NCBI GenBank assembly: GCA_040756875.1
Contig: JBFLYH010000003.1
Location: 224,001-288,000, forward strand
Length of the DNA: 64,000 bases
Reading direction: 5' to 3'
Origin: a candidate division FCPU426 bacterium
Lineage (GTDB): Bacteria; Oederibacteriota; JAAXVQ01; JAUVAV01
Shown: positions 1 to 64,000 of the stretch, in pieces
Layout of the letters: each line of letters opens with the position of its first letter
Numbering within the stretch: the stretch's first letter is position 1
Notes under the pieces: generated by a model
Database searches by the model: none
Seen by the model: the letters and a program-made list of their open reading frames with translations, nothing else
What the model was told of the DNA's origin: nothing
Position numbers and translations under genes: made by a program

Positions 1-147
1 GGCGGTTGGCGCCGGTTCGGCTGCCGGAGCCGCAACCGCCGCCGGTTCGGCCACAGGCGCCGCTTCGGCGGCCTGGGACTCACGGGCACCCCAGCAGAAC
101 AGCATTCCTGCGATCAACCCCATCACCCCTGCGTACCGCATTGGCAT
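1..147 (-). CDS. Partial (5' end) secreted protein, Ala/Pro-rich N-terminus; runs off the window
   Basis: RBS GGGGAGGT then ATG at 147; reads MPMRYAGVMGLIAGMLFCWGARESQAAEAAPVAEPAAVAAP with no stop to position 1; signal-peptide-like. Not in ORF track. Confidence 0.7.
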   Translation of the reverse strand, partial: MPMRYAGVMGLIAGMLFCWGARESQAAEAAPVAEPAAVAAPAAEPAPTA

Positions 148-327
148 GTACGACCTCCCCCGGTATGATTTATCACTATTTTAGGCTAAGCCACAGGCCT
201 TGTCCAGCCGCGATCTTGGAAACTGGGACGTTAAAAAGGAAGTTGTACTTTCATTCGGCTCGGTTACAATAATGGACCCAGGCAGCCTGCAGAATGCGGT
301 CAGGAACCTGCCCACGCCGGGCGGCGC

Positions 328-1302
328 TTGATCCGCCTCCGGCTTGCCCACTCTGTTCCAGGGGAACGAAAACCCTTGAACCCGAACCAGCCTGTGCCCT
401 TGAAGCCCCATGATTACACCAGCCTCGGTTACCTCGGGCTGGTGAGTCTGGCGCTGGTTTTTTTCGGCAGCCGCCTGCCTGACAGGAACTGGCTCCTGGC
501 CGGATACCTGGGATACGCGGCGGTCATCCTGCTGCTGGTTTGGCTCGCGGCCCGCTTTCCCCGCAACCGCTGGGCAGCCTTCTTCCGCCTGGGATATCCC
601 CTGCTGGCCATCTTGTTTCTCTACCGGGGCATCGAAGGCCATGTGCTGCTGTGGCACGGGCAATTCCTGGACGCCCAGGTGGCGGAATGGGAACGAAGCG
701 TGCTGGGAGCGTATCCCAACTTGGCGCTCGAATCCCTGGTTTCGCGGCCGCTGACCGAAGTGCTGAAGTTTTCCTACTTCAGTTATTATTTTTACATCGC
801 GCTTCCGCCTTTGCTGCTTTTTTTCCTTCACCGCGAAACCGAAATGGAAATTTTCATCTTTACCGCCAGCCTGACTTTTTACGTCTCCTTCGTGGGCTTT
901 GTGCTGGTGCCCCTGGAGGGACCCCGGTATTATTTCGCCCAGCAGTTCCGCATTCCCCACCTGGAAGGATACTTCTTTTCCCCGCTGCAGGACTGGCTCA
1001 TGTCCAGGGCCGCGGCGCGCGGCGCCTGTTTCCCTTCCTCGCATCTGGCCGTGGCGTGGGTCTCGCTTTTCTTGGTGCGGCGGTTCTTCGGTTCCCGGCC
1101 TTTCTGGCTGATTCTGCCGCTCACCGTGGGCATGACTTTCGCCATCGTTTACAACCGTTATCACTATGCTGTTGACGCCGTGGCCGGCCTGTTCGTGGGC
1201 TGGGCGTGCTGGCACCTCAGCCGCTGGCTCCTGGACCGGCTGGCCAAACGCGCGCCGCAAAACCGCAGTTTGCGGGCCAATCCCGCGGGGCAAATGCCAT
1301 GA
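328..1302 (+). CDS. PAP2-family membrane phosphatase/phosphotransferase (PAP2_3/Aur1-like); true start probably further downstream
   Basis: Multiple TM segments; motifs EGPRY, CFPSSH, RYHYAVD. Confidence 0.8.
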   Translation: MIRLRLAHSVPGERKPLNPNQPVPLKPHDYTSLGYLGLVSLALVFFGSRLPDRNWLLAGYLGYAAVILLLVWLAARFPRNRWAAFFRLGYPLLAILFLYRGIEGHVLLWHGQFLDAQVAEWERSVLGAYPNLALESLVSRPLTEVLKFSYFSYYFYIALPPLLLFFLHRETEMEIFIFTASLTFYVSFVGFVLVPLEGPRYYFAQQFRIPHLEGYFFSPLQDWLMSRAAARGACFPSSHLAVAWVSLFLVRRFFGSRPFWLILPLTVGMTFAIVYNRYHYAVDAVAGLFVGWACWHLSRWLLDRLAKRAPQNRSLRANPAGQMP

Positions 1303-1688
1303 ACCTGGTTCGCTGGGTTTATCTGCTGGCAGGCTGGATATGTTTGCTGCTGGGATTCATCGGCATCTGGGTGCCGCTGCTCCCCACCACGCCGTTCGTG
1401 CTCCTGGCCGCGTTTTGCTTTTCCCGCGGCTCGGTGCGGCTCCATCGCTGGCTGCGGGAGACCAGGCTCTTTGGCCCCGTGATCCGCGACTGGGAAGCCT
1501 GCCGCGGCATCCGCACTTCGGCCAAAATCAAGGCCACAATCATGATCGTCGCCGTGTTTACGGTCACCTTGTTGGTCACGGCCATTCCTTTGCCGGCCAA
1601 GGGCTTGCTCGTGTTGCTGGCGGTTTCCTTGCTCGCTTATTTGTGGACCCGGCCGGTCCCGGCCGTCCATCTCGGCTCCCCGGAGTAA
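1299..1688 (+). CDS. YbaN/DUF454 family inner membrane protein
   Basis: GIWVPLLPTTPFVLLAAFCFSRGS signature; ATGA overlap with the upstream gene. Confidence 0.9.
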   Translation: MNLVRWVYLLAGWICLLLGFIGIWVPLLPTTPFVLLAAFCFSRGSVRLHRWLRETRLFGPVIRDWEACRGIRTSAKIKATIMIVAVFTVTLLVTAIPLPAKGLLVLLAVSLLAYLWTRPVPAVHLGSPE

Positions 1689-1910
1689 TCCTCCCGCTGC
1701 CGCTTAAAACTTGTACCCCACCTCAATCCCCGTTTGGCTCAAATTGACTACCAGCGTGTCCCGGCCAGGGAGGGTTTACCCTGGGTGGAGCGACGCTCCG
1801 CACTACAGTTCGGAGCTCCATTCCAAATGAGCTACCCCGCTGTAAACGGCGGAATTTTCGGCAAAGGGATAAGGGATCCCATGCCATCAGCTGTGGATTC
1901 GAGGCGAAAG

Positions 1911-1947
1911 AAAAAAGGGCTCATCACTGAAGCACAGAGCCCTTTTT
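1911..1947. terminator. Bidirectional intrinsic terminator
   Basis: AAAAAAGGGCTC...GAGCCCTTTTT between convergent genes. Confidence 0.7.
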
Positions 1948-1965
1948 CGCGAATGACTCTCGCTG

Positions 1966-2295
1966 TTATCGGGCAAACCGGCGTTGGTTGTGTTTCAGGC
2001 AATATATGTTTCGGCTGGCCTGATTTTGCTTATGGTGCAGCCGGGCCCGTTCGCGCGCCGTAAAGCGTCCGTCCGCCTTCATGCGGCGCTCGGTGTGTCG
2101 GATATGAATTTGCTGTCTTTCCAGCCGCCGGTATTCGCGGGGCGCAAGCTGGCCGCTTTGCCGGCCCTGCTCGATCCTGCGCTCCTGATTGCGCTGCCTG
2201 GCGTTGACGCCCGGATCCAGGGTCCCTGCCACGGCCAACCCTGCGATCATCAGTACTCCCCCTACCGCCATCCCTGCTGTCAGCAACCTTTTCAT
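1966..2295 (-). CDS. Small secreted helical protein (VNARQxNQxxRIxQG..L..RE..RL family)
   Basis: RBS AAGGAGG, signal peptide, two internal helical repeats (GQLAPREYRRL / GRFTARERARL). Confidence 0.8.
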   Translation of the reverse strand: MKRLLTAGMAVGGVLMIAGLAVAGTLDPGVNARQRNQERRIEQGRQSGQLAPREYRRLERQQIHIRHTERRMKADGRFTARERARLHHKQNQASRNIYCLKHNQRRFAR

Positions 2296-2360
2296 GACTG
2301 CCTCCTTTAATGGTACGGACCTCCGGGTTCCGCTCTCGGCGCCGCTCTGGCGCCACTGTT

Positions 2361-2389
2361 TATAACCCCGCCGGCCGGAAAAGGTTGCA
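2361..2389 (-). promoter_or_regulatory. Possible ECF-sigma promoter for the 1966..2295 gene
   Basis: TGCAACC-N15-GGTTATA on the minus strand, about 65 nt upstream of ATG. Confidence 0.3.
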
Positions 2390-2576
2390 GCGGTTTCCGG
2401 CCCGCTGGTCGGCCCTTTTCGTCCGCCTTCTTGGCGGGGGAAGAAACCCGGGGTCTTCGGCGCCGCAGTCTAAAAACCCATAAAAACGGTCAATTATTCA
2501 TCCATCCTGCCGATAACTTCAATATATGGAAATTTGTTTCTGCGATTTCCTATAAAGACGCGCTTGGGGCGGCATA

Positions 2577-5500
2577 GTGGAAAGCAAATTTTCCGCACTT
2601 AAATCCCGGGGCCTCTCCGTTGTGCTAGCCTGGTTGGCGGCAATATGCCTTTCGCCTCCTGTTCTGGCCGCTGATTTTTGGTACGACGACCTTACCGGAA
2701 CAGCCGGTGATCAGCCGGTCGCCTGGCAAGACGAAACCGACGATAGCGCGTTTAACGCTGACATTCAGTTTTCCTGCACTTCCTCCCTGGCAGCTGTCAC
2801 CCGTACCGCCGAAGACACTTGGGGCAAAGTATTTTCGCCGGTCATGGATTGCGACGTGGATGTGTATAATATGGTGGAAGTCCGCGTAACCGGCCTTTCC
2901 GCCTCAACTACATGGAAAATCGGCATTCAGGAAAACGGCGCAGCCAATTATTGGGATCTGAATTCGTCCAGCGCGGAAACCGGCACATTTGCGTTCGATT
3001 ATGCGGCAGTCACCGGCTGGACCGGAACCCGCAGCTTTTTCGTGCAACTGACCGTCGAAGGCGGCAGCGGAGCGTTTGTTGAGATCGATTTTGTCCGCGT
3101 TTGTGACGACGCGCTCACGCCAACCCCGACCGACACACCCACATGCACACCCACGCCGACTGACACCGACACGTTCACGCCCACTCCCACGGATACAGAC
3201 ACCTATACCACCACACCTACAGACACACCTACTTATACCGCCACGCCCACGGATACCGACACTTATACTGCAACTCCCACCGACACTCCGACTTATACTG
3301 CCACGCCCACGGACACACCCACTTATACCGCCACGCCCACGGATACCGACGCTTATACTGCAACTCCCACTGATACTGACACATTTACCGCCACACCCAC
3401 AGATACGCCGACCTTCACCGCCACACCGACTGACACACCCACATTTACTGCAACGCCCACGGATACCGACACTTATACTGCAACTCCCACCGACACTCCG
3501 ACTTATACTGCCACGCCCACGGATACCGACACTTATACTGCAACTCCCACTGATACTGACACATTTACCGCCACACCCACAGATACGCCGACCTTCACCG
3601 CCACGCCCACGGACACGCCTACTTATACCGCCACGCCCACGGACACCGACACTTATACCTCAACTCCGACTGACACTCCTACGTTCACTTCCACACCGAC
3701 TGACACGCCCACTTTCACTGTCACTCCCACGGACACTGACACTTATACTGCAACTCCCACTGATACTGACACATTTACCGCCACTCCCACAGATACGCCG
3801 ACCTTCACCGCCACGCCCACGGACACGCCCACTTATACCGCCACGCCCACGGATACCGACACTTATACTGCAACTCCCACCGACACTCCGACTTATACTG
3901 CCACGCCCACGGATACCGACACTTATACTGCAACTCCCACTGATACTGACACATTTACCGCCACTCCCACAGATACGCCGACCTTCACCGCCACGCCCAC
4001 GGACACGCCCACTTATACCGCCACGCCCACGGACACGCCCACTTATACCGCCACACCCACGGACACCGACACTTATACCTCAACTCCGACTGACACTCCT
4101 ACGTTCACTTCCACACCGACTGACACGCCCACTTTCACTGTCACTCCCACGGACACTGACACTTATACTGCAACTCCCACCGATACTGACACATTTACCG
4201 CCACGCCCACGGATACGCCGACTTTCACTGCCACACCCACGGATACGCCGACTTTCACTGTTACACCCACCGACACGCCTACTTATACCGCCACTCCTAC
4301 AGATACGCCGACCTTCACCGCCACACCGACTGACACCCCCACTTTCACTGCCACGCCCACGGATACGCCGACTTTCACTGTTACACCGACCGATACCCTG
4401 ACTTTCACCGCCACACCGACAGACACACCTACATTTACTGCCACACCAACTGACACCCCCACTTTCACTGCCACGCCCACGGACACCTACACGTTCACGC
4501 CTACTCCCACGAATACGGACACGTTTACTGCAACACCCACCGACACGCCTACTTATACCGCCACTCCTACAGATACGCCGACCTTCACTGCCACACCGAC
4601 TGACACACCCACATTTACTGCCACGCCCACGGATACGCCGACTTTCACTGTTACACCGACCGATACCCTGACTTTCACCGCCACACCGACAGACACACCT
4701 ACATTTACTGCCACACCAACTGACACCCCCACTTTCACTGCCACATCCACGGATACGCCCACTGATACTGCCACACCCACGGATACGCCTACGTTCACTT
4801 TCACGCCTACCGACTCGCCTACTTATACTGTCACACCGACTGATACGCCTACGGGTACGCCCACTTTCACTGCTACACGCACGGATACGCCCACTGATAC
4901 TGCCACACCCACGGATACACCGACATTCACGGTCACGCCCACGGATTCTCCGACGTTTACTGCCACTCCCACGGGCACTGACACTTTCACATCCACTCCT
5001 ACCGACACCCCGACTAACACCGCCACACCTACGGATACTTCCACTGATACTGCCACACCCACGGACACAGTCACCTACACCGCCACACCTACCGACACGC
5101 CTACATTTACTCCCACGCCTACCGACACCCCGACCGGCACTATAACCCCAACCGACACTCTAACCGCAACCTCAACTGACACCGCCACCATGACCCAAAC
5201 ACCGACTGAAACAGCCACGGCCACGGAAACGTCGGCAGTTACCGCCACGCCCACGGACACCTTGACCGCAACGGTTACCTTTACCAGCACTCCCACGTCC
5301 ACCGCCACCAGCACGGAAACCCCGACGTCCACTGACACTCCGACGGAAACGCAAACCTTCACTTTCACGCCGACTGAAACCGCCACCGGCACTTCAAGTC
5401 CGACCGTCACTCCAACCGACACTCCGGTCGATACGGCCACTGCGACCGAATCGCCGACTCCCACCGCCACATCCACGGAGACCTCCCTCGTCACCGCCAC

Positions 5501-6269
5501 GCCTACGGACACGGCCGTGGATACGCCGACTGAATCGGCAACGCCCACCGAGACAGCGACGCAGACTTACACGCCTACGGACACTCCGACGCCGACGGTC
5601 AGTGCGACCGATACTGTCACCTTGACGATCACCCCGACCAAAACCGCCTCTCCGACCCGGACTGATTCGGCCACCGTTACCTCCACGCCGACCGAGACCG
5701 CAACCCTCGCGGGCACGTCCACCCCATCCATGACGCCGAGCATTACGGCGACTGCCACGACTTCTCCGACCGCATCGCCGTCGTACACCGTCAGCCCGTC
5801 GCCGACCGATTCTCCCGCGGTCTCCGCCACGGTGACCTCCACCGTTTCACAGACCGGCACGATAACGCCGACGCCCACCATTTCGCCGGTGGTCAGCGCC
5901 ACAAACACTCCGGTCTATACCGCCACGCCGCCTTATACGCCCGCGTCAACCCCGGTCGTGTTGTCACGGCCCGTGCAATACAGCTACCTCAGCCGGAACA
6001 GCTTCAACCCCAAGTCAGCCGCGAACAATACGCTGGCCATCTCCTTTACAGTGCCCGTTGAAACCGACGTCGTCATCGAGGTCTTCTCCGTTTCCGGCCG
6101 CCGGATCAAGGCCTTCCATGTCCCCAGCGTACCGCCGCAACTGCTTCAGTCCGTGGTCTGGGACGGCAAAGCTCAGGATGGAATCGTCGTGGCCAGCGGC
6201 CTGTATATTATTTCAATCCGCGGCTCAGGCTACCACGAAACCAAAAAGGTGGTCGTACTCACATGGTGA
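2577..6269 (+). CDS. Large secreted Thr/Pro-rich (mucin-like) protein: signal peptide, ~150-aa beta-sandwich/CBM-like domain, TATPTDTPT[FY] repeats, C-terminal FlgD-Ig/T9SS-like sorting domain
   Basis: C-terminus [44 protein letters not shown]; about 950 aa Thr/Pro-rich. Confidence 0.9.
3117..5150 (+). repeat. Intragenic 30-bp (10-aa) tandem repeat, roughly 65 units, degenerating to ~5950
   Basis: Unit such as ACTTATACCGCCACGCCCACGGATACCGAC; 3661-3720 is identical to 4081-4140. Confidence 0.95.
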
Positions 6270-7222
6270 GCTTTCAATGCAAGGATTGTTTGCGGTTACT
6301 GGTGATCGTTTGCCTGCTTTCGGCTTATCCGTGCACCAGCCGGGCTGGCGGCCAGGGGACCAGCAGCGCGGAATTCCTGCGCATCCCTTCCGGCGCCCGG
6401 CCGGCCGGCATGGGAGGAGCTTATACGGCCATTGCGGACGACGCGGGCGCAGTGGTATGGAATCCCGCCGGACTGGCTTTAATCCGGGGCGGCAACCTGA
6501 CGCTGATGCATTTGCAGTGGTTCGCTGACACCAATTACGAATCCGTCGCCTATGCTCAGAGCATTGCCGACGGTGAGGGGCTGGGGTTCAACGTGGCTTA
6601 TTTTTGGATCCCGGATTTCAACAGTACCCGCAATGAAAACGGCGTCCTGCTCGACTCCCAGCCAGGACGCATGCGGGATTTGGCGGCTGCCATGGGATAC
6701 GGAAAGAACCTCGGGTGGGTGTCCTTGCTGGGGGGGCAAACCCGCGTGGGCGGGACCGTCAAACTGATTTCGCGCACGTTGATGGAGGAAAGCCGGCAAA
6801 GTGTCCTGTTCGACGGCGGGGTGGCGGTCACTTCCGATGATCAGTTGACTGTTTCCCTGGTCATGCAGAACCTGGGCCTGGAACTGGGAGGCGAGGAGCC
6901 GCCTTTCACGCTCAAACTGGGCTGCGGTTATTCGCTGCCGTTCCAAACGGCCGCCTACCGCGTCCAACTGGCGTTGGATCTCGTTAAACCCGTGGATTTC
7001 AACAATCAGGTAGACCAGCGGCTGGAATACAACCTGGGGGTCGAATGCCGGTTGTTGTCCGCTTTGGCGGTCCGGTTGGGATTTCAGGGCGGCCAGGACC
7101 TGCCCGCAGCTACTGCCGGGCTGGGCGTGCGTTTGTCAGCCCTGGAATTGAATTACGCCTTTGCCGCCTATGATTTTCTGGGCTATGCCCACACTTTCTC
7201 GCTCTCCGTCGTTTTTCCGTAA
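6263..7222 (+). CDS. PorV/PorQ-family outer membrane beta-barrel
   Basis: FLRIPSGARPAGMGGAYTAIADDAGAVVWNPAGLA motif; C-terminal LNYAF..LGYAHTFSL. Confidence 0.9.
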   Translation: MVSFQCKDCLRLLVIVCLLSAYPCTSRAGGQGTSSAEFLRIPSGARPAGMGGAYTAIADDAGAVVWNPAGLALIRGGNLTLMHLQWFADTNYESVAYAQSIADGEGLGFNVAYFWIPDFNSTRNENGVLLDSQPGRMRDLAAAMGYGKNLGWVSLLGGQTRVGGTVKLISRTLMEESRQSVLFDGGVAVTSDDQLTVSLVMQNLGLELGGEEPPFTLKLGCGYSLPFQTAAYRVQLALDLVKPVDFNNQVDQRLEYNLGVECRLLSALAVRLGFQGGQDLPAATAGLGVRLSALELNYAFAAYDFLGYAHTFSLSVVFP

Positions 7223-7247
7223 ACTCCGAACCTGTCCCCCGACTCCG

Positions 7248-9842
7248 CTACCGGATGACCGCTACTTTTATTTTGGCTTTTTCGGCCCCGCCCACGAACA
7301 CCCGCGCCAGATAGATACCCGGAGCGGTTCCGCGGCAATCCCACGTCAGCGTTTGCGGGCCGGCTGAGCCGAACGTTTCGCGCAGGGAGCCTACGCGCTC
7401 GCCGTTCAGGTTGTAGAGCTGGACCTTGACTTCGGCCGCTGCGGCCAGGGTGACCCTGAAGACGACCTGGTCCTTGGCAGGGTTGGGATACGCGCTGACT
7501 TTGCCCGCGGGTTCCGCCATGGGGGTGGCGGTCATGGTGACCGTGGCCGTGGGTGTGTAGGTCGGCGTGGCGGTCACCACCAGGGTGGGCGTAATCGTGG
7601 GTGTCACGGTGGAGGTCGGCGTGATCGTGGGTGTGGGTGATATGGTGGCCGTGGGCGTGGCGGTCGGCGCCACCACCAGCACATTGGCCGAAAGCGCCGA
7701 GGTATTGTAGCTGCTGTCCGTGGCCGAGGCGCAAACGTATTCGCCCACGGCCGCAGACAGCGGGCTCATGCTCCAGTTGCCCGCGCCGTTCGCCAGGGCA
7801 TAACCTAAAAACCGCAGGCTGCCCGTGTTGGTGCCGGCGCCCGGCGCCGCGAAAATTTCCACAAAATTATTGGCCAAAGCCGTGCCGTAAACGATGCCAT
7901 TGGCCGCGGCGCTTGTGATCACCGGCGCGGCATGGCTGCCGTTGCCGCCGGACACCAGGCCGATGGCGCCGCCTGTGGCGGCGTTGATGGTGTTCCCGAA
8001 AATACCGTTATTGAGCGTGCTGGAGCCGTTGACTTCCACGCCGTTGCCGCTGAAGCCCCGCAGCCAGTTTCCCTGCCCGGCCCCGGGCAGCCCGATCCAA
8101 TTGTCATGCGCGCCGCTGGTTAAAAGCACGCCGTCCATGATCGAAGTGCCCATGGCCGAACCGCTGGGGAACACGCCCACCCGGTTCCCCACCACGGTGT
8201 TGCCCGCACTGGCGGCGCCTATGATATAAATGCGGTCCGCAAACACGTTGTTCGCGATCAGGCTGCAGATCAGCGGATCGCCAGCATACAGGGCGGCGTT
8301 GTTGCCGTTGTTTACCACGGCCGTGCCCGCGGTATTGAGGCCGAACCAATTGCCGACAATGAGATGGTATCCATAACCTGCGGCGGTCATGCCCTGGAAG
8401 GTGTTGCCGGATATGACGTTGCGCTGGGAGGCTGAATAACCGCCGACCGTATAATGCCTTCCGCCCACATACATCCCGATGAAATTCGGCACCGCGGCGA
8501 TTCCGGCGGCATTGAGCCCCAGCGTGTTTCCCATGACGTATCCATCAGCTCCGACGTTTTCGAGGCCGGAGTTCGCATTGCCCGAAATCAAGTTCCCTAA
8601 AATATGGTTGTCGTCCGCATTGGGCAGGCCGATGTAATTGCCCTGCCCCTGCTCATCGACGCCCAGGCCGTTGGCGCGCGGAGTCAACCCGTCCGTGCCC
8701 ACGCCGATGTAGTTCCCCGCCACGGTATTGCCGAAGGATTCGCTGGTCAGATACACCCCCACGCTGGAATTGCCGGAAATCACGTTGCGGTGTCGGTAGC
8801 TGTCATTGCGATAACCGCCGATCCAATTGGCATAAGCCTGCGAAAGCACGATGCCCTGTATGTTCGGTTTGGCGAGCTGAACTCCGTCCAAGCCGAACAG
8901 GTTGTTTTGCGCGAGATTGTGGTGCGAGCCGCCGCGAATTTCCAAGCCCATGGTATTGCCGGAAATGATGTTACCGTAACCGTCCAGGGGCAGACCGACG
9001 GCGTTCAGGTAAACGGCGTCCAATTGCACGCCAATGCCGTTGGCCAGCGCTACGCTTTGATCGGCTGCCAGGCCGATGATGTTTCCGCACACCGAGTTGC
9101 CCTGGCAGCTGGCGCGCAGGCGCAGCCCAAACTGGCCGGTGTTCCCGGAAATCACGTTGCCCGCGCCGGCCAGCATGTCGCCGCCGACCAGGCTTTGGGT
9201 GCACCCATACAGATCCGCGCCGCCGAAGGCGTTGGGCACGGCCACCAGCCCGCTCCGATCCGTGCCGATATAGTTGTTTTGCAGGATCAGGCGCTGGACG
9301 CCGTTGCCGTACAGGCCGTACAGCTGGTTGCCGGAAATCACATTGCGCAGTGCGTCACCTGGAGCGCCGATCAGATTGTTCGGCCCGGAAATGTTGAGGC
9401 CCATGTTGTTGCCCCGGCCGATATTGCCTTCCCAGTCCGTGCCGATCGAGCAGCCCACCACGGTGTTGCCGCCGCTGGCCAGCCACAGGCCGTTGTTGCC
9501 GCTGACCAGGGCAAAGCCGTGAACCAGGCTGCCGCCGCTGCCCGCTTCAAAGGAAAGCAGCGTGACCGCCGTGGTCAGCGCACCCAGGGTGACGCCTTGG
9601 CCTTCGAGAATCACGGGGTCCGTAATCTGCAACACCGAGTGCACGGTGATGGAATCGGAGACTCCCACGATGATCGTATCCTGGCCCGGAGCGGCATTGG
9701 CCGCGACAATGGCTTCACGGAGGGTGTTGGCCCCGGAATCCAGCGGGCTGGTCACCAGAATCGGCGTAGCCGCGGCAGCCCAGGATGACAGGCCGCATAA
9801 CCCCGCGGCCAGCAATCCACAAATAATTTGGTGTTTTTTCAT
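7248..9842 (-). CDS. Secreted parallel beta-helix repeat protein with Thr/Pro linker and T9SS type A-like C-terminal domain
   Basis: MKKHQ signal peptide; VTSPLDSGANTLREAI; repeated NVISGN / GNYIG; AYPNP..YNLNGE..APGIY. Confidence 0.9.
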   Translation of the reverse strand: MKKHQIICGLLAAGLCGLSSWAAAATPILVTSPLDSGANTLREAIVAANAAPGQDTIIVGVSDSITVHSVLQITDPVILEGQGVTLGALTTAVTLLSFEAGSGGSLVHGFALVSGNNGLWLASGGNTVVGCSIGTDWEGNIGRGNNMGLNISGPNNLIGAPGDALRNVISGNQLYGLYGNGVQRLILQNNYIGTDRSGLVAVPNAFGGADLYGCTQSLVGGDMLAGAGNVISGNTGQFGLRLRASCQGNSVCGNIIGLAADQSVALANGIGVQLDAVYLNAVGLPLDGYGNIISGNTMGLEIRGGSHHNLAQNNLFGLDGVQLAKPNIQGIVLSQAYANWIGGYRNDSYRHRNVISGNSSVGVYLTSESFGNTVAGNYIGVGTDGLTPRANGLGVDEQGQGNYIGLPNADDNHILGNLISGNANSGLENVGADGYVMGNTLGLNAAGIAAVPNFIGMYVGGRHYTVGGYSASQRNVISGNTFQGMTAAGYGYHLIVGNWFGLNTAGTAVVNNGNNAALYAGDPLICSLIANNVFADRIYIIGAASAGNTVVGNRVGVFPSGSAMGTSIMDGVLLTSGAHDNWIGLPGAGQGNWLRGFSGNGVEVNGSSTLNNGIFGNTINAATGGAIGLVSGGNGSHAAPVITSAAANGIVYGTALANNFVEIFAAPGAGTNTGSLRFLGYALANGAGNWSMSPLSAAVGEYVCASATDSSYNTSALSANVLVVAPTATPTATISPTPTITPTSTVTPTITPTLVVTATPTYTPTATVTMTATPMAEPAGKVSAYPNPAKDQVVFRVTLAAAAEVKVQLYNLNGERVGSLRETFGSAGPQTLTWDCRGTAPGIYLARVFVGGAEKAKIKVAVIR

Positions 9843-9928
9843 TTTAAACCCCTCCAGACCAGGAATGTCCTTCATTATATGTCATTTCCGAATTCTCGAG
9901 CGGGGAATTTGCATAAATCCTTGTTTCA

Positions 9929-11197
9929 TCAGGGAGCAATGGCGATCTTTTGGAGGGGATAGGCTTTCTCTTCGCCGTTCCGGGTCAGGACTGCGCTGTA
10001 AAAATAGATGCCCGGCGCCAATCCCCGGCTCGCCCAGGCGATGTCCGTGCCCGGTTGGTCGCGGCTGATTTCCGTCACCCGCTCGCCGGCTGCGTTGAGG
10101 ATCTTGATTTTCACCCTGGAAATACCCGGCGCGTTCCAGGAAAAAGTAACCGCGGCCCGGGCCGGATTGGGGTAAGCCGTGATTCTATCCGGCCAGCCCG
10201 CCACGGAAGTAGGGGTGGCTTGAACCGTCGCGGTCGGCGTGGACGTGGGCGTAAAAGGCGTGGGTTTGGGATTGGCCGTGTAGACCGCCGTATCCATGAC
10301 CGCGCTGTCCGAAGCGCGGATATGGCGCAGGGTCATGCTGGCGCCGTTGATTTCCAATTCGGTGTAGCCGTAATAGCCGGTTTGCGACTGGTCGTAGGAA
10401 TACGCCACCATATAGCCGTTGCCGTCGTGGTTTTCGTCCACCGCCACCAGCGGCGCACCGCCGTTTCCGGTCACGATCTGGGCCGTGCCTGCCGAGGCGT
10501 CCAGCGGCGGGTTCAGGGTGCCGTCCAGTCCGAGTTTCAGCGTGCGTACGTAATAATGGGCGTGGCCCGCGAAAATGATGTCGCAACCGTTTTGATAGAG
10601 CGGCACGCCCCAGGTGGTATGGATCGTCCCCTCGTATATTTTGGGACCGAAGTCGAAAATCGGCTGGTGCCAGACCGCGAACAGCCAGGGATGGGGGTTG
10701 GTCTGGATGGCCTGCAGCAGCAAGGCGTATTGCGGGCCGCTCAGGCTTTCGTAATTGTTCAGAATGACGAAGCGCGCGTTTTCATAGTCGAAAAAGAAAA
10801 ACCGGCCGTCATTGCCAAACTGCGCGGCCTGGCCGGGCAGATAGGCCGTCCAGTTGGCCAGGCCCGCCGGCGAAGCCAGGGCGTCGTGGTTGCCGGCGGC
10901 GGACATGTATTTCGGCGGAACCAGCAACTGCCCCGTCCCGCCCAGAATGTCGTCGCAGGCCTGCTGCCATACGTTCCATAAATCCGTGCGCGTCCCGTCC
11001 TCCACCACGTCGCCCACGTTGATCAGGAAGCGGTAATCCTGCGAGGTGGTGGTGATGGCTGTCAGCACGCCCCGGTGCGCCGCGTCGTCGGTGCGCGTGT
11101 CGCCGTACATGATGAATTTCCACGGCCCGGCCGCCCGTGCCACCTGGGCCGCCAGCATGACGGCCACGATCATCACCGCCGCAACGATTCGCCGCAT
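9929..11197 (-). CDS. Secreted calcineurin-like metallophosphoesterase (purple acid phosphatase-like) with T9SS-like C-terminal domain
   Basis: YGDTR, GDVV, GNHD, GHAH motifs; AYPNP..NAAGERV..APGIYF. Confidence 0.9.
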   Translation of the reverse strand: MRRIVAAVMIVAVMLAAQVARAAGPWKFIMYGDTRTDDAAHRGVLTAITTTSQDYRFLINVGDVVEDGTRTDLWNVWQQACDDILGGTGQLLVPPKYMSAAGNHDALASPAGLANWTAYLPGQAAQFGNDGRFFFFDYENARFVILNNYESLSGPQYALLLQAIQTNPHPWLFAVWHQPIFDFGPKIYEGTIHTTWGVPLYQNGCDIIFAGHAHYYVRTLKLGLDGTLNPPLDASAGTAQIVTGNGGAPLVAVDENHDGNGYMVAYSYDQSQTGYYGYTELEINGASMTLRHIRASDSAVMDTAVYTANPKPTPFTPTSTPTATVQATPTSVAGWPDRITAYPNPARAAVTFSWNAPGISRVKIKILNAAGERVTEISRDQPGTDIAWASRGLAPGIYFYSAVLTRNGEEKAYPLQKIAIAP

Positions 11198-11228
11198 TTC
11201 TTCACTCTCTTCGACTTTTTCTTTCTAT

Positions 11229-11392
11229 TTGAAACCTCAACTCACATTCATCAGATGTGTTCGAAGCATGGCTGAGAAAGCGTTTGCGAAAAGGACCTTT
11301 TTTCCACCTTTTCGCAAGCCGAGTCCGCCCTCCCAATGGCGGACGTCTTTCGAAGCCAGGCTGCGAACACATCCCGTTTGTTGAGGTTTCAA
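11229..11392. mobile_element. 164-bp MITE-like element or structured RNA with perfect 13-bp terminal inverted repeats
   Basis: TTGAAACCTCAAC (11229-11241) / GTTGAGGTTTCAA (11380-11392); nested stems GATGTGTTCG/CGAACACATC, TTGCGAAAAGG/CCTTTTCGCAA, GTCCGCC/GGCGGAC. Confidence 0.6.
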
Positions 11393-12549
11393 GCTATCTT
11401 CTTATCCCAAACCCGCATCCGCTTGTACACTTTGCCCCCCATCTTCTCGATGGGGCCGATGATGGCCGTGTTGTCCTCCAGCTCCCAGGACAACTCCCCG
11501 TCCTTGATCCCGTGCTTTTTACCGGATTCGAACGGGTGGACATACAGGTACGCGTCCAGTCCCAGGCCCCGGTATTGCGGCATGACCCCGGCCAGGAACA
11601 GCCGCGCCCGGTTGAACTTGGGCTTGGGTTTGAGGAACAGGCGCCAGGCCAGATTGAGCAGCTGCATGATCTCCTGCGCCCAGACGGGAAATTTTTTCGC
11701 CCAGTACGTGCACTCCATATAGTCATACAATGAGCAGGCCATGCCCACGGGCTCGCCCTTCGGGCCTTCGATGATGACCACCAGGCCTTCGGCCGCGATG
11801 AGTTGCATGTTATCGGCCAATTCCGTGAATTGGCGCGTGGTGATGGGAGTGAAGCCCCAGTTTTCGGCCCAGGCTGCCTCGTAAATGTCCATAATGATCC
11901 TGAAATCCTTGGCGGTCTGCTTCTTGTTCAGGTGGCGGAAGGTGAAGCCCTTGGACTCCATCTTCTGTTTGACGATTTTGGCGATCCGCTCGACATTATC
12001 GGGAATGGGCTTGGTCAGGTCGAGCGAGAAAGCCACCAAATCCTTGGCTTTTTCCATCTGGTAGTTCTTGCACAAGTCCATGTAGTAGGGCGGATTGTGG
12101 GGCATCATGAAATAACGGTGCGTATCGAACCCCTCGTACAGCATGCCGATCTCGTCCTGGGTGTCGCAACTCATGGGGCCGCGCATCACGGTCATGCCCT
12201 TGGCTTTAAGCCACTCCCTGACCGTATCGAACAGGGCATTGGCCGCCTCCTGGTCATTGCGGCACTCGAAGAAGCCCCAAAACCCGGTGGTCTCGTGAAA
12301 CCGTTCATTGTGCCGGGGGTTGGCAATAGCGGCGATCCGCCCGACCACCTTCCCTTCCCGGAGAGCCAGGTAGAAATCGCCGTCGCCGAACTCGAAGAAT
12401 GGATGCCTTTTTTTATCCACCCGTTTCTTCAGGTCCATCACCAGATCAGGCGCCCAATGCGGGTCGTCCCGGTAGATTTCCCATGCAAAACGCATGAATC
12501 GCTGCATGCCTTGCTTGTCATCCGTGACTTTCTTGATTTCTACGGGCAT
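11389..12549 (-). CDS. YghO-like tandem GNAT-fold N-acyltransferase
   Basis: IYRDDPHW, HPFFEFGD, VVGRIAAI, GFWGFFEC, MPHNPPYY, ELSWELEDN. Confidence 0.85.
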   Translation of the reverse strand: MPVEIKKVTDDKQGMQRFMRFAWEIYRDDPHWAPDLVMDLKKRVDKKRHPFFEFGDGDFYLALREGKVVGRIAAIANPRHNERFHETTGFWGFFECRNDQEAANALFDTVREWLKAKGMTVMRGPMSCDTQDEIGMLYEGFDTHRYFMMPHNPPYYMDLCKNYQMEKAKDLVAFSLDLTKPIPDNVERIAKIVKQKMESKGFTFRHLNKKQTAKDFRIIMDIYEAAWAENWGFTPITTRQFTELADNMQLIAAEGLVVIIEGPKGEPVGMACSLYDYMECTYWAKKFPVWAQEIMQLLNLAWRLFLKPKPKFNRARLFLAGVMPQYRGLGLDAYLYVHPFESGKKHGIKDGELSWELEDNTAIIGPIEKMGGKVYKRMRVWDKKIA

Positions 12550-12781
12550 CGGGCTGCATCCTCCTGGGAATGGTCAAATCGGCCTATCCCTGCAACGTAC
12601 AAAATGCGGGCTTGCCCGGAAACAAATACAACTCGGGCGTTGCAGGGATGTCGCCTTCCAACTTGTCCTGTGATGCGTGGTTTTTACTGGACCCCCGGGC
12701 AATTCCCGGGGGGGCTTCATTTTAGCCGTTTCCACCGGCTTTGCAATGGAATAAACCGATAAAAGAGCAAGGGCCGGACCC

Positions 12782-13120
12782 TCAACGCTTGCGCGTGGGC
12801 TTTGATCCTGGTTTTTTCGTTGCAGGCAGTTCCGCGGCGGTGAGGCGGATCAATTCTCCCAGCCACTCGCGGTCATCCAGGCGGTCTTCGATGAGCAGAT
12901 ACGGCTTGGCGCCGGGGTAAGGGGCGCCTTCGGCGATCGGGCCGGCAAACCGCCGCCCGCCGGGCGTAGGTTTCACGAACAAGCGGTTGTCGCAAACCAG
13001 GGCCACGACTTTCCCTTCCAAATAAACCGCGTATTCGCCGAACATCTTGCGATACGTCACCCGCCCGGCTGATCCCATTTGATCGGCGACATATTCCATG
13101 AATGAAAGCTCCGAGCCCAT
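12782..13120 (-). CDS. TfoX/Sxy N-terminal domain protein
   Basis: RKMFGEYAVY..LVCDNRLFVKPT..PYPGAKP. Confidence 0.9.
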   Translation of the reverse strand: MGSELSFMEYVADQMGSAGRVTYRKMFGEYAVYLEGKVVALVCDNRLFVKPTPGGRRFAGPIAEGAPYPGAKPYLLIEDRLDDREWLGELIRLTAAELPATKKPGSKPTRKR

Positions 13121-13200
13121 AAACAGGTCACACTCCTATTCTTCGCGGGGTTCCCCGACTTGATCCGTCGAGCAACTGCGGTGCAGGCGCCAGGCGGAGG

Positions 13201-14424
13201 TCAGTAATAGTAGTTGAGGGAAGCGTACAGCAGATCCGGGTAAATGCCGAATTCGGAAAGCCATTGTCCTGATTCCGGGTTCTTCCCCAGGCTGATGAAC
13301 CCGCCGATCCGGCCTTCCACCTCGTCGGCCAGGCTCACGGTCAGGCCCGGCGCCGCCAGAAGCGAGGCATCCGCCAGGTTCCACAACACCTGCGCCGAAC
13401 CGGAAATCAGAGGCGTGATTTGCACCGTGAGCCCCGGAGCCAGATACTGACGCCCCATCAGGTAAACCGACCCCTGGGTGTAGGCGTCGCGCGCGAAGAG
13501 GCCGGGATACCCGGCGGGATCGGACCCGCCCGCGCCGTTGTAGTGGTACTCGACGAATCCGTACCAGCCGTCCGCCAGGTTGTAGTCCGCGCCGGCGGAC
13601 AGCCGGAAATAATCGGCGCCTGCCCGCCGGCCCGCGAACAACCGGTCGAAAACATAGGCTGACTCCAGCCAGACGCTGGCGCCGCCCACGGCCCGGGCCA
13701 GGTCCAGGCCCAGCAGCCCGTGGTCCCTGAATTTCAGCAGCAGGAGCGAGGCGTCGGTTTCGAGGATATACACCTTGGGTTTGACGAACCAGGCACTGTT
13801 TTTATATTTAGCGTCGCGGCCGAACACCCAGCCTGCGTCCGCTTCGCCCATCTCGCCCAGGGGTGTGCGGAAACGGACCGCGTCCACACCCGTCCGCTCT
13901 TCCTTGTCGATGGTCTGATAGGTGAAAGGCGCCAACACGTCCGTGGGATTGACCGCTTTGGCCGAACCAAAGGCCACGGGCTGCCGGCCGAGGGTCAAAT
14001 CGCCGAAGCCGAACGACAGGGCGACGGAAGCGCGGTCCAGGTTTTGCGTAAGGACAAAATTGGCGACCGGATCGCCCGGCGCCGGATAGAGGCCCGCAGC
14101 CAAGTCGGCGGCCCGGTAGGCAGCGGCATCCGGCTGCGGCAGGCTCGCCAGGGCCGCGGTGCCGCCGGTGATGCGGGGAGACAGCTCGTAGGCCGCGGTC
14201 ACGGCCACTTGATCCGCGGGTTTCCATTCGCCTTTCAGTCGGAACGGCCCCGTGGCCTCGCCCTCCGGCGCCGTACCGGCTCCGGCTTGAAAAGCCAAAA
14301 GGTAGGTTTTGTAATACCCGCCGAAATGCCAGACCGCATTCTCGCCATCCGCCGCCGCGGCCGAAGCCGCCCAGGCCAGGCCGAGCGTCAGGCCCGCGGC
14401 TGCCATCCCCGCCAGCCGGTTCAT
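13201..14424 (-). CDS. Outer membrane beta-barrel associated with the LolA-like/ABC operon
   Basis: Signal peptide; LDRA..GRQPVAFG..NPTDVL..GVDAVR; aromatic C-terminus YYY; ATGA overlap with the ATPase gene. Confidence 0.75.
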   Translation of the reverse strand: MNRLAGMAAAGLTLGLAWAASAAAADGENAVWHFGGYYKTYLLAFQAGAGTAPEGEATGPFRLKGEWKPADQVAVTAAYELSPRITGGTAALASLPQPDAAAYRAADLAAGLYPAPGDPVANFVLTQNLDRASVALSFGFGDLTLGRQPVAFGSAKAVNPTDVLAPFTYQTIDKEERTGVDAVRFRTPLGEMGEADAGWVFGRDAKYKNSAWFVKPKVYILETDASLLLLKFRDHGLLGLDLARAVGGASVWLESAYVFDRLFAGRRAGADYFRLSAGADYNLADGWYGFVEYHYNGAGGSDPAGYPGLFARDAYTQGSVYLMGRQYLAPGLTVQITPLISGSAQVLWNLADASLLAAPGLTVSLADEVEGRIGGFISLGKNPESGQWLSEFGIYPDLLYASLNYYY

Positions 14425-15152
14425 CTCCGGGCCGGCCGTCGGCGCACATCGTCTTTCTCGATCCGGCCGTCCTTCAGTGTAATCAACCGCGAGGCATGCG
14501 CCATGATGTGCGGATCGTGCGTGGAAAAGATGAACGTCATGCCCTGCTTGCGGTTCAGGTCTTGCATCATGTCAATCAGGGTTTCCCCGGTTTTGGAGTC
14601 CAGGTTGGCCGTGGGTTCGTCGGCTAAAATGATGTCGGGTTGCGAAACCATGGCCCGGGCCACGGCCACGCGCTGCTGCTGGCCGCCGGACAGTTGGGCG
14701 GGCCGCCGGTTTTCAAATCCCTGGAGACCGACCTCCTGCAAAATCCCGGCAACGCGCCTCGCCCGTTCCGCGGGCGGAACTCCCTGCAGCAGCATGATGT
14801 ATTCGATGTTTTCACGCGCCGACAGCACGGGGATCAGGTTGTAGGACTGGAAGATGAAGCCGATGTGGTCGCGACGGAAATCGGACAGGGCGCTGCCGCT
14901 CATGCGGTTCAGGTCCTGGCCTTTGAGCAGCACGCGTCCCGAAGTGGGTGCATCCAAGCCGCTGATGAGGTTCAGGAACGAAGTCTTCCCCGATCCCGAG
15001 GGACCGACCACGGCCGTGAATTCACCCGGTTGGATGGCCAGGGAAACCTGGCGCAGGGCGTTGACTTCGATTTCGCCGCTCCGGTAGACTTTGGTCAGTT
15101 TATCGGTCTGTATCAGGGGTTCGGCGGTTTTCGTGGTTTTGGCTTTGGCCAT
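14421..15152 (-). CDS. ABC transporter ATP-binding protein (LolD/MacB-like)
   Basis: GPSGSGKT, LSGGQQQRVA, ILADEPT. Confidence 0.95.
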   Translation of the reverse strand: MAKAKTTKTAEPLIQTDKLTKVYRSGEIEVNALRQVSLAIQPGEFTAVVGPSGSGKTSFLNLISGLDAPTSGRVLLKGQDLNRMSGSALSDFRRDHIGFIFQSYNLIPVLSARENIEYIMLLQGVPPAERARRVAGILQEVGLQGFENRRPAQLSGGQQQRVAVARAMVSQPDIILADEPTANLDSKTGETLIDMMQDLNRKQGMTFIFSTHDPHIMAHASRLITLKDGRIEKDDVRRRPARR

Positions 15153-15180
15153 GTCGGACTCCTTCAGGCGGGCGCCCGCC

Positions 15181-16407
15181 TTATAAAGATCGCTTCATCG
15201 CTTTGGCCGGCTGCAGGCGGGCCGCGTACACGGCCGGATAGATGCCCACCAGCACGGTAAAAACGAACAACCAAGTCGGATACACCAGGTATTGATACGA
15301 CCTCGCCACCGGATAGATCATGTCCTTGATGGTGACGCCCGTGAATTCCAGCCCCCGGTAATCAATGCCGACGGCCTGGTAGAAAACGGTCAGGCCCCAA
15401 CCCAGGATAATGCCGATGGCGATGCTGACCAGGGCCAGGGAGGCGGATTCCAGGAGGATCATAAAGGCCACGCCCGAAGGCCGCGTACCCACGGCCCGGA
15501 GCACGCCGAACTCAAACATACGCTCGTACAAGGACATGAACAGCGTGTTCATGATGCCGAAGGATACGATGCCGAACAGCACCACGGCCATGATCAGCAG
15601 CGAAAACATGGACATGTCCATCAGGGATTTGAGCTCCGGAAAGAGCGCGGTCCAGCTCAAGGCCTCGTTCCCGTCGCGTGAATACTTTTGCCAAAAGGGC
15701 AGATTCGGGTCCGAGGCGGTCTTGAGGTCCTTAAAAGCCACGGCGATTTCGTGCACACGGCCGCCAAGCTGGAGCAGTTGCTGGGCTTTGGCCAGCGGGA
15801 TGAACGCCATGCCCCGGTCCATTTCCCGCACCTTGAATTCGAAAATGCCGCCGACCCGGAACATTTCTTGCGACAGCTCGCCCGTGCCCGCCTGCGCCAC
15901 GGTCAGCACCAGACGGTCTCCCAGGTCCACGCCCAGGTTTTCGGCCAGTTTGCGGCCGATGAGGATGCGGTTCTCCGCGCCGGCGTCTACGTAATCGCCC
16001 GCCGCCACAACTTCCGCCAGGCGGGACACGCGGCGTTCCGGCTCCGGCTCCACGCCGTACAACAGGATCGAACCCACGTCAGCCGCGGAACTGAGCATGG
16101 CAAAGCTCAGGACCCTGGGGGCGAAGGCGCGCACTTCGGGTTCCTTCCCCAGTTCAGCCAGGATGCGGTCCGCATCGGCCACCGTGTCCTCCACCTCAAG
16201 CGTCTTGCGGAAATGGAGGTGATGGATCTGCGCCTGGCCGGGAAAGGTGGCCGTGGCGGTCAATACCATGTTGTCCATCATGCCCAGCATCATGGCGTCA
16301 AAAAAGATCAGGGTCGCCAGGCCCAGGCCGATGGCCAGGCCGGAGAGCACGGTGCGCCGGGTATTGCGGAAAAGGTTGCGCCAGGCCAGTTTGAGCAAAA
16401 GCAGCAT
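15181..16407 (-). CDS. ABC transporter permease, FtsX/LolE-like
   Basis: LAWRNLFRNTRRT; MSLYERMFEFGVLRAVG; 4 TM with a large periplasmic domain. Confidence 0.92.
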   Translation of the reverse strand: MLLLLKLAWRNLFRNTRRTVLSGLAIGLGLATLIFFDAMMLGMMDNMVLTATATFPGQAQIHHLHFRKTLEVEDTVADADRILAELGKEPEVRAFAPRVLSFAMLSSAADVGSILLYGVEPEPERRVSRLAEVVAAGDYVDAGAENRILIGRKLAENLGVDLGDRLVLTVAQAGTGELSQEMFRVGGIFEFKVREMDRGMAFIPLAKAQQLLQLGGRVHEIAVAFKDLKTASDPNLPFWQKYSRDGNEALSWTALFPELKSLMDMSMFSLLIMAVVLFGIVSFGIMNTLFMSLYERMFEFGVLRAVGTRPSGVAFMILLESASLALVSIAIGIILGWGLTVFYQAVGIDYRGLEFTGVTIKDMIYPVARSYQYLVYPTWLFVFTVLVGIYPAVYAARLQPAKAMKRSL

Positions 16408-16429
16408 CCATTGCCTCCGATACGCCGAT

Positions 16430-17647
16430 CTAGGTGCGGATCGCTTCCACGGGACGGAGACGGACCACCCGCGCCGCCGGAATCATGGCCACCAGCACCG
16501 CCGTGCCGAACGTCACCAGGCCGGAAATCAGGAAGCCCCTGGCCCGCAGGGAGCCGTACATGGTGTCGACCACCACGCCGCCCATGTCCATGCCCGCGGG
16601 GTACGGAATGCCGTGGTTCGCCAGGTAGAGGTTTGCCGCCAGTCCTGCGAGCCCCCCGACCGCGCAGCTCAAGAGGGCCAACCAGCCGGTTTCGAGCAGG
16701 ATGAGCGCGAACATCCGTGCGGGCCTGGTGCCCAGGGCTTTCATCACACCATACTCGCGGGTCCGCTCCAGCACCGACATGAGCACGGTATTGAGCACGC
16801 CGATGGCCACGATCAAGACGATGATGAGCAGGGTGATCCACATGCCTTCCTTGTCCGCGATCATCGCACGATAGAACTCCTGAGCCACGACTTCCCAGGG
16901 ATCCACCTCCAGGGCCGGATCGTCCAACGCTTTGGCGATTTCGCGGGCCGCCTGCCGGGAGCGGGAAAAATCGTCCAGCACCACAGCCAGTTCGTGTACG
17001 CGGCCCTGCATCGCCAGGAATTCCTGAGCCGCGGCCAGGGGCAGGTAGCACTCGGAATCACCGGCCAGCATGCTCCCGCCCTTCAGGACCGCCACGATTC
17101 TAAACAAATCGTTGGCCACCGAACCGTCGGCCGCCTGGGTGATGAGCACCAGGTCGTCCCCCACCCCGGCTTTGAGCAATTCGGCCAACCCCGCGCCGAT
17201 CATGACTTCTTTGGCCGCGCCGGATGACAAAAACTTCCCTTGGCTTACGCGGCCGGACAACCGGGTGGTCTGCGCTTCCCGGACCGGATCCACGCCGACC
17301 AGCCGCGCTACCGTGGTTTTTTTGCCGATGAACGCCAGCGCGCCGGAATAGACCCGGGGCGCCCAGCTGCGCACGCCCCGCACCGAGGCCGCGCGCCTGC
17401 CTACGGCTTCGGCATTTTCGAAGGAGGTAAACAAGGTCGGCTTTTCGAGGTATCCGCGGGCGTGGATCTGCACATGGCCGGTCGCGGCCGAGGTGAAGGC
17501 CTTTATCGCCGTGTCATAGGTCCCGTCGGAAACGCCCACGGAAAGCGACAGCAGCGCAAACCCGCCGGCCATGGTCAGGCCGGTCAGCAAGGAACGGCGG
17601 CGTTGCCGGAACACGTTGCGCCAGGCGAGGATCAGGAGCTGGGGCAT
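16430..17647 (-). CDS. ABC transporter permease, FtsX/LolC-like
   Basis: LAWRNVFRQRRRS; MSVLERTREYGVMKALG; start at MPQLL. Confidence 0.92.
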   Translation of the reverse strand: MPQLLILAWRNVFRQRRRSLLTGLTMAGGFALLSLSVGVSDGTYDTAIKAFTSAATGHVQIHARGYLEKPTLFTSFENAEAVGRRAASVRGVRSWAPRVYSGALAFIGKKTTVARLVGVDPVREAQTTRLSGRVSQGKFLSSGAAKEVMIGAGLAELLKAGVGDDLVLITQAADGSVANDLFRIVAVLKGGSMLAGDSECYLPLAAAQEFLAMQGRVHELAVVLDDFSRSRQAAREIAKALDDPALEVDPWEVVAQEFYRAMIADKEGMWITLLIIVLIVAIGVLNTVLMSVLERTREYGVMKALGTRPARMFALILLETGWLALLSCAVGGLAGLAANLYLANHGIPYPAGMDMGGVVVDTMYGSLRARGFLISGLVTFGTAVLVAMIPAARVVRLRPVEAIRT

Positions 17648-17660
17648 AAGTCCGCCTTGT

Positions 17661-18419
17661 TCAAAGCTTTTTTTGCAAATTGCGCAGGGAAAACACCGAC
17701 TCCGGCACTCCCTGGTCGAAGGTGGCCTGTTTGTATTCAATGACGGTCTTGTTGCCGGGTTTGCTGGCCGAGGTCAGTTCCATGATGGCCGGGATCCGTC
17801 GGTCGCCGAAGGTCCGCACCTGCTTGAAGGCGATCACGCGCATCTGCCGGCCCTTTTCGTCGTAATACTCGTCCCGGACCGGCAGCAGGCTCCGCTGGTC
17901 CACCACGGCGATGATCTTGCCCCACACCGAGGCGGTCTGGGCCTTGGGGCGCAGTTCCACGTAGTAATGGTCCGGATCACCGGCCGGCGAGGGCAGCAGC
18001 GCGGCCGTATAATCGTCCAGCAGCGTGGTCTCTTTGACCAGGTCGTCGTTGGTGAAATCCGAACCCATCCAGGAGCCCATCATCATGGACGGCGGAACTT
18101 TCATGACCTTGTCGATCTTGGGAAAGTAATTCCACATCTCCTGCTTATTGCGCAGCGTGGCCACGCCCCGGTCCTTGGCCGGCGAGAGGATGCGGATGAA
18201 GGTCTTGTCCATGCCTTGGGACCAGGCCTGCATGAGCAGGGTGCGCTGGTAATTGGGGGTGGTCACGGTCATTTCCATTTCAGCGTAGCTGTCCTGCGCG
18301 CGGTACAGCCGGTCCATGGCCGAGACGATGGTCTTCACGTCCGGCGAGGATTCCCCGGCTCCTGAAGATGCGATGGCCAGCAGGAGCGAGGCAGCCAATG
18401 TCAAGCTGAGGGGGCGCAT
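17661..18419 (-). CDS. Outer membrane lipoprotein-sorting protein (LolA-like)
   Basis: Signal peptide; RILSPAKDRG, SWMGSDFTNDDL, FSLRNL. Confidence 0.9.
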   Translation of the reverse strand: MRPLSLTLAASLLLAIASSGAGESSPDVKTIVSAMDRLYRAQDSYAEMEMTVTTPNYQRTLLMQAWSQGMDKTFIRILSPAKDRGVATLRNKQEMWNYFPKIDKVMKVPPSMMMGSWMGSDFTNDDLVKETTLLDDYTAALLPSPAGDPDHYYVELRPKAQTASVWGKIIAVVDQRSLLPVRDEYYDEKGRQMRVIAFKQVRTFGDRRIPAIMELTSASKPGNKTVIEYKQATFDQGVPESVFSLRNLQKKL

Positions 18420-18629
18420 GCGTTCACCTCCGGAAGGAATGGGAATCTAGGCTCTTTGCCAATACTCCGCACGATTTCACGGGACGAAGCAGGGCGTGAA
18501 GCTCGGCCCCAGGTCCCTGGGGGTTAGGGAGGATGGCCTTTGGATGCCGCACGGCCGGTCCCGAAGGGGATCGCCGCGCGGGATTTTATTCTACGTCCAA
18601 CGCAGGGCGGATGACAAGGAAAACCGGGG

Positions 18630-19253
18630 TCATTTCCGGATTTTGAAGAAAAAAGTCTGCTGCCCGTTGCGCAGGACGACGTCCCGTTCAATGCGGGAAA
18701 AACCCGCACTCCGCAGGCTATTTTGTACTTCTCCGTCCGTATAGCGCCGGAACACGCCTGCCACGGCAAAGGGGAGCTGTCCCAACCGCTCGGGGCCCGA
18801 GAGATACATGACCAGGCAGCCGTCCTTGTCCAGCAGGCGGTGGATTTTGGAGAACATGCGGGGGAGATCGTCCCAGAAATACACGACATTAATAATGAAG
18901 ATTTTGGTGAATGTCTCGGCGCCGAAATCATGCCCGCTGAACTCGCCCAATGCCAGCCTGACCTGCTGCGAACGCAGGGCCGCCCGGTTGTTGCGCGCGG
19001 CCTTGCGCAGCATCAGGCGGGAGAAATCGAGGCCTAGAATCCGGCAGCGCGGGTTTTGTTCCGTGATCTGCCGGATGGCCAGCCCGGTCCCGAACCCGAT
19101 CTCCAGGATCCGGTCCTCGTCCTTGACCTGCAGCAGGTTCACGACCCGGTCATAGCATTCCTGATTCCTTTTTTCCATGACCCGGGCGACCCAATGGCCC
19201 AGCCAGCCGGCCGGCTTTCTGAATTGTTTTCCCACCCAGCGGTATAGAAACAT
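18630..19253 (-). CDS. Class I SAM-dependent methyltransferase
   Basis: QFRKPAGWLG, ILEIGFGTG, GLDFS, NVVYFW. Confidence 0.9.
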   Translation of the reverse strand: MFLYRWVGKQFRKPAGWLGHWVARVMEKRNQECYDRVVNLLQVKDEDRILEIGFGTGLAIRQITEQNPRCRILGLDFSRLMLRKAARNNRAALRSQQVRLALGEFSGHDFGAETFTKIFIINVVYFWDDLPRMFSKIHRLLDKDGCLVMYLSGPERLGQLPFAVAGVFRRYTDGEVQNSLRSAGFSRIERDVVLRNGQQTFFFKIRK

Positions 19254-19351
19254 GTCCTGGGCTTCCCTTTCAAACGCGCGCGGACCGTTTCCGGCCCATG
19301 ACAGGCACCTGGCGGACTGAATCCGCAGTTTCCTGCGGCGCCGGAGGATTC

Positions 19352-19380
19352 ATTGTAAAAGGCAGGGCAGGATTAAACAA
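19352..19380 (-). promoter_or_regulatory. Putative sigma70 promoter of the methyltransferase
   Basis: TTGTTT-N17-TACAAT on the minus strand. Confidence 0.5.
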
Positions 19381-19403
19381 GGGAAAGCTCGGCTTTGCGT
19401 AAT

Positions 19404-19440
19404 AAAAAAGGCCGCGAATCCTACTCCGGATCCGCGGCCT
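19404..19440 (-). terminator. Intrinsic terminator after the Cys-rich peptide gene
   Basis: AGGCCGCGGATC-loop-GATTCGCGGCCT followed by a T run on the minus strand. Confidence 0.8.
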
Positions 19441-19461
19441 GTGGATAAACCGCACTTCCTT

Positions 19462-19542
19462 TCAGCACCAGCAGCAACAACAATCACATTCAGTTTCACG
19501 AGCAGTTTTGGTTTTGCGGCTTGCACGTTTCTTGGCTTTCAT
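19462..19542 (-). CDS. 26-aa Cys-rich peptide MKAKKRASRKTKTARETECDCCCCWC
   Basis: RBS AGGAGGTG 6 nt before ATG; TGA at 19462-19464; terminator directly downstream; below the ORF-track length cutoff. Confidence 0.75.
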   Translation of the reverse strand: MKAKKRASRKTKTARETECDCCCCWC

Positions 19543-19618
19543 GGCCACACCTCCTGTCATCCTCATCTTCTTTCATAAATTTAGACACCGGTGAAGCGTT
19601 TGGGGTCCCTGGCTAACT

Positions 19619-20239
19619 TTAGAATGCCACGCCCAGGCCGATCCCCAAGCCGAAGAAAACTCCCCCGCCGAACGTGCTGCCGCCCACGCTGACCGAACCG
19701 ATGGTGAAGCCCAGAGCCAACGAGGGCGAAACCACGAAAGCAACCTGGTCGCTCACCTGGAACAGCAGGCGGTATCCGCCTTCTGCCCGGGGGGTGAGAA
19801 AGAATCCCGAAGCCGTCTGACCGGCGTTGCTGTAGCTGAACCCGTATACATCCATCCCCGGACCAACCCACAAGCCTTCCTGCGGGCTGACATTGTCCAG
19901 GACAAAGAAACGGTAGCTGGCCCCGGCGCCGAACCCGCCGCCGAACAGAATGCGGCCGGCCAAGGCCGCGGTGGGCGAAATCAACCGCTGGTACTCCAGA
20001 TTGCCCAGGCCGAAGGCCAGGCCCACGGGATCGAAGGTGACGCTGTTGAGCGGATTGAAATTGGATTCGGAAAAATGATGCGTGTAAGAACTGCGGCGGT
20101 TCGACTTGACCACCTTTTCGGTCTTGCTGGCCGTTGACTTGGACTTGGCTTTTGATTTGGCCTTGGCCTCGGCCATTCCCGCGCTTCCGGCCACCAGCAA
20201 AGCCAACGCCACAAGCATCGCACTTCCTTTGCGCAACAT
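19619..20239 (-). CDS. Small outer membrane beta-barrel protein (DUF3575-like) with Lys-rich N-terminal extension
   Basis: RBS GGGAGGGG; signal peptide; NLEYQR, GASYRF, alternating strands, terminal Phe. Confidence 0.7.
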   Translation of the reverse strand: MLRKGSAMLVALALLVAGSAGMAEAKAKSKAKSKSTASKTEKVVKSNRRSSYTHHFSESNFNPLNSVTFDPVGLAFGLGNLEYQRLISPTAALAGRILFGGGFGAGASYRFFVLDNVSPQEGLWVGPGMDVYGFSYSNAGQTASGFFLTPRAEGGYRLLFQVSDQVAFVVSPSLALGFTIGSVSVGGSTFGGGVFFGLGIGLGVAF

Positions 20240-20252
20240 GGCACCCCTCCCG

Positions 20253-20296
20253 AAAAAAATCGCCCTCCCGAGGCCGCTGGCGCCGGGAGGGCGGTT
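20253..20296 (-). terminator. Intrinsic terminator after peroxiredoxin
   Basis: CGCCCTCCCG / CGGGAGGGCG stem then T run on the minus strand. Confidence 0.65.
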
Positions 20297-20310
20297 ACAA
20301 ACGGACATGC

Positions 20311-21129
20311 TTACTTCTTTTTCTTGGTCACCGCGTCCATGACTTTTTCTTTATCCAGTTTCTTGGTGCAGAAAAACCAATCGTAGCATTTCATGTCCGC
20401 CTTGCCTTCCATGCGTTCCTTGGCGATGCCGCAGGACCCGGCCGGTGGCACGATCACATCGTCGCCAGGACGCCAGTCAGCGGGCGTGGCCACGGAAAAG
20501 GCATCCGCTGTCTGCAGGGCCACCACGACGCGGTAAAGTTCGTCGAAATTCCGGCCCAAACTCAGCGGGTAGTAGACAATGGCGCGGATTACGCCTTTGG
20601 GATCGATGAAAAAAACCGCGCGCACGGCCTTGGTCGAGCTCTCGCCGGGCTGGATCATGCCGTATTTTTTGGCGACTTCCATGGTGATGTCTTCGATCAG
20701 AGGGAACTTGACTTCAACGTTCTTCATGCCTTTGTACTCGATCTTTTCCTTGATAGTCCTCAGCCACGCAATGTGGCTGTAGAGTCCGTCCACGGACAAA
20801 CCGACCAGCTTGCAGTTCACTTCCGCGAACTTGCCTTCCAGAGAAGCGAACGTTATGAACTCCGAAGTGCAGACCGGAGTGAAATCCGCCGGATGGCTGA
20901 ACAAAATCACCCAACTGCCCGCGTACTGGTCCGGGAAATTGATTTCGCCCTGCGTGGTCACTGCTTTAAAAGCCGGCGCTTTTTCGCCGATGCGCGGCAT
21001 ATGCGTTGCCTGAACCTGGGTTTCCATGCTTCCTCCTCCTGATTCTGCAAATATGGAAGTTGCTGTGAAAAGCAACCCCACGGCCAGCCCTGCTGCAACC
21101 ATGCTTCTGCCCATTCTGCTCAAACTCAT
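20311..21129 (-). CDS. Peroxiredoxin (Prx6/archaeal TPx type); alternative start at 21027
   Basis: FSHPADFTPVCTSE, VRAVFFIDP, YPLSLGRN, TPADW, CYDWFFC. Confidence 0.95.
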   Translation of the reverse strand: MSLSRMGRSMVAAGLAVGLLFTATSIFAESGGGSMETQVQATHMPRIGEKAPAFKAVTTQGEINFPDQYAGSWVILFSHPADFTPVCTSEFITFASLEGKFAEVNCKLVGLSVDGLYSHIAWLRTIKEKIEYKGMKNVEVKFPLIEDITMEVAKKYGMIQPGESSTKAVRAVFFIDPKGVIRAIVYYPLSLGRNFDELYRVVVALQTADAFSVATPADWRPGDDVIVPPAGSCGIAKERMEGKADMKCYDWFFCTKKLDKEKVMDAVTKKKK

Positions 21130-21396
21130 TTGTATACCCCCCTTTTTTAGTATTAAAAGCGGCTTATACTCTCATAGTCATTCCTAAATAGCAAGCGGGT
21201 CTTGGTTAAATACTTCGTGCCTGACCCTCAAAACTCATTACTAAACGCACTTGCAAAAACGAAGAATCCATTCTCCGAATTTATGCCCGGGATGCCTGAG
21301 GAGGGTTAACCCGCGTTCTTCAAGCAACCGGAAAACCGTGGACAACCGATAATAGCTATATAAAAATAGGAAGCGTGATTTACAAGGAGCGCCAAG

Positions 21397-23277
21397 GTGC
21401 AAGTTAACCCATTCTTTATTCGCGGACACAAATACGGCCATGCGGCTTTTTATCTTCTATTTGGACTGCTGATTTGCCGCCTTCAAGCCTGGGGTGCGCC
21501 GAATATCGACCTGGACACCGCTGCTTATCCCAAAGGCTTGAAGGAACCCACGGCCGAGGAGACGGCCTGGTGGAACCAAAAGGCCGTAGTGCGGACGGAG
21601 GTTCCGGTCACGGCCCTGGGCCTGTCGCGCATGCAAGCCGCCGGCCGTTTGCCTTCGGCCCTCCAGCCCTCCGCGGGCACATTCCAGCCCCTGGCCATGA
21701 CGCCCCAGGCCTTCCCCTCTGACCTGCAGGAAGGCAACCTGCCGCCTGAAGTGGACAACAGCCTGCTGGACGCTTTTCCACCCATCCGCTCGCAAGTGGG
21801 CGGGTCGTGCCAGTCGTGGTGCACCACCTATTATCAAATGACTTACATGACCGCCCTAGTCAAGGGCTGGAACGCCAAAACCGGCACGGACGATTACCGT
21901 TTCTCCCCCCGCTGGACCTACAACTTCATCAACGGCGGCGCGGACAACGGCGCCTCGATGTACGCGGCCGTCCGGCTGGAAACGTGCAACGGCGCGGCCC
22001 GCTGGAGCGATTTTTACGCCGGCGTGACGCCCGTGTTCACGGCCTGGCCCCTGGACGCCGCGGTCTACCAGCGGGCCGCCGGTTCCCGGATCAGCGCCTT
22101 CGGCAGCGTCAGTCAGCTCGGCACGGCCGAAGGGCTGGCGAAGCTCAAGGCCTATCTCAATAACGGCAGCATCCTGTTTTTCGGCACCTTTATTTCCTCG
22201 TGGGCCGGCACCACGGTTTCCGATGATCCCTCCCTGGCCGAGGACGCGGCCTGGGTCGGCGAGCGGGCCTGCCATTACATGCAGAACACCAACCTGGGCT
22301 CGCACTGCATGACTTGCGTGGGATACAACGACACCCTGTGGATCGACGTCAACGGCAACGGCCAGGTGGACGCCGGCGAAAAAGGCGCCCTGAAAATCGC
22401 CAATTCCTGGGGCACGGGCTGGAACAACCGGGGATTCATTTGGCTGGCGTACGACGCCCTGCGCCAGGTTTCGGCGGTCCCCGGCGCCCCAACCAACCGT
22501 TCCGCGGCCTTCTCCTCCGCGTCCTGGATCGAGGTCAGCGACGACAACGCCCCCCGGCTGCTGGGCAGCATCACCCTGCGGGCCGTGCACCGGGACCAGG
22601 TGTGGCTCGATTTTCTGCGCACTTCGACCCAGGCGCAGGAGCCGTTCCCCTCGCCTGAGGAGCAATGGGGCGGATACATCTTCTATAGCGGCGCTTTTTC
22701 CGCCGGGTCCTTCGGCTTCGACGGCCTCGACTATACTTCAAATCCAGCCGACGCGCCGGCGGTCACGTTCGTGTTCGACCTGACGGAGATCGCCCCGGCT
22801 GACCTTGAACCGCACCGCTACGTGGCCCGCGTGCGCAACCAAACCTCTCCTGGCATCGACGTTTCTTCGTTCACTTTGTCCGGCGGCGCGGACCAGGCTG
22901 TCCTGGGCGCCTGCGCCGCCATGCCGCAATCCGCCGCAGCCATGGACACGGTGTACGCTTTCGCCGACGCGCCCACGCGCGCAGCCTGGCTGCGCCGGGC
23001 CGACGACCTGACTCAGGTGCGCGTTTTCCCCAATCCCTGGCGCGGAGACCGCCACGCCGCCCTGCCGGTTTACTTCAACCACCTGCCGGCCGGCAGCACG
23101 GTGCGCATCTACACTTCCTCCGGCCGGCTGTGCCGGACGCTTTTCGCGGGCTCAGGCTACGCGGGTTGGGACCGGCGCGAAGAAGCGGGCACCGAGGCCG
23201 GCCGCGGGGTATATTTCTACTCGGTCCAGGACACTTCCGGAAACCATCGCGAGGGAAAATTTGCCATCATCCGTTGA
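21397..23277 (+). CDS. Secreted papain-like C1 cysteine peptidase with T9SS-like C-terminal domain; start uncertain
   Basis: QVGGSCQSW (Cys), GSHCMTCVGYND (His), IANSWG (Asn); VFPNPW..IYTSSGRL..WD..GVYFY..GKFAIIR. Confidence 0.88.
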   Translation: MQVNPFFIRGHKYGHAAFYLLFGLLICRLQAWGAPNIDLDTAAYPKGLKEPTAEETAWWNQKAVVRTEVPVTALGLSRMQAAGRLPSALQPSAGTFQPLAMTPQAFPSDLQEGNLPPEVDNSLLDAFPPIRSQVGGSCQSWCTTYYQMTYMTALVKGWNAKTGTDDYRFSPRWTYNFINGGADNGASMYAAVRLETCNGAARWSDFYAGVTPVFTAWPLDAAVYQRAAGSRISAFGSVSQLGTAEGLAKLKAYLNNGSILFFGTFISSWAGTTVSDDPSLAEDAAWVGERACHYMQNTNLGSHCMTCVGYNDTLWIDVNGNGQVDAGEKGALKIANSWGTGWNNRGFIWLAYDALRQVSAVPGAPTNRSAAFSSASWIEVSDDNAPRLLGSITLRAVHRDQVWLDFLRTSTQAQEPFPSPEEQWGGYIFYSGAFSAGSFGFDGLDYTSNPADAPAVTFVFDLTEIAPADLEPHRYVARVRNQTSPGIDVSSFTLSGGADQAVLGACAAMPQSAAAMDTVYAFADAPTRAAWLRRADDLTQVRVFPNPWRGDRHAALPVYFNHLPAGSTVRIYTSSGRLCRTLFAGSGYAGWDRREEAGTEAGRGVYFYSVQDTSGNHREGKFAIIR

Positions 23278-24247
23278 CCTTTGCATCCGTTCCTGCGGAA
23301 CGGTTCTGCTGGCGGCCGCGCTGCTGGGCCTGTCCCTGGCGCCTGTCCGGGCCGATGACATTGCCCTGCTCGACCTCGGGCCAGGCACCCGGCCAGCGGC
23401 TCTGGGCCAGGCCTACGTCGCCCTGGCGGACGACGTGCACGCCGTATTTTGGAATCCGGCCGGGCTCGGCTATTCACGCCGGGTCCAGGCCCAATTCATG
23501 CATCACCAGTGGTTGCAAAACAGCACGGCTGAATACCTGGCTGCCGCCTATCCCGTCGGCCCGGGCACCGCGGGCCTGGCCTGCGGCCTCATGCAATTCG
23601 GCGAATTCGACGCTTACGACGAATATGAACAGCCCCAGGGAAGTTTTTCGGCCCTGGAGGGATATGTCAGCGGTGCCTATGGCTGGTCGTTTTTCCCCGG
23701 CGCCTCCTGCGGCGCCGCGCTTAAGCTTCCGTTTTCCTCCCTGGCCGACGACACCCGGCTGGGCGTCAATGCGGACGTGGGGGCGGCTTATGTTTTCCAG
23801 ACCGTGCCGGTCATCCGCGCGGGCGCGGCTGTCGCCAATTTTCTGACCTGGGGCCTGGCCGGGTCGGCCGCGGAAATCCGGCTGGGCCTGGCCATCCAGG
23901 AAAAAAGCGGGCTGCAGCTCAGCGTGGAGGCTGACCGGCGCATCGTACCCGGCTTATGGTTCCTGCGCATGGGCGCGGAGTATGCCTGCACGCGCTGGGT
24001 GGCGCTCCGCCTGGGGCACATGCAGCCCCTGGCTGATTCCGGGCTTCCGGGTTATGGGTTGACCGCGGGCGTGGGGTTCCACGTGGAGGTCGAGCCTTTG
24101 GTTTTCGACGTGGGGTATGCCTATGCGCCGTACGGCCCCTTGGGCCAGACGCACCGGCTGGATTTGACCGCCGAGCTCCCTGATTTCTTCCGGCCTGCGG
24201 CCGCGTCTCCGCTTCCGCTGGCTCCTGCCAAAAAAACTAAGAAATAA
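23261..24247 (+). CDS. PorV/PorQ-family outer membrane beta-barrel
   Basis: GTRPAALGQAYVALADDVHAVFWNPAGL; YAYAPYGPLGQTHRL. Confidence 0.9.
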   Translation: MPSSVDLCIRSCGTVLLAAALLGLSLAPVRADDIALLDLGPGTRPAALGQAYVALADDVHAVFWNPAGLGYSRRVQAQFMHHQWLQNSTAEYLAAAYPVGPGTAGLACGLMQFGEFDAYDEYEQPQGSFSALEGYVSGAYGWSFFPGASCGAALKLPFSSLADDTRLGVNADVGAAYVFQTVPVIRAGAAVANFLTWGLAGSAAEIRLGLAIQEKSGLQLSVEADRRIVPGLWFLRMGAEYACTRWVALRLGHMQPLADSGLPGYGLTAGVGFHVEVEPLVFDVGYAYAPYGPLGQTHRLDLTAELPDFFRPAAASPLPLAPAKKTKK

Positions 24248-24731
24248 TTTTGTCCGGCTGCCGGCGGACAAAATGCTTGGATTGCTTGCCGGTCATGTGC
24301 TCGACGTCAATCCGCACGATCACCATCCTGGCCAAGGGGCCCTCGCCGTAGGTCCAGACCTCCCGGCCGCTGTGCTGCCGCATCAACACGTCCAGGCCGC
24401 GGCGCTTGCCCTCGTCCGTCTCGACGATCCGGGCCTGGCCCCAGCCCACCACGCTCTGAAAACGCGTTTCCCAGCCGCAGGCGCGCTCCGAGGGTTCGAT
24501 CTCGGCCAGGATCTCGGCCTCAAACCCCACGCGCGGATCGCGGCGCAGCAGGTCCAGTTTCTTGCCCTCCGGCGCGCAGTGAAAATACAGGCGGCGGTCC
24601 GCATAACCGTAATTGACGGCCAGCACGTAGGGCGCGGGTTCGTCGTGCCAGGCCACGTGCAGAATGCGGCCCTGCTTGAGCAGGGCTTCCACCTGAGCCG
24701 GATCTTTAATTTCACGTTCCATCTGACGCAT
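24237..24731 (-). CDS. Pyridoxamine 5'-phosphate oxidase/NimA-like flavin-binding protein
   Basis: MRQMEREI, PYVLAVNYGY, YFHCAPEGKKLD, FQSVVG, MTGK. Confidence 0.9.
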   Translation of the reverse strand: MRQMEREIKDPAQVEALLKQGRILHVAWHDEPAPYVLAVNYGYADRRLYFHCAPEGKKLDLLRRDPRVGFEAEILAEIEPSERACGWETRFQSVVGWGQARIVETDEGKRRGLDVLMRQHSGREVWTYGEGPLARMVIVRIDVEHMTGKQSKHFVRRQPDKIIS

Positions 24732-24857
24732 GCCGAGACCTCCCGGAAAGAACGTTCGAAAAAATCCGTCACTGTTCTTTTGCTTCGGAAACACCTTACA
24801 ATTTACACTGAAAATAGAAAAGACAAATCTCGATCAGCCTGCAGCCGAAGAAATAAT

Positions 24858-24885
24858 TTGCTTTTTTCCGGAACCCGTGTATACT
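24858..24885 (+). promoter_or_regulatory. Putative sigma70 promoter for the leader and eamA
   Basis: TTGCTT-N16-TATACT. Confidence 0.45.
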
Positions 24886-24915
24886 TCATGAAATTCTTTA
24901 TCCTTCATTCCAGGT

Positions 24916-25135
24916 GAGTGGCATGCACTTCCATGGGTTCACGCAGCATGGCGCCGGCCGAGTACGGACAGGCAATCCCTGCCTGACCGGGGCCCAGCTT
25001 ATGCCCATGGCCGCCAAAGCCTGGCGTTTGATTAAACGCCACCGCAGCCTGGGGAGGATGCACTCTACCTAGAATACGCTTCTAGTCGCAAGGGGCAGCC
25101 GCCTTTCCAGGAGAAAGGCAGCTGCCCCTTTTTTT
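24916..25135 (+). promoter_or_regulatory. Structured 5' leader or sRNA ending in a terminator; candidate riboswitch/attenuator
   Basis: Several nested stems; 49-codon ORF at 24923-25072; terminator at 25090-25135. Confidence 0.5.
25090..25135 (+). terminator. Strong intrinsic terminator upstream of eamA
   Basis: AAGGGGCAGC-C-GCCTTTC-CAGGA-GAAAGGC-A-GCTGCCCC-TTTTTTT. Confidence 0.85.
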
Positions 25136-25391
25136 ATACCTAAAAACAGGAGGTTATCGCCAAGAACGACTCAGGATTCACTTATTTAAAAATTCCAAAC
25201 CCATTGGGCAAGCGTTTTCAGAGGTACAGCCGCCGCTTGCTCCAGCAACAAGCCCAGGAATTATTCCGGAGGATCCAGCTCAGGCAGAACACGACCTGGC
25301 CTCGGCAGGAGGAAACGGAACCATCCTGGCCTTTGGGCGCTTATGATCCGGGAATATAGACGGCGCCGGCATTCGCGCCAAAGGAGGGGTC

Positions 25392-26282
25392 ATGCTTAAT
25401 TCAGGTTATTTCTATCTGGTGATTATCTACATCGTTTGGGGCACCACGTACCTGGCCATGCGCGTGGGCGTGGGGCCGGGGAGCGGCTTTCCGGTGTTCA
25501 GCTTCGGCGCCGCCCGCTGCTTGGCGGCCGCCGGCCTGTTGTTCCTGATCGCCCGCCTCCGCTCCCAGCGGATTTCGCTCAGCCGCCGGGAACTGGGTTT
25601 TCTGGCTGCCACGGGCATTGGCATGTGGGTCATGGCCCACGGCCTGGTGCTCGTGGCCGAGCAGTACATCGCCTCGGGGTTTGCCGCGGTGGCGGTTTCC
25701 ACCTCGCCGATCTGGGTGCTGCTGTTCACCGCCTGGATGCACAAAACCCGGCCGGATTGGCGGCAGGGGCTGTTCGTGCTGGTGGGATTTCTGGGCGTGG
25801 TCAGCCTGATTTACCCCGAGCTGCGCCACTCCAGCTTCCACGGCACCTTCAGCGTGGTGCTGCTGGTTGTGGCGCCAATCTGCTGGGCGGTCAGTTCCCT
25901 GGTGGTGCGCAGGTACCCGCAGCGTCTTTCCACCTTCACGGTGTCCGCGTACCAGCACCTTTTCGGCGGGCTCGGGTTCGGGATTTTATCGTTGCTTTCC
26001 CGCGAACCGTGGCCGGCGCCCACGCCGGCCGCCTGGACCGCGCTGGGATTCCTGGTGGTCTTCGGATCGGTCATCGCCTTTACGTCGTTCATCAAGGCGC
26101 TGTCCCTGCTGCCCACGCAGGTGGTCACCACCAACACCTATGTCAACCCGATCATCGCGGTGATTTTAGGGGCGTTGATTCTGCGCGAGCAGGTTACGGT
26201 CTGGACCCTGGCGGCCATGGTTCTGGTCGGCTTGTCCGTGGCCGGAGTGATCCGCAGCCAATCCGGAACCTCTCCGGGCTGA
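25392..26282 (+). CDS. EamA/DMT family transporter (YedA-like)
   Basis: YIVWGTTYLAMR, 10 TM, FGSVIAF, YVNPIIAVILG. Confidence 0.93.
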   Translation: MLNSGYFYLVIIYIVWGTTYLAMRVGVGPGSGFPVFSFGAARCLAAAGLLFLIARLRSQRISLSRRELGFLAATGIGMWVMAHGLVLVAEQYIASGFAAVAVSTSPIWVLLFTAWMHKTRPDWRQGLFVLVGFLGVVSLIYPELRHSSFHGTFSVVLLVVAPICWAVSSLVVRRYPQRLSTFTVSAYQHLFGGLGFGILSLLSREPWPAPTPAAWTALGFLVVFGSVIAFTSFIKALSLLPTQVVTTNTYVNPIIAVILGALILREQVTVWTLAAMVLVGLSVAGVIRSQSGTSPG

Positions 26283-26312
26283 AGCACGGAAACGAATGAA
26301 CGGCGTTTAACT

Positions 26313-26357
26313 AAAAAGCGGTCCCGACCGGCGTTTATCACGCTTCGGGACCGCTTT
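26313..26357. terminator. Terminator between convergent eamA and MCP genes
   Basis: AAAGCGGTCCCGA / TCGGGACCGCTTT. Confidence 0.7.
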
Positions 26358-26394
26358 CCTTAGCATTTCATTTCCAGCCGACCCAACCCGCGGA

Positions 26395-27960
26395 TTACGT
26401 CTTCGCGGCCACTGCCCATTCGTTTTGGGAAACCTGCGCGCCATTGCCGCCGTTCGTGTCCACCTGCCGTTTGGGAGCGCCCCACTCACGTTGCCTGATG
26501 GCCCGGGCCCCGTATTCACTCTGTTCCCCTTGGCCGATGATCTGCAGCAACGTATCAACCAAGCCGTGCATCTCCCTGGCCTCGGCCGACATCTCTTCGC
26601 TGGCCGAAGCGGACTCTTCGGCCGTGGAGGCATTGCTCTGTGTGATGGTGTTGATCTGGCTGATGCTGCCGGATATGCTTTCAATTTCATCGGCTTGCGC
26701 TTTGCTGGATTCGGACACTTTGGAAATGATCTGGGTCGCGTCCCCCACTTTCGCCTTGATCTGCGCCAGGCTCTCGGCCACGCTCGCGGACACTTTCACG
26801 CCGTGTTCCGAGCTTTGCTGGGACTGGAGGATCATTTCCGTGGTGTTGCGTGCCGCTTCCGCAGACCGCTGGGCCAGGTTCCGCACCTCTTCGGCCACCA
26901 CGGCAAAACCTTTGCCCGCCTCGCCGGCCCGCGCCGCCTCGACAGCCGCGTTCAAGGCCAGCAGGTTCGTCTGAAATGCGATCTCGTCGATGGTTTTGAT
27001 GATCTTGGCGGTCTTTTCGGACGAACTTTTTATTTGGCGGATGGCTTCACCCATCCGTTCCACCGCCTGGCTGCCCTCTTCCGCCGCGCTTTTTGCCGCC
27101 GTGGCCGAGGCATTCGCCTGCCTGGTGTTCTCCGCGTTATGGTGGATCGAAGACTTCATTTCATCCAAGGAGGAGGAAATTTGGTTCAAGGCGGACGCCT
27201 GCTTGCTGGCCCCCATGGCTACGGTTTGCCCCGATTCCGAAACCTGGCCCGAAGCCGAGGTGATTTGTTCGGCCCCGTTTTTGAGCTGCTGGCTGATGTC
27301 CCTGAGCAATTTGGTGATGTTGGAGGAGGTTAAAATACTGGCCCCGATCAACAGGACCGCGAGGATCAGGCCGGCCACCGACAGGCTCATGATGCCCGAG
27401 GAGACGGTCTGCCTGGCCAGTTTCTCCTGGCTGACATTGTATTCGTTGGCCAACTCGACTGTGCGGTTGATGGCCGCCAAATGCTTCGTGTATTGATCGC
27501 TCAATTCCGCGAGCGCCTCTTCGGCCTTTGCCGTGTCGCCCGACTGGATGGCGGGCAGATACTGCGACTTGAGGAGGCTGAAGTATTCGGCAGCCGGCTG
27601 GTACGATTCCTGAACCAGCGCGGTTTTCAACGGCCCGGCCGCAAGCGCCTGTTCCCAAAAAGCGTGCCGTCCCGAATAGTCCTTTTCCAGCGTGGCGCAT
27701 TTGTCCGCCAATGCCTGCACTTGCCGGGGATCCTTGCACAGCTGGATCTGCAGGGTGGTCAGGTAAGTTTCAATGATGTATTCGGGAGGCGGCAGGATGT
27801 CCGCCACCAGATCCTTGCCCAGCACGATCCGTTCATAAATAGGGCCGTTCACTTTGACCCGGTTGAGCGTCGTCAAGGCAAACAAAGTCAGCATCAATGC
27901 CGAACCGAGCGCAATAACCGTATTGGTCACCATTTTACGCTGGATTTGATTGAGCTGCAT
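26395..27960 (-). CDS. Methyl-accepting chemotaxis protein
   Basis: 2 TM, periplasmic [11 protein letters not shown] sensor, [34 protein letters not shown]. Confidence 0.96.
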
Positions 27961-28212
27961 GGCGGTTTTTCCTTTCACAAAGAAATATTCCTCTATTATA
28001 AATATCGACTGTTTTCCAAATAACTTGAACGAAGAACGGCCTCATCAGCGGACCTCCCTGTGGCGGCCAACCGCGGTCAAAACCCCCGGGATAGCCCATG
28101 CGCAGGCCGGTAGCGGAGGATCGTCGTCTTCACGCATCGGAGAACGCAGTCGTTGCTGCCTGAACAGATCGTCGGTGAAATAAGCGGAGTATGACGGAAA
28201 GGAGCGTGCAGT

Positions 28213-28797
28213 TTACTGCACGGGAATCCAGTGTTCCACCACGCGCCTGCCGTTCCGGATGGTTTTCAATTCATAGCGTTCGCCGGCGCCGGGTTTCAAA
28301 CCCAATGGGCGCAGGGTTTTAGCCGCGGCCCGGTAGGCCTTGTTGCCCGTGAAATTGCCCCAGCCAGCCACGCGCACCACCAGCCGCCGGCCGGGTGCGA
28401 TTTTCACCGTCCGCAGGAACCCGGGCAGCCCCATGACCGGATAGCCCAGGGGGGGCAAAAATCCCACCTGGCATTCGATCCGGAGCGGACGCATGAGCAG
28501 GGGCGTGCGGGCGTAGATCGTAATGGGATTGAGATCGTCCCAGCCGCGCTCGGCCAGCGCGCGCCGCACGGTTTCGCGTTTCCCCTCCAGCCCCCACAAT
28601 GTGCCCTGATAATCCGCGACCACGGCCAGGACCTCGGGCAACTCGGCCGGCGCCACCACTTCAATGCCGGTGAAAGGCCCGGAAATAAACAGATAAACGC
28701 CTCCGCCTAAAAACAGCAGGGCCAGCAGCCCCACGGCCGCGAGTACGATCCGCGGCGGGCCATCGCCCTGGTCCACAAATCCACCCGGGTTTCGCAT
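28213..28797 (-). CDS. Membrane-anchored hypothetical protein (possible GyrI-like fold)
   Basis: N-terminal TM; ends ERYELK..VEHWIPVQ. Confidence 0.55.
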   Translation of the reverse strand: MRNPGGFVDQGDGPPRIVLAAVGLLALLFLGGGVYLFISGPFTGIEVVAPAELPEVLAVVADYQGTLWGLEGKRETVRRALAERGWDDLNPITIYARTPLLMRPLRIECQVGFLPPLGYPVMGLPGFLRTVKIAPGRRLVVRVAGWGNFTGNKAYRAAAKTLRPLGLKPGAGERYELKTIRNGRRVVEHWIPVQ

Positions 28798-29053
28798 GCC
28801 GATTCCCGCCTCTGTTTCGAAATGGTGTTAATGAATGCGCTTCCATTCTAGGGCGATCATGGCGGGGAAGACAAGTGAAACCGGCGTGATGATCGCCTGT
28901 CCGGGCAACTTTGAGGGTTTGATCCCAGGCGCGTTTCATATTAGTATAGGTGACTGGACGCCTCATCCGGTCCGGAGAACGGACGGGATCCGGCTTGCAG
29001 CCGGTGGCGTCCGCCGGTACGGTCCAACCCATCCACCAACGCGGAGGCCGGAC

Positions 29054-29842
29054 ATGCGTGGTCTAGTCTGTTATTACTCCAGCACGGGAAACACCCGGCT
29101 CGTCAGCCGATACGCGGCCAGAAAGCTGGCTGCCGCCGAATGGACGCTGTGCGACCTCATCCAGGAAGCGGCCCCGGATTTGAATCCCTTCGGCGCGGTC
29201 ATGTTTGTTTGTCCCACGGATTTCTGGAGCGTGCCTGAGCGCGTGATCCGCTTTATCCGCTCGCTCCCGCTGCAAACCGGCCGTCCGGCTTTCGTCCTAG
29301 CCACGTATGGCATGATGGGCGCCTTTGCCCTGCGGGACCTGGGCCGGCTGGTGCGCAAACGCGGTTTCAAAATCATCGGCGCCGCGCCTTTTCACACCCC
29401 GGAAAATTATCCGCCGCTCATTGTCCAAGGCCTGGGCATGAAACAGTCGCCTTCGGAGGAGGAATTGCGCCGCTTCGACCGGGAACTGAGCCAATGGAAC
29501 GCGCGGCTGCAGGACGCGGCCGCCGGCCGTCCAGTCCGGGCTTTAAAACCCGGCGAAGGCCTGGCTTCCCTGCTCCCCGCGCCCGGCCGCGCCACGGCGC
29601 GCAGGGACATGGGGGAGAAATTCGTGGACGAGAGCCTGTGCAGCCAATGCGGGACCTGTCAAAAAGGCTGTCCCTACCAGGCCATTCAACTGGCGCCGTT
29701 CCCGGCCTTCAACCAGGCCGTATGCTACGGATGCTGGCGCTGCTTCAACCGCTGTCCTAAAAAAGCCATCTATACCAAAAAATTCAGGGAACAAGGCCGG
29801 TATCCCCGGCCCGAGCCGGCCCTGGAGGAAAAACTGCGCTGA
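29054..29842 (+). CDS. EFR1-family ferredoxin (flavodoxin domain + 2x[4Fe-4S])
   Basis: YYSSTGNT, TPENY, CSQCGTCQKGCP, CYGCWRCFNRCP; RBS GGAGG. Confidence 0.9.
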   Translation: MRGLVCYYSSTGNTRLVSRYAARKLAAAEWTLCDLIQEAAPDLNPFGAVMFVCPTDFWSVPERVIRFIRSLPLQTGRPAFVLATYGMMGAFALRDLGRLVRKRGFKIIGAAPFHTPENYPPLIVQGLGMKQSPSEEELRRFDRELSQWNARLQDAAAGRPVRALKPGEGLASLLPAPGRATARRDMGEKFVDESLCSQCGTCQKGCPYQAIQLAPFPAFNQAVCYGCWRCFNRCPKKAIYTKKFREQGRYPRPEPALEEKLR

Positions 29843-29895
29843 CCGCCGCCCAACGGCCCGGCTGACGCGTGAATACAGGAAGGAACGATCCCCTC

Positions 29896-31191
29896 ATGCC
29901 CTCCAACCATTTTTCGGAAACATACTACCAACGCTCGCGCGAAGTTTTAACCAGCGCCCTGGCGGATGTCGCCGCCTATCGCGACTGGCGCGGCCTGGAC
30001 CCGGGTGAAGACGCCCCTGTCGACCGGCGGTACGCGGCCCTGCCTGCGCTGACCAAGCAGATTTTGACGGAATACTTTCCCCACGGTTTGGTGCCCAGAC
30101 AGAACAATGTGACCGAGGCGCTGAAATCCGGAGAGATCGAATTCGTGGAAACCAGCGGCACTACCTCGGACCGGATCACCAACATCTGGAACCAAGTCTG
30201 GTGGGATGCCTCGGAAGCCGCGTCCTGGAAGCTCAACGTCCATACCCAGAGGCTGGACGGGCGCCATCCCGAGGCGATTCTGACCAGCGCGCTCAACGTG
30301 GGGTTCAGGTCCAAAGCGGACCTTCCCTTCGGGGCGCGCCGGCTGGGGCGTTTTCTTTACCTGAACGAAAAGGCCATGACGCAGGAATTGACCGACCGCC
30401 ACTTCGAACGCATGGCCCGCGAGCTGGAGGAGTTTCGCCCCGTGCTGCTGGAAGCGAACGCCTCCTGGCTGGCGCGCCTGGCTTGGTGGGCAAGTGACCG
30501 CGGGGTGAAGCTGGCCGCGCCCCAGGCTGTAGTCTACACTTACGAACTGCCCTCGGCTTTGCATTTGGCGAGCATCCGCCGGGTTTTGCCGGTGCCGTTC
30601 ATCAGTTCCTACGGCTCCACGGAAACCGGCTATGTGTTCATGCAGTGTGAACACGGACATTTCCATCAAAACACCGAATATTGCCGCGTGGATTACGAGC
30701 CCCTCCGGCCTGAACACGGCGGCCCGGACCTGGGACGCATCCTGGTCACGACCTTCCAGAATCCCTGGACCATTTTGGTCCGTTTCGACGTCGGCGACCT
30801 GGTGCGGCTGGCCGGGCCAGAGGGCTGTCCCTGCGGAAGGAAAGACGGGCTCGTGCTTTCGGCCATCGAAGGCCGCCTGGCCAACGCCACCTACTCAACT
30901 GCGGGCCGCCTGATCACCCCGCGGCAGGCGGACGAGGCCCTGGCCCAAGTGCCGGGCCTTCGCGATTACCAGGTGGAACAGACCGGGCCGGAGGATTACA
31001 AACTCAGCGTGATGCCCGAGCTGTCCGCACGGGGCGTATCCGGGCCAGCCCGTGATGCCCTGGCTGCGGTTTACGGCCTGGGCGCCCGGATCGCAACCGC
31101 GGAAAGGGAGGACCTCTTGCCCTGGCCTTCCGGAAAGTTCCGCCGCACCCGGTTGTCCTTTGAATTGGAGCCGAAAGGACTTTTCGCATGA
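29896..31191 (+). CDS. Phenylacetate-CoA ligase (PaaK)-like adenylate-forming enzyme
   Basis: LPALTK, ETSGTTS, SSYGSTE, RFDVGD, CPCGR..IEGR, SGKFR. Confidence 0.85.
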   Translation: MPSNHFSETYYQRSREVLTSALADVAAYRDWRGLDPGEDAPVDRRYAALPALTKQILTEYFPHGLVPRQNNVTEALKSGEIEFVETSGTTSDRITNIWNQVWWDASEAASWKLNVHTQRLDGRHPEAILTSALNVGFRSKADLPFGARRLGRFLYLNEKAMTQELTDRHFERMARELEEFRPVLLEANASWLARLAWWASDRGVKLAAPQAVVYTYELPSALHLASIRRVLPVPFISSYGSTETGYVFMQCEHGHFHQNTEYCRVDYEPLRPEHGGPDLGRILVTTFQNPWTILVRFDVGDLVRLAGPEGCPCGRKDGLVLSAIEGRLANATYSTAGRLITPRQADEALAQVPGLRDYQVEQTGPEDYKLSVMPELSARGVSGPARDALAAVYGLGARIATAEREDLLPWPSGKFRRTRLSFELEPKGLFA

Positions 31192-31895
31192 ACCGGATCA
31201 AGCCCGTCTATCTCATGGCCGGCGGCAACTGGCGCAAACCGAGCGCCCTCCTGCCCCAGTTCCAGACCATTCTGGCTGAAACCGGGAAACCCCGTCCCCT
31301 CGTGGCCACCATCGGCGCGGCCAACGGCGACGATGCGTTTTTCTTCAGATTCACGCGCCATTGGCTCCTGCGCGCCGGCGCCGGAGAGGTCATGCCCGTG
31401 CGCCTGGCTTCGAAGCGCGCGGACGCGGCCCGGGCGCTGGAAATCCTGCAAGCCGCCGACGCGGTGTTTCTGTCCGGCGGCGATGTGGACGAAGGCATGC
31501 GCTGGCTGAAGCATCACGGGATCATTCCCGCGCTGCGCGGGCTCCGCCGCCGGGGCAAGTTGTTTTTCGGATTGTCGGCCGGAAGCATTATGCTCGGCAC
31601 GCGCTGGGTCCGCTGGCCGGATGAAAACAACGATGATTCGGCGGAATTGTTCGAGTGCCTGGGATTGGCGCCGGTTCTCTGCGACACCCATGCCGAGGAG
31701 GACGATTGGGAGGAACTGAAAACCGCGGTGCGGCTGCTCGCGGGCCGGGGGTGCGGGTACGGCATTCCCACGGGCGGCGCGATCCGGGTGTCGCCGTCAG
31801 GAACCTTGACCGCGTTCGGACAGCCAGCGGTGCGTTACCTGCGGAAACACGGCCAGGCGGTTAAAGCGGAGGATTTGCCCGCCAAACCTTTTTAA
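31188..31895 (+). CDS. Peptidase S51 family (dipeptidase E/cyanophycinase-like)
   Basis: ADAVFLSGGD, FGLSAGS (nucleophile Ser), CDTHAE; ATGA overlap with the ligase gene. Confidence 0.8.
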   Translation: MNRIKPVYLMAGGNWRKPSALLPQFQTILAETGKPRPLVATIGAANGDDAFFFRFTRHWLLRAGAGEVMPVRLASKRADAARALEILQAADAVFLSGGDVDEGMRWLKHHGIIPALRGLRRRGKLFFGLSAGSIMLGTRWVRWPDENNDDSAELFECLGLAPVLCDTHAEEDDWEELKTAVRLLAGRGCGYGIPTGGAIRVSPSGTLTAFGQPAVRYLRKHGQAVKAEDLPAKPF

Positions 31896-31909
31896 CCTCC
31901 GGGGCCGGC

Positions 31910-32362
31910 TCAGGCGTTGTTTTTCTCAAAATACACCAGATCGAACTTCTCCCCTGCCGCCTCTTCCCGAACAATTTGATACCCTAACTTTTGGTAGAAA
32001 TGCACGTTCCGCGGGCTCTGTTTGGCTGTGAACAGGGAGTATTTTCCGCATTGCGCGAATTCCTTTTCCACGTGACCCATGAGCACTTTGCCAAAGCCCC
32101 GGTTCTGATAAGCCGGATGCACGATCACGCGTCCGATGTAGCAAACTCCTGCTTTCTCATACGCCCGGACTGAGCCGATGATTTTCCCGCCCTGGCAGAG
32201 CTTGTAGATGGTCTGCTGATTGAAGTCTTCCTTCATCCCTTCCAGAGTCTGCGTCAAAGGCGCGATATGGTAATCGCGGCACAGCTCCGCCTCGCTCTGG
32301 TACGCCAGCTTCTGCAGCGCCAGGATCTCCGCCAAATCGTTGATTGACGCCTTTTCGATCAT
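31910..32362 (-). CDS. GNAT family N-acetyltransferase
   Basis: LQKLAYQSEA, VHPAYQNRGFG, FYQKLGY. Confidence 0.92.
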   Translation of the reverse strand: MIEKASINDLAEILALQKLAYQSEAELCRDYHIAPLTQTLEGMKEDFNQQTIYKLCQGGKIIGSVRAYEKAGVCYIGRVIVHPAYQNRGFGKVLMGHVEKEFAQCGKYSLFTAKQSPRNVHFYQKLGYQIVREEAAGEKFDLVYFEKNNA

Positions 32363-32427
32363 CGCCTTGACTCCCCTCCCGGCCTGCAACGGCATTGCCG
32401 CGTCCGGCCGCTTCTTCCGGGTTGACG

Positions 32428-32862
32428 CTATTCGGCCCAATACGCGCGGACGAATTTCCAGGCGCCGTTGATCTTCCTGAACTCAAACAGGCCCACCCGC
32501 GCGAAATCCGAGCCGGGCGCATAGTCGCGCTCCGTGACTTGCGGCGTGCGGTTGATCAACTGCAGCATGGTTTCCGGCTCCGGCCGCATTCCCGGGTCAG
32601 CCTGGAGGACGGCCGGATACATGCGTTCGAACCATTCCCGGTCGCGCGGGATTTCCGGGTCCTCGTCCATTTCGCCGCGGGTGATGAACGGAAACTGCGT
32701 CATGGCCGCGGCCTTCCGCGCGCTCAGGCTCAGGCTGGCAGCGCGGAATTCCTTCCAATAGGCGTGAAAATCCCCCTGCGCCGCCGGGGGTTGACCCTGG
32801 CTGCACGCCGCCAGGGCAAAACCAGACAATACCCAGCACCAGCCAATCAGCCTTTTTCTCAT
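32428..32862 (-). CDS. Hypothetical lipoprotein
   Basis: RBS AAGGAG; lipobox LAAC; FEFRKINGAWKF C-terminus. Confidence 0.7.
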   Translation of the reverse strand: MRKRLIGWCWVLSGFALAACSQGQPPAAQGDFHAYWKEFRAASLSLSARKAAAMTQFPFITRGEMDEDPEIPRDREWFERMYPAVLQADPGMRPEPETMLQLINRTPQVTERDYAPGSDFARVGLFEFRKINGAWKFVRAYWAE

Positions 32863-33083
32863 GGGTGCAGCTCCTTTACACAGCCTGATGCGTCTATTGT
32901 AGGGCGCAAGCAGAGCAGGGGCAAGAAAAAGGAATGGAATCAAGCCTGGCTGGCGCGATCCTTCCAATCCCATGCGGCCAAGTTCCGCGAAATCGGTTCT
33001 CTACACTGCCAGGTGCCGGGCTTCCGGAACTATGCTATACTTTGACAATTCATGATTCCAATACAAAGGGAGGATCGGCATCT

Positions 33084-33701
33084 ATGCCCACCGCAGCACA
33101 AATTCTTCAAACGCTCGCTTTGATCGCCAACCAAAATACCTGGCTGTCCATTGCTTGGCACGCGGCCATCGCCCTGGCGCTGGTGGCCGTGCTGGCCGGC
33201 TGGAAGCCTTCCCTGCGCGTGACCGGTATGATAATGGCCCTGCCCTTGTTGTCGGTCAGTCTCCTCGCTTGGCGATATGGCAATCCCTTCAATGGCATGC
33301 TGTTCCTGACCGCCGCTTTATTGTTAGGCGGGCTGGCCCTGCGTTTGGATAAAAGGTCCATTTCCATCGCCGCGGGCTGGACTGTTTGGGCTGGAATCGC
33401 CATGCTCGCCTTTGGTTGGGTGTATCCGCATTTCCTGGAGAACGCCGGCTGGTTAACCTATCTTTATGCGTCGCCGGTCGGGCTGATTCCATGCCCCACC
33501 TTGTCTGCAACCATCGGCCTGGTATTGCTTGTCGACGGCTTGTCCAGCCGGAGCTGGTCGCTGATTTTAGCCGGATTCGGTTTGTTCTATGGATTGTTCG
33601 GGACTTTCAGGCTGCACGTATGGCTGGATATCGGCCTGGTCGTTGGATCGCTCGCTCTGGCAATCCGGGCTTTAGCGCTGACAAAGGCCGGCTTGAAGTA
33701 G
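33084..33701 (+). CDS. Integral membrane protein (DUF6064-like)
   Basis: RBS GGGAGG; about 7 TM; NPFNG, YPHF, PCPT. Confidence 0.7.
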   Translation: MPTAAQILQTLALIANQNTWLSIAWHAAIALALVAVLAGWKPSLRVTGMIMALPLLSVSLLAWRYGNPFNGMLFLTAALLLGGLALRLDKRSISIAAGWTVWAGIAMLAFGWVYPHFLENAGWLTYLYASPVGLIPCPTLSATIGLVLLVDGLSSRSWSLILAGFGLFYGLFGTFRLHVWLDIGLVVGSLALAIRALALTKAGLK

Positions 33702-33714
33702 TTGGAGCCTGGTT

Positions 33715-34716
33715 TTAATCGTGCGAATGCTCAGGCAGGTTGTCGTGCGCGTGACTAGGGATGTGGTGGTGTTCCTCGCCCAGGGCGTCGATGGGATCGA
33801 TATGGAGGGTGGCGCCTGACAGATGCTTTAAATGATGCAGCAGCTGGTGGCGGGCTTCCTTGGCAATGGCGTGCCCTTCGGCAACGGTTAGGTGCGAGTC
33901 CACCGCGAGATTGACCTCGGCATGCAGCTGGTGCCCAAGCCACCGGCAACGCACTTCCGCGACCTCCTTCACTCCCGGAACATGCCCCACCGCATGCTTG
34001 ATTTCATCGACCACCTCGGGATTCACGCCGTCGAGCAAGCGCGAAAACACCGTTCGGGCGGAATCCCATACGATGAACAGGATCGCCAGCGTGATCAAGA
34101 GACCGATGATGGGGTCCGCCAAGGGGAATCCCAGCCAAACCCCCAAGACGCCGCCCAGCACGGCCAGGCTGGTCAAGCCGTCCACGCGCGCATGGTTGCC
34201 GTCCGCGACCAAGGCGGCGCTGCCGATTTCCTTCCCGACTTTTATCCGGAACAGCGCCACGCCTTCATTGCCCAAAAAACCGATGACCGCGGCCGCCGCC
34301 ACCACCCCCAAGTGCCCGATCGGTGCCGGATGGAGGAGACGGTCGATCGATTGATATCCGGCGACAATGGCGCTGAATAATATCGTGGCCACCACCGCCA
34401 CCCCGGCCAGGTCTTCCACGCGCCCCAGGCCGTAGGTAAAACGCGTGCTGGGTTTGCGCTTGGCGAGGATGAAAGCCACGGCCAAGGGAATGGCAGTGGC
34501 CGCATCGCCGAAATTGTGAATGGTGTCCGCGAGCAACGCCACGCTGCCGCTGATAAAAACGATCGCGAGTTGGACCAGCGCGGTCAGGAAGAGCCAAATA
34601 AACGACCACTTGACCGCCCAGATCCCCCGGTCGGTCGAGAGGAGGCTGATGTCCGCGTCTCCATGGGCATGACCGAATCCATGAACATGCCCGTGTCCAC
34701 TGTGTCCGTGTCCCAT
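33715..34716 (-). CDS. Cation diffusion facilitator family transporter
   Basis: His-rich termini; SGSVALLADTIHN, ADGNHARVD, ADPII, LHIDP. Confidence 0.95.
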   Translation of the reverse strand: MGHGHSGHGHVHGFGHAHGDADISLLSTDRGIWAVKWSFIWLFLTALVQLAIVFISGSVALLADTIHNFGDAATAIPLAVAFILAKRKPSTRFTYGLGRVEDLAGVAVVATILFSAIVAGYQSIDRLLHPAPIGHLGVVAAAAVIGFLGNEGVALFRIKVGKEIGSAALVADGNHARVDGLTSLAVLGGVLGVWLGFPLADPIIGLLITLAILFIVWDSARTVFSRLLDGVNPEVVDEIKHAVGHVPGVKEVAEVRCRWLGHQLHAEVNLAVDSHLTVAEGHAIAKEARHQLLHHLKHLSGATLHIDPIDALGEEHHHIPSHAHDNLPEHSHD

Positions 34717-34829
34717 GGTCTCTCCTCGGAGTTCAGGCCTAGCAGCTATTGACCAGGGTTATAGCAATAATAGGCGGGATAATAAAGGGTATTTTCCGCC
34801 CTTCCGGCAGAAGCAAAGAGCGGTTGGCA

Positions 34830-35207
34830 CTATCCTCCAATCGCCGCCTTAAGCGCATTAAGGTCAAACGGTTTTGCCAGGCATTGATCCACACCTGCCT
34901 GCAGGGCTATGGCTGCCAATTGTTCGTCCATTTGCGCGGAAAACATGATGATCCTGGGTCTTACCCGCCCCTTCCCGCCGTTGGCGCTCTGATCCAGCCT
35001 TCTCAGGTTAGCCGCCAGTTCCAATCCGTTCATAGCCGGCAGGGCGTAATCCACCAGCACCACCTGAGGCTGAATTTCCAGGGCGCAAGTCAACCCGGCT
35101 TCGGCGGTCAAGGCCCCGGTTACCGCGTATTCCCCGGCCAGGGCGATTTCGAGGGTTTCCAGCAGCTCAGGCTGGTCTTCGATGATGAGTAGTTTAATCA
35201 TTCTCAA
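34830..35207 (-). CDS. Single-domain response regulator receiver
   Basis: LIIED, VLVDYALPAMNG, MFSA, LAKPF. Confidence 0.88.
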   Translation of the reverse strand: MRMIKLLIIEDQPELLETLEIALAGEYAVTGALTAEAGLTCALEIQPQVVLVDYALPAMNGLELAANLRRLDQSANGGKGRVRPRIIMFSAQMDEQLAAIALQAGVDQCLAKPFDLNALKAAIGG

Positions 35208-35228
35208 TCTCCATAACCATTATTCCGT

Positions 35229-35260
35229 TGCTAACTTTAGTATGTCGACTATAGTTAGCA
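35229..35260. promoter_or_regulatory. C-box-like operator palindrome
   Basis: TGCTAACTTTAGT-ATGTCG-ACTATAGTTAGCA (13-bp arms, 1 mismatch), about 20 nt before the HTH start; no evident RBS. Confidence 0.65.
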
Positions 35261-35279
35261 CCCAAGCGACAATTTGTCC

Positions 35280-35495
35280 ATGAAAAAATACCCGGTATTG
35301 GTTAATTTCGGTGATCGATTGCGCGCATTGCGGCTCAAACAGGGGTTATCGCAAGAGAAATTGGCCGAATTGGCCGACGTTCACCGCACCTATATCGGGA
35401 TGCTCGAAAGAGCGGAAAAGAACGTAACCTTGAGGAATATTGAGAAGATTGCCAAAGCGCTAAAGATGAAGATGAGGGATTTGGTGGAAGGATAG
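35280..35495 (+). CDS. XRE-family HTH regulator, R-M controller (C) protein-like, copy 1
   Basis: FGDRLR..GLSQEKLAELADVHRTYIGMLERAEKNVTLRNIEKIAKAL. Confidence 0.9.
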   Translation: MKKYPVLVNFGDRLRALRLKQGLSQEKLAELADVHRTYIGMLERAEKNVTLRNIEKIAKALKMKMRDLVEG

Positions 35496-35513
35496 TCTGC
35501 GTTAACCTCACCC

Positions 35514-35729
35514 ATGAAAAAAGAAGCTGTACTTAAGGCATTTGCCAACAGACTTCGGGCCGAGCGGCTAAAGCGGGGCCTGTCCCAGGAAAAGCTGGCC
35601 GAATTGGCCAATGTGCATAGGAATTACATTGGAATGCTGGAAAGAGCCGAAAGAAACCCCTCGCTGATTCACTTCAAGAAAATCGCAAAGGCGTTGAAGG
35701 TAAAGGTTGGGAGTTTGGTGGAAGGATAA
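35514..35729 (+). CDS. XRE-family HTH regulator, C protein-like, copy 2
   Basis: GLSQEKLAELANVHRNYIGMLERAERNPSL..KIAKAL; same LVEG end as copy 1. Confidence 0.9.
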   Translation: MKKEAVLKAFANRLRAERLKRGLSQEKLAELANVHRNYIGMLERAERNPSLIHFKKIAKALKVKVGSLVEG

Positions 35730-35780
35730 GCCCACCCTTAGTTACTATCATTTGGGCAATCAAATAACGATCTTATTCAA

Positions 35781-36575
35781 TCAAACATTTATCCAATGTG
35801 TCTTCGCAATCTTACCTACCGATGGCATTTCTTGAAAAGCGACAAATGGCAACTTGGGAAATATCGCCGGTATTAGTGGTTTAGCTGGTTCAGGGTGCAA
35901 AGCCCCTCGCAGATAGACGACATTTTCATCTGCCGCGTTGACTAGGATCACCGCAGAAATAGATTCTCTGACCTCAATTACTTCAAATCTACCATTCTTC
36001 TCCTCTAACTTAACCGCCATCGAGTGCCTCAAATCTGTTTGATGACGTATCTCCCGTGTCTTGGCAAATTGGTTAATCGGAATAACGAGCTTCACTTGAG
36101 ATGTTAGTAATTCTGTAACAACACCAGCCTCGAAGAAAAGGCCTGAGTGTGAGTGATTTGAGCCAATGAATACAACTCTCGGGCCATTGCACTTACCAAA
36201 CTTTTTAGTTGCTTTTTTTACTGCATTAAATATTGTCTCAGTCGGCCTTTCATATGATCCCCCTGTAGAAGCTTCCTGCACGCCAGACCTATCGACAACA
36301 GCTTTGGTATTTATGAACTTCGCCTCGCAGTATAAATTGCCCTGCGTACTTCCACAAAAGAAGTCAGGGCCAGTTGCACAGGGATCGACTTGCATTTGAA
36401 AGTATTTTAAAATTCCAAACACCGTGGCCTCAAAACAAGCATCAGTATCATTATGTTTAATTCTACGAATAATGGGTTTGCAAAATGGCTTTTCGCTTTG
36501 GTTGGCTTTCAAGTACTCAAGGTAGATATTATTTCTATCCGTAGTAGAGCCAAGATTAATTTGAAGAGCTTTCAT
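35781..36575 (-). CDS. Low-GC hypothetical protein with a PD-(D/E)xK nuclease-like motif
   Basis: FEATV..GPDFFC..LYCEAK; visibly AT-rich versus flanks. Confidence 0.6.
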   Translation of the reverse strand: MKALQINLGSTTDRNNIYLEYLKANQSEKPFCKPIIRRIKHNDTDACFEATVFGILKYFQMQVDPCATGPDFFCGSTQGNLYCEAKFINTKAVVDRSGVQEASTGGSYERPTETIFNAVKKATKKFGKCNGPRVVFIGSNHSHSGLFFEAGVVTELLTSQVKLVIPINQFAKTREIRHQTDLRHSMAVKLEEKNGRFEVIEVRESISAVILVNAADENVVYLRGALHPEPAKPLIPAIFPKLPFVAFQEMPSVGKIAKTHWINV

Positions 36576-36769
36576 GCCTTCACTTTTCCACTGTTGGAAT
36601 TCGGGGACATTTCAACGGATTAATCTCCGTCCTTGCCCATCTTTTATGCATCCCGCGTTCGTTTCCCGTATTTTACGCCTAGTTGGTCATACTTTTGAAG
36701 TGCTTTCCGGATTTATATCGATCGGAGTGAGTAGTCATGTGCGAAGGCGGAGGGGGAAAGATTATTTCC

Positions 36770-36801
36770 CTGGATTCCGGCTTCGGGCATGCCGGAATGA
36801 C
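36770..36801. repeat. REP-like palindrome (GGATTCC..GGAATGAC type)
   Basis: CTGGATTCCGGCTTCGGGCATGCCGGAATGAC. Confidence 0.55.
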
Positions 36802-36993
36802 GACCCCTCTCCACCCTCCCCTTCATCCCCTCCCCAAGCTGCTTGCAATGCGAGCAGCAGAGCATTTGAGAGTCGATAGGAGAGAGTGGATAAAACCTCA
36901 AATGCGGTCTACTTTCCCCTTTCTACTTTCAGAATACTACGTGGGGCGAGGGGATTGTTAATGCTCAGGGCGCCTCGCAAAGATTAACTTTTG

Positions 36994-37074
36994 AACTCCC
37001 CCTACCCCCTCTTTGCCAAAGAGGGGGTAGGGGGAGTTGAGATTGCCGCGCCTCCTACGGAGGCTCGCAATGAC
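36994..37074. repeat. Perfect 21-bp inverted repeat fused to a GATTGC..GCAATGAC REP-like unit
   Basis: AACTCCCCCTACCCCCTCTTT-GCC-AAAGAGGGGGTAGGGGGAGTT then GAGATTGCCGCGCCTCCTACGGAGGCTCGCAATGAC (related unit at 44608). Confidence 0.75.
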
Positions 37075-37171
37075 AGCGGGAGGATCGCGAGGAAAGGCAG
37101 GTAATTAAAAATATCCGCAATGATTCTTCAGGTCGGCGGTCTAAGTATTAATGCTGCTCGGGGAGGTTCAA

Positions 37172-37726
37172 ATGAACAATAAAGAAACCAACCTTATTCC
37201 AAAGGAATCTATCGAAAATGTAATTTACCTTATCCGCGGTGAAAAAGTGATGCTGGATAGGGACCTGGCACAGCTCTACCGCGTTAAGACAATCGCATTG
37301 CGCCAACAAGTTAAAAGAAACATCCGAAGATTCCCCTCGGATTTCATGTTCATGCTGACTCTCGCCGAGGCGAGGGCTTTGGTATCACAGAATGTGATAC
37401 CATCCATGCGCAGTTTTGGCGGTGCCCGGCCATATGTTTTCACCGAAAGCGGGGTGGCGATGCTTTCCAGTGTACTCAAGAGTGACCGGGCCATCCAAGT
37501 CAACATTCAAATCATCAGGACATTCATCCGTTTGCGAAAAGTGCTATCCCTGCACAAAGGTATTCTCAAGCAACTTACAAAGCACGAATTGAAGCTCTTG
37601 GAGCTGGATAGACGCACCCATAAAATATCCGCCATCATTAATGATATTCTTCGACTGCCAATTACCCTTAAACGAAAACCAAAGCCTATTGGCTTTTTAC
37701 CTCCAAATAAGCGCGCATCACTATAG
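37172..37726 (+). CDS. ORF6N domain DNA-binding protein, copy 1
   Basis: IRGEKVMLDRDLAQLY, QVKRNIRRFPSDFMF, FTESGVAMLSSVLKS, C-terminal PIGF. Confidence 0.93.
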   Translation: MNNKETNLIPKESIENVIYLIRGEKVMLDRDLAQLYRVKTIALRQQVKRNIRRFPSDFMFMLTLAEARALVSQNVIPSMRSFGGARPYVFTESGVAMLSSVLKSDRAIQVNIQIIRTFIRLRKVLSLHKGILKQLTKHELKLLELDRRTHKISAIINDILRLPITLKRKPKPIGFLPPNKRASL

Positions 37727-37821
37727 CGATACACAACAAATAAACAAGGTTAATATTTTTCTCACAATGATTTTCCAGGTTTGCGGTCTAAGGATTAATA
37801 CTACTCCACGGAGGTTTTGTG

Positions 37822-38376
37822 ATGGCCAACCGCAAACCAAACAGCTTCATTCCGCAGGAAATGATTGAAACCAAGATTTACCTTATTCGAGGTGAGAAGG
37901 TCATGTTAGACAGGGACCTGGCGGAATTGTACGGAGTCTCAGTTAAAAGGTTGAAAGAACAGGTGAAGCGCAATCTCACAAGATTCCCAGCAGACTTTAT
38001 GATTAGGCTTGATTTTAAAGAGTTTTCAAACTTGAGGTCGCAAATTGCGACCTCAAGTTGGGGCGGTCAACGGTATTTACCCTTTGCTTTCACGGAGAAC
38101 GGGGTTGCCATGCTTTCCAGCATACTCAATAGCGATCGCGCTATCATGGTCAATATCCAAATCATGCGCACGTTCACGCGCATACGCAAACTTCTCGCCT
38201 CGCACAAGGAGATCCTGCGCAAGCTGGATCAGCTCGAAGCCAGGCAAAGCCAGCAGGGCGAACAGATCGTGCAAATCTTCCAGGTCATCAAGGCCATCCT
38301 CGATCTGCCCATCACCCTCAAGCACAAGTCCAAACGAATCGGATTCAAGCCACCTGCGGCATCTCAAGGCTCTTGA
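37822..38376 (+). CDS. ORF6N domain DNA-binding protein, copy 2
   Basis: IRGEKVMLDRDLAELYG, RFPADF, LRSQIATSSWGG, FTENGVAMLSS, RIGF. Confidence 0.93.
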   Translation: MANRKPNSFIPQEMIETKIYLIRGEKVMLDRDLAELYGVSVKRLKEQVKRNLTRFPADFMIRLDFKEFSNLRSQIATSSWGGQRYLPFAFTENGVAMLSSILNSDRAIMVNIQIMRTFTRIRKLLASHKEILRKLDQLEARQSQQGEQIVQIFQVIKAILDLPITLKHKSKRIGFKPPAASQGS

Positions 38377-38425
38377 AAGAGAGTTTTCCGGGCGATTATA
38401 ACGGAAGCGGATGTGGGGTTTTGGT

Positions 38426-38764
38426 TCAATACTTCCCATAGGCATTCGTCCATTTGGCGGCGATTTTGAGGAACTTCTCGTAACCTTCTGCTTTGACAAA
38501 AAGGATCGCCTGCTTGTATTTCTGATACTTGTACCCTTTTTTTCCAAAAAACCGGTTGATGGTCACGCAGGTATCAAGCAAAGCGCAGTCCGCGCAGGTG
38601 TTCAACCCCTTTTTAAGGCAGCAGACTTTCATCGGGCACCTGGCTTTTTCCAGGTCCCGCCCGCCCGGCCCATACCCGATTTTACAGCCTTTGCACTTCT
38701 TGTTCGCGTAGGCCTTGCAGGTTCTGCAATATGCTCCGCAACAACCGATTTCTCTGAGGCTCAT
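38426..38764 (-). CDS. DUF3795-like small Cys-rich protein
   Basis: GCCGAYCRTC, CKGC, CPMKVCC, TCADC. Confidence 0.8.
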   Translation of the reverse strand: MSLREIGCCGAYCRTCKAYANKKCKGCKIGYGPGGRDLEKARCPMKVCCLKKGLNTCADCALLDTCVTINRFFGKKGYKYQKYKQAILFVKAEGYEKFLKIAAKWTNAYGKY

Positions 38765-38922
38765 CCTTGTTACACACCCGCTTCCGAAGTGGTCCCTGGT
38801 TTCAAGCTGCAATCCTTGCCTCGTTTGGACATTTAACCATATCCCGCCTCGGTTGCTCATAACAAAAACAGCCGGCTGGCCAGGGCGCTGGCCAACCGGC
38901 TGTTCACGCATATTGACTTGCT

Positions 38923-39393
38923 TTATTGAGTCGCGTACTTGGCCGGATCTTTGTCCCATGCTTCAACGCAGCTTTGGCAGCAAAGATAATATTTCTTGCC
39001 GTTGTACTCACGTGTGGCCACGGCCTTGGATTTCGGCAGCTTCGTGCCCATAACCGGGCAGGTTACCATATCATCCTTGGCTTGGGTTGCCTCCTTCTTC
39101 CATTCCAGGCATTTTTGCGCTTGCTCCTGGATGGCCTTGACTGTTTCGGGATTCTTGGAAGTAACCGTAATAACCGCTCCTTCCGAGGTGTTTTCCACCT
39201 TAACCTCGGCATCCTTGATTTGCATCGGACACCCGCCCATGCATTTATGCATGGACATTTCATCGCCGTGCATATGCCCTTTGTGCGTCATTCCCTGGCC
39301 CTTTTCCATGGCTTTGCTTTCAGCCAAACCAAGCGTGGGCGCCAGCAGCACAACGGCCACCAAACCGACCTGTAATAAAAATCCCGACTTCAT
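38923..39393 (-). CDS. Secreted YHS-domain metal-binding protein
   Basis: Signal peptide; His/Met-rich segment; TCPVMG..EYNGKKYYLCCQSC..FDKDP-like end. Confidence 0.85.
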   Translation of the reverse strand: MKSGFLLQVGLVAVVLLAPTLGLAESKAMEKGQGMTHKGHMHGDEMSMHKCMGGCPMQIKDAEVKVENTSEGAVITVTSKNPETVKAIQEQAQKCLEWKKEATQAKDDMVTCPVMGTKLPKSKAVATREYNGKKYYLCCQSCVEAWDKDPAKYATQ

Positions 39394-39522
39394 ATCAATT
39401 GTCCTCCTTCGGAGTGTTGTTCTTTTATGAACCTTGCCCGCCTGAAGCGCCCTTATCCAGGTACCTCTTTAGACACTGCTTACACCCTGATGCCGAATTA
39501 TTTTTCAGCCCGCGTTTCCCGG

Positions 39523-40230
39523 TTATTTCCCGCCTCTTTTCCCGAGCTCCGCCAGCAGGTCCAGCTGGATCTCCTGGATCTGGGCCAGGCGGTCCCACTG
39601 GTGGGAGAGCAGGTGGTCCACTTTCTCGTTCAGGTGCCGGATCTCCAGCTCGGCCTTGAGGTTCACCTGGTAGTCGTGTTCCGAACGCAGGCGGTCCTTG
39701 GTCTCCTGGCGGTTCTGGCTCATCATGATGATGGGCGCCTGAATGGCGGCCAGGCAGGAGAGGAACAGGTTCAGGAGAATGAAAGGATAAGGGTCCACGG
39801 GTTTCCACCACAGCACCAGGGAGTTCATGGCGATCCACAGGAGCATGAAACCGCCGAAATAAAACAGGAAGGCCCAGCTCCCGCCAAAGGCCGCAATGCG
39901 GTCCGCCAGCTTCTCGCCCAGGGTCCACTTTTGCTCGAATTCATTATCCACGTTGCGCGAAAGCAGTTCGTGATCGCGGATGCTCGCGACCACCTCGTTC
40001 TCCAGGGCCGTCATCTCGCCTTTTTCCGATTCGAGCAGGGAGTGCACGTAGCGCGCGCGATACTGCATGAGGTCGGTCCGGCAGATATATTTATCCGCGG
40101 ACCAATCCGGCCGGTCGTGCTTGATTTCCGCGGCAATCACGTCCCGGACCGTCGCTCCCAGGGTCAGGTCGCCCAGAGCAAAAGTCTTTCCGCAGATGGC
40201 GCATGGGTGGGCATGGTTTTTTTCCGGCAT
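39523..40230 (-). CDS. DUF1003 membrane protein
   Basis: ADRIAAFGGSW, DPYPFILLNL, QAPIIMMSQNRQ, NLKAELEI. Confidence 0.93.
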   Translation of the reverse strand: MPEKNHAHPCAICGKTFALGDLTLGATVRDVIAAEIKHDRPDWSADKYICRTDLMQYRARYVHSLLESEKGEMTALENEVVASIRDHELLSRNVDNEFEQKWTLGEKLADRIAAFGGSWAFLFYFGGFMLLWIAMNSLVLWWKPVDPYPFILLNLFLSCLAAIQAPIIMMSQNRQETKDRLRSEHDYQVNLKAELEIRHLNEKVDHLLSHQWDRLAQIQEIQLDLLAELGKRGGK

Positions 40231-40481
40231 GAAGTCCTCCTGGTCGCTCGGGTCCCGTAAAAGTTGATCCGGCTTTTTTCCTTGGCTTACAACCCATTAT
40301 TCACATCTTCACCGGCATTTCCATGAATAAAGCGGCCGAATTTGTATCAATCGGAAAAGACCATCAATCACTTGTGCTGTTGGCCAAAACGCCCCCTCTT
40401 TTTCCTTTTTATCCTTCATCCACTTGGGCTATAATCCCCCTTAATCTTTAGGGTCTTCAAACTGAACCTCCCCCTTTCTCC

Positions 40482-41237
40482 ATGCCCCTTCCCATCATCC
40501 AAGTCGAACACCTATCCAAAACCTTCCGCACCGGCGTATTCCGGCGCCGGGCCGTGCAGGCGCTCCAGGACGTATCGCTGACCGTGAACCCGGGCGAGAT
40601 CTTCGGCCTCCTGGGGCCGAACGGCGCGGGCAAGACCACGCTCATGAACATCCTGATGGGCCTGCTGGTGCCCGACCGGGGCGCGGTGCGGATCCTGGGC
40701 GAAAAGATCACGCCCCGCATGCCCTTCGGCATCAAACTGCGCATGAACATGTGCTCGGGCAACCCCAATTTCCCCTGGTGCCTGAGCGTGCGCGAGACCA
40801 TGGATTTTTACGGATTGCTGTACGGCCTGCCCTGGAAGGTGTTCGCGCCCCGGCGCGACGAGCTGCTGCAGGCGGTCGAATTGTGGGACAACCGCCACAC
40901 CCGCTATGACGAGCTGTCCACGGGCAACAAGCAGCGCCTGGCCCTGGCCAAGTCCCTGATCAACAACCCCGAGCTGGTGCTGCTGGATGAGCCCACGGTC
41001 GGGCTGGACCCGGACATTTCCGCCAAGATCCGGCACCGCATCCTCGACCTTCACAGCCGCCTGGGCAAAACCATCGTGCTCACCACCCATTATATGAAGG
41101 AAGCCGAGGAAATGTGCGACCGCATCGCCTTCATCCGCGGCGGCCGCATCATCGCCTTGGGCACCAAGGAAGAGCTCCAGGCCCTGACCAAAACCCGCGA
41201 TCTGGAGGAGGCGTTCCTTGAACTGGCTCATTCGTAG
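40482..41237 (+). CDS. ABC-2 type ATP-binding protein
   Basis: GPNGAGKTT, LSTGNKQR, LLDEPT, TTHYM. Confidence 0.95.
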   Translation: MPLPIIQVEHLSKTFRTGVFRRRAVQALQDVSLTVNPGEIFGLLGPNGAGKTTLMNILMGLLVPDRGAVRILGEKITPRMPFGIKLRMNMCSGNPNFPWCLSVRETMDFYGLLYGLPWKVFAPRRDELLQAVELWDNRHTRYDELSTGNKQRLALAKSLINNPELVLLDEPTVGLDPDISAKIRHRILDLHSRLGKTIVLTTHYMKEAEEMCDRIAFIRGGRIIALGTKEELQALTKTRDLEEAFLELAHS

Positions 41238-42000
41238 GATCGCGGCCTTCACCTATCGCAATTACCTTTTCGCCGTGAAGAATTTCTTCACCTTCGCAGA
41301 GATCCTGTTCTGGCCCGTGATCCAGATCATTTCCATCGGCATCATGGGCGGTTTTCTCAAACTGACGCCGGACTTGAAATACTTCCTGCTCACCGGCGCG
41401 ATCATGGGCGGCGTGCTGCAGGTGGCCCAGCTCGACGTGGCCTACGGGTTCCTGTACGACGTGTGGTCCAAGAGCGTGAAGCAAACGTTCATGGCGCCGG
41501 TCAAAACCTACGACTACGTGGCCGGCTCCTGGGCCTTCGGCATCGTGCGCGGCACCCTCTCCTTCCTGATGTTGGTGCTGATCGCACGCCTGGCCTTCGG
41601 CTTCCAGCTGCCGCCCTTGCCGGTCTTGGCCTTCACCCTGGCGGGCGTGTTCCTGAGCGCCCTGATCCTGGGCATGACCGTGCAGCTTTTCATCCTGCTC
41701 TTCGGCCAGCGCATCGACATCATCGCCTGGATCGTGGCCGTGCTCATGATGCTGGTCTGCGGCATTTACTACCCGGTCACTTACCTGCCCGCCGCGCTGC
41801 TGAAGGTCTCGGCCCTGATCCCGCTGACTTATTTCCTGGAATACTTCCGCACGGGCTACGGGTTCCCGCTCACCTTCACCCATCCCCTGCTCAAGGGGTT
41901 CGGCCTGTCCGCCGCTTACGCTTTCCTGGTGTTCGCGGCCGTGGCCGGCGCCTATCAGCGCGCGCGGCGCACGGGCATGATACTCAGGTTGTCCGAATAG
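41218..42000 (+). CDS. ABC-2 type permease
   Basis: 6 TM; CGIYYPV..LIPLTY; overlaps the ATPase gene (TTG start). Confidence 0.88.
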   Translation: MNWLIRRIAAFTYRNYLFAVKNFFTFAEILFWPVIQIISIGIMGGFLKLTPDLKYFLLTGAIMGGVLQVAQLDVAYGFLYDVWSKSVKQTFMAPVKTYDYVAGSWAFGIVRGTLSFLMLVLIARLAFGFQLPPLPVLAFTLAGVFLSALILGMTVQLFILLFGQRIDIIAWIVAVLMMLVCGIYYPVTYLPAALLKVSALIPLTYFLEYFRTGYGFPLTFTHPLLKGFGLSAAYAFLVFAAVAGAYQRARRTGMILRLSE

Positions 42001-42009
42001 GAGGATTGC

Positions 42010-42648
42010 ATGGGGTCGTTAAGCGAGTACGTCAATATTTTCCTGACTTTGCTGGCCATCGTGGACCCGCTGGGCGCCATTCCCTTTTTCCTGACCCTGG
42101 CGCCGACCCAGTCCGCGAAGCTGCGGCGGCGGCTGGCCTGGTCCAGCACGCTGACGGTCTTCATCACCCTGGGCCTGGCGGCCCTGACCGGTGAAGAGCT
42201 GCTCACGGCCCTGGGCATCAGCATCAACTCCTTCCGCGTGGCCGGCGGCGTCCTGCTGCTGCTGATCGGCATTTCCATGCTGCTTCAGGACAAGCGCTTC
42301 ATGGGCCGCGAGCCGGGCAAAACCAGCCTCAAGCAGAGCCTGGAGGATTTCGCGGTCGTGCCCCTGGGCATCCCGCTCCTGGCCGGGCCGGGCGCCATCA
42401 GTTCCATGATCATCTTCACCCACCGCTACGAGGGCTTCGGGCACACCTCCGTGCTCCTGGTCGTGAGCCTGGCCGTAGCCCTGCTCACCGGCCTGACGCT
42501 GCTCCTGGCCCATCCCATCGGCAAGCTCCTGGGACGCAACGGTCTTAACATCACCATCCGCCTCATGGGCCTGATCCTGTCCGCGGCTGCGGTGCAGTTC
42601 ATGGCCAACGGCCTGCTGCGGCTGTTCCCCGGCCTCGCCACCCCCTGA
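42010..42648 (+). CDS. MarC family membrane protein
   Basis: IVDPLGAIP, FRVAGG, VPLGIPLLAGPGAI, RLMGLIL. Confidence 0.95.
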   Translation: MGSLSEYVNIFLTLLAIVDPLGAIPFFLTLAPTQSAKLRRRLAWSSTLTVFITLGLAALTGEELLTALGISINSFRVAGGVLLLLIGISMLLQDKRFMGREPGKTSLKQSLEDFAVVPLGIPLLAGPGAISSMIIFTHRYEGFGHTSVLLVVSLAVALLTGLTLLLAHPIGKLLGRNGLNITIRLMGLILSAAAVQFMANGLLRLFPGLATP

Positions 42649-42652
42649 ACCT

Positions 42653-43381
42653 GTGCCTGACCGCACGCCGTTGTGCCGTGCTCTGTCCAAGCTGGGATTT
42701 TGCTCCCGCGCCCAGGCCGAAACCCTGATCCGCAGCCGGGGCGTGCGCGTGAACGGCTGCGTGCAGATTGACCCGCTGGCCTGGGTGGACCTGAAAACCG
42801 ACCGGTTCGAAGCCAAAACCCGCGGCGCCTGGCAGCGCCTGGAGTCCGCCCCTGCCCGCGTCTATCTCCTGCTGAACAAACCCGCCGGCTACGTGACCAC
42901 GCGTTCGGATGAACGCGGCCGCAAAACCGTTTACGACCTGCTGCCCGACCCGTGGCGCGAAGCCTGGGTGTTTCCCGTGGGCCGCCTGGACCTCGAATCC
43001 GAAGGCCTGCTGATCCTGACCAATGACGGCGCCTGGGGCCAGCAGGTGGCTGATCCCCTGGAACACGTGACTAAAACGTATATTGCGACCTTGGATCGCA
43101 AGCCCCGGGACGAGGAACTCGCACGGATGAGGGAAGGATTGCTGGTCGGGAATGAAAAATGGCGGCCAGCCCGGATCATTGCGCTGGGGCCGCGCTGTTT
43201 CGAAGTGACCCTGACCGAAGGCCGGAACCGCCAGATCCGCAGGATGTTCTGGGCCGCCCGCTGCCGCGTCAAGCGGCTGGTGCGCGTTGCCATCGGCACG
43301 ATCACGGATGCGGCGCTGGGGCCCGGCGAAGTGCGGGAATTGCAGAAAGAAGAAGTACAGCAGTTGCGAAATAATTTATAG
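42653..43381 (+). CDS. rRNA pseudouridine synthase (RsuA/RluB/RluE family) with S4 domain
   Basis: LNKPAGY, VGRLDLESEGLL, EGRNRQIRRM. Confidence 0.93.
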   Translation: MPDRTPLCRALSKLGFCSRAQAETLIRSRGVRVNGCVQIDPLAWVDLKTDRFEAKTRGAWQRLESAPARVYLLLNKPAGYVTTRSDERGRKTVYDLLPDPWREAWVFPVGRLDLESEGLLILTNDGAWGQQVADPLEHVTKTYIATLDRKPRDEELARMREGLLVGNEKWRPARIIALGPRCFEVTLTEGRNRQIRRMFWAARCRVKRLVRVAIGTITDAALGPGEVRELQKEEVQQLRNNL

Positions 43382-43404
43382 GGGCGTTCAATTGAACGCC
43401 CCTA
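43379..43404. repeat. GTAG-type REP palindrome, copy 1
   Basis: TAGGGGCGTTCAATTGAACGCCCCTA; supplies the TAG stop of the pseudouridine synthase. Confidence 0.85.
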
Positions 43405-43430
43405 CACAAGTCTGACAGCCATCATCTTTT

Positions 43431-44528
43431 CTACTTCCATACCCCCGGTATCTTCGTCTTGCAATACTTGCAGCGTCCTGCCCGCAGGTTCATCTCCTCC
43501 AGAAAATACCCGTTGCGCTTGATGAGCAGCTTGCCGCAGTGGTGGCAATAGGTGTGGTTGAGCGGGTGGCCGGGCACATTGCCCACGTATACATAGCGCA
43601 CGCCCGCTTTTTTCGCCAGGGCCGCGGCCGCCTCGAGCTGGGCGACCGGGGTGGGCGGCAGGTGGGTCAGTTTGTGCTGCGGGAAAAACCGCAGAAAGTG
43701 CACAGGCACGTCGGGCCCCAGGTGCTTCACCACCCAGGCGCATAGGGCGCCGATTTCCTCGTTGCTGTCGTTGAGCGTGGGAATGACCAGGTACCCCACT
43801 TCCAGCCACACGCCCTGGTCGTGATAAGTCTGCAGGGTTTCCAAAAAAGGCGCAAGCTGGGCGCCCGCGACCTGGCGGTAGGTCTTGTCCGTGAAGCCCT
43901 TCAAGTCCACGTGCGTGGCGTCCAGCACGGTGCACAGCTGCTTCAGGGGTTCGGGATTGATGTACCCGCAGGTGATGGCCGTATTGCGCAGGCCGTTTTG
44001 CTTGGCCAGCCAGGCGGTGTCGTACATGTATTCATAAAACACGGTGGGTTCGCTGTAGGTATAGGACAGGCTGGGGCATTTCCGCACTTTCGCCAATTGC
44101 ACCAGTTGTTCGGGAGAGAGGGTCTGGGCGGGTACGTCGCCGGGCTCGGCCTGGGAAATGCCCCAGTTCTGGCAAAACACGCACCGCAGATTGCACCCCA
44201 CCGTGGCCACGGAAAAAGTCGGCGTGCCGGGCAGGAAGTGGTAGAGCGGCTTTTTTTCGATGGGATCCACGTTGATCGAACAGGGCCGTGCGTAGGTCAG
44301 GGAGATCAGCTTGCCCTTTTGGTTTTTGCGGATGCGGCAGAACCCGGCCTGGCCGGGCGGAATCACGCACGTGCGCGGGCACAGCAGGCACTGGATGTCG
44401 CCGGTGAGCAGGCGCTCGTAGAACCGCGCTTCCTGCTCCTTGGCCGCCCGGCCCGGCGCGCAGGCCAGCAGCAGAACCGACAGGGACAGGAGCACATACC
44501 GGCATAAACGGGCATGAAAGGCGGTCAT
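43431..44528 (-). CDS. amrS: AmmeMemoRadiSam system radical SAM enzyme with N-terminal signal/lipobox-like extension
   Basis: CLLCPRTC, DPIEKKPLYHFLPG, GCNLRCVFCQNW, YTYSEP, YVYVGNV, CHHC. Confidence 0.92.
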   Translation of the reverse strand: MTAFHARLCRYVLLSLSVLLLACAPGRAAKEQEARFYERLLTGDIQCLLCPRTCVIPPGQAGFCRIRKNQKGKLISLTYARPCSINVDPIEKKPLYHFLPGTPTFSVATVGCNLRCVFCQNWGISQAEPGDVPAQTLSPEQLVQLAKVRKCPSLSYTYSEPTVFYEYMYDTAWLAKQNGLRNTAITCGYINPEPLKQLCTVLDATHVDLKGFTDKTYRQVAGAQLAPFLETLQTYHDQGVWLEVGYLVIPTLNDSNEEIGALCAWVVKHLGPDVPVHFLRFFPQHKLTHLPPTPVAQLEAAAALAKKAGVRYVYVGNVPGHPLNHTYCHHCGKLLIKRNGYFLEEMNLRAGRCKYCKTKIPGVWK

Positions 44529-44607
44529 GCCCGAATTATAGCAGGAACCCCGAGCGTTTAATCGTATAATTGGGGACGACCGGCGAACGAAACCCCGGAG
44601 CCTTAAT

Positions 44608-44699
44608 GGATTGCCGCGCTCCCTACGGTCGCTCGCAATGACAACAACAAGGTCATTGCGAGGCGCCCCGAGCCTGTCGAAGGGCGGCGAAGCAATCTC
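44608..44699. repeat. Inverted REP-like doublet between divergent genes
   Basis: GGATTGCCGCGCTCCCTACGGTCGCTCGCAATGAC then GTCATTGCGAGG..CCGAGCCTGTCGAAGGG..GAAGCAATCTC. Confidence 0.75.
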
Positions 44700-44733
44700 A
44701 TCTTGGCCGGCAACCAGGAGCAGACACGCCTTT

Positions 44734-46908
44734 ATGATCCCGGCAATCGTTTTCTTCATTTGCGGCCTGGGCGCGGTGATCAGCCAGACCGTGCTGCTGC
44801 GCGAGCTGCTGGTCGTGTTCCAGGGCAACGAGCTGACCCTGGGCGTGCTCCTGTCCCAATGGCTGCTGGGCACGGCCCTGGGCAGCTGGCTGGCCGGCCG
44901 CCGGGCCTGGCAGCGCCGCCTGCCTGCGGGTCCGGGCCTGCTGCTGCCGATCCTGGCCGCGGCCCTGTGGTTCCCGGCCGCCATCCTGATTGCGCGCCTG
45001 TGGCGCGAAGGACTGGGCGTGCTGCCCGGCCAGGGGCTCGGATTGGGCCAGGCCTGGCTGGCCGGAACCGCGCTGTTGCTGCCCCAAGCCGTACTGACCG
45101 GCCTGCAGTTTTCGGCCGGGGTGCGCTGGCTGGACACCCGGCAATCGGAAGGCAGCGGCGCCCGGGTGTACGTGTGGGAAGCGCTCGGCTATGCGCTGGG
45201 AGGAGTGGTATTCACTTTTGTTTTGGCCTCAGGCCCAGGTTCCCTGGCCACGGCCGGCTGGCTGGCCGCGGTTTCCGGTCTGGCTGCCGCGCTCGTGGCG
45301 CAACCACGCCAAGGCCGGTGGCCGGCCCTGGCCCTGGCCTTGCTGCTGGCCGCCATGACCCTGGCCTGGGCCCGGCCGCTGGAATCCTGGAGCCTGGGCC
45401 GCCAGCACCGCGGCTGGGACCTGCGCGCCGTGCAGAATTCGCCGTACAGCCGGCTGGCAGTGGCTGACCGCAAGGGTGAGCGCACGTTCCTGTTTCAAGG
45501 ACAGCCCGGCCTGACCCTGCCCTATCCTGACCTTGAGCAGGCCGAAATATTTACCGGCATTCCCTGGCTGTGCCAGCCAGCCCCGCGCCGGGTGCTGCTT
45601 TTGGGCGGCAGCGGCGCCTTCCTTCCCGAATTGCTCGAACATCCCCTGTCCGCGCTGACGTATGTGGAGCTCGACCCCTGGTTCCTCAAGTTGCTGGAGC
45701 GCTACTGGCTTCCGGAGCCGGCCACCCTGTTCCGCGATCCCAGGCTGGAAATCCGGCCTGAGGACGGCCGCCGCTTCCTGGCTGAAACGCGGGAACGATT
45801 CGATCTCATTTATGCGGCCGCGCCCTTTCCCCTGACCCTGGGCCAGAACCGCTATTTTACCCGCGAGTTTTTCGAACAGGCGCGCGCGGTCCTCGCGCCT
45901 TCCGGCTGGCTGGCCCTGGCCCTGCCCGGCTCCCTGGTGTATCTGGACCCGGACTGGGCCGAATTGCTATCGATCATCCGCGCCACCCTGCAGGACGTGT
46001 TTCCCAATGTCTGGCTCCTGCCCGGCGAAACCAACCTGCTGCTGGCCTGGCAGGGCCAGGCGTGGCCCACGCCCGACGAACTGCGGCAGCGGTTGCTGGA
46101 CTCGCCGGTTCGCTATCAATTGCTGTCGCCCGCGTACCTGGCCTACCGTCTCGATCCCGAAAAACAAGTGTGGCTGGAGGACCAGCTCAGCCGCGCCGAG
46201 GGCGACGGCCGCAGCAACGAGGATTACCGCCCTACCGCGCTCGTGGCCGGGCTCCTGCATTGGCAGGCTGTGTTCGCCCCCGGCGCCGGCCGCTTCTATC
46301 ACCGCCTGCGGCGATACCTGTGGCTGCTGTGGCCGCTCTTGCTCGGCTGGCTGCTGCTCGGCCGCGCGGAACCCCGCGCCACGGCCGCGGCTTCGGGCTG
46401 CACGGCCATGGGCCTGCAGATGCTGAGCCTCTGGAGCCTGCAAACCGCCAGCGGCGCGCTGTACGGCTGGCTGGGCCTGCTCAGCGGCCTGTTCATGGCC
46501 GGCGCCGCGCTGGGCGCGTTCGCGGGCCGCAGCGGGGCGAAACGCTTCCCCCTGGTCTCCGCACTGCTGGCTTCGGAGGCTTTGTTCGCCTTCTGGATCG
46601 CGGCCTGGTGGCTGGTCCTGCGCCTACACGGCCTGAACACTCCGGCCTGCCTGCTGTTCTCCGCGGGTTCGGGCTGGCTGCTGGGCGCGCAATTCCCGCT
46701 GCTGGCCGGGCGAGCCTCGGGCTCCGGAGCCGCCGGGATCTACGCGGCGGACGCGCTCGGCGGCTGGCTGGCTGCCGGCCTGGTGGGTTCGCTGCTGATA
46801 CCGGTCTGGGGCTGGGAACTGACGCTGCTGGCGCTGGGAGCCGTGAAGCTGGCTACGCTGAAAGGCTGGGTGCTGGCGGAGGTGGAACGGAAGCTGTCCG
46901 CCGGTTAG
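44734..46908 (+). CDS. Fused membrane/spermidine-synthase-like SAM-binding protein
   Basis: LRELLVVFQGNEL, NSPY, VLLLGGSG, YVELDP, EDGRRFL, FTREFF, IYAADALG. Confidence 0.88.
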   Translation: MIPAIVFFICGLGAVISQTVLLRELLVVFQGNELTLGVLLSQWLLGTALGSWLAGRRAWQRRLPAGPGLLLPILAAALWFPAAILIARLWREGLGVLPGQGLGLGQAWLAGTALLLPQAVLTGLQFSAGVRWLDTRQSEGSGARVYVWEALGYALGGVVFTFVLASGPGSLATAGWLAAVSGLAAALVAQPRQGRWPALALALLLAAMTLAWARPLESWSLGRQHRGWDLRAVQNSPYSRLAVADRKGERTFLFQGQPGLTLPYPDLEQAEIFTGIPWLCQPAPRRVLLLGGSGAFLPELLEHPLSALTYVELDPWFLKLLERYWLPEPATLFRDPRLEIRPEDGRRFLAETRERFDLIYAAAPFPLTLGQNRYFTREFFEQARAVLAPSGWLALALPGSLVYLDPDWAELLSIIRATLQDVFPNVWLLPGETNLLLAWQGQAWPTPDELRQRLLDSPVRYQLLSPAYLAYRLDPEKQVWLEDQLSRAEGDGRSNEDYRPTALVAGLLHWQAVFAPGAGRFYHRLRRYLWLLWPLLLGWLLLGRAEPRATAAASGCTAMGLQMLSLWSLQTASGALYGWLGLLSGLFMAGAALGAFAGRSGAKRFPLVSALLASEALFAFWIAAWWLVLRLHGLNTPACLLFSAGSGWLLGAQFPLLAGRASGSGAAGIYAADALGGWLAAGLVGSLLIPVWGWELTLLALGAVKLATLKGWVLAEVERKLSAG

Positions 46909-47038
46909 CAGGCTGATGAAAAAGCCCGCAGAGCGGTCTTTTTCGATTGCGTTGCGTGGAATACCCCATGAAAAACCAGAGATTTTTCATGGGGTAACAG
47001 GGTGCGAGCGGAACATATATGGATTTTTCAGCACCCTG
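46909..47038. mobile_element. 130-bp MITE with IS5/IS1182-like ends
   Basis: CAGGCTGATGAAAAA ... TTTTTCAGCACCCTG (13/15 inverted match); flanked by TTAG and TTAA; internal hairpin TACCCCATGAAAAA/TTTTTCATGGGGTA. Confidence 0.75.
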
Positions 47039-48307
47039 TTAACCGGCGGTTTCCAGTTCCTGTTCCTTTTTGACGAGAAACGCGTTGAGGATTTCCAAAG
47101 CGGCCCGGATGACTTTGGGGTCCAGGTGCTGTACGTCGTCGTTGTGCGTGTGATACACGTTGTTGCCTGACCCGATGTCCGGGCTGAGCGCGGCCAGGGT
47201 GGTGGCCTGCACCCCGATTTTGGCCAGTTCGGCCGCGTCCGTGGCGCCGTAGCCGTGGCGCATGGGGAACAAGCGCGAGGTGTATCCCAGGCTCTTGGTC
47301 ACTTCCTGCAGGGACTTGGCCAGTTTTTGGGACAACCGGACCGTGCCGTTGATGTCCGAAACCAGGTATTCCAGCTTCTTCAGATCGAACAGGGATTCCA
47401 AATTCACATTGTAGGTGGGGATCTCCCGCAACTGGCGCTTGTATTGGCGCGCAAAAGCCCGCGAGCCGCGCAGGCCCGCCTCCTCCGCATCAAAGCTCAC
47501 GAACAGGACGCGCGTATGGCGCGGCGCCAGGCCTTGATCCTTTTTCTCCTTAAGCAGCTCGGCCAGCTTGATGAGCAGGCAGGAGGACACCAGGTTGTCG
47601 CCCGCACCGGGCGTGGCCCGGCTGCGCAGGAAAAAGAAAAACGGCACATCCATGGCGATCACGGCCACGGCCGCCCACTGCAGCCACGCGTAGGGAAACA
47701 GCAGGCCGCCGATCAGGTCGCGGTAACCGGCCCAGGCCGCCAGGCCGGCCAGGAGCACCCAGTTGACCGTGGTGGAGAGGATGATTTGGGCAAGATAGAA
47801 TCCCGTCCCCCAATCCAGAAAAGTGAATTCATAGGCGCTGTCATGGTGCGCGCTGAACACGATCTGCTGCTTGGCTTCGCCGAGCGGTTCGAGCGTACCC
47901 GTGACATTGATGCCGGTTTTTTCCTTGAAAAGAAAATCGACGAACTCGACGTAAAAGCCGAATTCCAGGATGTTGATTAAATGCCCCAAGGCCAGCAGGG
48001 CCATGGCCGGATACACCCAGCCCGGACCGGCGAGCACGCCCGCGCAGGCCAGGATGAACAGCGCGGCATCCAGGGCGATATGGCCCAGAAAAGCCCGCGG
48101 CCGGTGCTTGAAATTATCCAACACCACGCGGTCGCAGAAGGGTTCCAGGGCTTGGCCGAGGATTTTGGCGGCTTTTTGGGAGAGGGCAGAACCAGCCGGA
48201 CGGGGGCCGCAAGTATCGATAATGCGGCCGGTCATCTGCAGGATATCCGCAACGTGCTGTTCGATGGGTTTCATGTTGGTCGCGTCCCTGGGTGGCGTTG
48301 ATTTCAT
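47039..48307 (-). CDS. M28 family metallopeptidase with TM segments
   Basis: GPRPAGS, SAHHDS, GAGDN, DAEEAGLRGS, TDA, YHTHND. Confidence 0.9.
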   Translation of the reverse strand: MKSTPPRDATNMKPIEQHVADILQMTGRIIDTCGPRPAGSALSQKAAKILGQALEPFCDRVVLDNFKHRPRAFLGHIALDAALFILACAGVLAGPGWVYPAMALLALGHLINILEFGFYVEFVDFLFKEKTGINVTGTLEPLGEAKQQIVFSAHHDSAYEFTFLDWGTGFYLAQIILSTTVNWVLLAGLAAWAGYRDLIGGLLFPYAWLQWAAVAVIAMDVPFFFFLRSRATPGAGDNLVSSCLLIKLAELLKEKKDQGLAPRHTRVLFVSFDAEEAGLRGSRAFARQYKRQLREIPTYNVNLESLFDLKKLEYLVSDINGTVRLSQKLAKSLQEVTKSLGYTSRLFPMRHGYGATDAAELAKIGVQATTLAALSPDIGSGNNVYHTHNDDVQHLDPKVIRAALEILNAFLVKKEQELETAG

Positions 48308-48435
48308 TATAGCACCTCCGTATAAGCCCCCGGGATAGTTTCGGCAAAAAAACGGCTGGCCTTCACTGCAGGCCGGACGTTGACGCGCGCCTACGGGGTT
48401 TGCTACACTGGCTGCATTCTCCTGCGGAGGCTGAC

Positions 48436-48738
48436 ATGGACACTGTCGTGCAAGTTACCTGTCCCAAATGCGGAGTCGTGCTGATCGTGGACCGGGTAAC
48501 CGGCGAAGTGCTGGAGACGCGGGAACCCCTGGTGGCGGAAAGTTCGGGCGACCGTTTTCAGGATGCCATGCAAAAAGTGAAGCAGGACCGGGCCGAGGCC
48601 GAAGCCAGGTTCAAGCAGGCCCAGTCCGAGGAAAAAACCAAGTCCCAGGCCCTGGACCAGTTGTTTAAAAAATCCCTCGAGCAAGCCAAAAAAGACGACC
48701 CTGCCAAGCCGCCCAGCAAGGACATCGACTGGGAATGA
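48436..48738 (+). CDS. Hypothetical protein, N-terminal CxxC ribbon plus coiled coil
   Basis: RBS GGAGG; VTCPKCG..IVDRVTGEVL. Confidence 0.75.
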   Translation: MDTVVQVTCPKCGVVLIVDRVTGEVLETREPLVAESSGDRFQDAMQKVKQDRAEAEARFKQAQSEEKTKSQALDQLFKKSLEQAKKDDPAKPPSKDIDWE

Positions 48739-48893
48739 ACTTTCCCGCCTTTCCACAGCCTGCCCGTGGACTACCCCTCCCTCCGCGATACAGTTCCGCA
48801 AATCCTCTCCCCGGCCGGCGGTCCCTTCGGGAGCTGAAGCCCGGCCGAAGGTCCTGCGGAGGGATTTAACACCCGATCCGCCGCCAATCGCCC

Positions 48894-48977
48894 TTAGAAA
48901 AACAACAGAGCAACGGCCCAGGCCAGGCCGATGCAAATCAGGCAGCTCAAGAACACAAGCAGGATTTTCCTCATCAT
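48894..48977 (-). CDS. Putative 27-aa hydrophobic peptide MMRKILLVFLSCLICIGLAWAVALLFF
   Basis: RBS AAGAGGTG; single TM-like helix; not in ORF track. Confidence 0.45.
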   Translation of the reverse strand: MMRKILLVFLSCLICIGLAWAVALLFF

Positions 48978-49083
48978 GACCGCACCTCTTTGGCTTGACG
49001 GCAACATCCGGCTCGTCTATCCTTATGCCGGCAGTTTTACAGCCCCCAAGCATCCCTGATATTTGACACCAGGAGGGTGTGCC

Positions 49084-49608
49084 GTGCGAACCAGGCCTTT
49101 TCAGCTGATTTTCCGCATGTTGTGGGCGCCGCGCGCGAGCCTGCTGGCCCTGCCTGCGGACCGGTTCTGGCTTGCCTCCTACCTGGTTTACGTGCTCTTG
49201 ATCATCGGCCGGGCGTACCGGCTTAAGGTGTACGCGCTCCAGGTTTCCCCGTCGGACGCGGTGAATCTGCTGGTCCTGGGAACGCTCGTTTTCGGGGGCG
49301 CGGCGGCCAGCCTGGCCCTATTCGGGCTGCTGGGCCAGGGGCTGGTCAGGCTCTTCAAGCGGCACCTTTCGCATGTGCAGGCCATGAACGTGCTGGGTTA
49401 TGCCCAGGCCCCGCGCCTGCTGCTGACCCTGGTGTTTATCGTGGTTTACAATCTGCTGCCCGGCGAGTGGCGCGCGTTTCTCCGTTACAGCGATTCCTGG
49501 GTCGTGCAATCCGTCCTGCTGGCAGGGTACTACGGCGTGATCGCCTATTCCTGGTTCCTCTCCGGATACGGCCTGCTGCTTTGCTCCCGGCCGCTCCCCC
49601 GGTCCTGA
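49084..49608 (+). CDS. YIP1-family membrane protein
   Basis: RBS AGGAGG, GTG start; LWAPR, VLGYAQAP; about 5 TM. Confidence 0.7.
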   Translation: MRTRPFQLIFRMLWAPRASLLALPADRFWLASYLVYVLLIIGRAYRLKVYALQVSPSDAVNLLVLGTLVFGGAAASLALFGLLGQGLVRLFKRHLSHVQAMNVLGYAQAPRLLLTLVFIVVYNLLPGEWRAFLRYSDSWVVQSVLLAGYYGVIAYSWFLSGYGLLLCSRPLPRS

Positions 49609-49611
49609 CCG

Positions 49612-51333
49612 TTACAGCATCAACCCGTCGAGATCCAGATAGAAATGCGGCCTGCCCGGTTCGGCGCGCGGCCAGCGCTCCCGGATGTCCTGGACGCGCG
49701 TCCGGATGCGCCGCTCTTCGGCGGCCCGGCCGGACTGCGCATAGAGCCGGAGCAGCTGCCCGAGCGGAATAAGCAGCCGGGGATGGTCCGGGCCGTAGAC
49801 TTCGGTCAAAGCCGCCAGCGAAGCTTGCAGCGCCTGCTCCGCGGCCTTGATGTCGTTCCGGAACAGGTACAGGTCGATCTTCGCGGTCAGGTATTTGGCA
49901 TACAGGGCGTTGCGCTCGCCGATGGCGCGGCTGGTGATTTCCAGGGACTGGTCGATGCGCTCTTCGGCCTCGAACAGCCGGCCTTCGGAGAAATACACCC
50001 GGCCCAGCTGGAAGGCCGATTCCGCGGTGGCCATGTGCCGGTCGCCGTAGAAGCGTTCGTGGATGGCGTGGGCGCGCGCCAGGGATTTTTCCGCCTCGGG
50101 CAGCTGGTGCCGCAGGTAGTGGAGCACGCCGAGCTTGAGCCACACCGAAGACAGCAAGGGGTTCTCCAGCCCCACGGTCCGTTCGGCGATGACGCGTTCC
50201 TGGTCGTACAGGCGCTTGGCGTCCTCCAGGCGCTGCTGCTCCAAATACCAGTCGCCCAGGCGCTCGAGGTAGCGGCAAATCTCGATGTTCGGGCCGTTGG
50301 CCGCGCGCAAAGCGAGGTTCAAGGCCTCGGTGTGATTTTTTTCGGCCTCCTCCTGTTCGCCCCACAACTGCTGGATGACGCCCTGGTTGCTGTAAATGGC
50401 CGCGTAATTGCTCAGGATCACCGGATCGTTCTCCGATTTTTTGTATTTTTCCAGGATCAGCAGGATGTTGAAACTGCCCGAGCGCGCCCGGCCGTACTGG
50501 CCTTGATAGAGATCGATGGACACCACATTGTTCCGCATGAAAGCCGCAAAAGGATGTTCAGGCCCGAAGCGGATTTCGTATTGGCGCACCGCCTCCTCGG
50601 TCAGGGTCCGGGCTTCGCGGTGCAAACCGGCCGTGAGCTTGTCCGACAGCAGTTCATATTGCGCGCCCAGGGCATAGGGATGGTCGCGCCCGAATTTCAG
50701 GATTGCGGCCTTGAGCGCGCCCTCGTTCACGGACAGGCTGCGCTTGAAGTCGCCGCGTAAAAAGGCCTGCTGGTAGTCGCGGCGCAGCAGGGACAATTCC
50801 CGGCTGCGGTATTCCGGCGACAGCCAGGCGTACAGCAGCGAACCCGCCTCCAGGCGCACGACCCGGGTGCGATAAAGCGAAACGCCGAAGGCGGCCGGCA
50901 GCAGGAAGTTCACGGCCAGCATGCCGGCCAGGATCACCGGCGGCCACCACCAGCGCACGCCGCCCGCGGCCTGCAGCGCTGCGGGGGACGGCGACAGGGC
51001 TTTGGCCCGGCGGAAACGCCGGCCGTACAGGGGATTGGCCAGCCAGGCGGCCAGCAGTGCGGCTTCAACGGACACGGTGAAATGCCAGGGATTGACGGTC
51101 AGCAGGAAATCGCCGAGCAACAGCAAGGCGGCGAACACCACGGCCGCCGCCAGCAGGCGGCGGTAGCCGAACCAGGCAGGGCCCCAGAACAAAGCCGCCA
51201 GGTTCCAACGGCTGAACCCCCGGGCAAACGCCCACTTGTAGATGTAATAGCGGTGATTGGGCCCGACAAAGCGCCGGATGTCTTCGTCCGCCTCGGCGGG
51301 AACCGTCGGTTTGTAAAAATCGAACCAACGCAT
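49612..51333 (-). CDS. DUF2628 membrane domain fused to kinesin-light-chain-type TPR repeats
   Basis: WNLAALFWGPAWFGYRRL, AN.LY; repeats FGRDHP, FGPEHP, YGPDHP. Confidence 0.82.
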   Translation of the reverse strand: MRWFDFYKPTVPAEADEDIRRFVGPNHRYYIYKWAFARGFSRWNLAALFWGPAWFGYRRLLAAAVVFAALLLLGDFLLTVNPWHFTVSVEAALLAAWLANPLYGRRFRRAKALSPSPAALQAAGGVRWWWPPVILAGMLAVNFLLPAAFGVSLYRTRVVRLEAGSLLYAWLSPEYRSRELSLLRRDYQQAFLRGDFKRSLSVNEGALKAAILKFGRDHPYALGAQYELLSDKLTAGLHREARTLTEEAVRQYEIRFGPEHPFAAFMRNNVVSIDLYQGQYGRARSGSFNILLILEKYKKSENDPVILSNYAAIYSNQGVIQQLWGEQEEAEKNHTEALNLALRAANGPNIEICRYLERLGDWYLEQQRLEDAKRLYDQERVIAERTVGLENPLLSSVWLKLGVLHYLRHQLPEAEKSLARAHAIHERFYGDRHMATAESAFQLGRVYFSEGRLFEAEERIDQSLEITSRAIGERNALYAKYLTAKIDLYLFRNDIKAAEQALQASLAALTEVYGPDHPRLLIPLGQLLRLYAQSGRAAEERRIRTRVQDIRERWPRAEPGRPHFYLDLDGLML

Positions 51334-51355
51334 GGACCGTGGACCTTTGTTTATT

Positions 51356-51383
51356 GTAGGGGCGTTCAATTGAACGCCCCTAC
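51356..51383. repeat. GTAG-type REP palindrome, copy 2
   Basis: Perfect GTAGGGGCGTTCAATTGAACGCCCCTAC. Confidence 0.88.
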
Positions 51384-51494
51384 GTTCGTGAATAACCGGG
51401 AACGCAAATTCATTTTACCATACCCTCTCCGCGCTTCGGATTTTTCCCTGTTTTTCATCCCAGGCCTTGGGTATGATACCTCGCGGAGGACGCC

Positions 51495-52508
51495 ATGACC
51501 ATTGCCATTGAAACCCAAGACCTCACGAAAGTATATCCCGGCGGCATCCTGGCCGTGGACCGGGTGACTTTCCAGGTTCCGCGGGGCGAAATTTTCGGAT
51601 TCCTCGGCCCCAATGGCGCCGGAAAATCCACCACCATCCTCATGCTCGCCACCCTGCTCCGGCCCACCGGTGGCCGGGCCGTGGTGGCCGGCTGGGACGC
51701 AGTGCGCCATCCCTTGCGCCTGCGCCAGGCCATTGGGTATGTTTCGCAGGACCTGGCCGTGGACGACAACCTCACGGGCCGCGAAAACCTGTATCTGCAA
51801 GCCAAATGGTACGGCCTCAGCCAACAGGAAATCCGCGAGCGTCTGACCGAAATCCTGGCCATGGTGAACCTGACCGACCGGGCCGACGACCGCGTCGAGA
51901 CCTATTCCGGCGGCATGCGCAAGCGCCTGGACATCGCCGAGGGCCTCATTCACCGGCCCCAGGTGCTCTTCCTGGATGAACCGACCCTGGGCCTGGACAT
52001 TCAAACGCGGGCTGAAATCTGGAAGTACGTCGCGCACCTGCGCGAGGCTTTCGGCATGACCATTTTCCTGACCACGCATTACATGGAAGAGGCGGACCGG
52101 CTTTGCGACCGCATCGGCATCATTGACCGCGGGGTGCTCAAGGCCCTGGATTCCCCGGACCGCCTCAAGCAGCAGCTCGGCGGCGGGGTCATCACCCTGG
52201 CGCTCGCCGGCCCCGGGCCGGAAGTGGACCGCGCCGCAACCGCCATCGCCGGCCTGCCGGGCGTGCGCGGCGTGAAGGCGCAGGACGGCCGCCACGTCGT
52301 GCTGGCCGACCACGGCGAGGCCTTGCTGCCCCTGCTCTTTGCCGCGCTTAAACCGCTGCCCATCGCGCTGCACAGCCTGACGCTCACCCAGCCCACCCTG
52401 GACGACGTGTATTTGCACCACACGGGCCGGGCCCTGCGGGACGAGGTGGAGGGCAGCAAAGAGGAGGCGGCGCGGCAGCGGATCGTCATGAGGAGGACCC
52501 GGCGATGA
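51495..52508 (+). CDS. DrrA-like ABC exporter ATP-binding protein
   Basis: GPNGAGKST, YSGGMRKRL, FLDEPT, PTLDDVYL. Confidence 0.95.
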   Translation: MTIAIETQDLTKVYPGGILAVDRVTFQVPRGEIFGFLGPNGAGKSTTILMLATLLRPTGGRAVVAGWDAVRHPLRLRQAIGYVSQDLAVDDNLTGRENLYLQAKWYGLSQQEIRERLTEILAMVNLTDRADDRVETYSGGMRKRLDIAEGLIHRPQVLFLDEPTLGLDIQTRAEIWKYVAHLREAFGMTIFLTTHYMEEADRLCDRIGIIDRGVLKALDSPDRLKQQLGGGVITLALAGPGPEVDRAATAIAGLPGVRGVKAQDGRHVVLADHGEALLPLLFAALKPLPIALHSLTLTQPTLDDVYLHHTGRALRDEVEGSKEEAARQRIVMRRTRR

Positions 52509-53329
52509 AGCACCTGTTGAAATTCTGCAGCGACACCTATTATGTTTATTGGCGAGAGATCAAGCATTTCTGGCAGCAGAAAACGCGGGTCTTCATGTCC
52601 GTGTTCCAGCCCCTGGTCTGGTTCGTGCTTATGGGCAGCACCATGAACAACCTCACCACCGGCCTGGCCAACGCTTCCGGCACGGATCATGCGCAGCTGG
52701 CCCAGCAATTCCTGGACGGCGCGCCCAATTACCTGACCTACGTGGTGGGCGGCATCGTGGCCATGACCACGCTCTTCGGCGGCATTTACGGAGGCACCAG
52801 CGTGGTCTGGGACCGGCGCCTGGGGTTCCTGCAAAAAATGCTGGCCGCGCCCATCAGCCGCGCCTCGATCCCGCTCGGCAAAATGCTGGCCGTGGCCTTC
52901 CAGGCCCTCCTGCAGGTGGCCATGATTTTGCTCCTGGCCCGGCTCTTCGGTGTGCACTTCCGCACAGGCCTCCCGGGCCTGGCCGTGGTCATGCTGCTGG
53001 CCTCACTCTTCGCCCTGGGCATGTCCGGCCTGTCCCTGGCCCTGGGCGCGCGCATCAAATCCATGGAAACGCTGTTCGCGGTCATGAACGTGCTGACCAT
53101 GCCGCTCATCTTCAGCAGCCCGGCCATGTTCCCGGCCCGCGCCATGCCTTCGTGGCTCCTGGCCATCGCGGCCTGGAACCCGGTCACTTACGTTTTGATC
53201 CCCATGCGCGCGCTGATCTACAAAGGCTGGCTGTGGCCCGAACTGCTGCGCGGCGGCGGCCTGATCCTGGCTTTCGCCACAGCCGCGGGCCTGCTGGCCG
53301 TGTGGCAGTTCCGCAGCAGCCATGCCTGA
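52505..53329 (+). CDS. DrrB-like ABC-2 permease
   Basis: FQPLVW, WDRRLGFL..APISR, NPVTY; ATGA overlap. Confidence 0.93.
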   Translation: MKHLLKFCSDTYYVYWREIKHFWQQKTRVFMSVFQPLVWFVLMGSTMNNLTTGLANASGTDHAQLAQQFLDGAPNYLTYVVGGIVAMTTLFGGIYGGTSVVWDRRLGFLQKMLAAPISRASIPLGKMLAVAFQALLQVAMILLLARLFGVHFRTGLPGLAVVMLLASLFALGMSGLSLALGARIKSMETLFAVMNVLTMPLIFSSPAMFPARAMPSWLLAIAAWNPVTYVLIPMRALIYKGWLWPELLRGGGLILAFATAAGLLAVWQFRSSHA

Positions 53330-54116
53330 GCCGGCCCTGCGCTTCCACGGCCGGCCGCCGTTCACGCTGGCGGTCCTGCACGGCGGGCCGGGCGCGGCCG
53401 GCGAAGCGGCGCCCGTGGCGCGGGCCCTGGCCCGAAAAGGCCGGGGCGTGCTCGAACCGTTCCAGACCCGGACGACGCCCGACGGCCAGGTGCGGGAACT
53501 GGCCGGCGTGCTGGCCAGGCACGCCGCGTCACCGCTGACCGTGGTGGGATTTTCCTGGGGCGCCTGGCTGGCCTGGCTGCTGGCGTCCAAGCACCCGCGG
53601 CTGGTCGGACGCCTGGTCCTGATCGGCAGCGGAGGATTCCGCCCTGGAGACGGCCTGATCGCCCAAACCGAGCGGGTGGCGCGCATGAACGAGCGTCAGC
53701 GGCTCGCCTACGCCGCGCTCGCCGGCCGCTTGCCTCTGGCTTCGCCCCGGGAACAAGACGTCCTCTTCGCCAGCCTGGGCCGGCTGATGTCGCGGGTGGA
53801 TGCCCACGACCCTTTTCCGGTTTTCAGCCGGAATGTCGTCCACTCCTATGCCATCTATCGCCGCGTCTGGCCCGCGGCCGACCGGTTACGCGCCAGCGGC
53901 CGCTTGCTGGCTTGCGCGGACCGCATCCATTGCCCGGTCATCGCCCTGCACGGCGACCGCGACCCGCACCCGGCCGAAGGCGTTCGCCTCCCCCTCTCCG
54001 AACGCCTGGCGGATTTCCGTTTCGTCCTCCTTCCCCGCTGCGGCCACAAACCCTGGATCGAACGGCAGGCGCGGGAGGCGTTTTACGCCCGCCTGAACGA
54101 GGCGGTGGCCTCCTAA
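53322..54116 (+). CDS. Alpha/beta hydrolase
   Basis: LHGGPG, GFSWG, HGDRD, CGHKPW. Confidence 0.92.
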   Translation: MPEPALRFHGRPPFTLAVLHGGPGAAGEAAPVARALARKGRGVLEPFQTRTTPDGQVRELAGVLARHAASPLTVVGFSWGAWLAWLLASKHPRLVGRLVLIGSGGFRPGDGLIAQTERVARMNERQRLAYAALAGRLPLASPREQDVLFASLGRLMSRVDAHDPFPVFSRNVVHSYAIYRRVWPAADRLRASGRLLACADRIHCPVIALHGDRDPHPAEGVRLPLSERLADFRFVLLPRCGHKPWIERQAREAFYARLNEAVAS

Positions 54117-55747
54117 TGCCGGGAATCCGGGCCCCGCTGGGATTCTGGATCCCAAGCGCCGTGGGCGTCGTCCTTTTGCACGGGCATCAAAGCGTTCTGG
54201 GTTGGATCTGCGTCCTGATGGGATTAGCCTGGGCAGGGTGGAAGCCTGTGGAAGCAGCGTCCCTGCCAGCGCCGGCCATGCGCCGGAGGACGGAACTGGT
54301 CTGGCTGGCTGGCCTGGTGCTGCTGGCCGCGGGCCTGCGCTGGTGGCGGCTGGAAGCCGTGCCGCCGGCCTGCTGGTTCGACGAAGCCCAGAACGGCCTG
54401 GAAACCCTGCGCATCCTCAAGGGCGACTGGTTCATCTTCACGCCGCGCAACAACGGCCGCGGCGCATTGCAATTTTTTTGGACCGCGCCCTTCTTCGCCG
54501 TTTTCGGCAAAACCGTCGGCGCCTTGCGGCTGGCTTCGGCCGTCGCCGGCGCAGCCACCGTGCCCCTGGTTTGGAGGCTGGGGCGCCAGTGGGGCGGCGC
54601 GCGCATCGGGCTGGCGGCAGCCGGCTTGCTCGCAGTCTCCGCCTGGCACGTGTCCGTCAGCCGCCTCGGATTCGACGCGGTCATGACTCCGGCGTTCGAC
54701 GCGGCCATGCTCCTGTGCCTGGTCCTTGGCCTGGAAAGCGCGGCCTGGGGCTGGTGGGCCGCAGCCGGCCTGCTGGCGGGCCTGGCCAACTACGGCTACG
54801 CGGCTTCGCGCGTCTCGCTTCTGCTTCTGGCTCTGGCTGCTTGGTTCGGGCTGCGGGCGTTCCCGGGCGGCTGGCAACGGTTCCGTCCCGGCGTGGTCGC
54901 AGCCTGCCTCGCGGCCATGATCGCCCTGGCGCCGCTCCTCTCGCTGGGCCTGGCCCGCCCTGATTTGCTCGGCGAACGCGGCCGCCAGGTCGCGGTCACG
55001 TCACCCGGCGCGGCCCTGCGCAACCTGCGCGCCACCTTGCGCATGTTCCTGGAACGCGGGGACGCCAATCCCCGCCATAATCTGCCCGGCCGCCCCATGC
55101 TCGATCCGGCGACCGGCGTGCTGGCTTTGGCCGGCTTGGCCCTGGCCTGGCGCCGGCGCGGCTTTCCCCAACAACTCGTTTTAGCCTGGCTGGGCGTTTA
55201 CATCTTTACCGCCGGAACCTTCACGGACGCCAGTCCGCACGGCCTGCGCATGCTCTCAGCCGTCATCCCGGCCTGCCTGCTGGCTGCCTGGGGTCTGGAG
55301 CAGGCGCTCGCGGACTTCCGGCTTGAAACCCCATTGGGACGCAACCTGGCGCTCGCCGTGCTGCTCTTGAGTGTGGGCTTAACGACGGTTCACGCCTATT
55401 TCGTCGTCTATCCCTGCCACCCTGCTGTTCGGCCGGCCTTTTCTCCGTACCCCTATGAAGTCGGCCGCTTCGTGCGCGCCTTGCCGCCGGAAACGCCGGT
55501 GCAGGTGTCGCGCCGCTTCGATGAAAGCGTGGTTGCGTTCGTTTCGGGCCGCGGAAAAAGCATGCCGGAGCTGGACTTCTCGACAGCCGCGGGCACGGGC
55601 GATCCTTGGGTGCGAATCTTGGCGGCGCCCGAAGAGGCGCCCTGGTTCATCAGGGAAGGGGCGTATCTCTGGAGGGAGATAAAAAGTCAGGAGGGAGAGC
55701 GGTTTTGGGTGGTTGAATCCAAGCCAGTGCAGGAGACGGCCCCCTAA
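54116..55747 (+). CDS. GT39/ArnT-like membrane glycosyltransferase (GT-C)
   Basis: LRWWRL..PP..FDEA, WH..VSR, RHNLPGRP; TAATG overlap. Confidence 0.82.
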   Translation: MPGIRAPLGFWIPSAVGVVLLHGHQSVLGWICVLMGLAWAGWKPVEAASLPAPAMRRRTELVWLAGLVLLAAGLRWWRLEAVPPACWFDEAQNGLETLRILKGDWFIFTPRNNGRGALQFFWTAPFFAVFGKTVGALRLASAVAGAATVPLVWRLGRQWGGARIGLAAAGLLAVSAWHVSVSRLGFDAVMTPAFDAAMLLCLVLGLESAAWGWWAAAGLLAGLANYGYAASRVSLLLLALAAWFGLRAFPGGWQRFRPGVVAACLAAMIALAPLLSLGLARPDLLGERGRQVAVTSPGAALRNLRATLRMFLERGDANPRHNLPGRPMLDPATGVLALAGLALAWRRRGFPQQLVLAWLGVYIFTAGTFTDASPHGLRMLSAVIPACLLAAWGLEQALADFRLETPLGRNLALAVLLLSVGLTTVHAYFVVYPCHPAVRPAFSPYPYEVGRFVRALPPETPVQVSRRFDESVVAFVSGRGKSMPELDFSTAAGTGDPWVRILAAPEEAPWFIREGAYLWREIKSQEGERFWVVESKPVQETAP

Positions 55748-55773
55748 CCCCGCCCGAATGGCGGGGTTAGGGG
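55741..55773. terminator. Hairpin between convergent genes
   Basis: CCCCTAACCCCGCC / GGCGGGGTTAGGGG (14 bp). Confidence 0.6.
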
Positions 55774-55786
55774 AACCGCGCTCGGA

Positions 55787-56683
55787 TTATTGGGATAGTT
55801 CCTTGACCAGGACGTCGCGCAGGACGGCGGCGCTCTTGGTGATGGCCTTGGCGTAAGCGTTCACGGCTTCCTGTTTGGAGTCCTTCAGGTAGGGACGGCC
55901 TTTTTTAAGCATGGGAGCCCCCGGCCCTTCCTCGTGTTTGCCGCCTCCCTGGCTGAACAGCGGGGTTTCCACGGCGATTTGTCCGTTCCTCGTAACGACC
56001 ACCATCTCGCAGGCCACGACCGGCGTGGCCTGACCCAGGACGCCGCTGAAAATGCCCGTGCCGGACATGCCGCTGAGCCAGCCTTTTTTATACGCCAGAT
56101 CCAGGCCGATGACAGCCACGGCATCCACGTTCAAATCCTTGCACAGCGCGGCCAGTTTCTCCTGCCCCTCCACCACCGGGTCCTTCTGGCCCATGATCGT
56201 GACGCTTTTGTTCCCGTGCGTCACGCTGGAAGCGGGGATATAGGGCATGCCCGGAGGCGTCACCCAGGAAGCGGTCGCGGCCTTGCGCAAGGCGCTTAGA
56301 AAATCACCCATGGCCGAAGAACCGGGCTTGGTCAACGCCTGGAATTTTTTATTGCGGATCACCTGGTCAGGCGGAACCAGACTCCACGGCTCCACGCCGC
56401 TGAGGGCCTCGCCGAAGCTTTTCAATCCCATGGTGACCAGCTGCACTTGTTCGTCGGTTTCGATGTCTTTCTCGGGGGCGGTGGCCGCCACCAGAGCCTT
56501 CAGCAGGTTGACCTTGGTGCCTGACTCCTTGGCCTCCACGTCGTGGATGTCGGTATTGGCGTATACGCTGACGATCGCGAGCTTTTTCACGTCCAAGACC
56601 GCCGGTTTTTTAATGAACGTCCCGCCGCAGCCGGTCAGCCCCAATGCCAAAAACAATGACACAGCGACCCCTGTGATCCGCAT
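55787..56683 (-). CDS. Hypothetical lipoprotein
   Basis: RBS GGAGGT; lipobox LTGC; VKKLAIVS, LNVDAV. Confidence 0.75.
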   Translation of the reverse strand: MRITGVAVSLFLALGLTGCGGTFIKKPAVLDVKKLAIVSVYANTDIHDVEAKESGTKVNLLKALVAATAPEKDIETDEQVQLVTMGLKSFGEALSGVEPWSLVPPDQVIRNKKFQALTKPGSSAMGDFLSALRKAATASWVTPPGMPYIPASSVTHGNKSVTIMGQKDPVVEGQEKLAALCKDLNVDAVAVIGLDLAYKKGWLSGMSGTGIFSGVLGQATPVVACEMVVVTRNGQIAVETPLFSQGGGKHEEGPGAPMLKKGRPYLKDSKQEAVNAYAKAITKSAAVLRDVLVKELSQ

Positions 56684-56791
56684 GCCACACCTCCGGTTTT
56701 GGATGATTTAAAAGTATCGGAGGCCAGAGCCCTGCCCTTGACTTCCAATACAAGGCTAGGACACCAGCATTCGAAAAAAGATCGGGAGAGA

Positions 56792-58027
56792 TCAGTATTC
56801 CTTGCTGTGGATGTTTAATCCGTTCCAGGTGTTGACTTCCATCTGGATCATGCGCTTGCGGGTTCCGCCCAGGCCGAAACTGCGCTCCACGCGGACCTTT
56901 TCCGCCACTCCGAACAAACCGTCGTGATAGGCGTCGTAGACTGTCCAGCGGGTTTCGTAGGCGTTCGTGGATTTGGTGGCGCGGGTCAGGCCGTTGCGCT
57001 TGTCGCTCTGGATCACGGTCTTGGTCTCGCGCGTGGAGCCCAGCCCGAAATTGTACTTGGCCTGGCTGCCGACTGCGACGCCGTATTCGCCCTTTTCGGT
57101 CGTGTCGTAGAAGGTCTGCACCGTGCCGTATTTGTTGATGTCCACGCGTGTGGCTGGCAATCCGGTCTGTTTATCCCAGGTGTACTGAATTTCGGTCTCG
57201 CGAGTCGAGCCCAGCCCGAAATTGTACTTGGCCAGTTGCCGGGCGGGCATCAGCACCTCCGGATCGAACCGCACGGTTTCGACCCGGCCGTAGTCGCTGG
57301 TCTCCACGCGGCCGGCGGGCTTTCCGGTTTCCGGATCGTAGGTCGTGGTCTCCACGGACTTGCGCATGGCGCCCAGGCCGAAATTCCTTTCATATCTGCA
57401 TTCCGTGGCCAATTCATGCTTGTCGAATACCCGGGTGACGGTCTGCAACTGGCTCTTTTCGACGTTGCTAACCAGGAATCCCTGCTCATCGTAACGGTAG
57501 TCGCCGGTTTCCTTGTGCCGGCCCCACTCTACGCCGAATTTGTCGTCCTGGACGGCGCCGGTCACGCGGCCTTTGGCGTCGCAGGTTTCCTTCCGGGTCA
57601 TCAGCCCGTTGGTGATCTCGCGCGCAACCAGTTTCCCCTCTTTGGAATACGTGTAGACTGTCTTGGTTTCACGTCCGAGTTCCGGCCCGCTCAGGCTTTT
57701 CCGCGTTTTTTGCACCAAACGGCCGCCCTTGCCGTATTCCTCCACTGTCGTTCCATCAGCATCCTTGGACAGGGCTTTCGCCAGTTGGCCGCCGGAGCCG
57801 TATTCGTACGTCGTTTCGATTTTCTTTGGGTAACCGTATTCATTTTCACGCACGCTGCTGACCATCCGCCCCTTTTCATCCAGGACCTGGACGGTTTTCC
57901 CCCGGTTGTCTGTGACAACCTTCTGCTTGGCATTGGCGGGTTCCGCCGCTTCGGCTGTCCAGGACCAAAACAGGGTGCAAAACAGGGCAACCGCGAGGAT
58001 GGAAAAGGCTTTCGGTGTGCGCATCAT
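56792..58027 (-). CDS. Secreted YD/RHS-like repeat protein with FGLG-containing ~50-aa repeats
   Basis: Signal peptide; YDEQG-type turns; YNFGLGSTRET twice, NFGLGAMR, SFGLGGTR. Confidence 0.7.
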   Translation of the reverse strand: MMRTPKAFSILAVALFCTLFWSWTAEAAEPANAKQKVVTDNRGKTVQVLDEKGRMVSSVRENEYGYPKKIETTYEYGSGGQLAKALSKDADGTTVEEYGKGGRLVQKTRKSLSGPELGRETKTVYTYSKEGKLVAREITNGLMTRKETCDAKGRVTGAVQDDKFGVEWGRHKETGDYRYDEQGFLVSNVEKSQLQTVTRVFDKHELATECRYERNFGLGAMRKSVETTTYDPETGKPAGRVETSDYGRVETVRFDPEVLMPARQLAKYNFGLGSTRETEIQYTWDKQTGLPATRVDINKYGTVQTFYDTTEKGEYGVAVGSQAKYNFGLGSTRETKTVIQSDKRNGLTRATKSTNAYETRWTVYDAYHDGLFGVAEKVRVERSFGLGGTRKRMIQMEVNTWNGLNIHSKEY

Positions 58028-58119
58028 GGGATCAACCTTTATATAGGAAAGGATGTCCGTCCATCCGGCTTGGAGCCGGACCGGGAATATATTATAAACC
58101 GAAGCGGGTTTCCGGAAAA

Positions 58120-58160
58120 TGAAAAAAGGGAGGGCCGCAGAGCGGCTCTCCCTTTTTTCA
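58120..58160. terminator. Bidirectional intrinsic terminator
   Basis: TGAAAAAAGGGAGGGCCGC-AGA-GCGGCTCTCCCTTTTTTCA. Confidence 0.8.
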
Positions 58161-58175
58161 GTCCGGACCGAGCGA

Positions 58176-59225
58176 TTATTTTTTGGACTTTTTGGCTTTT
58201 TTCGCAGCGGTTTTTTTCCCGGCCGGGCCGGTTTTTTTATGCCGCAGCAGGTAAGCCAGCACTTCCTGCATGTCCGCCGTAGCGACGCAGATCACTTTGT
58301 CGGCGCCGCCGTAATAAACGAAAAGCTTGCCGTCTTTCACGATATTCCCCACGGCGAACACCACGTCGTGCTCTACGCCGGTGATCTCGAAGGGCTCCGT
58401 AGGTTCCAGGATGAAATCCGGGGGGCGGGAGATGATCTTGGTCGGATCATTGAGGTCCAGCAGCATGAGCCCCTGGCGGTAAATGCGCTTCTCATCCACG
58501 CCGTGGTACATGACCACCCAGCCGTGCTTGGTCTTGATCGGAGGCGTGCTGGCGCCGATTTTGCAGCATTGCCACGGGAATTCGGGTTTGGCCAGCAACC
58601 GGTCGCCGCTCCAGTTTTTCATGTCTTTTGAGAACGTGATCCAGATCCCGGGCTTCTCGGTGCCGTATTTGGGACCCACCCAATGGGCCGGGCGGCGGAA
58701 CATCACGTACTTGCCCTTGATTTTTTCCGGGAACATGACCACATCGCGGTCATCCACATTGTCCGGGGTGATGGCTCCCAAATTTTCGTAAGTCTTGAAA
58801 TCCTTGGTGCGCATGAGGCCGGTGCGCGTCAGGTTCTCGGTCATGGATTTGGGGGAATCTTCCGGAAACTCCGCGCGGTTGCCCATCACGAATGCGGTGT
58901 AGGGCGTCATGCGGCAGGCATAGGTGACGTAATAGTACCCGTCGGCCATTTTGGTGATCCGGGGGTCTTCCACGCAACCGCTGTCGAAACCGTGGATGCC
59001 GGTGTAATTGGGCTGGTCTGAAACGCGCCGGAAGTTGTAACCGTCGGCGCTCACCGCCAGGCCGAAATAAATGCGATAGATGTCCGTCTCGCCGGATGCG
59101 CGGTAAAGCATGTACACCTTGCCCTTGTGCACGATGGCGCCGGGATTGCACACCGCGTGCCCTTCCCACTTGCTGCCCGGTTTGGGGGCAAGAACCGGGT
59201 TTTTGGCATACTTGGTGAACAACAT
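58176..59225 (-). CDS. Glycoside hydrolase family 130 (beta-mannoside phosphorylase/mannosidase)
   Basis: NPGA, LYRA, VEDPRIT, FPEKI, KIG..PPIKT, YHGVD, VVF, YYGGAD. Confidence 0.92.
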   Translation of the reverse strand: MLFTKYAKNPVLAPKPGSKWEGHAVCNPGAIVHKGKVYMLYRASGETDIYRIYFGLAVSADGYNFRRVSDQPNYTGIHGFDSGCVEDPRITKMADGYYYVTYACRMTPYTAFVMGNRAEFPEDSPKSMTENLTRTGLMRTKDFKTYENLGAITPDNVDDRDVVMFPEKIKGKYVMFRRPAHWVGPKYGTEKPGIWITFSKDMKNWSGDRLLAKPEFPWQCCKIGASTPPIKTKHGWVVMYHGVDEKRIYRQGLMLLDLNDPTKIISRPPDFILEPTEPFEITGVEHDVVFAVGNIVKDGKLFVYYGGADKVICVATADMQEVLAYLLRHKKTGPAGKKTAAKKAKKSKK

Positions 59226-59350
59226 TTTTTCTCCTCGCGTGGATGGTATGGGGGGCGCAGCGCCCCTAAAATCAAGCCAGCATGGTACTTAATCCGAAAC
59301 AGAAAGTCAAATGGCGAGTGCGCTTTGAACCGGTTGTCGAAACACAGACT

Positions 59351-59953
59351 TTAGAAAGCCCAGCCGATATACAATCCGCCACCTGCAATGAAGGTAAACA
59401 GGGTCATCAGATTGGCGCCGTCATCGGCTCCTGAAATGAGCGGCAGACCGGCGTCCAGAAACGGGGCGATGACGATCGTATTCGCAATGATGAATTTATA
59501 GCCCAATTCGCCGTGAATGAGAAAGGCGGAAACCCGGGCGTCGACCGGCGCTTCGTTGTGCGCGCGGTCTTCGTAAGTACCGACATAATGGTTGTAATCC
59601 ATCCGCAAGCCGAGGTTAAAGCCCGCGGGCGCATTTCCACCCGGATACCAGCGGGCCGAGACGCCCACTCCCACACCGTTCAAATCATAGATCCAGTCGT
59701 AATCATCCCCAGCCTCGTCCGTTTTGCCGCCCCGCATCAAGAAGTGTGAAATCCCCGTCAATCGGCCGGCCAAGCCGAACTGTTCTCCCATTCTCCGCTC
59801 GTATTCCAAGCTAAGATGCCCGGCTCCCGTGGTTAACCCCACAGGTTGCAGCATCAGGGCGTTTCCAGGAGCGTCACTTTCCGCCCGGACAGGTTGTCCC
59901 GACGCTAATGCCAGCAACATACAAACCATCCCGACTGTTACTTTGCCCCGCAT
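59351..59953 (-). CDS. Small outer membrane beta-barrel (DUF3575-like)
   Basis: Signal peptide; SLEYER, RWYP, GYKF, terminal GWAF. Confidence 0.75.
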   Translation of the reverse strand: MRGKVTVGMVCMLLALASGQPVRAESDAPGNALMLQPVGLTTGAGHLSLEYERRMGEQFGLAGRLTGISHFLMRGGKTDEAGDDYDWIYDLNGVGVGVSARWYPGGNAPAGFNLGLRMDYNHYVGTYEDRAHNEAPVDARVSAFLIHGELGYKFIIANTIVIAPFLDAGLPLISGADDGANLMTLFTFIAGGGLYIGWAF

Positions 59954-60208
59954 GAACCGACCTCCGCTGTTTGGTTGCTCATGATTTTTATCTGGACTGA
60001 ACGCAAAACCCAAGTAGTATATATCAACGGCCGGGAATGGGCCATTTCTTTCTACGCCGGGCCGTTGCAGGCGCCTTGCCGTCGTTCCGTATTAAGGAAG
60101 ATTCAAAACGTCCGAAACTAAGCATAAGTGCCGGTTGGTGGATGGGTCCCTGCCAACCTCGGCCCGCCGGTCACTTTTTTCCCATTGGCTTATTGCCGGA
60201 GTGCCACA

Positions 60209-61600
60209 ATGACGCAATCGCTCGATTTTGCCGGCCTTTTTTCCTCCCAAGGCATCGTAATTAATTCGATGCAAATCCTGGACATTCTCCCTGACGGCAT
60301 TACCATCCAGGACAGGAATTTCACGGTGGTGTATCAAAACCACGCCATGTTGGCCGCCTTCGGCAGCCAGGTTGGAAACAAATGCTATGCGGCTTATGAA
60401 AAACGCGATGCCATCTGCGAAGGATGCGGCGTGGCCAAAGCCTTTCAATCCGGCCAGCCGGTTCTCGTGCTCAGAACCGCCATTCAGGCTGACGGGCGGA
60501 CGTCTTATTGGGAAAATTCCTGCTTCCCGATTTTTGACGACTGGGGGGAAATCATCGCAGGCGCGGAAGTCTGCCGGAACATCAGCGACCGCGTCGGCTT
60601 GGAGGACGAGGTCAAACAGCGCAATATCGAGCTGGGGCAGCTGAATACCCGCCTGCATCAGCAGACCGTGCAGCTGACCGAAACCCTGCAGCGTCTGGAA
60701 AACGAAGTTCGGCAGCGGGAGCAGACGGAAGTCAACCTCCGGCACGCGCAGAAATTGCAGGCGGTTGGCCAGCTGGCCGCCGGAATCGCCCACGAAATCA
60801 ATACGCCGACACAGTTCGTCGGCGACAACCTCCGCTTCCTTATGGATAGTTTCAACGGCATTCTGCGTCTGCTGGCCGAGTACCGCCGGGCGCTCGCCGA
60901 AGTGCCTGCCTCGCTCGAAAAAGAATCGTTCGTCCGGCAATTGCAGGCCACCGAGTCGGAAACCGATCTCCCCTATTTGCAGGAGAACGTCCCCTCCGCG
61001 CTGTCCCAGGCCGTGGACGGGATCTCCCGCATTACGAGCATCGTGCGGGCCATGAAGGATTTCGCCCATCCGGACCGCCGGGACAAAAGCCCGGCGGATT
61101 TAAACCGGGCCCTCCGCTCCACTCTGACCATCGCCCGCAACGAATACAAGTACGTGGCGGATATCGAGACCGACTTTGGGGATCTCCCTTCCGTGGTCTG
61201 CCATTTCGGGGACATGAACCAGGTCTTTTTGAACCTTCTCGTCAACGCCGCCCATGCCATCGGGGACGTCGTGGGCAAATCCGGCAGCGGCGGCCGCGGC
61301 CTCATCGGGGTGCGGACGCGGCGCGAAGGGGAATTCGTGCGTATCGACATTTCGGACACGGGTTGCGGAATTCCCGAAGACGCCCGCGAGCGCATCTTCG
61401 AGCCGTTTTTCACCACCAAGGAAGTCGGCCGAGGCAGCGGGCAGGGCCTGGCCATCGCCCGTTCCATCGTCGAGGTCATGCACGGCGGCACCCTGACCTT
61501 TGAAAGCCAGATCGGCAAAGGCACGACTTTCACCATCCGGCTTCCCATCTGCGGCCAGCTTGAGGACTCTTCCGAACCGGGCAAACCGCCGGTCTCATAG
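60209..61600 (+). CDS. PAS-domain sensor histidine kinase (NtrB-like, cytoplasmic)
   Basis: GIAHEINTP, QVFLNLLVNA, DTGCG, FFTTK, GQGL; no TM. Confidence 0.93.
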   Translation: MTQSLDFAGLFSSQGIVINSMQILDILPDGITIQDRNFTVVYQNHAMLAAFGSQVGNKCYAAYEKRDAICEGCGVAKAFQSGQPVLVLRTAIQADGRTSYWENSCFPIFDDWGEIIAGAEVCRNISDRVGLEDEVKQRNIELGQLNTRLHQQTVQLTETLQRLENEVRQREQTEVNLRHAQKLQAVGQLAAGIAHEINTPTQFVGDNLRFLMDSFNGILRLLAEYRRALAEVPASLEKESFVRQLQATESETDLPYLQENVPSALSQAVDGISRITSIVRAMKDFAHPDRRDKSPADLNRALRSTLTIARNEYKYVADIETDFGDLPSVVCHFGDMNQVFLNLLVNAAHAIGDVVGKSGSGGRGLIGVRTRREGEFVRIDISDTGCGIPEDARERIFEPFFTTKEVGRGSGQGLAIARSIVEVMHGGTLTFESQIGKGTTFTIRLPICGQLEDSSEPGKPPVS

Positions 61601-61850
61601 TACGGTGCTTTTTCGCCGGTTTTCAGCGCCGGATTGAAATTCGGCTATTTGCAGGCATATCTCTTGGTTGATAATCAAGCACGGGTCTTCCCCGTTAACC
61701 CGGTATGGTTCCCCTACCGCGCCACCGCCACCTTGGCCTTGCCGATTTCCTTGCCGTCCTGCGTCGCGCGCACGATATACACACCCGGCGCCGCGGCACC
61801 GCAATTCCAGACCAGCAAAGTGGGTTCTTCCATCCTGGCTGCGGGTGCGC

Positions 61851-62900
61851 TCAGGCCCGCCACTCTGTTTTCTGCATACTCACCACGCAATTCATCAGGT
61901 AGCGTTTGCTGTCCGCGACCTTCCAGCCGGACTGTCCGGCCAAGTGTTCGAACTCATCCAATTCGCGCGGAATGGTTTGCAGCCCGCTCATTGTGTTGAA
62001 TGCCTGCCCTGGCCTGAACTTGGGCGTCAGGGTCCCGACGAGCACGGTCTCCGGAGGCGTCAACGCGTGTAATGCTTTTAAGTTCCCTGCGATTTCCGCA
62101 TCCGTTCCGTAGTTGAATAACCCGCCCTCGGAAGAGACCCCGACCACCGCCCTCCCCATGTCGATGCCATTCAGGCAACCGGGCAATTTTTCCGGCTGCG
62201 ACCAATTGTACGGGATGTATTCCATTTCGATTTTCAACCCTGCCAGCGGCGCTCCGGGCGCCAGCAAAGCCTCCAAGGCCCGGCCGCCGAACAACGGCCC
62301 GGCGCTTTCCAAATCCAAAACGTGGATTATTATCCGCCGATTGGCAATCCGTTCGTATTGATCCCTGCGCAGCAGGAGCAAGGCATTCAGGTCATCTAGG
62401 CACGGCCCGCCGGCGATATTGACAAAATGCAGGTCGCGTTTGGGCTGGGCGGCCAGCCAGGGCGCAATCCCGTCCGCCAGCAACCGGGCTGTGTCCTGCA
62501 GCCGCAGCCTGGCTGAAAAGGCCGGCAAGGAGGCGGCAATGGCCCGGTCAATCTTACCGGCATACCTCTGCCCCAGATTGTCAGGGCCCAGTTTCATCAA
62601 ATACGTGGTCATGCTGCTTAAAAAACCGCCGGAGGCTCCCAACAATCCGCGCATTAAAACGGATTTTCCCGACATAAACCACAGCATGGTCTTGCGCACG
62701 AGGGCAGGCAGGCGGTTGTGTTTCTCCTGGTCTGCCTCGGCTTTTTTTGCCATCGCGTTTGCTTCCTCCGCGCCAGGCTCAGCCAGCGCAAACGCCGGAT
62801 GCGTGATGTCGATCACCGGCAGTTCCACACCCTCCTCGGTGAAGGCGTAAAAAACCCCGGGCTTTTTGGCTTTTTCAGGTATCTTGGGCAACACGGCCAC
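61851..62900 (-). CDS. Hypothetical protein, SAM-methyltransferase-like fold
   Basis: RBS GGAGGAG, GTG start; VNIAGGP, VLDLE, SEGGLFNY. Confidence 0.6.
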   Translation of the reverse strand: MAVLPKIPEKAKKPGVFYAFTEEGVELPVIDITHPAFALAEPGAEEANAMAKKAEADQEKHNRLPALVRKTMLWFMSGKSVLMRGLLGASGGFLSSMTTYLMKLGPDNLGQRYAGKIDRAIAASLPAFSARLRLQDTARLLADGIAPWLAAQPKRDLHFVNIAGGPCLDDLNALLLLRRDQYERIANRRIIIHVLDLESAGPLFGGRALEALLAPGAPLAGLKIEMEYIPYNWSQPEKLPGCLNGIDMGRAVVGVSSEGGLFNYGTDAEIAGNLKALHALTPPETVLVGTLTPKFRPGQAFNTMSGLQTIPRELDEFEHLAGQSGWKVADSKRYLMNCVVSMQKTEWRA

Positions 62901-63012
62901 TCTCCTCCCGCAAGAGGCGTTTAAAAAGAGGAGGTTCTATATCATTAAACGGGCACGGGGTCAATCGTTTTGCTCGTTTGCCGGGCGGGCCGGCCGTCTG
63001 CCTGTGTGATGG

Positions 63013-63807
63013 TCACTTCGAGGATGCGGCCATGCGTTCCATCGCGGCCAGGAGTTGGATGATCTTTAGCGCACGTTGTTTATGCTCTTCCAGCAGCGTC
63101 AGCCACCGGTCAGTGACATAGACAATGGGCGCGTCCGGAGCAGGCGTGTTGAGGATGGCAGCCAGGGATTTTTTGGAGACATGGCGGATGGTTCCCCGGT
63201 CATATTGATTAAACATATTGAGGATGGCAGCCAGGCTGTACCCTGCTTGGGAAAGCGCCTTCACGATGGTAATCCGCGACAAATCGCGCCGCGAATACTC
63301 GCGATAGCCTAAATGATTCCGTTTGATCGCGAGCAGGTTGTTCCTCTCCCAATGCCGCAGGCTGTCCACCGTGACGTCGGAGATCCGGGCTGCCTGAATC
63401 CGCGAAAATATGATTGGGTGCCCGGATAAACGCCTGGACATCCGCGCCCACTGTTCCAAGTCTCCCAGGACCGCGCGGGCTTTTTTCGTTTCCCGCCGCA
63501 CGGTCGCTTGATACTGCCGGGCGAGTTGCAGCGCCTGTTGATAGCGGCGCCGGGCTGCCAGCCGTACCAGCCGTTGCACCCCCGCCCCGCCGCCCGGATA
63601 AGGGCCCGGCAGCGCTGTCCGCGCCAGGATCATCTGGCGAAGGTGTTTGCCTGTATACCGGCGATATCCGTTCTGCGCGCGGGAAACGGGCTGCAAGTAG
63701 CCCCACGCCTCGTACAGCCGGACCGTGTTGGGATGGCAATTCACGCGGCGGGCGATATCCAGCGTGGTCCAAGTCTGTTTATTGCCGCTTTTATCCTTAG
63801 GGAGCAC
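63013..63807 (-). CDS. MerR-family regulator with two MerR HTH domains
   Basis: HPNTVRLYE..NGYRRY and VDSLRHWERNNL..GYREY. Confidence 0.9.
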   Translation of the reverse strand: MLPKDKSGNKQTWTTLDIARRVNCHPNTVRLYEAWGYLQPVSRAQNGYRRYTGKHLRQMILARTALPGPYPGGGAGVQRLVRLAARRRYQQALQLARQYQATVRRETKKARAVLGDLEQWARMSRRLSGHPIIFSRIQAARISDVTVDSLRHWERNNLLAIKRNHLGYREYSRRDLSRITIVKALSQAGYSLAAILNMFNQYDRGTIRHVSKKSLAAILNTPAPDAPIVYVTDRWLTLLEEHKQRALKIIQLLAAMERMAASSK

Positions 63808-63892
63808 TCGCTAACCCTCCAGTATTACACCACACCGCCACTTTCCGCTAAACTTGGGTCATAAGTCAATTCTAATCTCCCCGGGAGGGCGT

Positions 63893-64000
63893 ATGAAAAA
63901 GATTATAGTGAGTATCTCCGTAATGCTGTTGTGGATCACTGCCTGTACCCATACAGGTCTCCGATCGAATCACGTTGCATTTGGTGATCATAATATCCAT
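63893..64000 (+). CDS. Partial lipoprotein (runs off the window)
   Basis: RBS GGGAGG; MKKIIVSISVMLLWITAC lipobox. Confidence 0.7.
   Translation, partial: MKKIIVSISVMLLWITACTHTGLRSNHVAFGDHNIH

Follow-up and report, generated by a model that had tools for sequence, protein, structure and literature searches.

The window, a 64,000-nt stretch of DNA from a candidate division FCPU426 bacterium, contains a micro-gene whose product, MKAKKRASRKTKTARETECDCCCCWC, is very probably made and kept under selection, as judged from its conservation in two further genomes of the phylum. The gene is conserved and so far uncatalogued, and is known from a few uncultured, groundwater-type bacteria. We hypothesize that the peptide acts in the cytoplasm as a cationic micro-protein with a thiolate cluster, which would bind soft metals or metalloids or provide a buffer against thiol stress. 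This proposal, to which we give a probability of roughly one in three, is drawn from the composition of the peptide together with a loose genomic context.

The peptide gene sits in a 365-nt gap between the genes for a 229-aa secreted protein and a methyltransferase (Table 1). An earlier note on this DNA had described a minus-strand ORF here, preceded by a ribosome-binding site and followed, 21 nt after its stop codon, by a terminator. All three elements lie where the note had placed them; the terminator hairpin sets in 21 nt past the TGA and is the same in the minimum-energy and centroid folds. The crowding of Cys residues behind a basic N-terminus, also claimed from the letters, is confirmed in the translation: Cys occupies six of the eight C-terminal positions, and eight of the 18 residues of the N-terminal part are Lys or Arg. 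The start of the peptide is placed at 19542, and not at the ATG of a 34-aa frame at 19566, because CAGGAGGTG, 5–6 nt of intervening sequence and CATGAAA are invariant in the DNA alignment of the three genomes that carry the gene. The only sequencing run that contains the locus is of DNA, possibly from the source sample itself, and no RNA run with it is listed.

Table 1. Features of the peptide locus and its surroundings, in positions of the window.
Feature	Position	Strand	Details
Micro-protein CDS MKAKKRASRKTKTARETECDCCCCWC	19462..19542	-	26 codons plus TGA (19464-19462); from translation
Shine-Dalgarno site AGGAGGTG	19548..19555	-	ends 5 nt before the ATG
Intrinsic terminator	19400..19440, hairpin 19440-19409	-	13-bp stem, 9 G-C pairs, 6-nt loop, T6
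ECF-promoter-like match GGGACC-N17-GTCTAA	19581..19609	-	doubtful significance
229-aa secreted protein, putative outer-membrane barrel	19619..20308	-	ends ...GLGVAF; co-oriented upstream; no Pfam match
1-Cys peroxiredoxin	20311..21129	-	Pfam AhpC-TSA (4.8e-31) and 1-cysPrx_C (2.3e-11); signal-like N-terminal segment (read by eye)
Class-I SAM methyltransferase	18630-19253		co-oriented, directly downstream of the peptide gene; Pfam
Outer-membrane protein	13201-14424		no Pfam match

Relatives of the gene were sought with the codons of CDCCCC as a pattern, for which 99 genomes of the phylum were scanned, with the backwards sequence as a control. The pattern occurs at eight places in seven genomes, compared with none in the backwards control. 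Three of these places are the peptide gene, and the other five are other frames or CTG-type repeats. The two homologues are MKRNRKAKKTSAQAGCDCCCCLWAC, from a genome of the window's own genus (G001), and MKRHKAIRSKRKTEKLPVCDCCCCFCGC, from a genome of another family in the same order (G014). Carriers thus amount to three of the 99 genomes, comprising each of the two species in the window's genus and one of three species in that of G014. A sequence profile gives the three carriers E-values of 1.6e-15 to 2.5e-11; it was built from these same three sequences and is circular for them, so that its use lies in the gap to the next best match in the phylum, at E 0.008. Judged by this gap, nothing else in the phylum comes close. 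Two weak matches below the carriers were rejected as chance, one in G007 that falls in a frame without a start codon and one in G012 that lies inside a 165-aa ORF of a different frame.

A Cys-rich tail alone is within chance expectation, as 18 stop-to-stop frames with at least five Cys in their last ten residues occur in the 3.2-Mb genome of 60% G+C. A second CCCCWC site in the same genome was discarded, being without start codon, Shine-Dalgarno site or terminator and lying within an open GC-rich region. What lifts the gene above chance is that its whole architecture is kept in two other genomes. The earlier note had named a loss of the frame or of the Cys codons in close relatives as the result that would speak against the gene, and both are conserved in G001 and G014. 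M1, K2, a KT pair, the CDCCCC block and the last Cys are invariant in the alignment of the three peptides, and an aromatic residue follows the Cys block in each tail (W, W and F). The N-terminal parts drift in sequence and nevertheless retain their basic character, with 8 of 18, 6 of 15 and 8 of 18 residues being Lys or Arg in the window, G001 and G014, respectively, and a net charge of +6 to +7 on the basic stretch. Cys makes up 6 of 26, 6 of 25 and 7 of 28 residues (23–25%, against about 0.85% in the long frames of the genome), and each ORF has four consecutive Cys codons. Within the core, the three genomes differ synonymously at four of the six CDCCCC codons and have no non-synonymous difference at any of them. 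A strong terminator follows in every case, with stems of 13 bp in the window, 13 bp in G001 and 12 bp in G014, whose sequences are unrelated and whose distances from the stop codon are 21, 16 and 8 nt. G014 and the window have no flanking DNA in common, yet the ORF is kept.

The purely synonymous variation of the core, the conserved start codon and Shine-Dalgarno site, and the charge maintained through sequence drift point to selection acting on the peptide, and together with the persistence of the ORF in unrelated flanking DNA and the absence of any Rfam family match they make it very unlikely that the frame is a functionless or selfish conserved short ORF, or a chance ORF in DNA with another role such as a small RNA, even though the patchy and narrow spread of the gene, its occurrence in a DNA run and in no listed RNA run, and the ordinary frequency of Cys-rich frame ends would all fit such an origin. 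Read-through of the TGA as selenocysteine was also considered and rejected, since G014 has TAG as its stop codon and the frames beyond the stop show no conservation.

Outside the three carriers, the profile, DNA and database searches gave no relatives. The profile found no match at E up to 1e-4 in 1435 genomes sampled from four other phyla (232 around a Cloacimonadaceae genome and 401 each around Planctomycetota, Bacteroidetes and Verrucomicrobia genomes). A DNA search with the 261-nt locus in 41 related genomes recovered the window alone, all other matches being fragments of at most 50 nt. With E up to 10 allowed, Pfam gave no family for the three peptides or the 34-aa frame, and NCBIfam gave no precursor model for the peptide; Rfam, PDB and Atlas searches with the peptide or locus (the profile, in the case of PDB) gave no match. 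Five exact forms of the three peptides are absent from a collection of 15 billion proteins. The profile also found no match among 1.84 billion representative proteins, which is weak evidence, because such ORFs mostly fall below the limits of gene callers. The ORFs of the three carriers are 78–87 nt long, shorter than common gene callers accept, which would explain the silence of the databases.

Scans of nucleotide collections for the motif pattern added no member of the family among the matches listed. Genome contigs contain at least 119 matching loci, and the known copy in G014 is not among the matches listed; in 44 of the listed frames the motif is followed by a short tail, and none of these 44 has the family architecture. 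A metagenome scan that required a Shine-Dalgarno site gave six loci, in none of which the matched ATGAAR opens the frame of the motif, and a viral scan gave 30 loci, none of them family-like. In the literature on Cys-rich and polycysteine small proteins and on bacterial metallothioneins, as far as the accessible portions of these sources extend, a peptide of this design was not found described. With three carriers among 99 genomes and none among the 1435 sampled elsewhere, the family is very narrow, indicating that it is dispensable for most relatives.

The peptide gene is autonomous from its neighbors, having its own terminator in three genomes while the neighbors are not conserved. The earlier description of it as a stand-alone gene is upheld. 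Of the neighborhood given in the note, the peroxiredoxin, methyltransferase, LolA-like and ABC genes are recognized by Pfam; the putative barrel upstream and the outer-membrane protein downstream have no Pfam match. Beyond the methyltransferase, Pfam assigns a LolA_like protein, two MacB/FtsX permeases and an ABC ATPase. The order peroxiredoxin, barrel, peptide is common to the window and G001. Orthologs of the barrel occur in G001 (74% identity) and in G011 (79%), and the peptide gene follows the former and is not beside the latter. Co-transcription with the barrel and peroxiredoxin genes is possible in the window, because no terminator-like hairpin was reported between the barrel and the peptide. 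In G001 a small hairpin lies directly behind the barrel gene, just upstream of the peptide gene, so that the latter has a terminator on either side; it is followed there by a convergent gene for a Por_Secre_tail protein.

Other genes around the homologues allow a limited comparison. A catalase-peroxidase-like gene (Pfam peroxidase, 6.3e-72) and a gene for an LTXXQ protein lie within 5 kb of the G001 copy. The G014 copy is situated between a gene for a PGAP1-like hydrolase and a co-oriented downstream gene for nitronate monooxygenase, and further on are genes for an HxlR regulator, a nitroreductase and a DtxR-FeoA regulator. We take the HxlR, nitroreductase and nitronate monooxygenase genes to be a redox or thiol-stress set. 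Genes of this kind nearby are the only thread common to the three loci, and a loose one: it is guilt by association, since there are only three loci and two are congeneric. The three loci have no conserved neighboring gene for a metal sensor, an efflux pump or a chaperone, nor do they share one for an enzyme. For the methyltransferase, G014 alone supplies an ortholog (55% identity), which lies on another contig, the best match in G001 (29% identity, E 4.9e-7) not being an ortholog. It was accordingly rejected as a partner of the peptide, as was a functional link to the methyltransferase or to the LolA/ABC operon, because G001 has the peptide without the methyltransferase ortholog.

Two promoters proposed for the locus fared less well. 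The first, an RpoE/ECF promoter upstream of the gene, is present as a motif (Table 1), but its frequency does not exceed that of the reversed control, with one exact match in the genome against two in the control and four against ten when the motif is loosened. It is also not conserved upstream of the G001 and G014 copies in the DNA alignment, and we therefore dismiss it as a match at chance level. One look-alike of the motif lies inside the coding region of an ECF sigma-factor gene. The second, a sigma70-like promoter at 19380-19352, does have the hexamers TTGTTT-N17-TACAAT. The promoter tool, however, found no sigma-70 promoter in 19200-19750 and passed over this site because the first hexamer has only three of six matches.

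Taken together, the locus is a genuine and independently terminated micro-gene, probably translated with efficiency, whose product of 25–28 residues is built of two modules. The first is the polybasic N-terminal half, with its net charge of +6 to +7, and the second the invariant CDCCCC, an aromatic residue and then one to two further Cys. The chemistry and role of the peptide can be proposed from its sequence in the following terms. The lack of a hydrophobic segment implies that there is no export signal and that the peptide stays in the cytoplasm. It would most likely act through its thiolates. The tail, alone or as a small oligomer, may gather soft metal or metalloid ions, for example Cu(I), Zn/Cd or As(III), in a polynuclear thiolate cluster. 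A dimer or oligomer is probable, because one ion cannot be enclosed by four Cys in a row. Alternatively, the thiols of the tail could be sacrificed to oxidants and electrophiles as a sink. Solubility of the tail with its Cys and aromatic residues would be provided by the cationic half, which may also anchor the peptide on anionic surfaces, for example membrane or nucleic acid.

Metallothioneins offer the nearest comparison. A fungal Cu(I)-metallothionein has about 25 residues and seven Cys, and bacterial types include SmtA/BmtA and MymT; metallothioneins form metal-thiolate clusters, and metal induces their expression. The peptide resembles the very small members of this kind in size, in a Cys content of about one quarter, in having no export signal and in being encoded by a stand-alone gene, and a shared cluster chemistry is presumed. 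Known metallothioneins use CxC, CxxC and CC arrangements, contiguous Cys being unusual, and to our knowledge classical metallothioneins combine low mass and high Cys content with an absence of aromatic residues. Unlike them, the peptide has four contiguous Cys and a conserved aromatic residue, has no Pfam or sequence kinship to any of them, is polybasic over half its length with no counterpart in metallothioneins, and has no metal-sensor gene at its locus. It falls outside metallothionein models (of the PF02069 type or the fungal Cu-metallothionein), with no Pfam match at E up to 10 and no PDB match, and outside the classical definition as well, which its mass and Cys content would fit but the W, W and F of the three tails do not. 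The peptide would work most like a very small metallothionein, yet falls outside that group on every sequence-based and compositional test applied.

A lead in the same direction comes from a Gaiellaceae metagenome-assembled genome, in which an unrelated ORF of 18 codons, MSDTDCCDCCCCKSGKCC, has CDCCCC, a good Shine-Dalgarno site and a hairpin. A distance of 53 nt separates this ORF from a divergently oriented arsR-family gene (ECCVCDL motif) that is followed by a gene for a MIP channel. It stays a lead only, because the exact motif pattern was found in one of the 201 genomes sampled from its order.

A different function for the same two modules would be to bind a partner, either as a regulatory or structural micro-protein of a membrane complex, the ribosome or nucleic acid, or as a carrier of Fe-S or Fe(Cys)4, with the Cys block acting as a redox switch or cross-linker. 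Precedents exist in protamines, in which polybasic peptides with Cys clusters bind polyanions and are cross-linked through disulfides or zinc, and in desulforedoxin (36 residues), in which vicinal Cys ligate iron. The strong Shine-Dalgarno site and the gene's own terminator would also suit an abundant small effector. We nevertheless consider a partner-binding role unlikely: no conserved neighbor hints at a partner, the peptide has no hydrophobic helix for insertion into a membrane, and searches of PDB and Atlas gave no structural or sequence relative.

The earlier note had left the choice between a metal- or redox-binding micro-protein and an orphan RiPP precursor. The former stays our best guess, while the latter, in which the basic half would be the leader and the Cys block a core modified by an enzyme encoded elsewhere (to a thioether, a thiooxazole or another product), has lost ground. 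The sequence does have a leader-like part ahead of a Cys-rich C-terminus with an invariant Asp in the Cys block, the gene directly downstream in the window encodes a SAM methyltransferase, and a maturing enzyme may be encoded in trans or be of a new type. However, the genome, which is 100% complete, has no match to MNIO (PF05114), YcaO (PF02624) or SPASM (PF13186), searches for which gave matches in 1, 5 and 8 of 14 control genomes, respectively. A search for LanC (PF05147) matched neither this genome nor any of the 14 control genomes. The flanks of the three loci contain no MNIO, YcaO or SPASM gene, and the absence that the note stated for YcaO and SPASM in the window extends to the whole genome. 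The absence of MNIO, YcaO and SPASM from a complete genome and of an enzyme gene common to the surroundings of the three loci weakens the RiPP reading. Further, the methyltransferase and the peptide are not kept together, neither a protease nor an exporter gene accompanies the locus, and no NCBIfam precursor model recognizes the peptide. Overall, a RiPP precursor appears distinctly unlikely.

Comparison with described RiPP classes leads to the same position. SCIFF peptides or ranthipeptides, which have radical-SAM/SPASM maturases, and MNIO substrates are Cys-rich precursors defined by an adjacent maturase. The peptide shares with them its shortness and a Cys-crowded C-terminal part, but differs in that no maturase is adjacent, none of these enzyme families is detected in the genome and no NCBIfam precursor model applies. 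Cysimiditides, according to the accessible part of the preprint, have two CXXCXGXG motifs around an Asp-Gly, require an adjacently encoded methyltransferase homologous to PIMT, and are known only from Actinomycetota (bioRxiv 10.1101/2024.10.02.616296). Within that description, a Cys cluster around Asp and an adjoining methyltransferase gene in the window are points of likeness, whereas the peptide has CDCCCC in place of the CXXCXGXG pair and its methyltransferase is not conserved with it. The window methyltransferase scores 17.6 bits against the PCMT model, below the cut-off of 20.3 bits. The peptide consequently lies outside the cysimiditides as this source delimits them, with the motifs missing, the methyltransferase below the PCMT cut-off and its gene absent beside the G001 and G014 copies.

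It is also conceivable, but in our estimate quite improbable, that the family is neither metallothionein nor attenuator and represents a new class of ribosomal polycysteine product or cofactor, with a cationic carrier and a CDCCCC-aromatic-C core, in precursor or active form. The core would then be processed, or loaded with metal and sulfur, by a trans-encoded enzyme family not yet tied to peptide maturation.

A regulatory role for the Cys codons themselves has a clear precedent. Runs of Cys codons in short ORFs of mycobacteria are proven Cys-responsive attenuators; the accessible part of the report describes these polycysteine ORFs as leaderless, as heading polycistronic mRNAs for cysteine metabolism and as unmasking the ribosome-binding site that serves the next gene (Canestrari et al., bioRxiv 10.1101/834739). 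By analogy, a pause of the ribosome at the Cys codons of the present ORFs, six to seven in each, could govern whether the hairpin terminates the transcript or how the following gene is translated. All three ORFs exceed the two consecutive Cys codons that mark a polycysteine short ORF, a terminator stands behind the ORF at all three loci, beginning as close as 8 nt after the stop in G014, and a co-oriented gene follows in the window and in G014. The run of Cys codons in a short ORF is the only resemblance to the mycobacterial class as that source presents it: the window gene has a strong Shine-Dalgarno site and its own terminator, while the mycobacterial ORFs are leaderless and front cysteine-metabolism loci.

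Several observations argue against attenuation, which we regard as having very little chance of being correct. First, the next gene in G001 is convergent, and so there is nothing downstream to regulate; neither there nor, given the Shine-Dalgarno sites and terminators, elsewhere does the ORF appear as a leaderless first frame with cysteine genes under its control in cis. Second, the downstream genes in the window and G014, for the methyltransferase and nitronate monooxygenase, have nothing to do with one another or with Cys metabolism. Third, the marks of a classical leader-peptide attenuator were not found: the minimum-energy and centroid folds contain no alternative antiterminator pairing, folding is unremarkable relative to shuffled sequences (z = -0.62), and the varying distance from stop to hairpin leaves no conserved geometry between codons and hairpin. 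Finally, features other than Cys are kept too, namely the Asp, the aromatic residue, the KT pair and the basic charge. The earlier note had also thought an attenuator unlikely, in its case because of the sigma70-like site beyond the terminator; the conclusion stands, and the convergent gene of G001 provides the better reason. The locus may be used as a worked negative example: a terminator behind a polycysteine short ORF does not by itself make that ORF a Cys attenuator.

The peptides form an orphan family. It belongs to a kind known in broad terms, that of Cys-cluster micro-proteins, and its design is new, running from a polybasic carrier through CDCCCC and an aromatic residue to Cys. The family is a clean example of conserved coding capacity missed by standard annotation, because it lies below gene-caller length and is absent both from the collection of 15 billion proteins and from the 1.84 billion representatives. 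Its design is directly testable with a cheap synthetic peptide. If the thiolate-cluster proposal is true, these peptides would count among the smallest buffers for metals or thiols that bacterial genes encode, with an unusual design that joins four contiguous Cys and a conserved aromatic residue to a polybasic carrier.

Near the 26-codon Cys-rich peptide gene, a second short frame begins about 30 nt 5' of the peptide ATG and overlaps the peptide gene out of frame; by reading of the sequences, conservation of this frame was not found in the equivalent frames of G001 (a congener) and G014 (another family of the same order). The putative barrel protein encoded directly upstream has paralogs and orthologs across the order, with matches in 11 of 41 related genomes, and a second copy is present in its own genome; the 229-aa protein and its relatives look like an uncharacterised family of small outer-membrane proteins. 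The 1-Cys peroxiredoxin carries a hydrophobic, signal-like N-terminal extension of about 30 residues ahead of the usual domain start, which, as read from sequence, suggests that the enzyme is exported or that its start codon has been wrongly placed. The LolA_like/ABC block, in which the 407-aa protein gave no Pfam match, also occurs near the peptide locus in G001, where two inserted plus-strand genes separate block and locus.

Features of the peptide-gene neighbourhood and of related loci
Feature	Location	Strand	Basis or remark
Operon: LolA_like protein, two MacB_PCD/FtsX permeases, ABC ATPase, 407-aa protein	window 13201-18419	-	Pfam
Second short frame, ATGAAAGAAGAT...	window 19496-19573	-	read from sequence
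Putative outer-membrane barrel, 229 aa	window 19619-20308	-	no Pfam family
Second barrel copy	own genome, contig C1 3596-4060		
1-Cys peroxiredoxin gene	window 20311-21129	-	Pfam match from residue 47
626-aa protein	window 21397-23277	+	no Pfam match
UPF0164-like protein, next after 626-aa protein	window 23261-24247	+	E 2.3e-05
Pro/Thr-rich protein with Por_Secre_tail (G001)	L012:336-1274	+	E 2.4e-05, just under cut-off
18-codon ORF, MSDTDCCDCCCCKSGKCC (Gaiellaceae MAG)	L104:2017-2073	+	

Outside the window, its genome also has intergenic GGAACC-N17/18-GTCTAA sites at two places, on contig C1 near 1,490,189 and on contig C2 near 435,285. Each faces a gene whose product is a secreted protein (914 aa and about 224 aa, respectively), and both may be genuine ECF-type promoters. 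One more look-alike falls inside an ECF sigma-factor gene, in the portion that codes for the N-terminus.

Of 201 genomes sampled from the order of a Gaiellaceae MAG, one has the exact CDCCCC pattern. In the MAG, the 18-codon ORF is preceded by the SD AAAGGAGGA, is followed by a hairpin on its downstream side, and lies divergent to an arsR-family regulator gene, with 53 nt from ATG to ATG. The regulator (HTH_5, 2.4e-19) contains ECCVCDL and its gene is followed by that of a MIP channel. A convergent YchF-type GTPase gene lies downstream of the ORF. This arrangement may represent a metalloid-linked Cys micro-ORF, or else chance.

Finally, the 626-aa and UPF0164-like proteins of the window, together with the Por_Secre_tail protein of G001, offer a hint that the phylum may have a type-IX-like secretion system.
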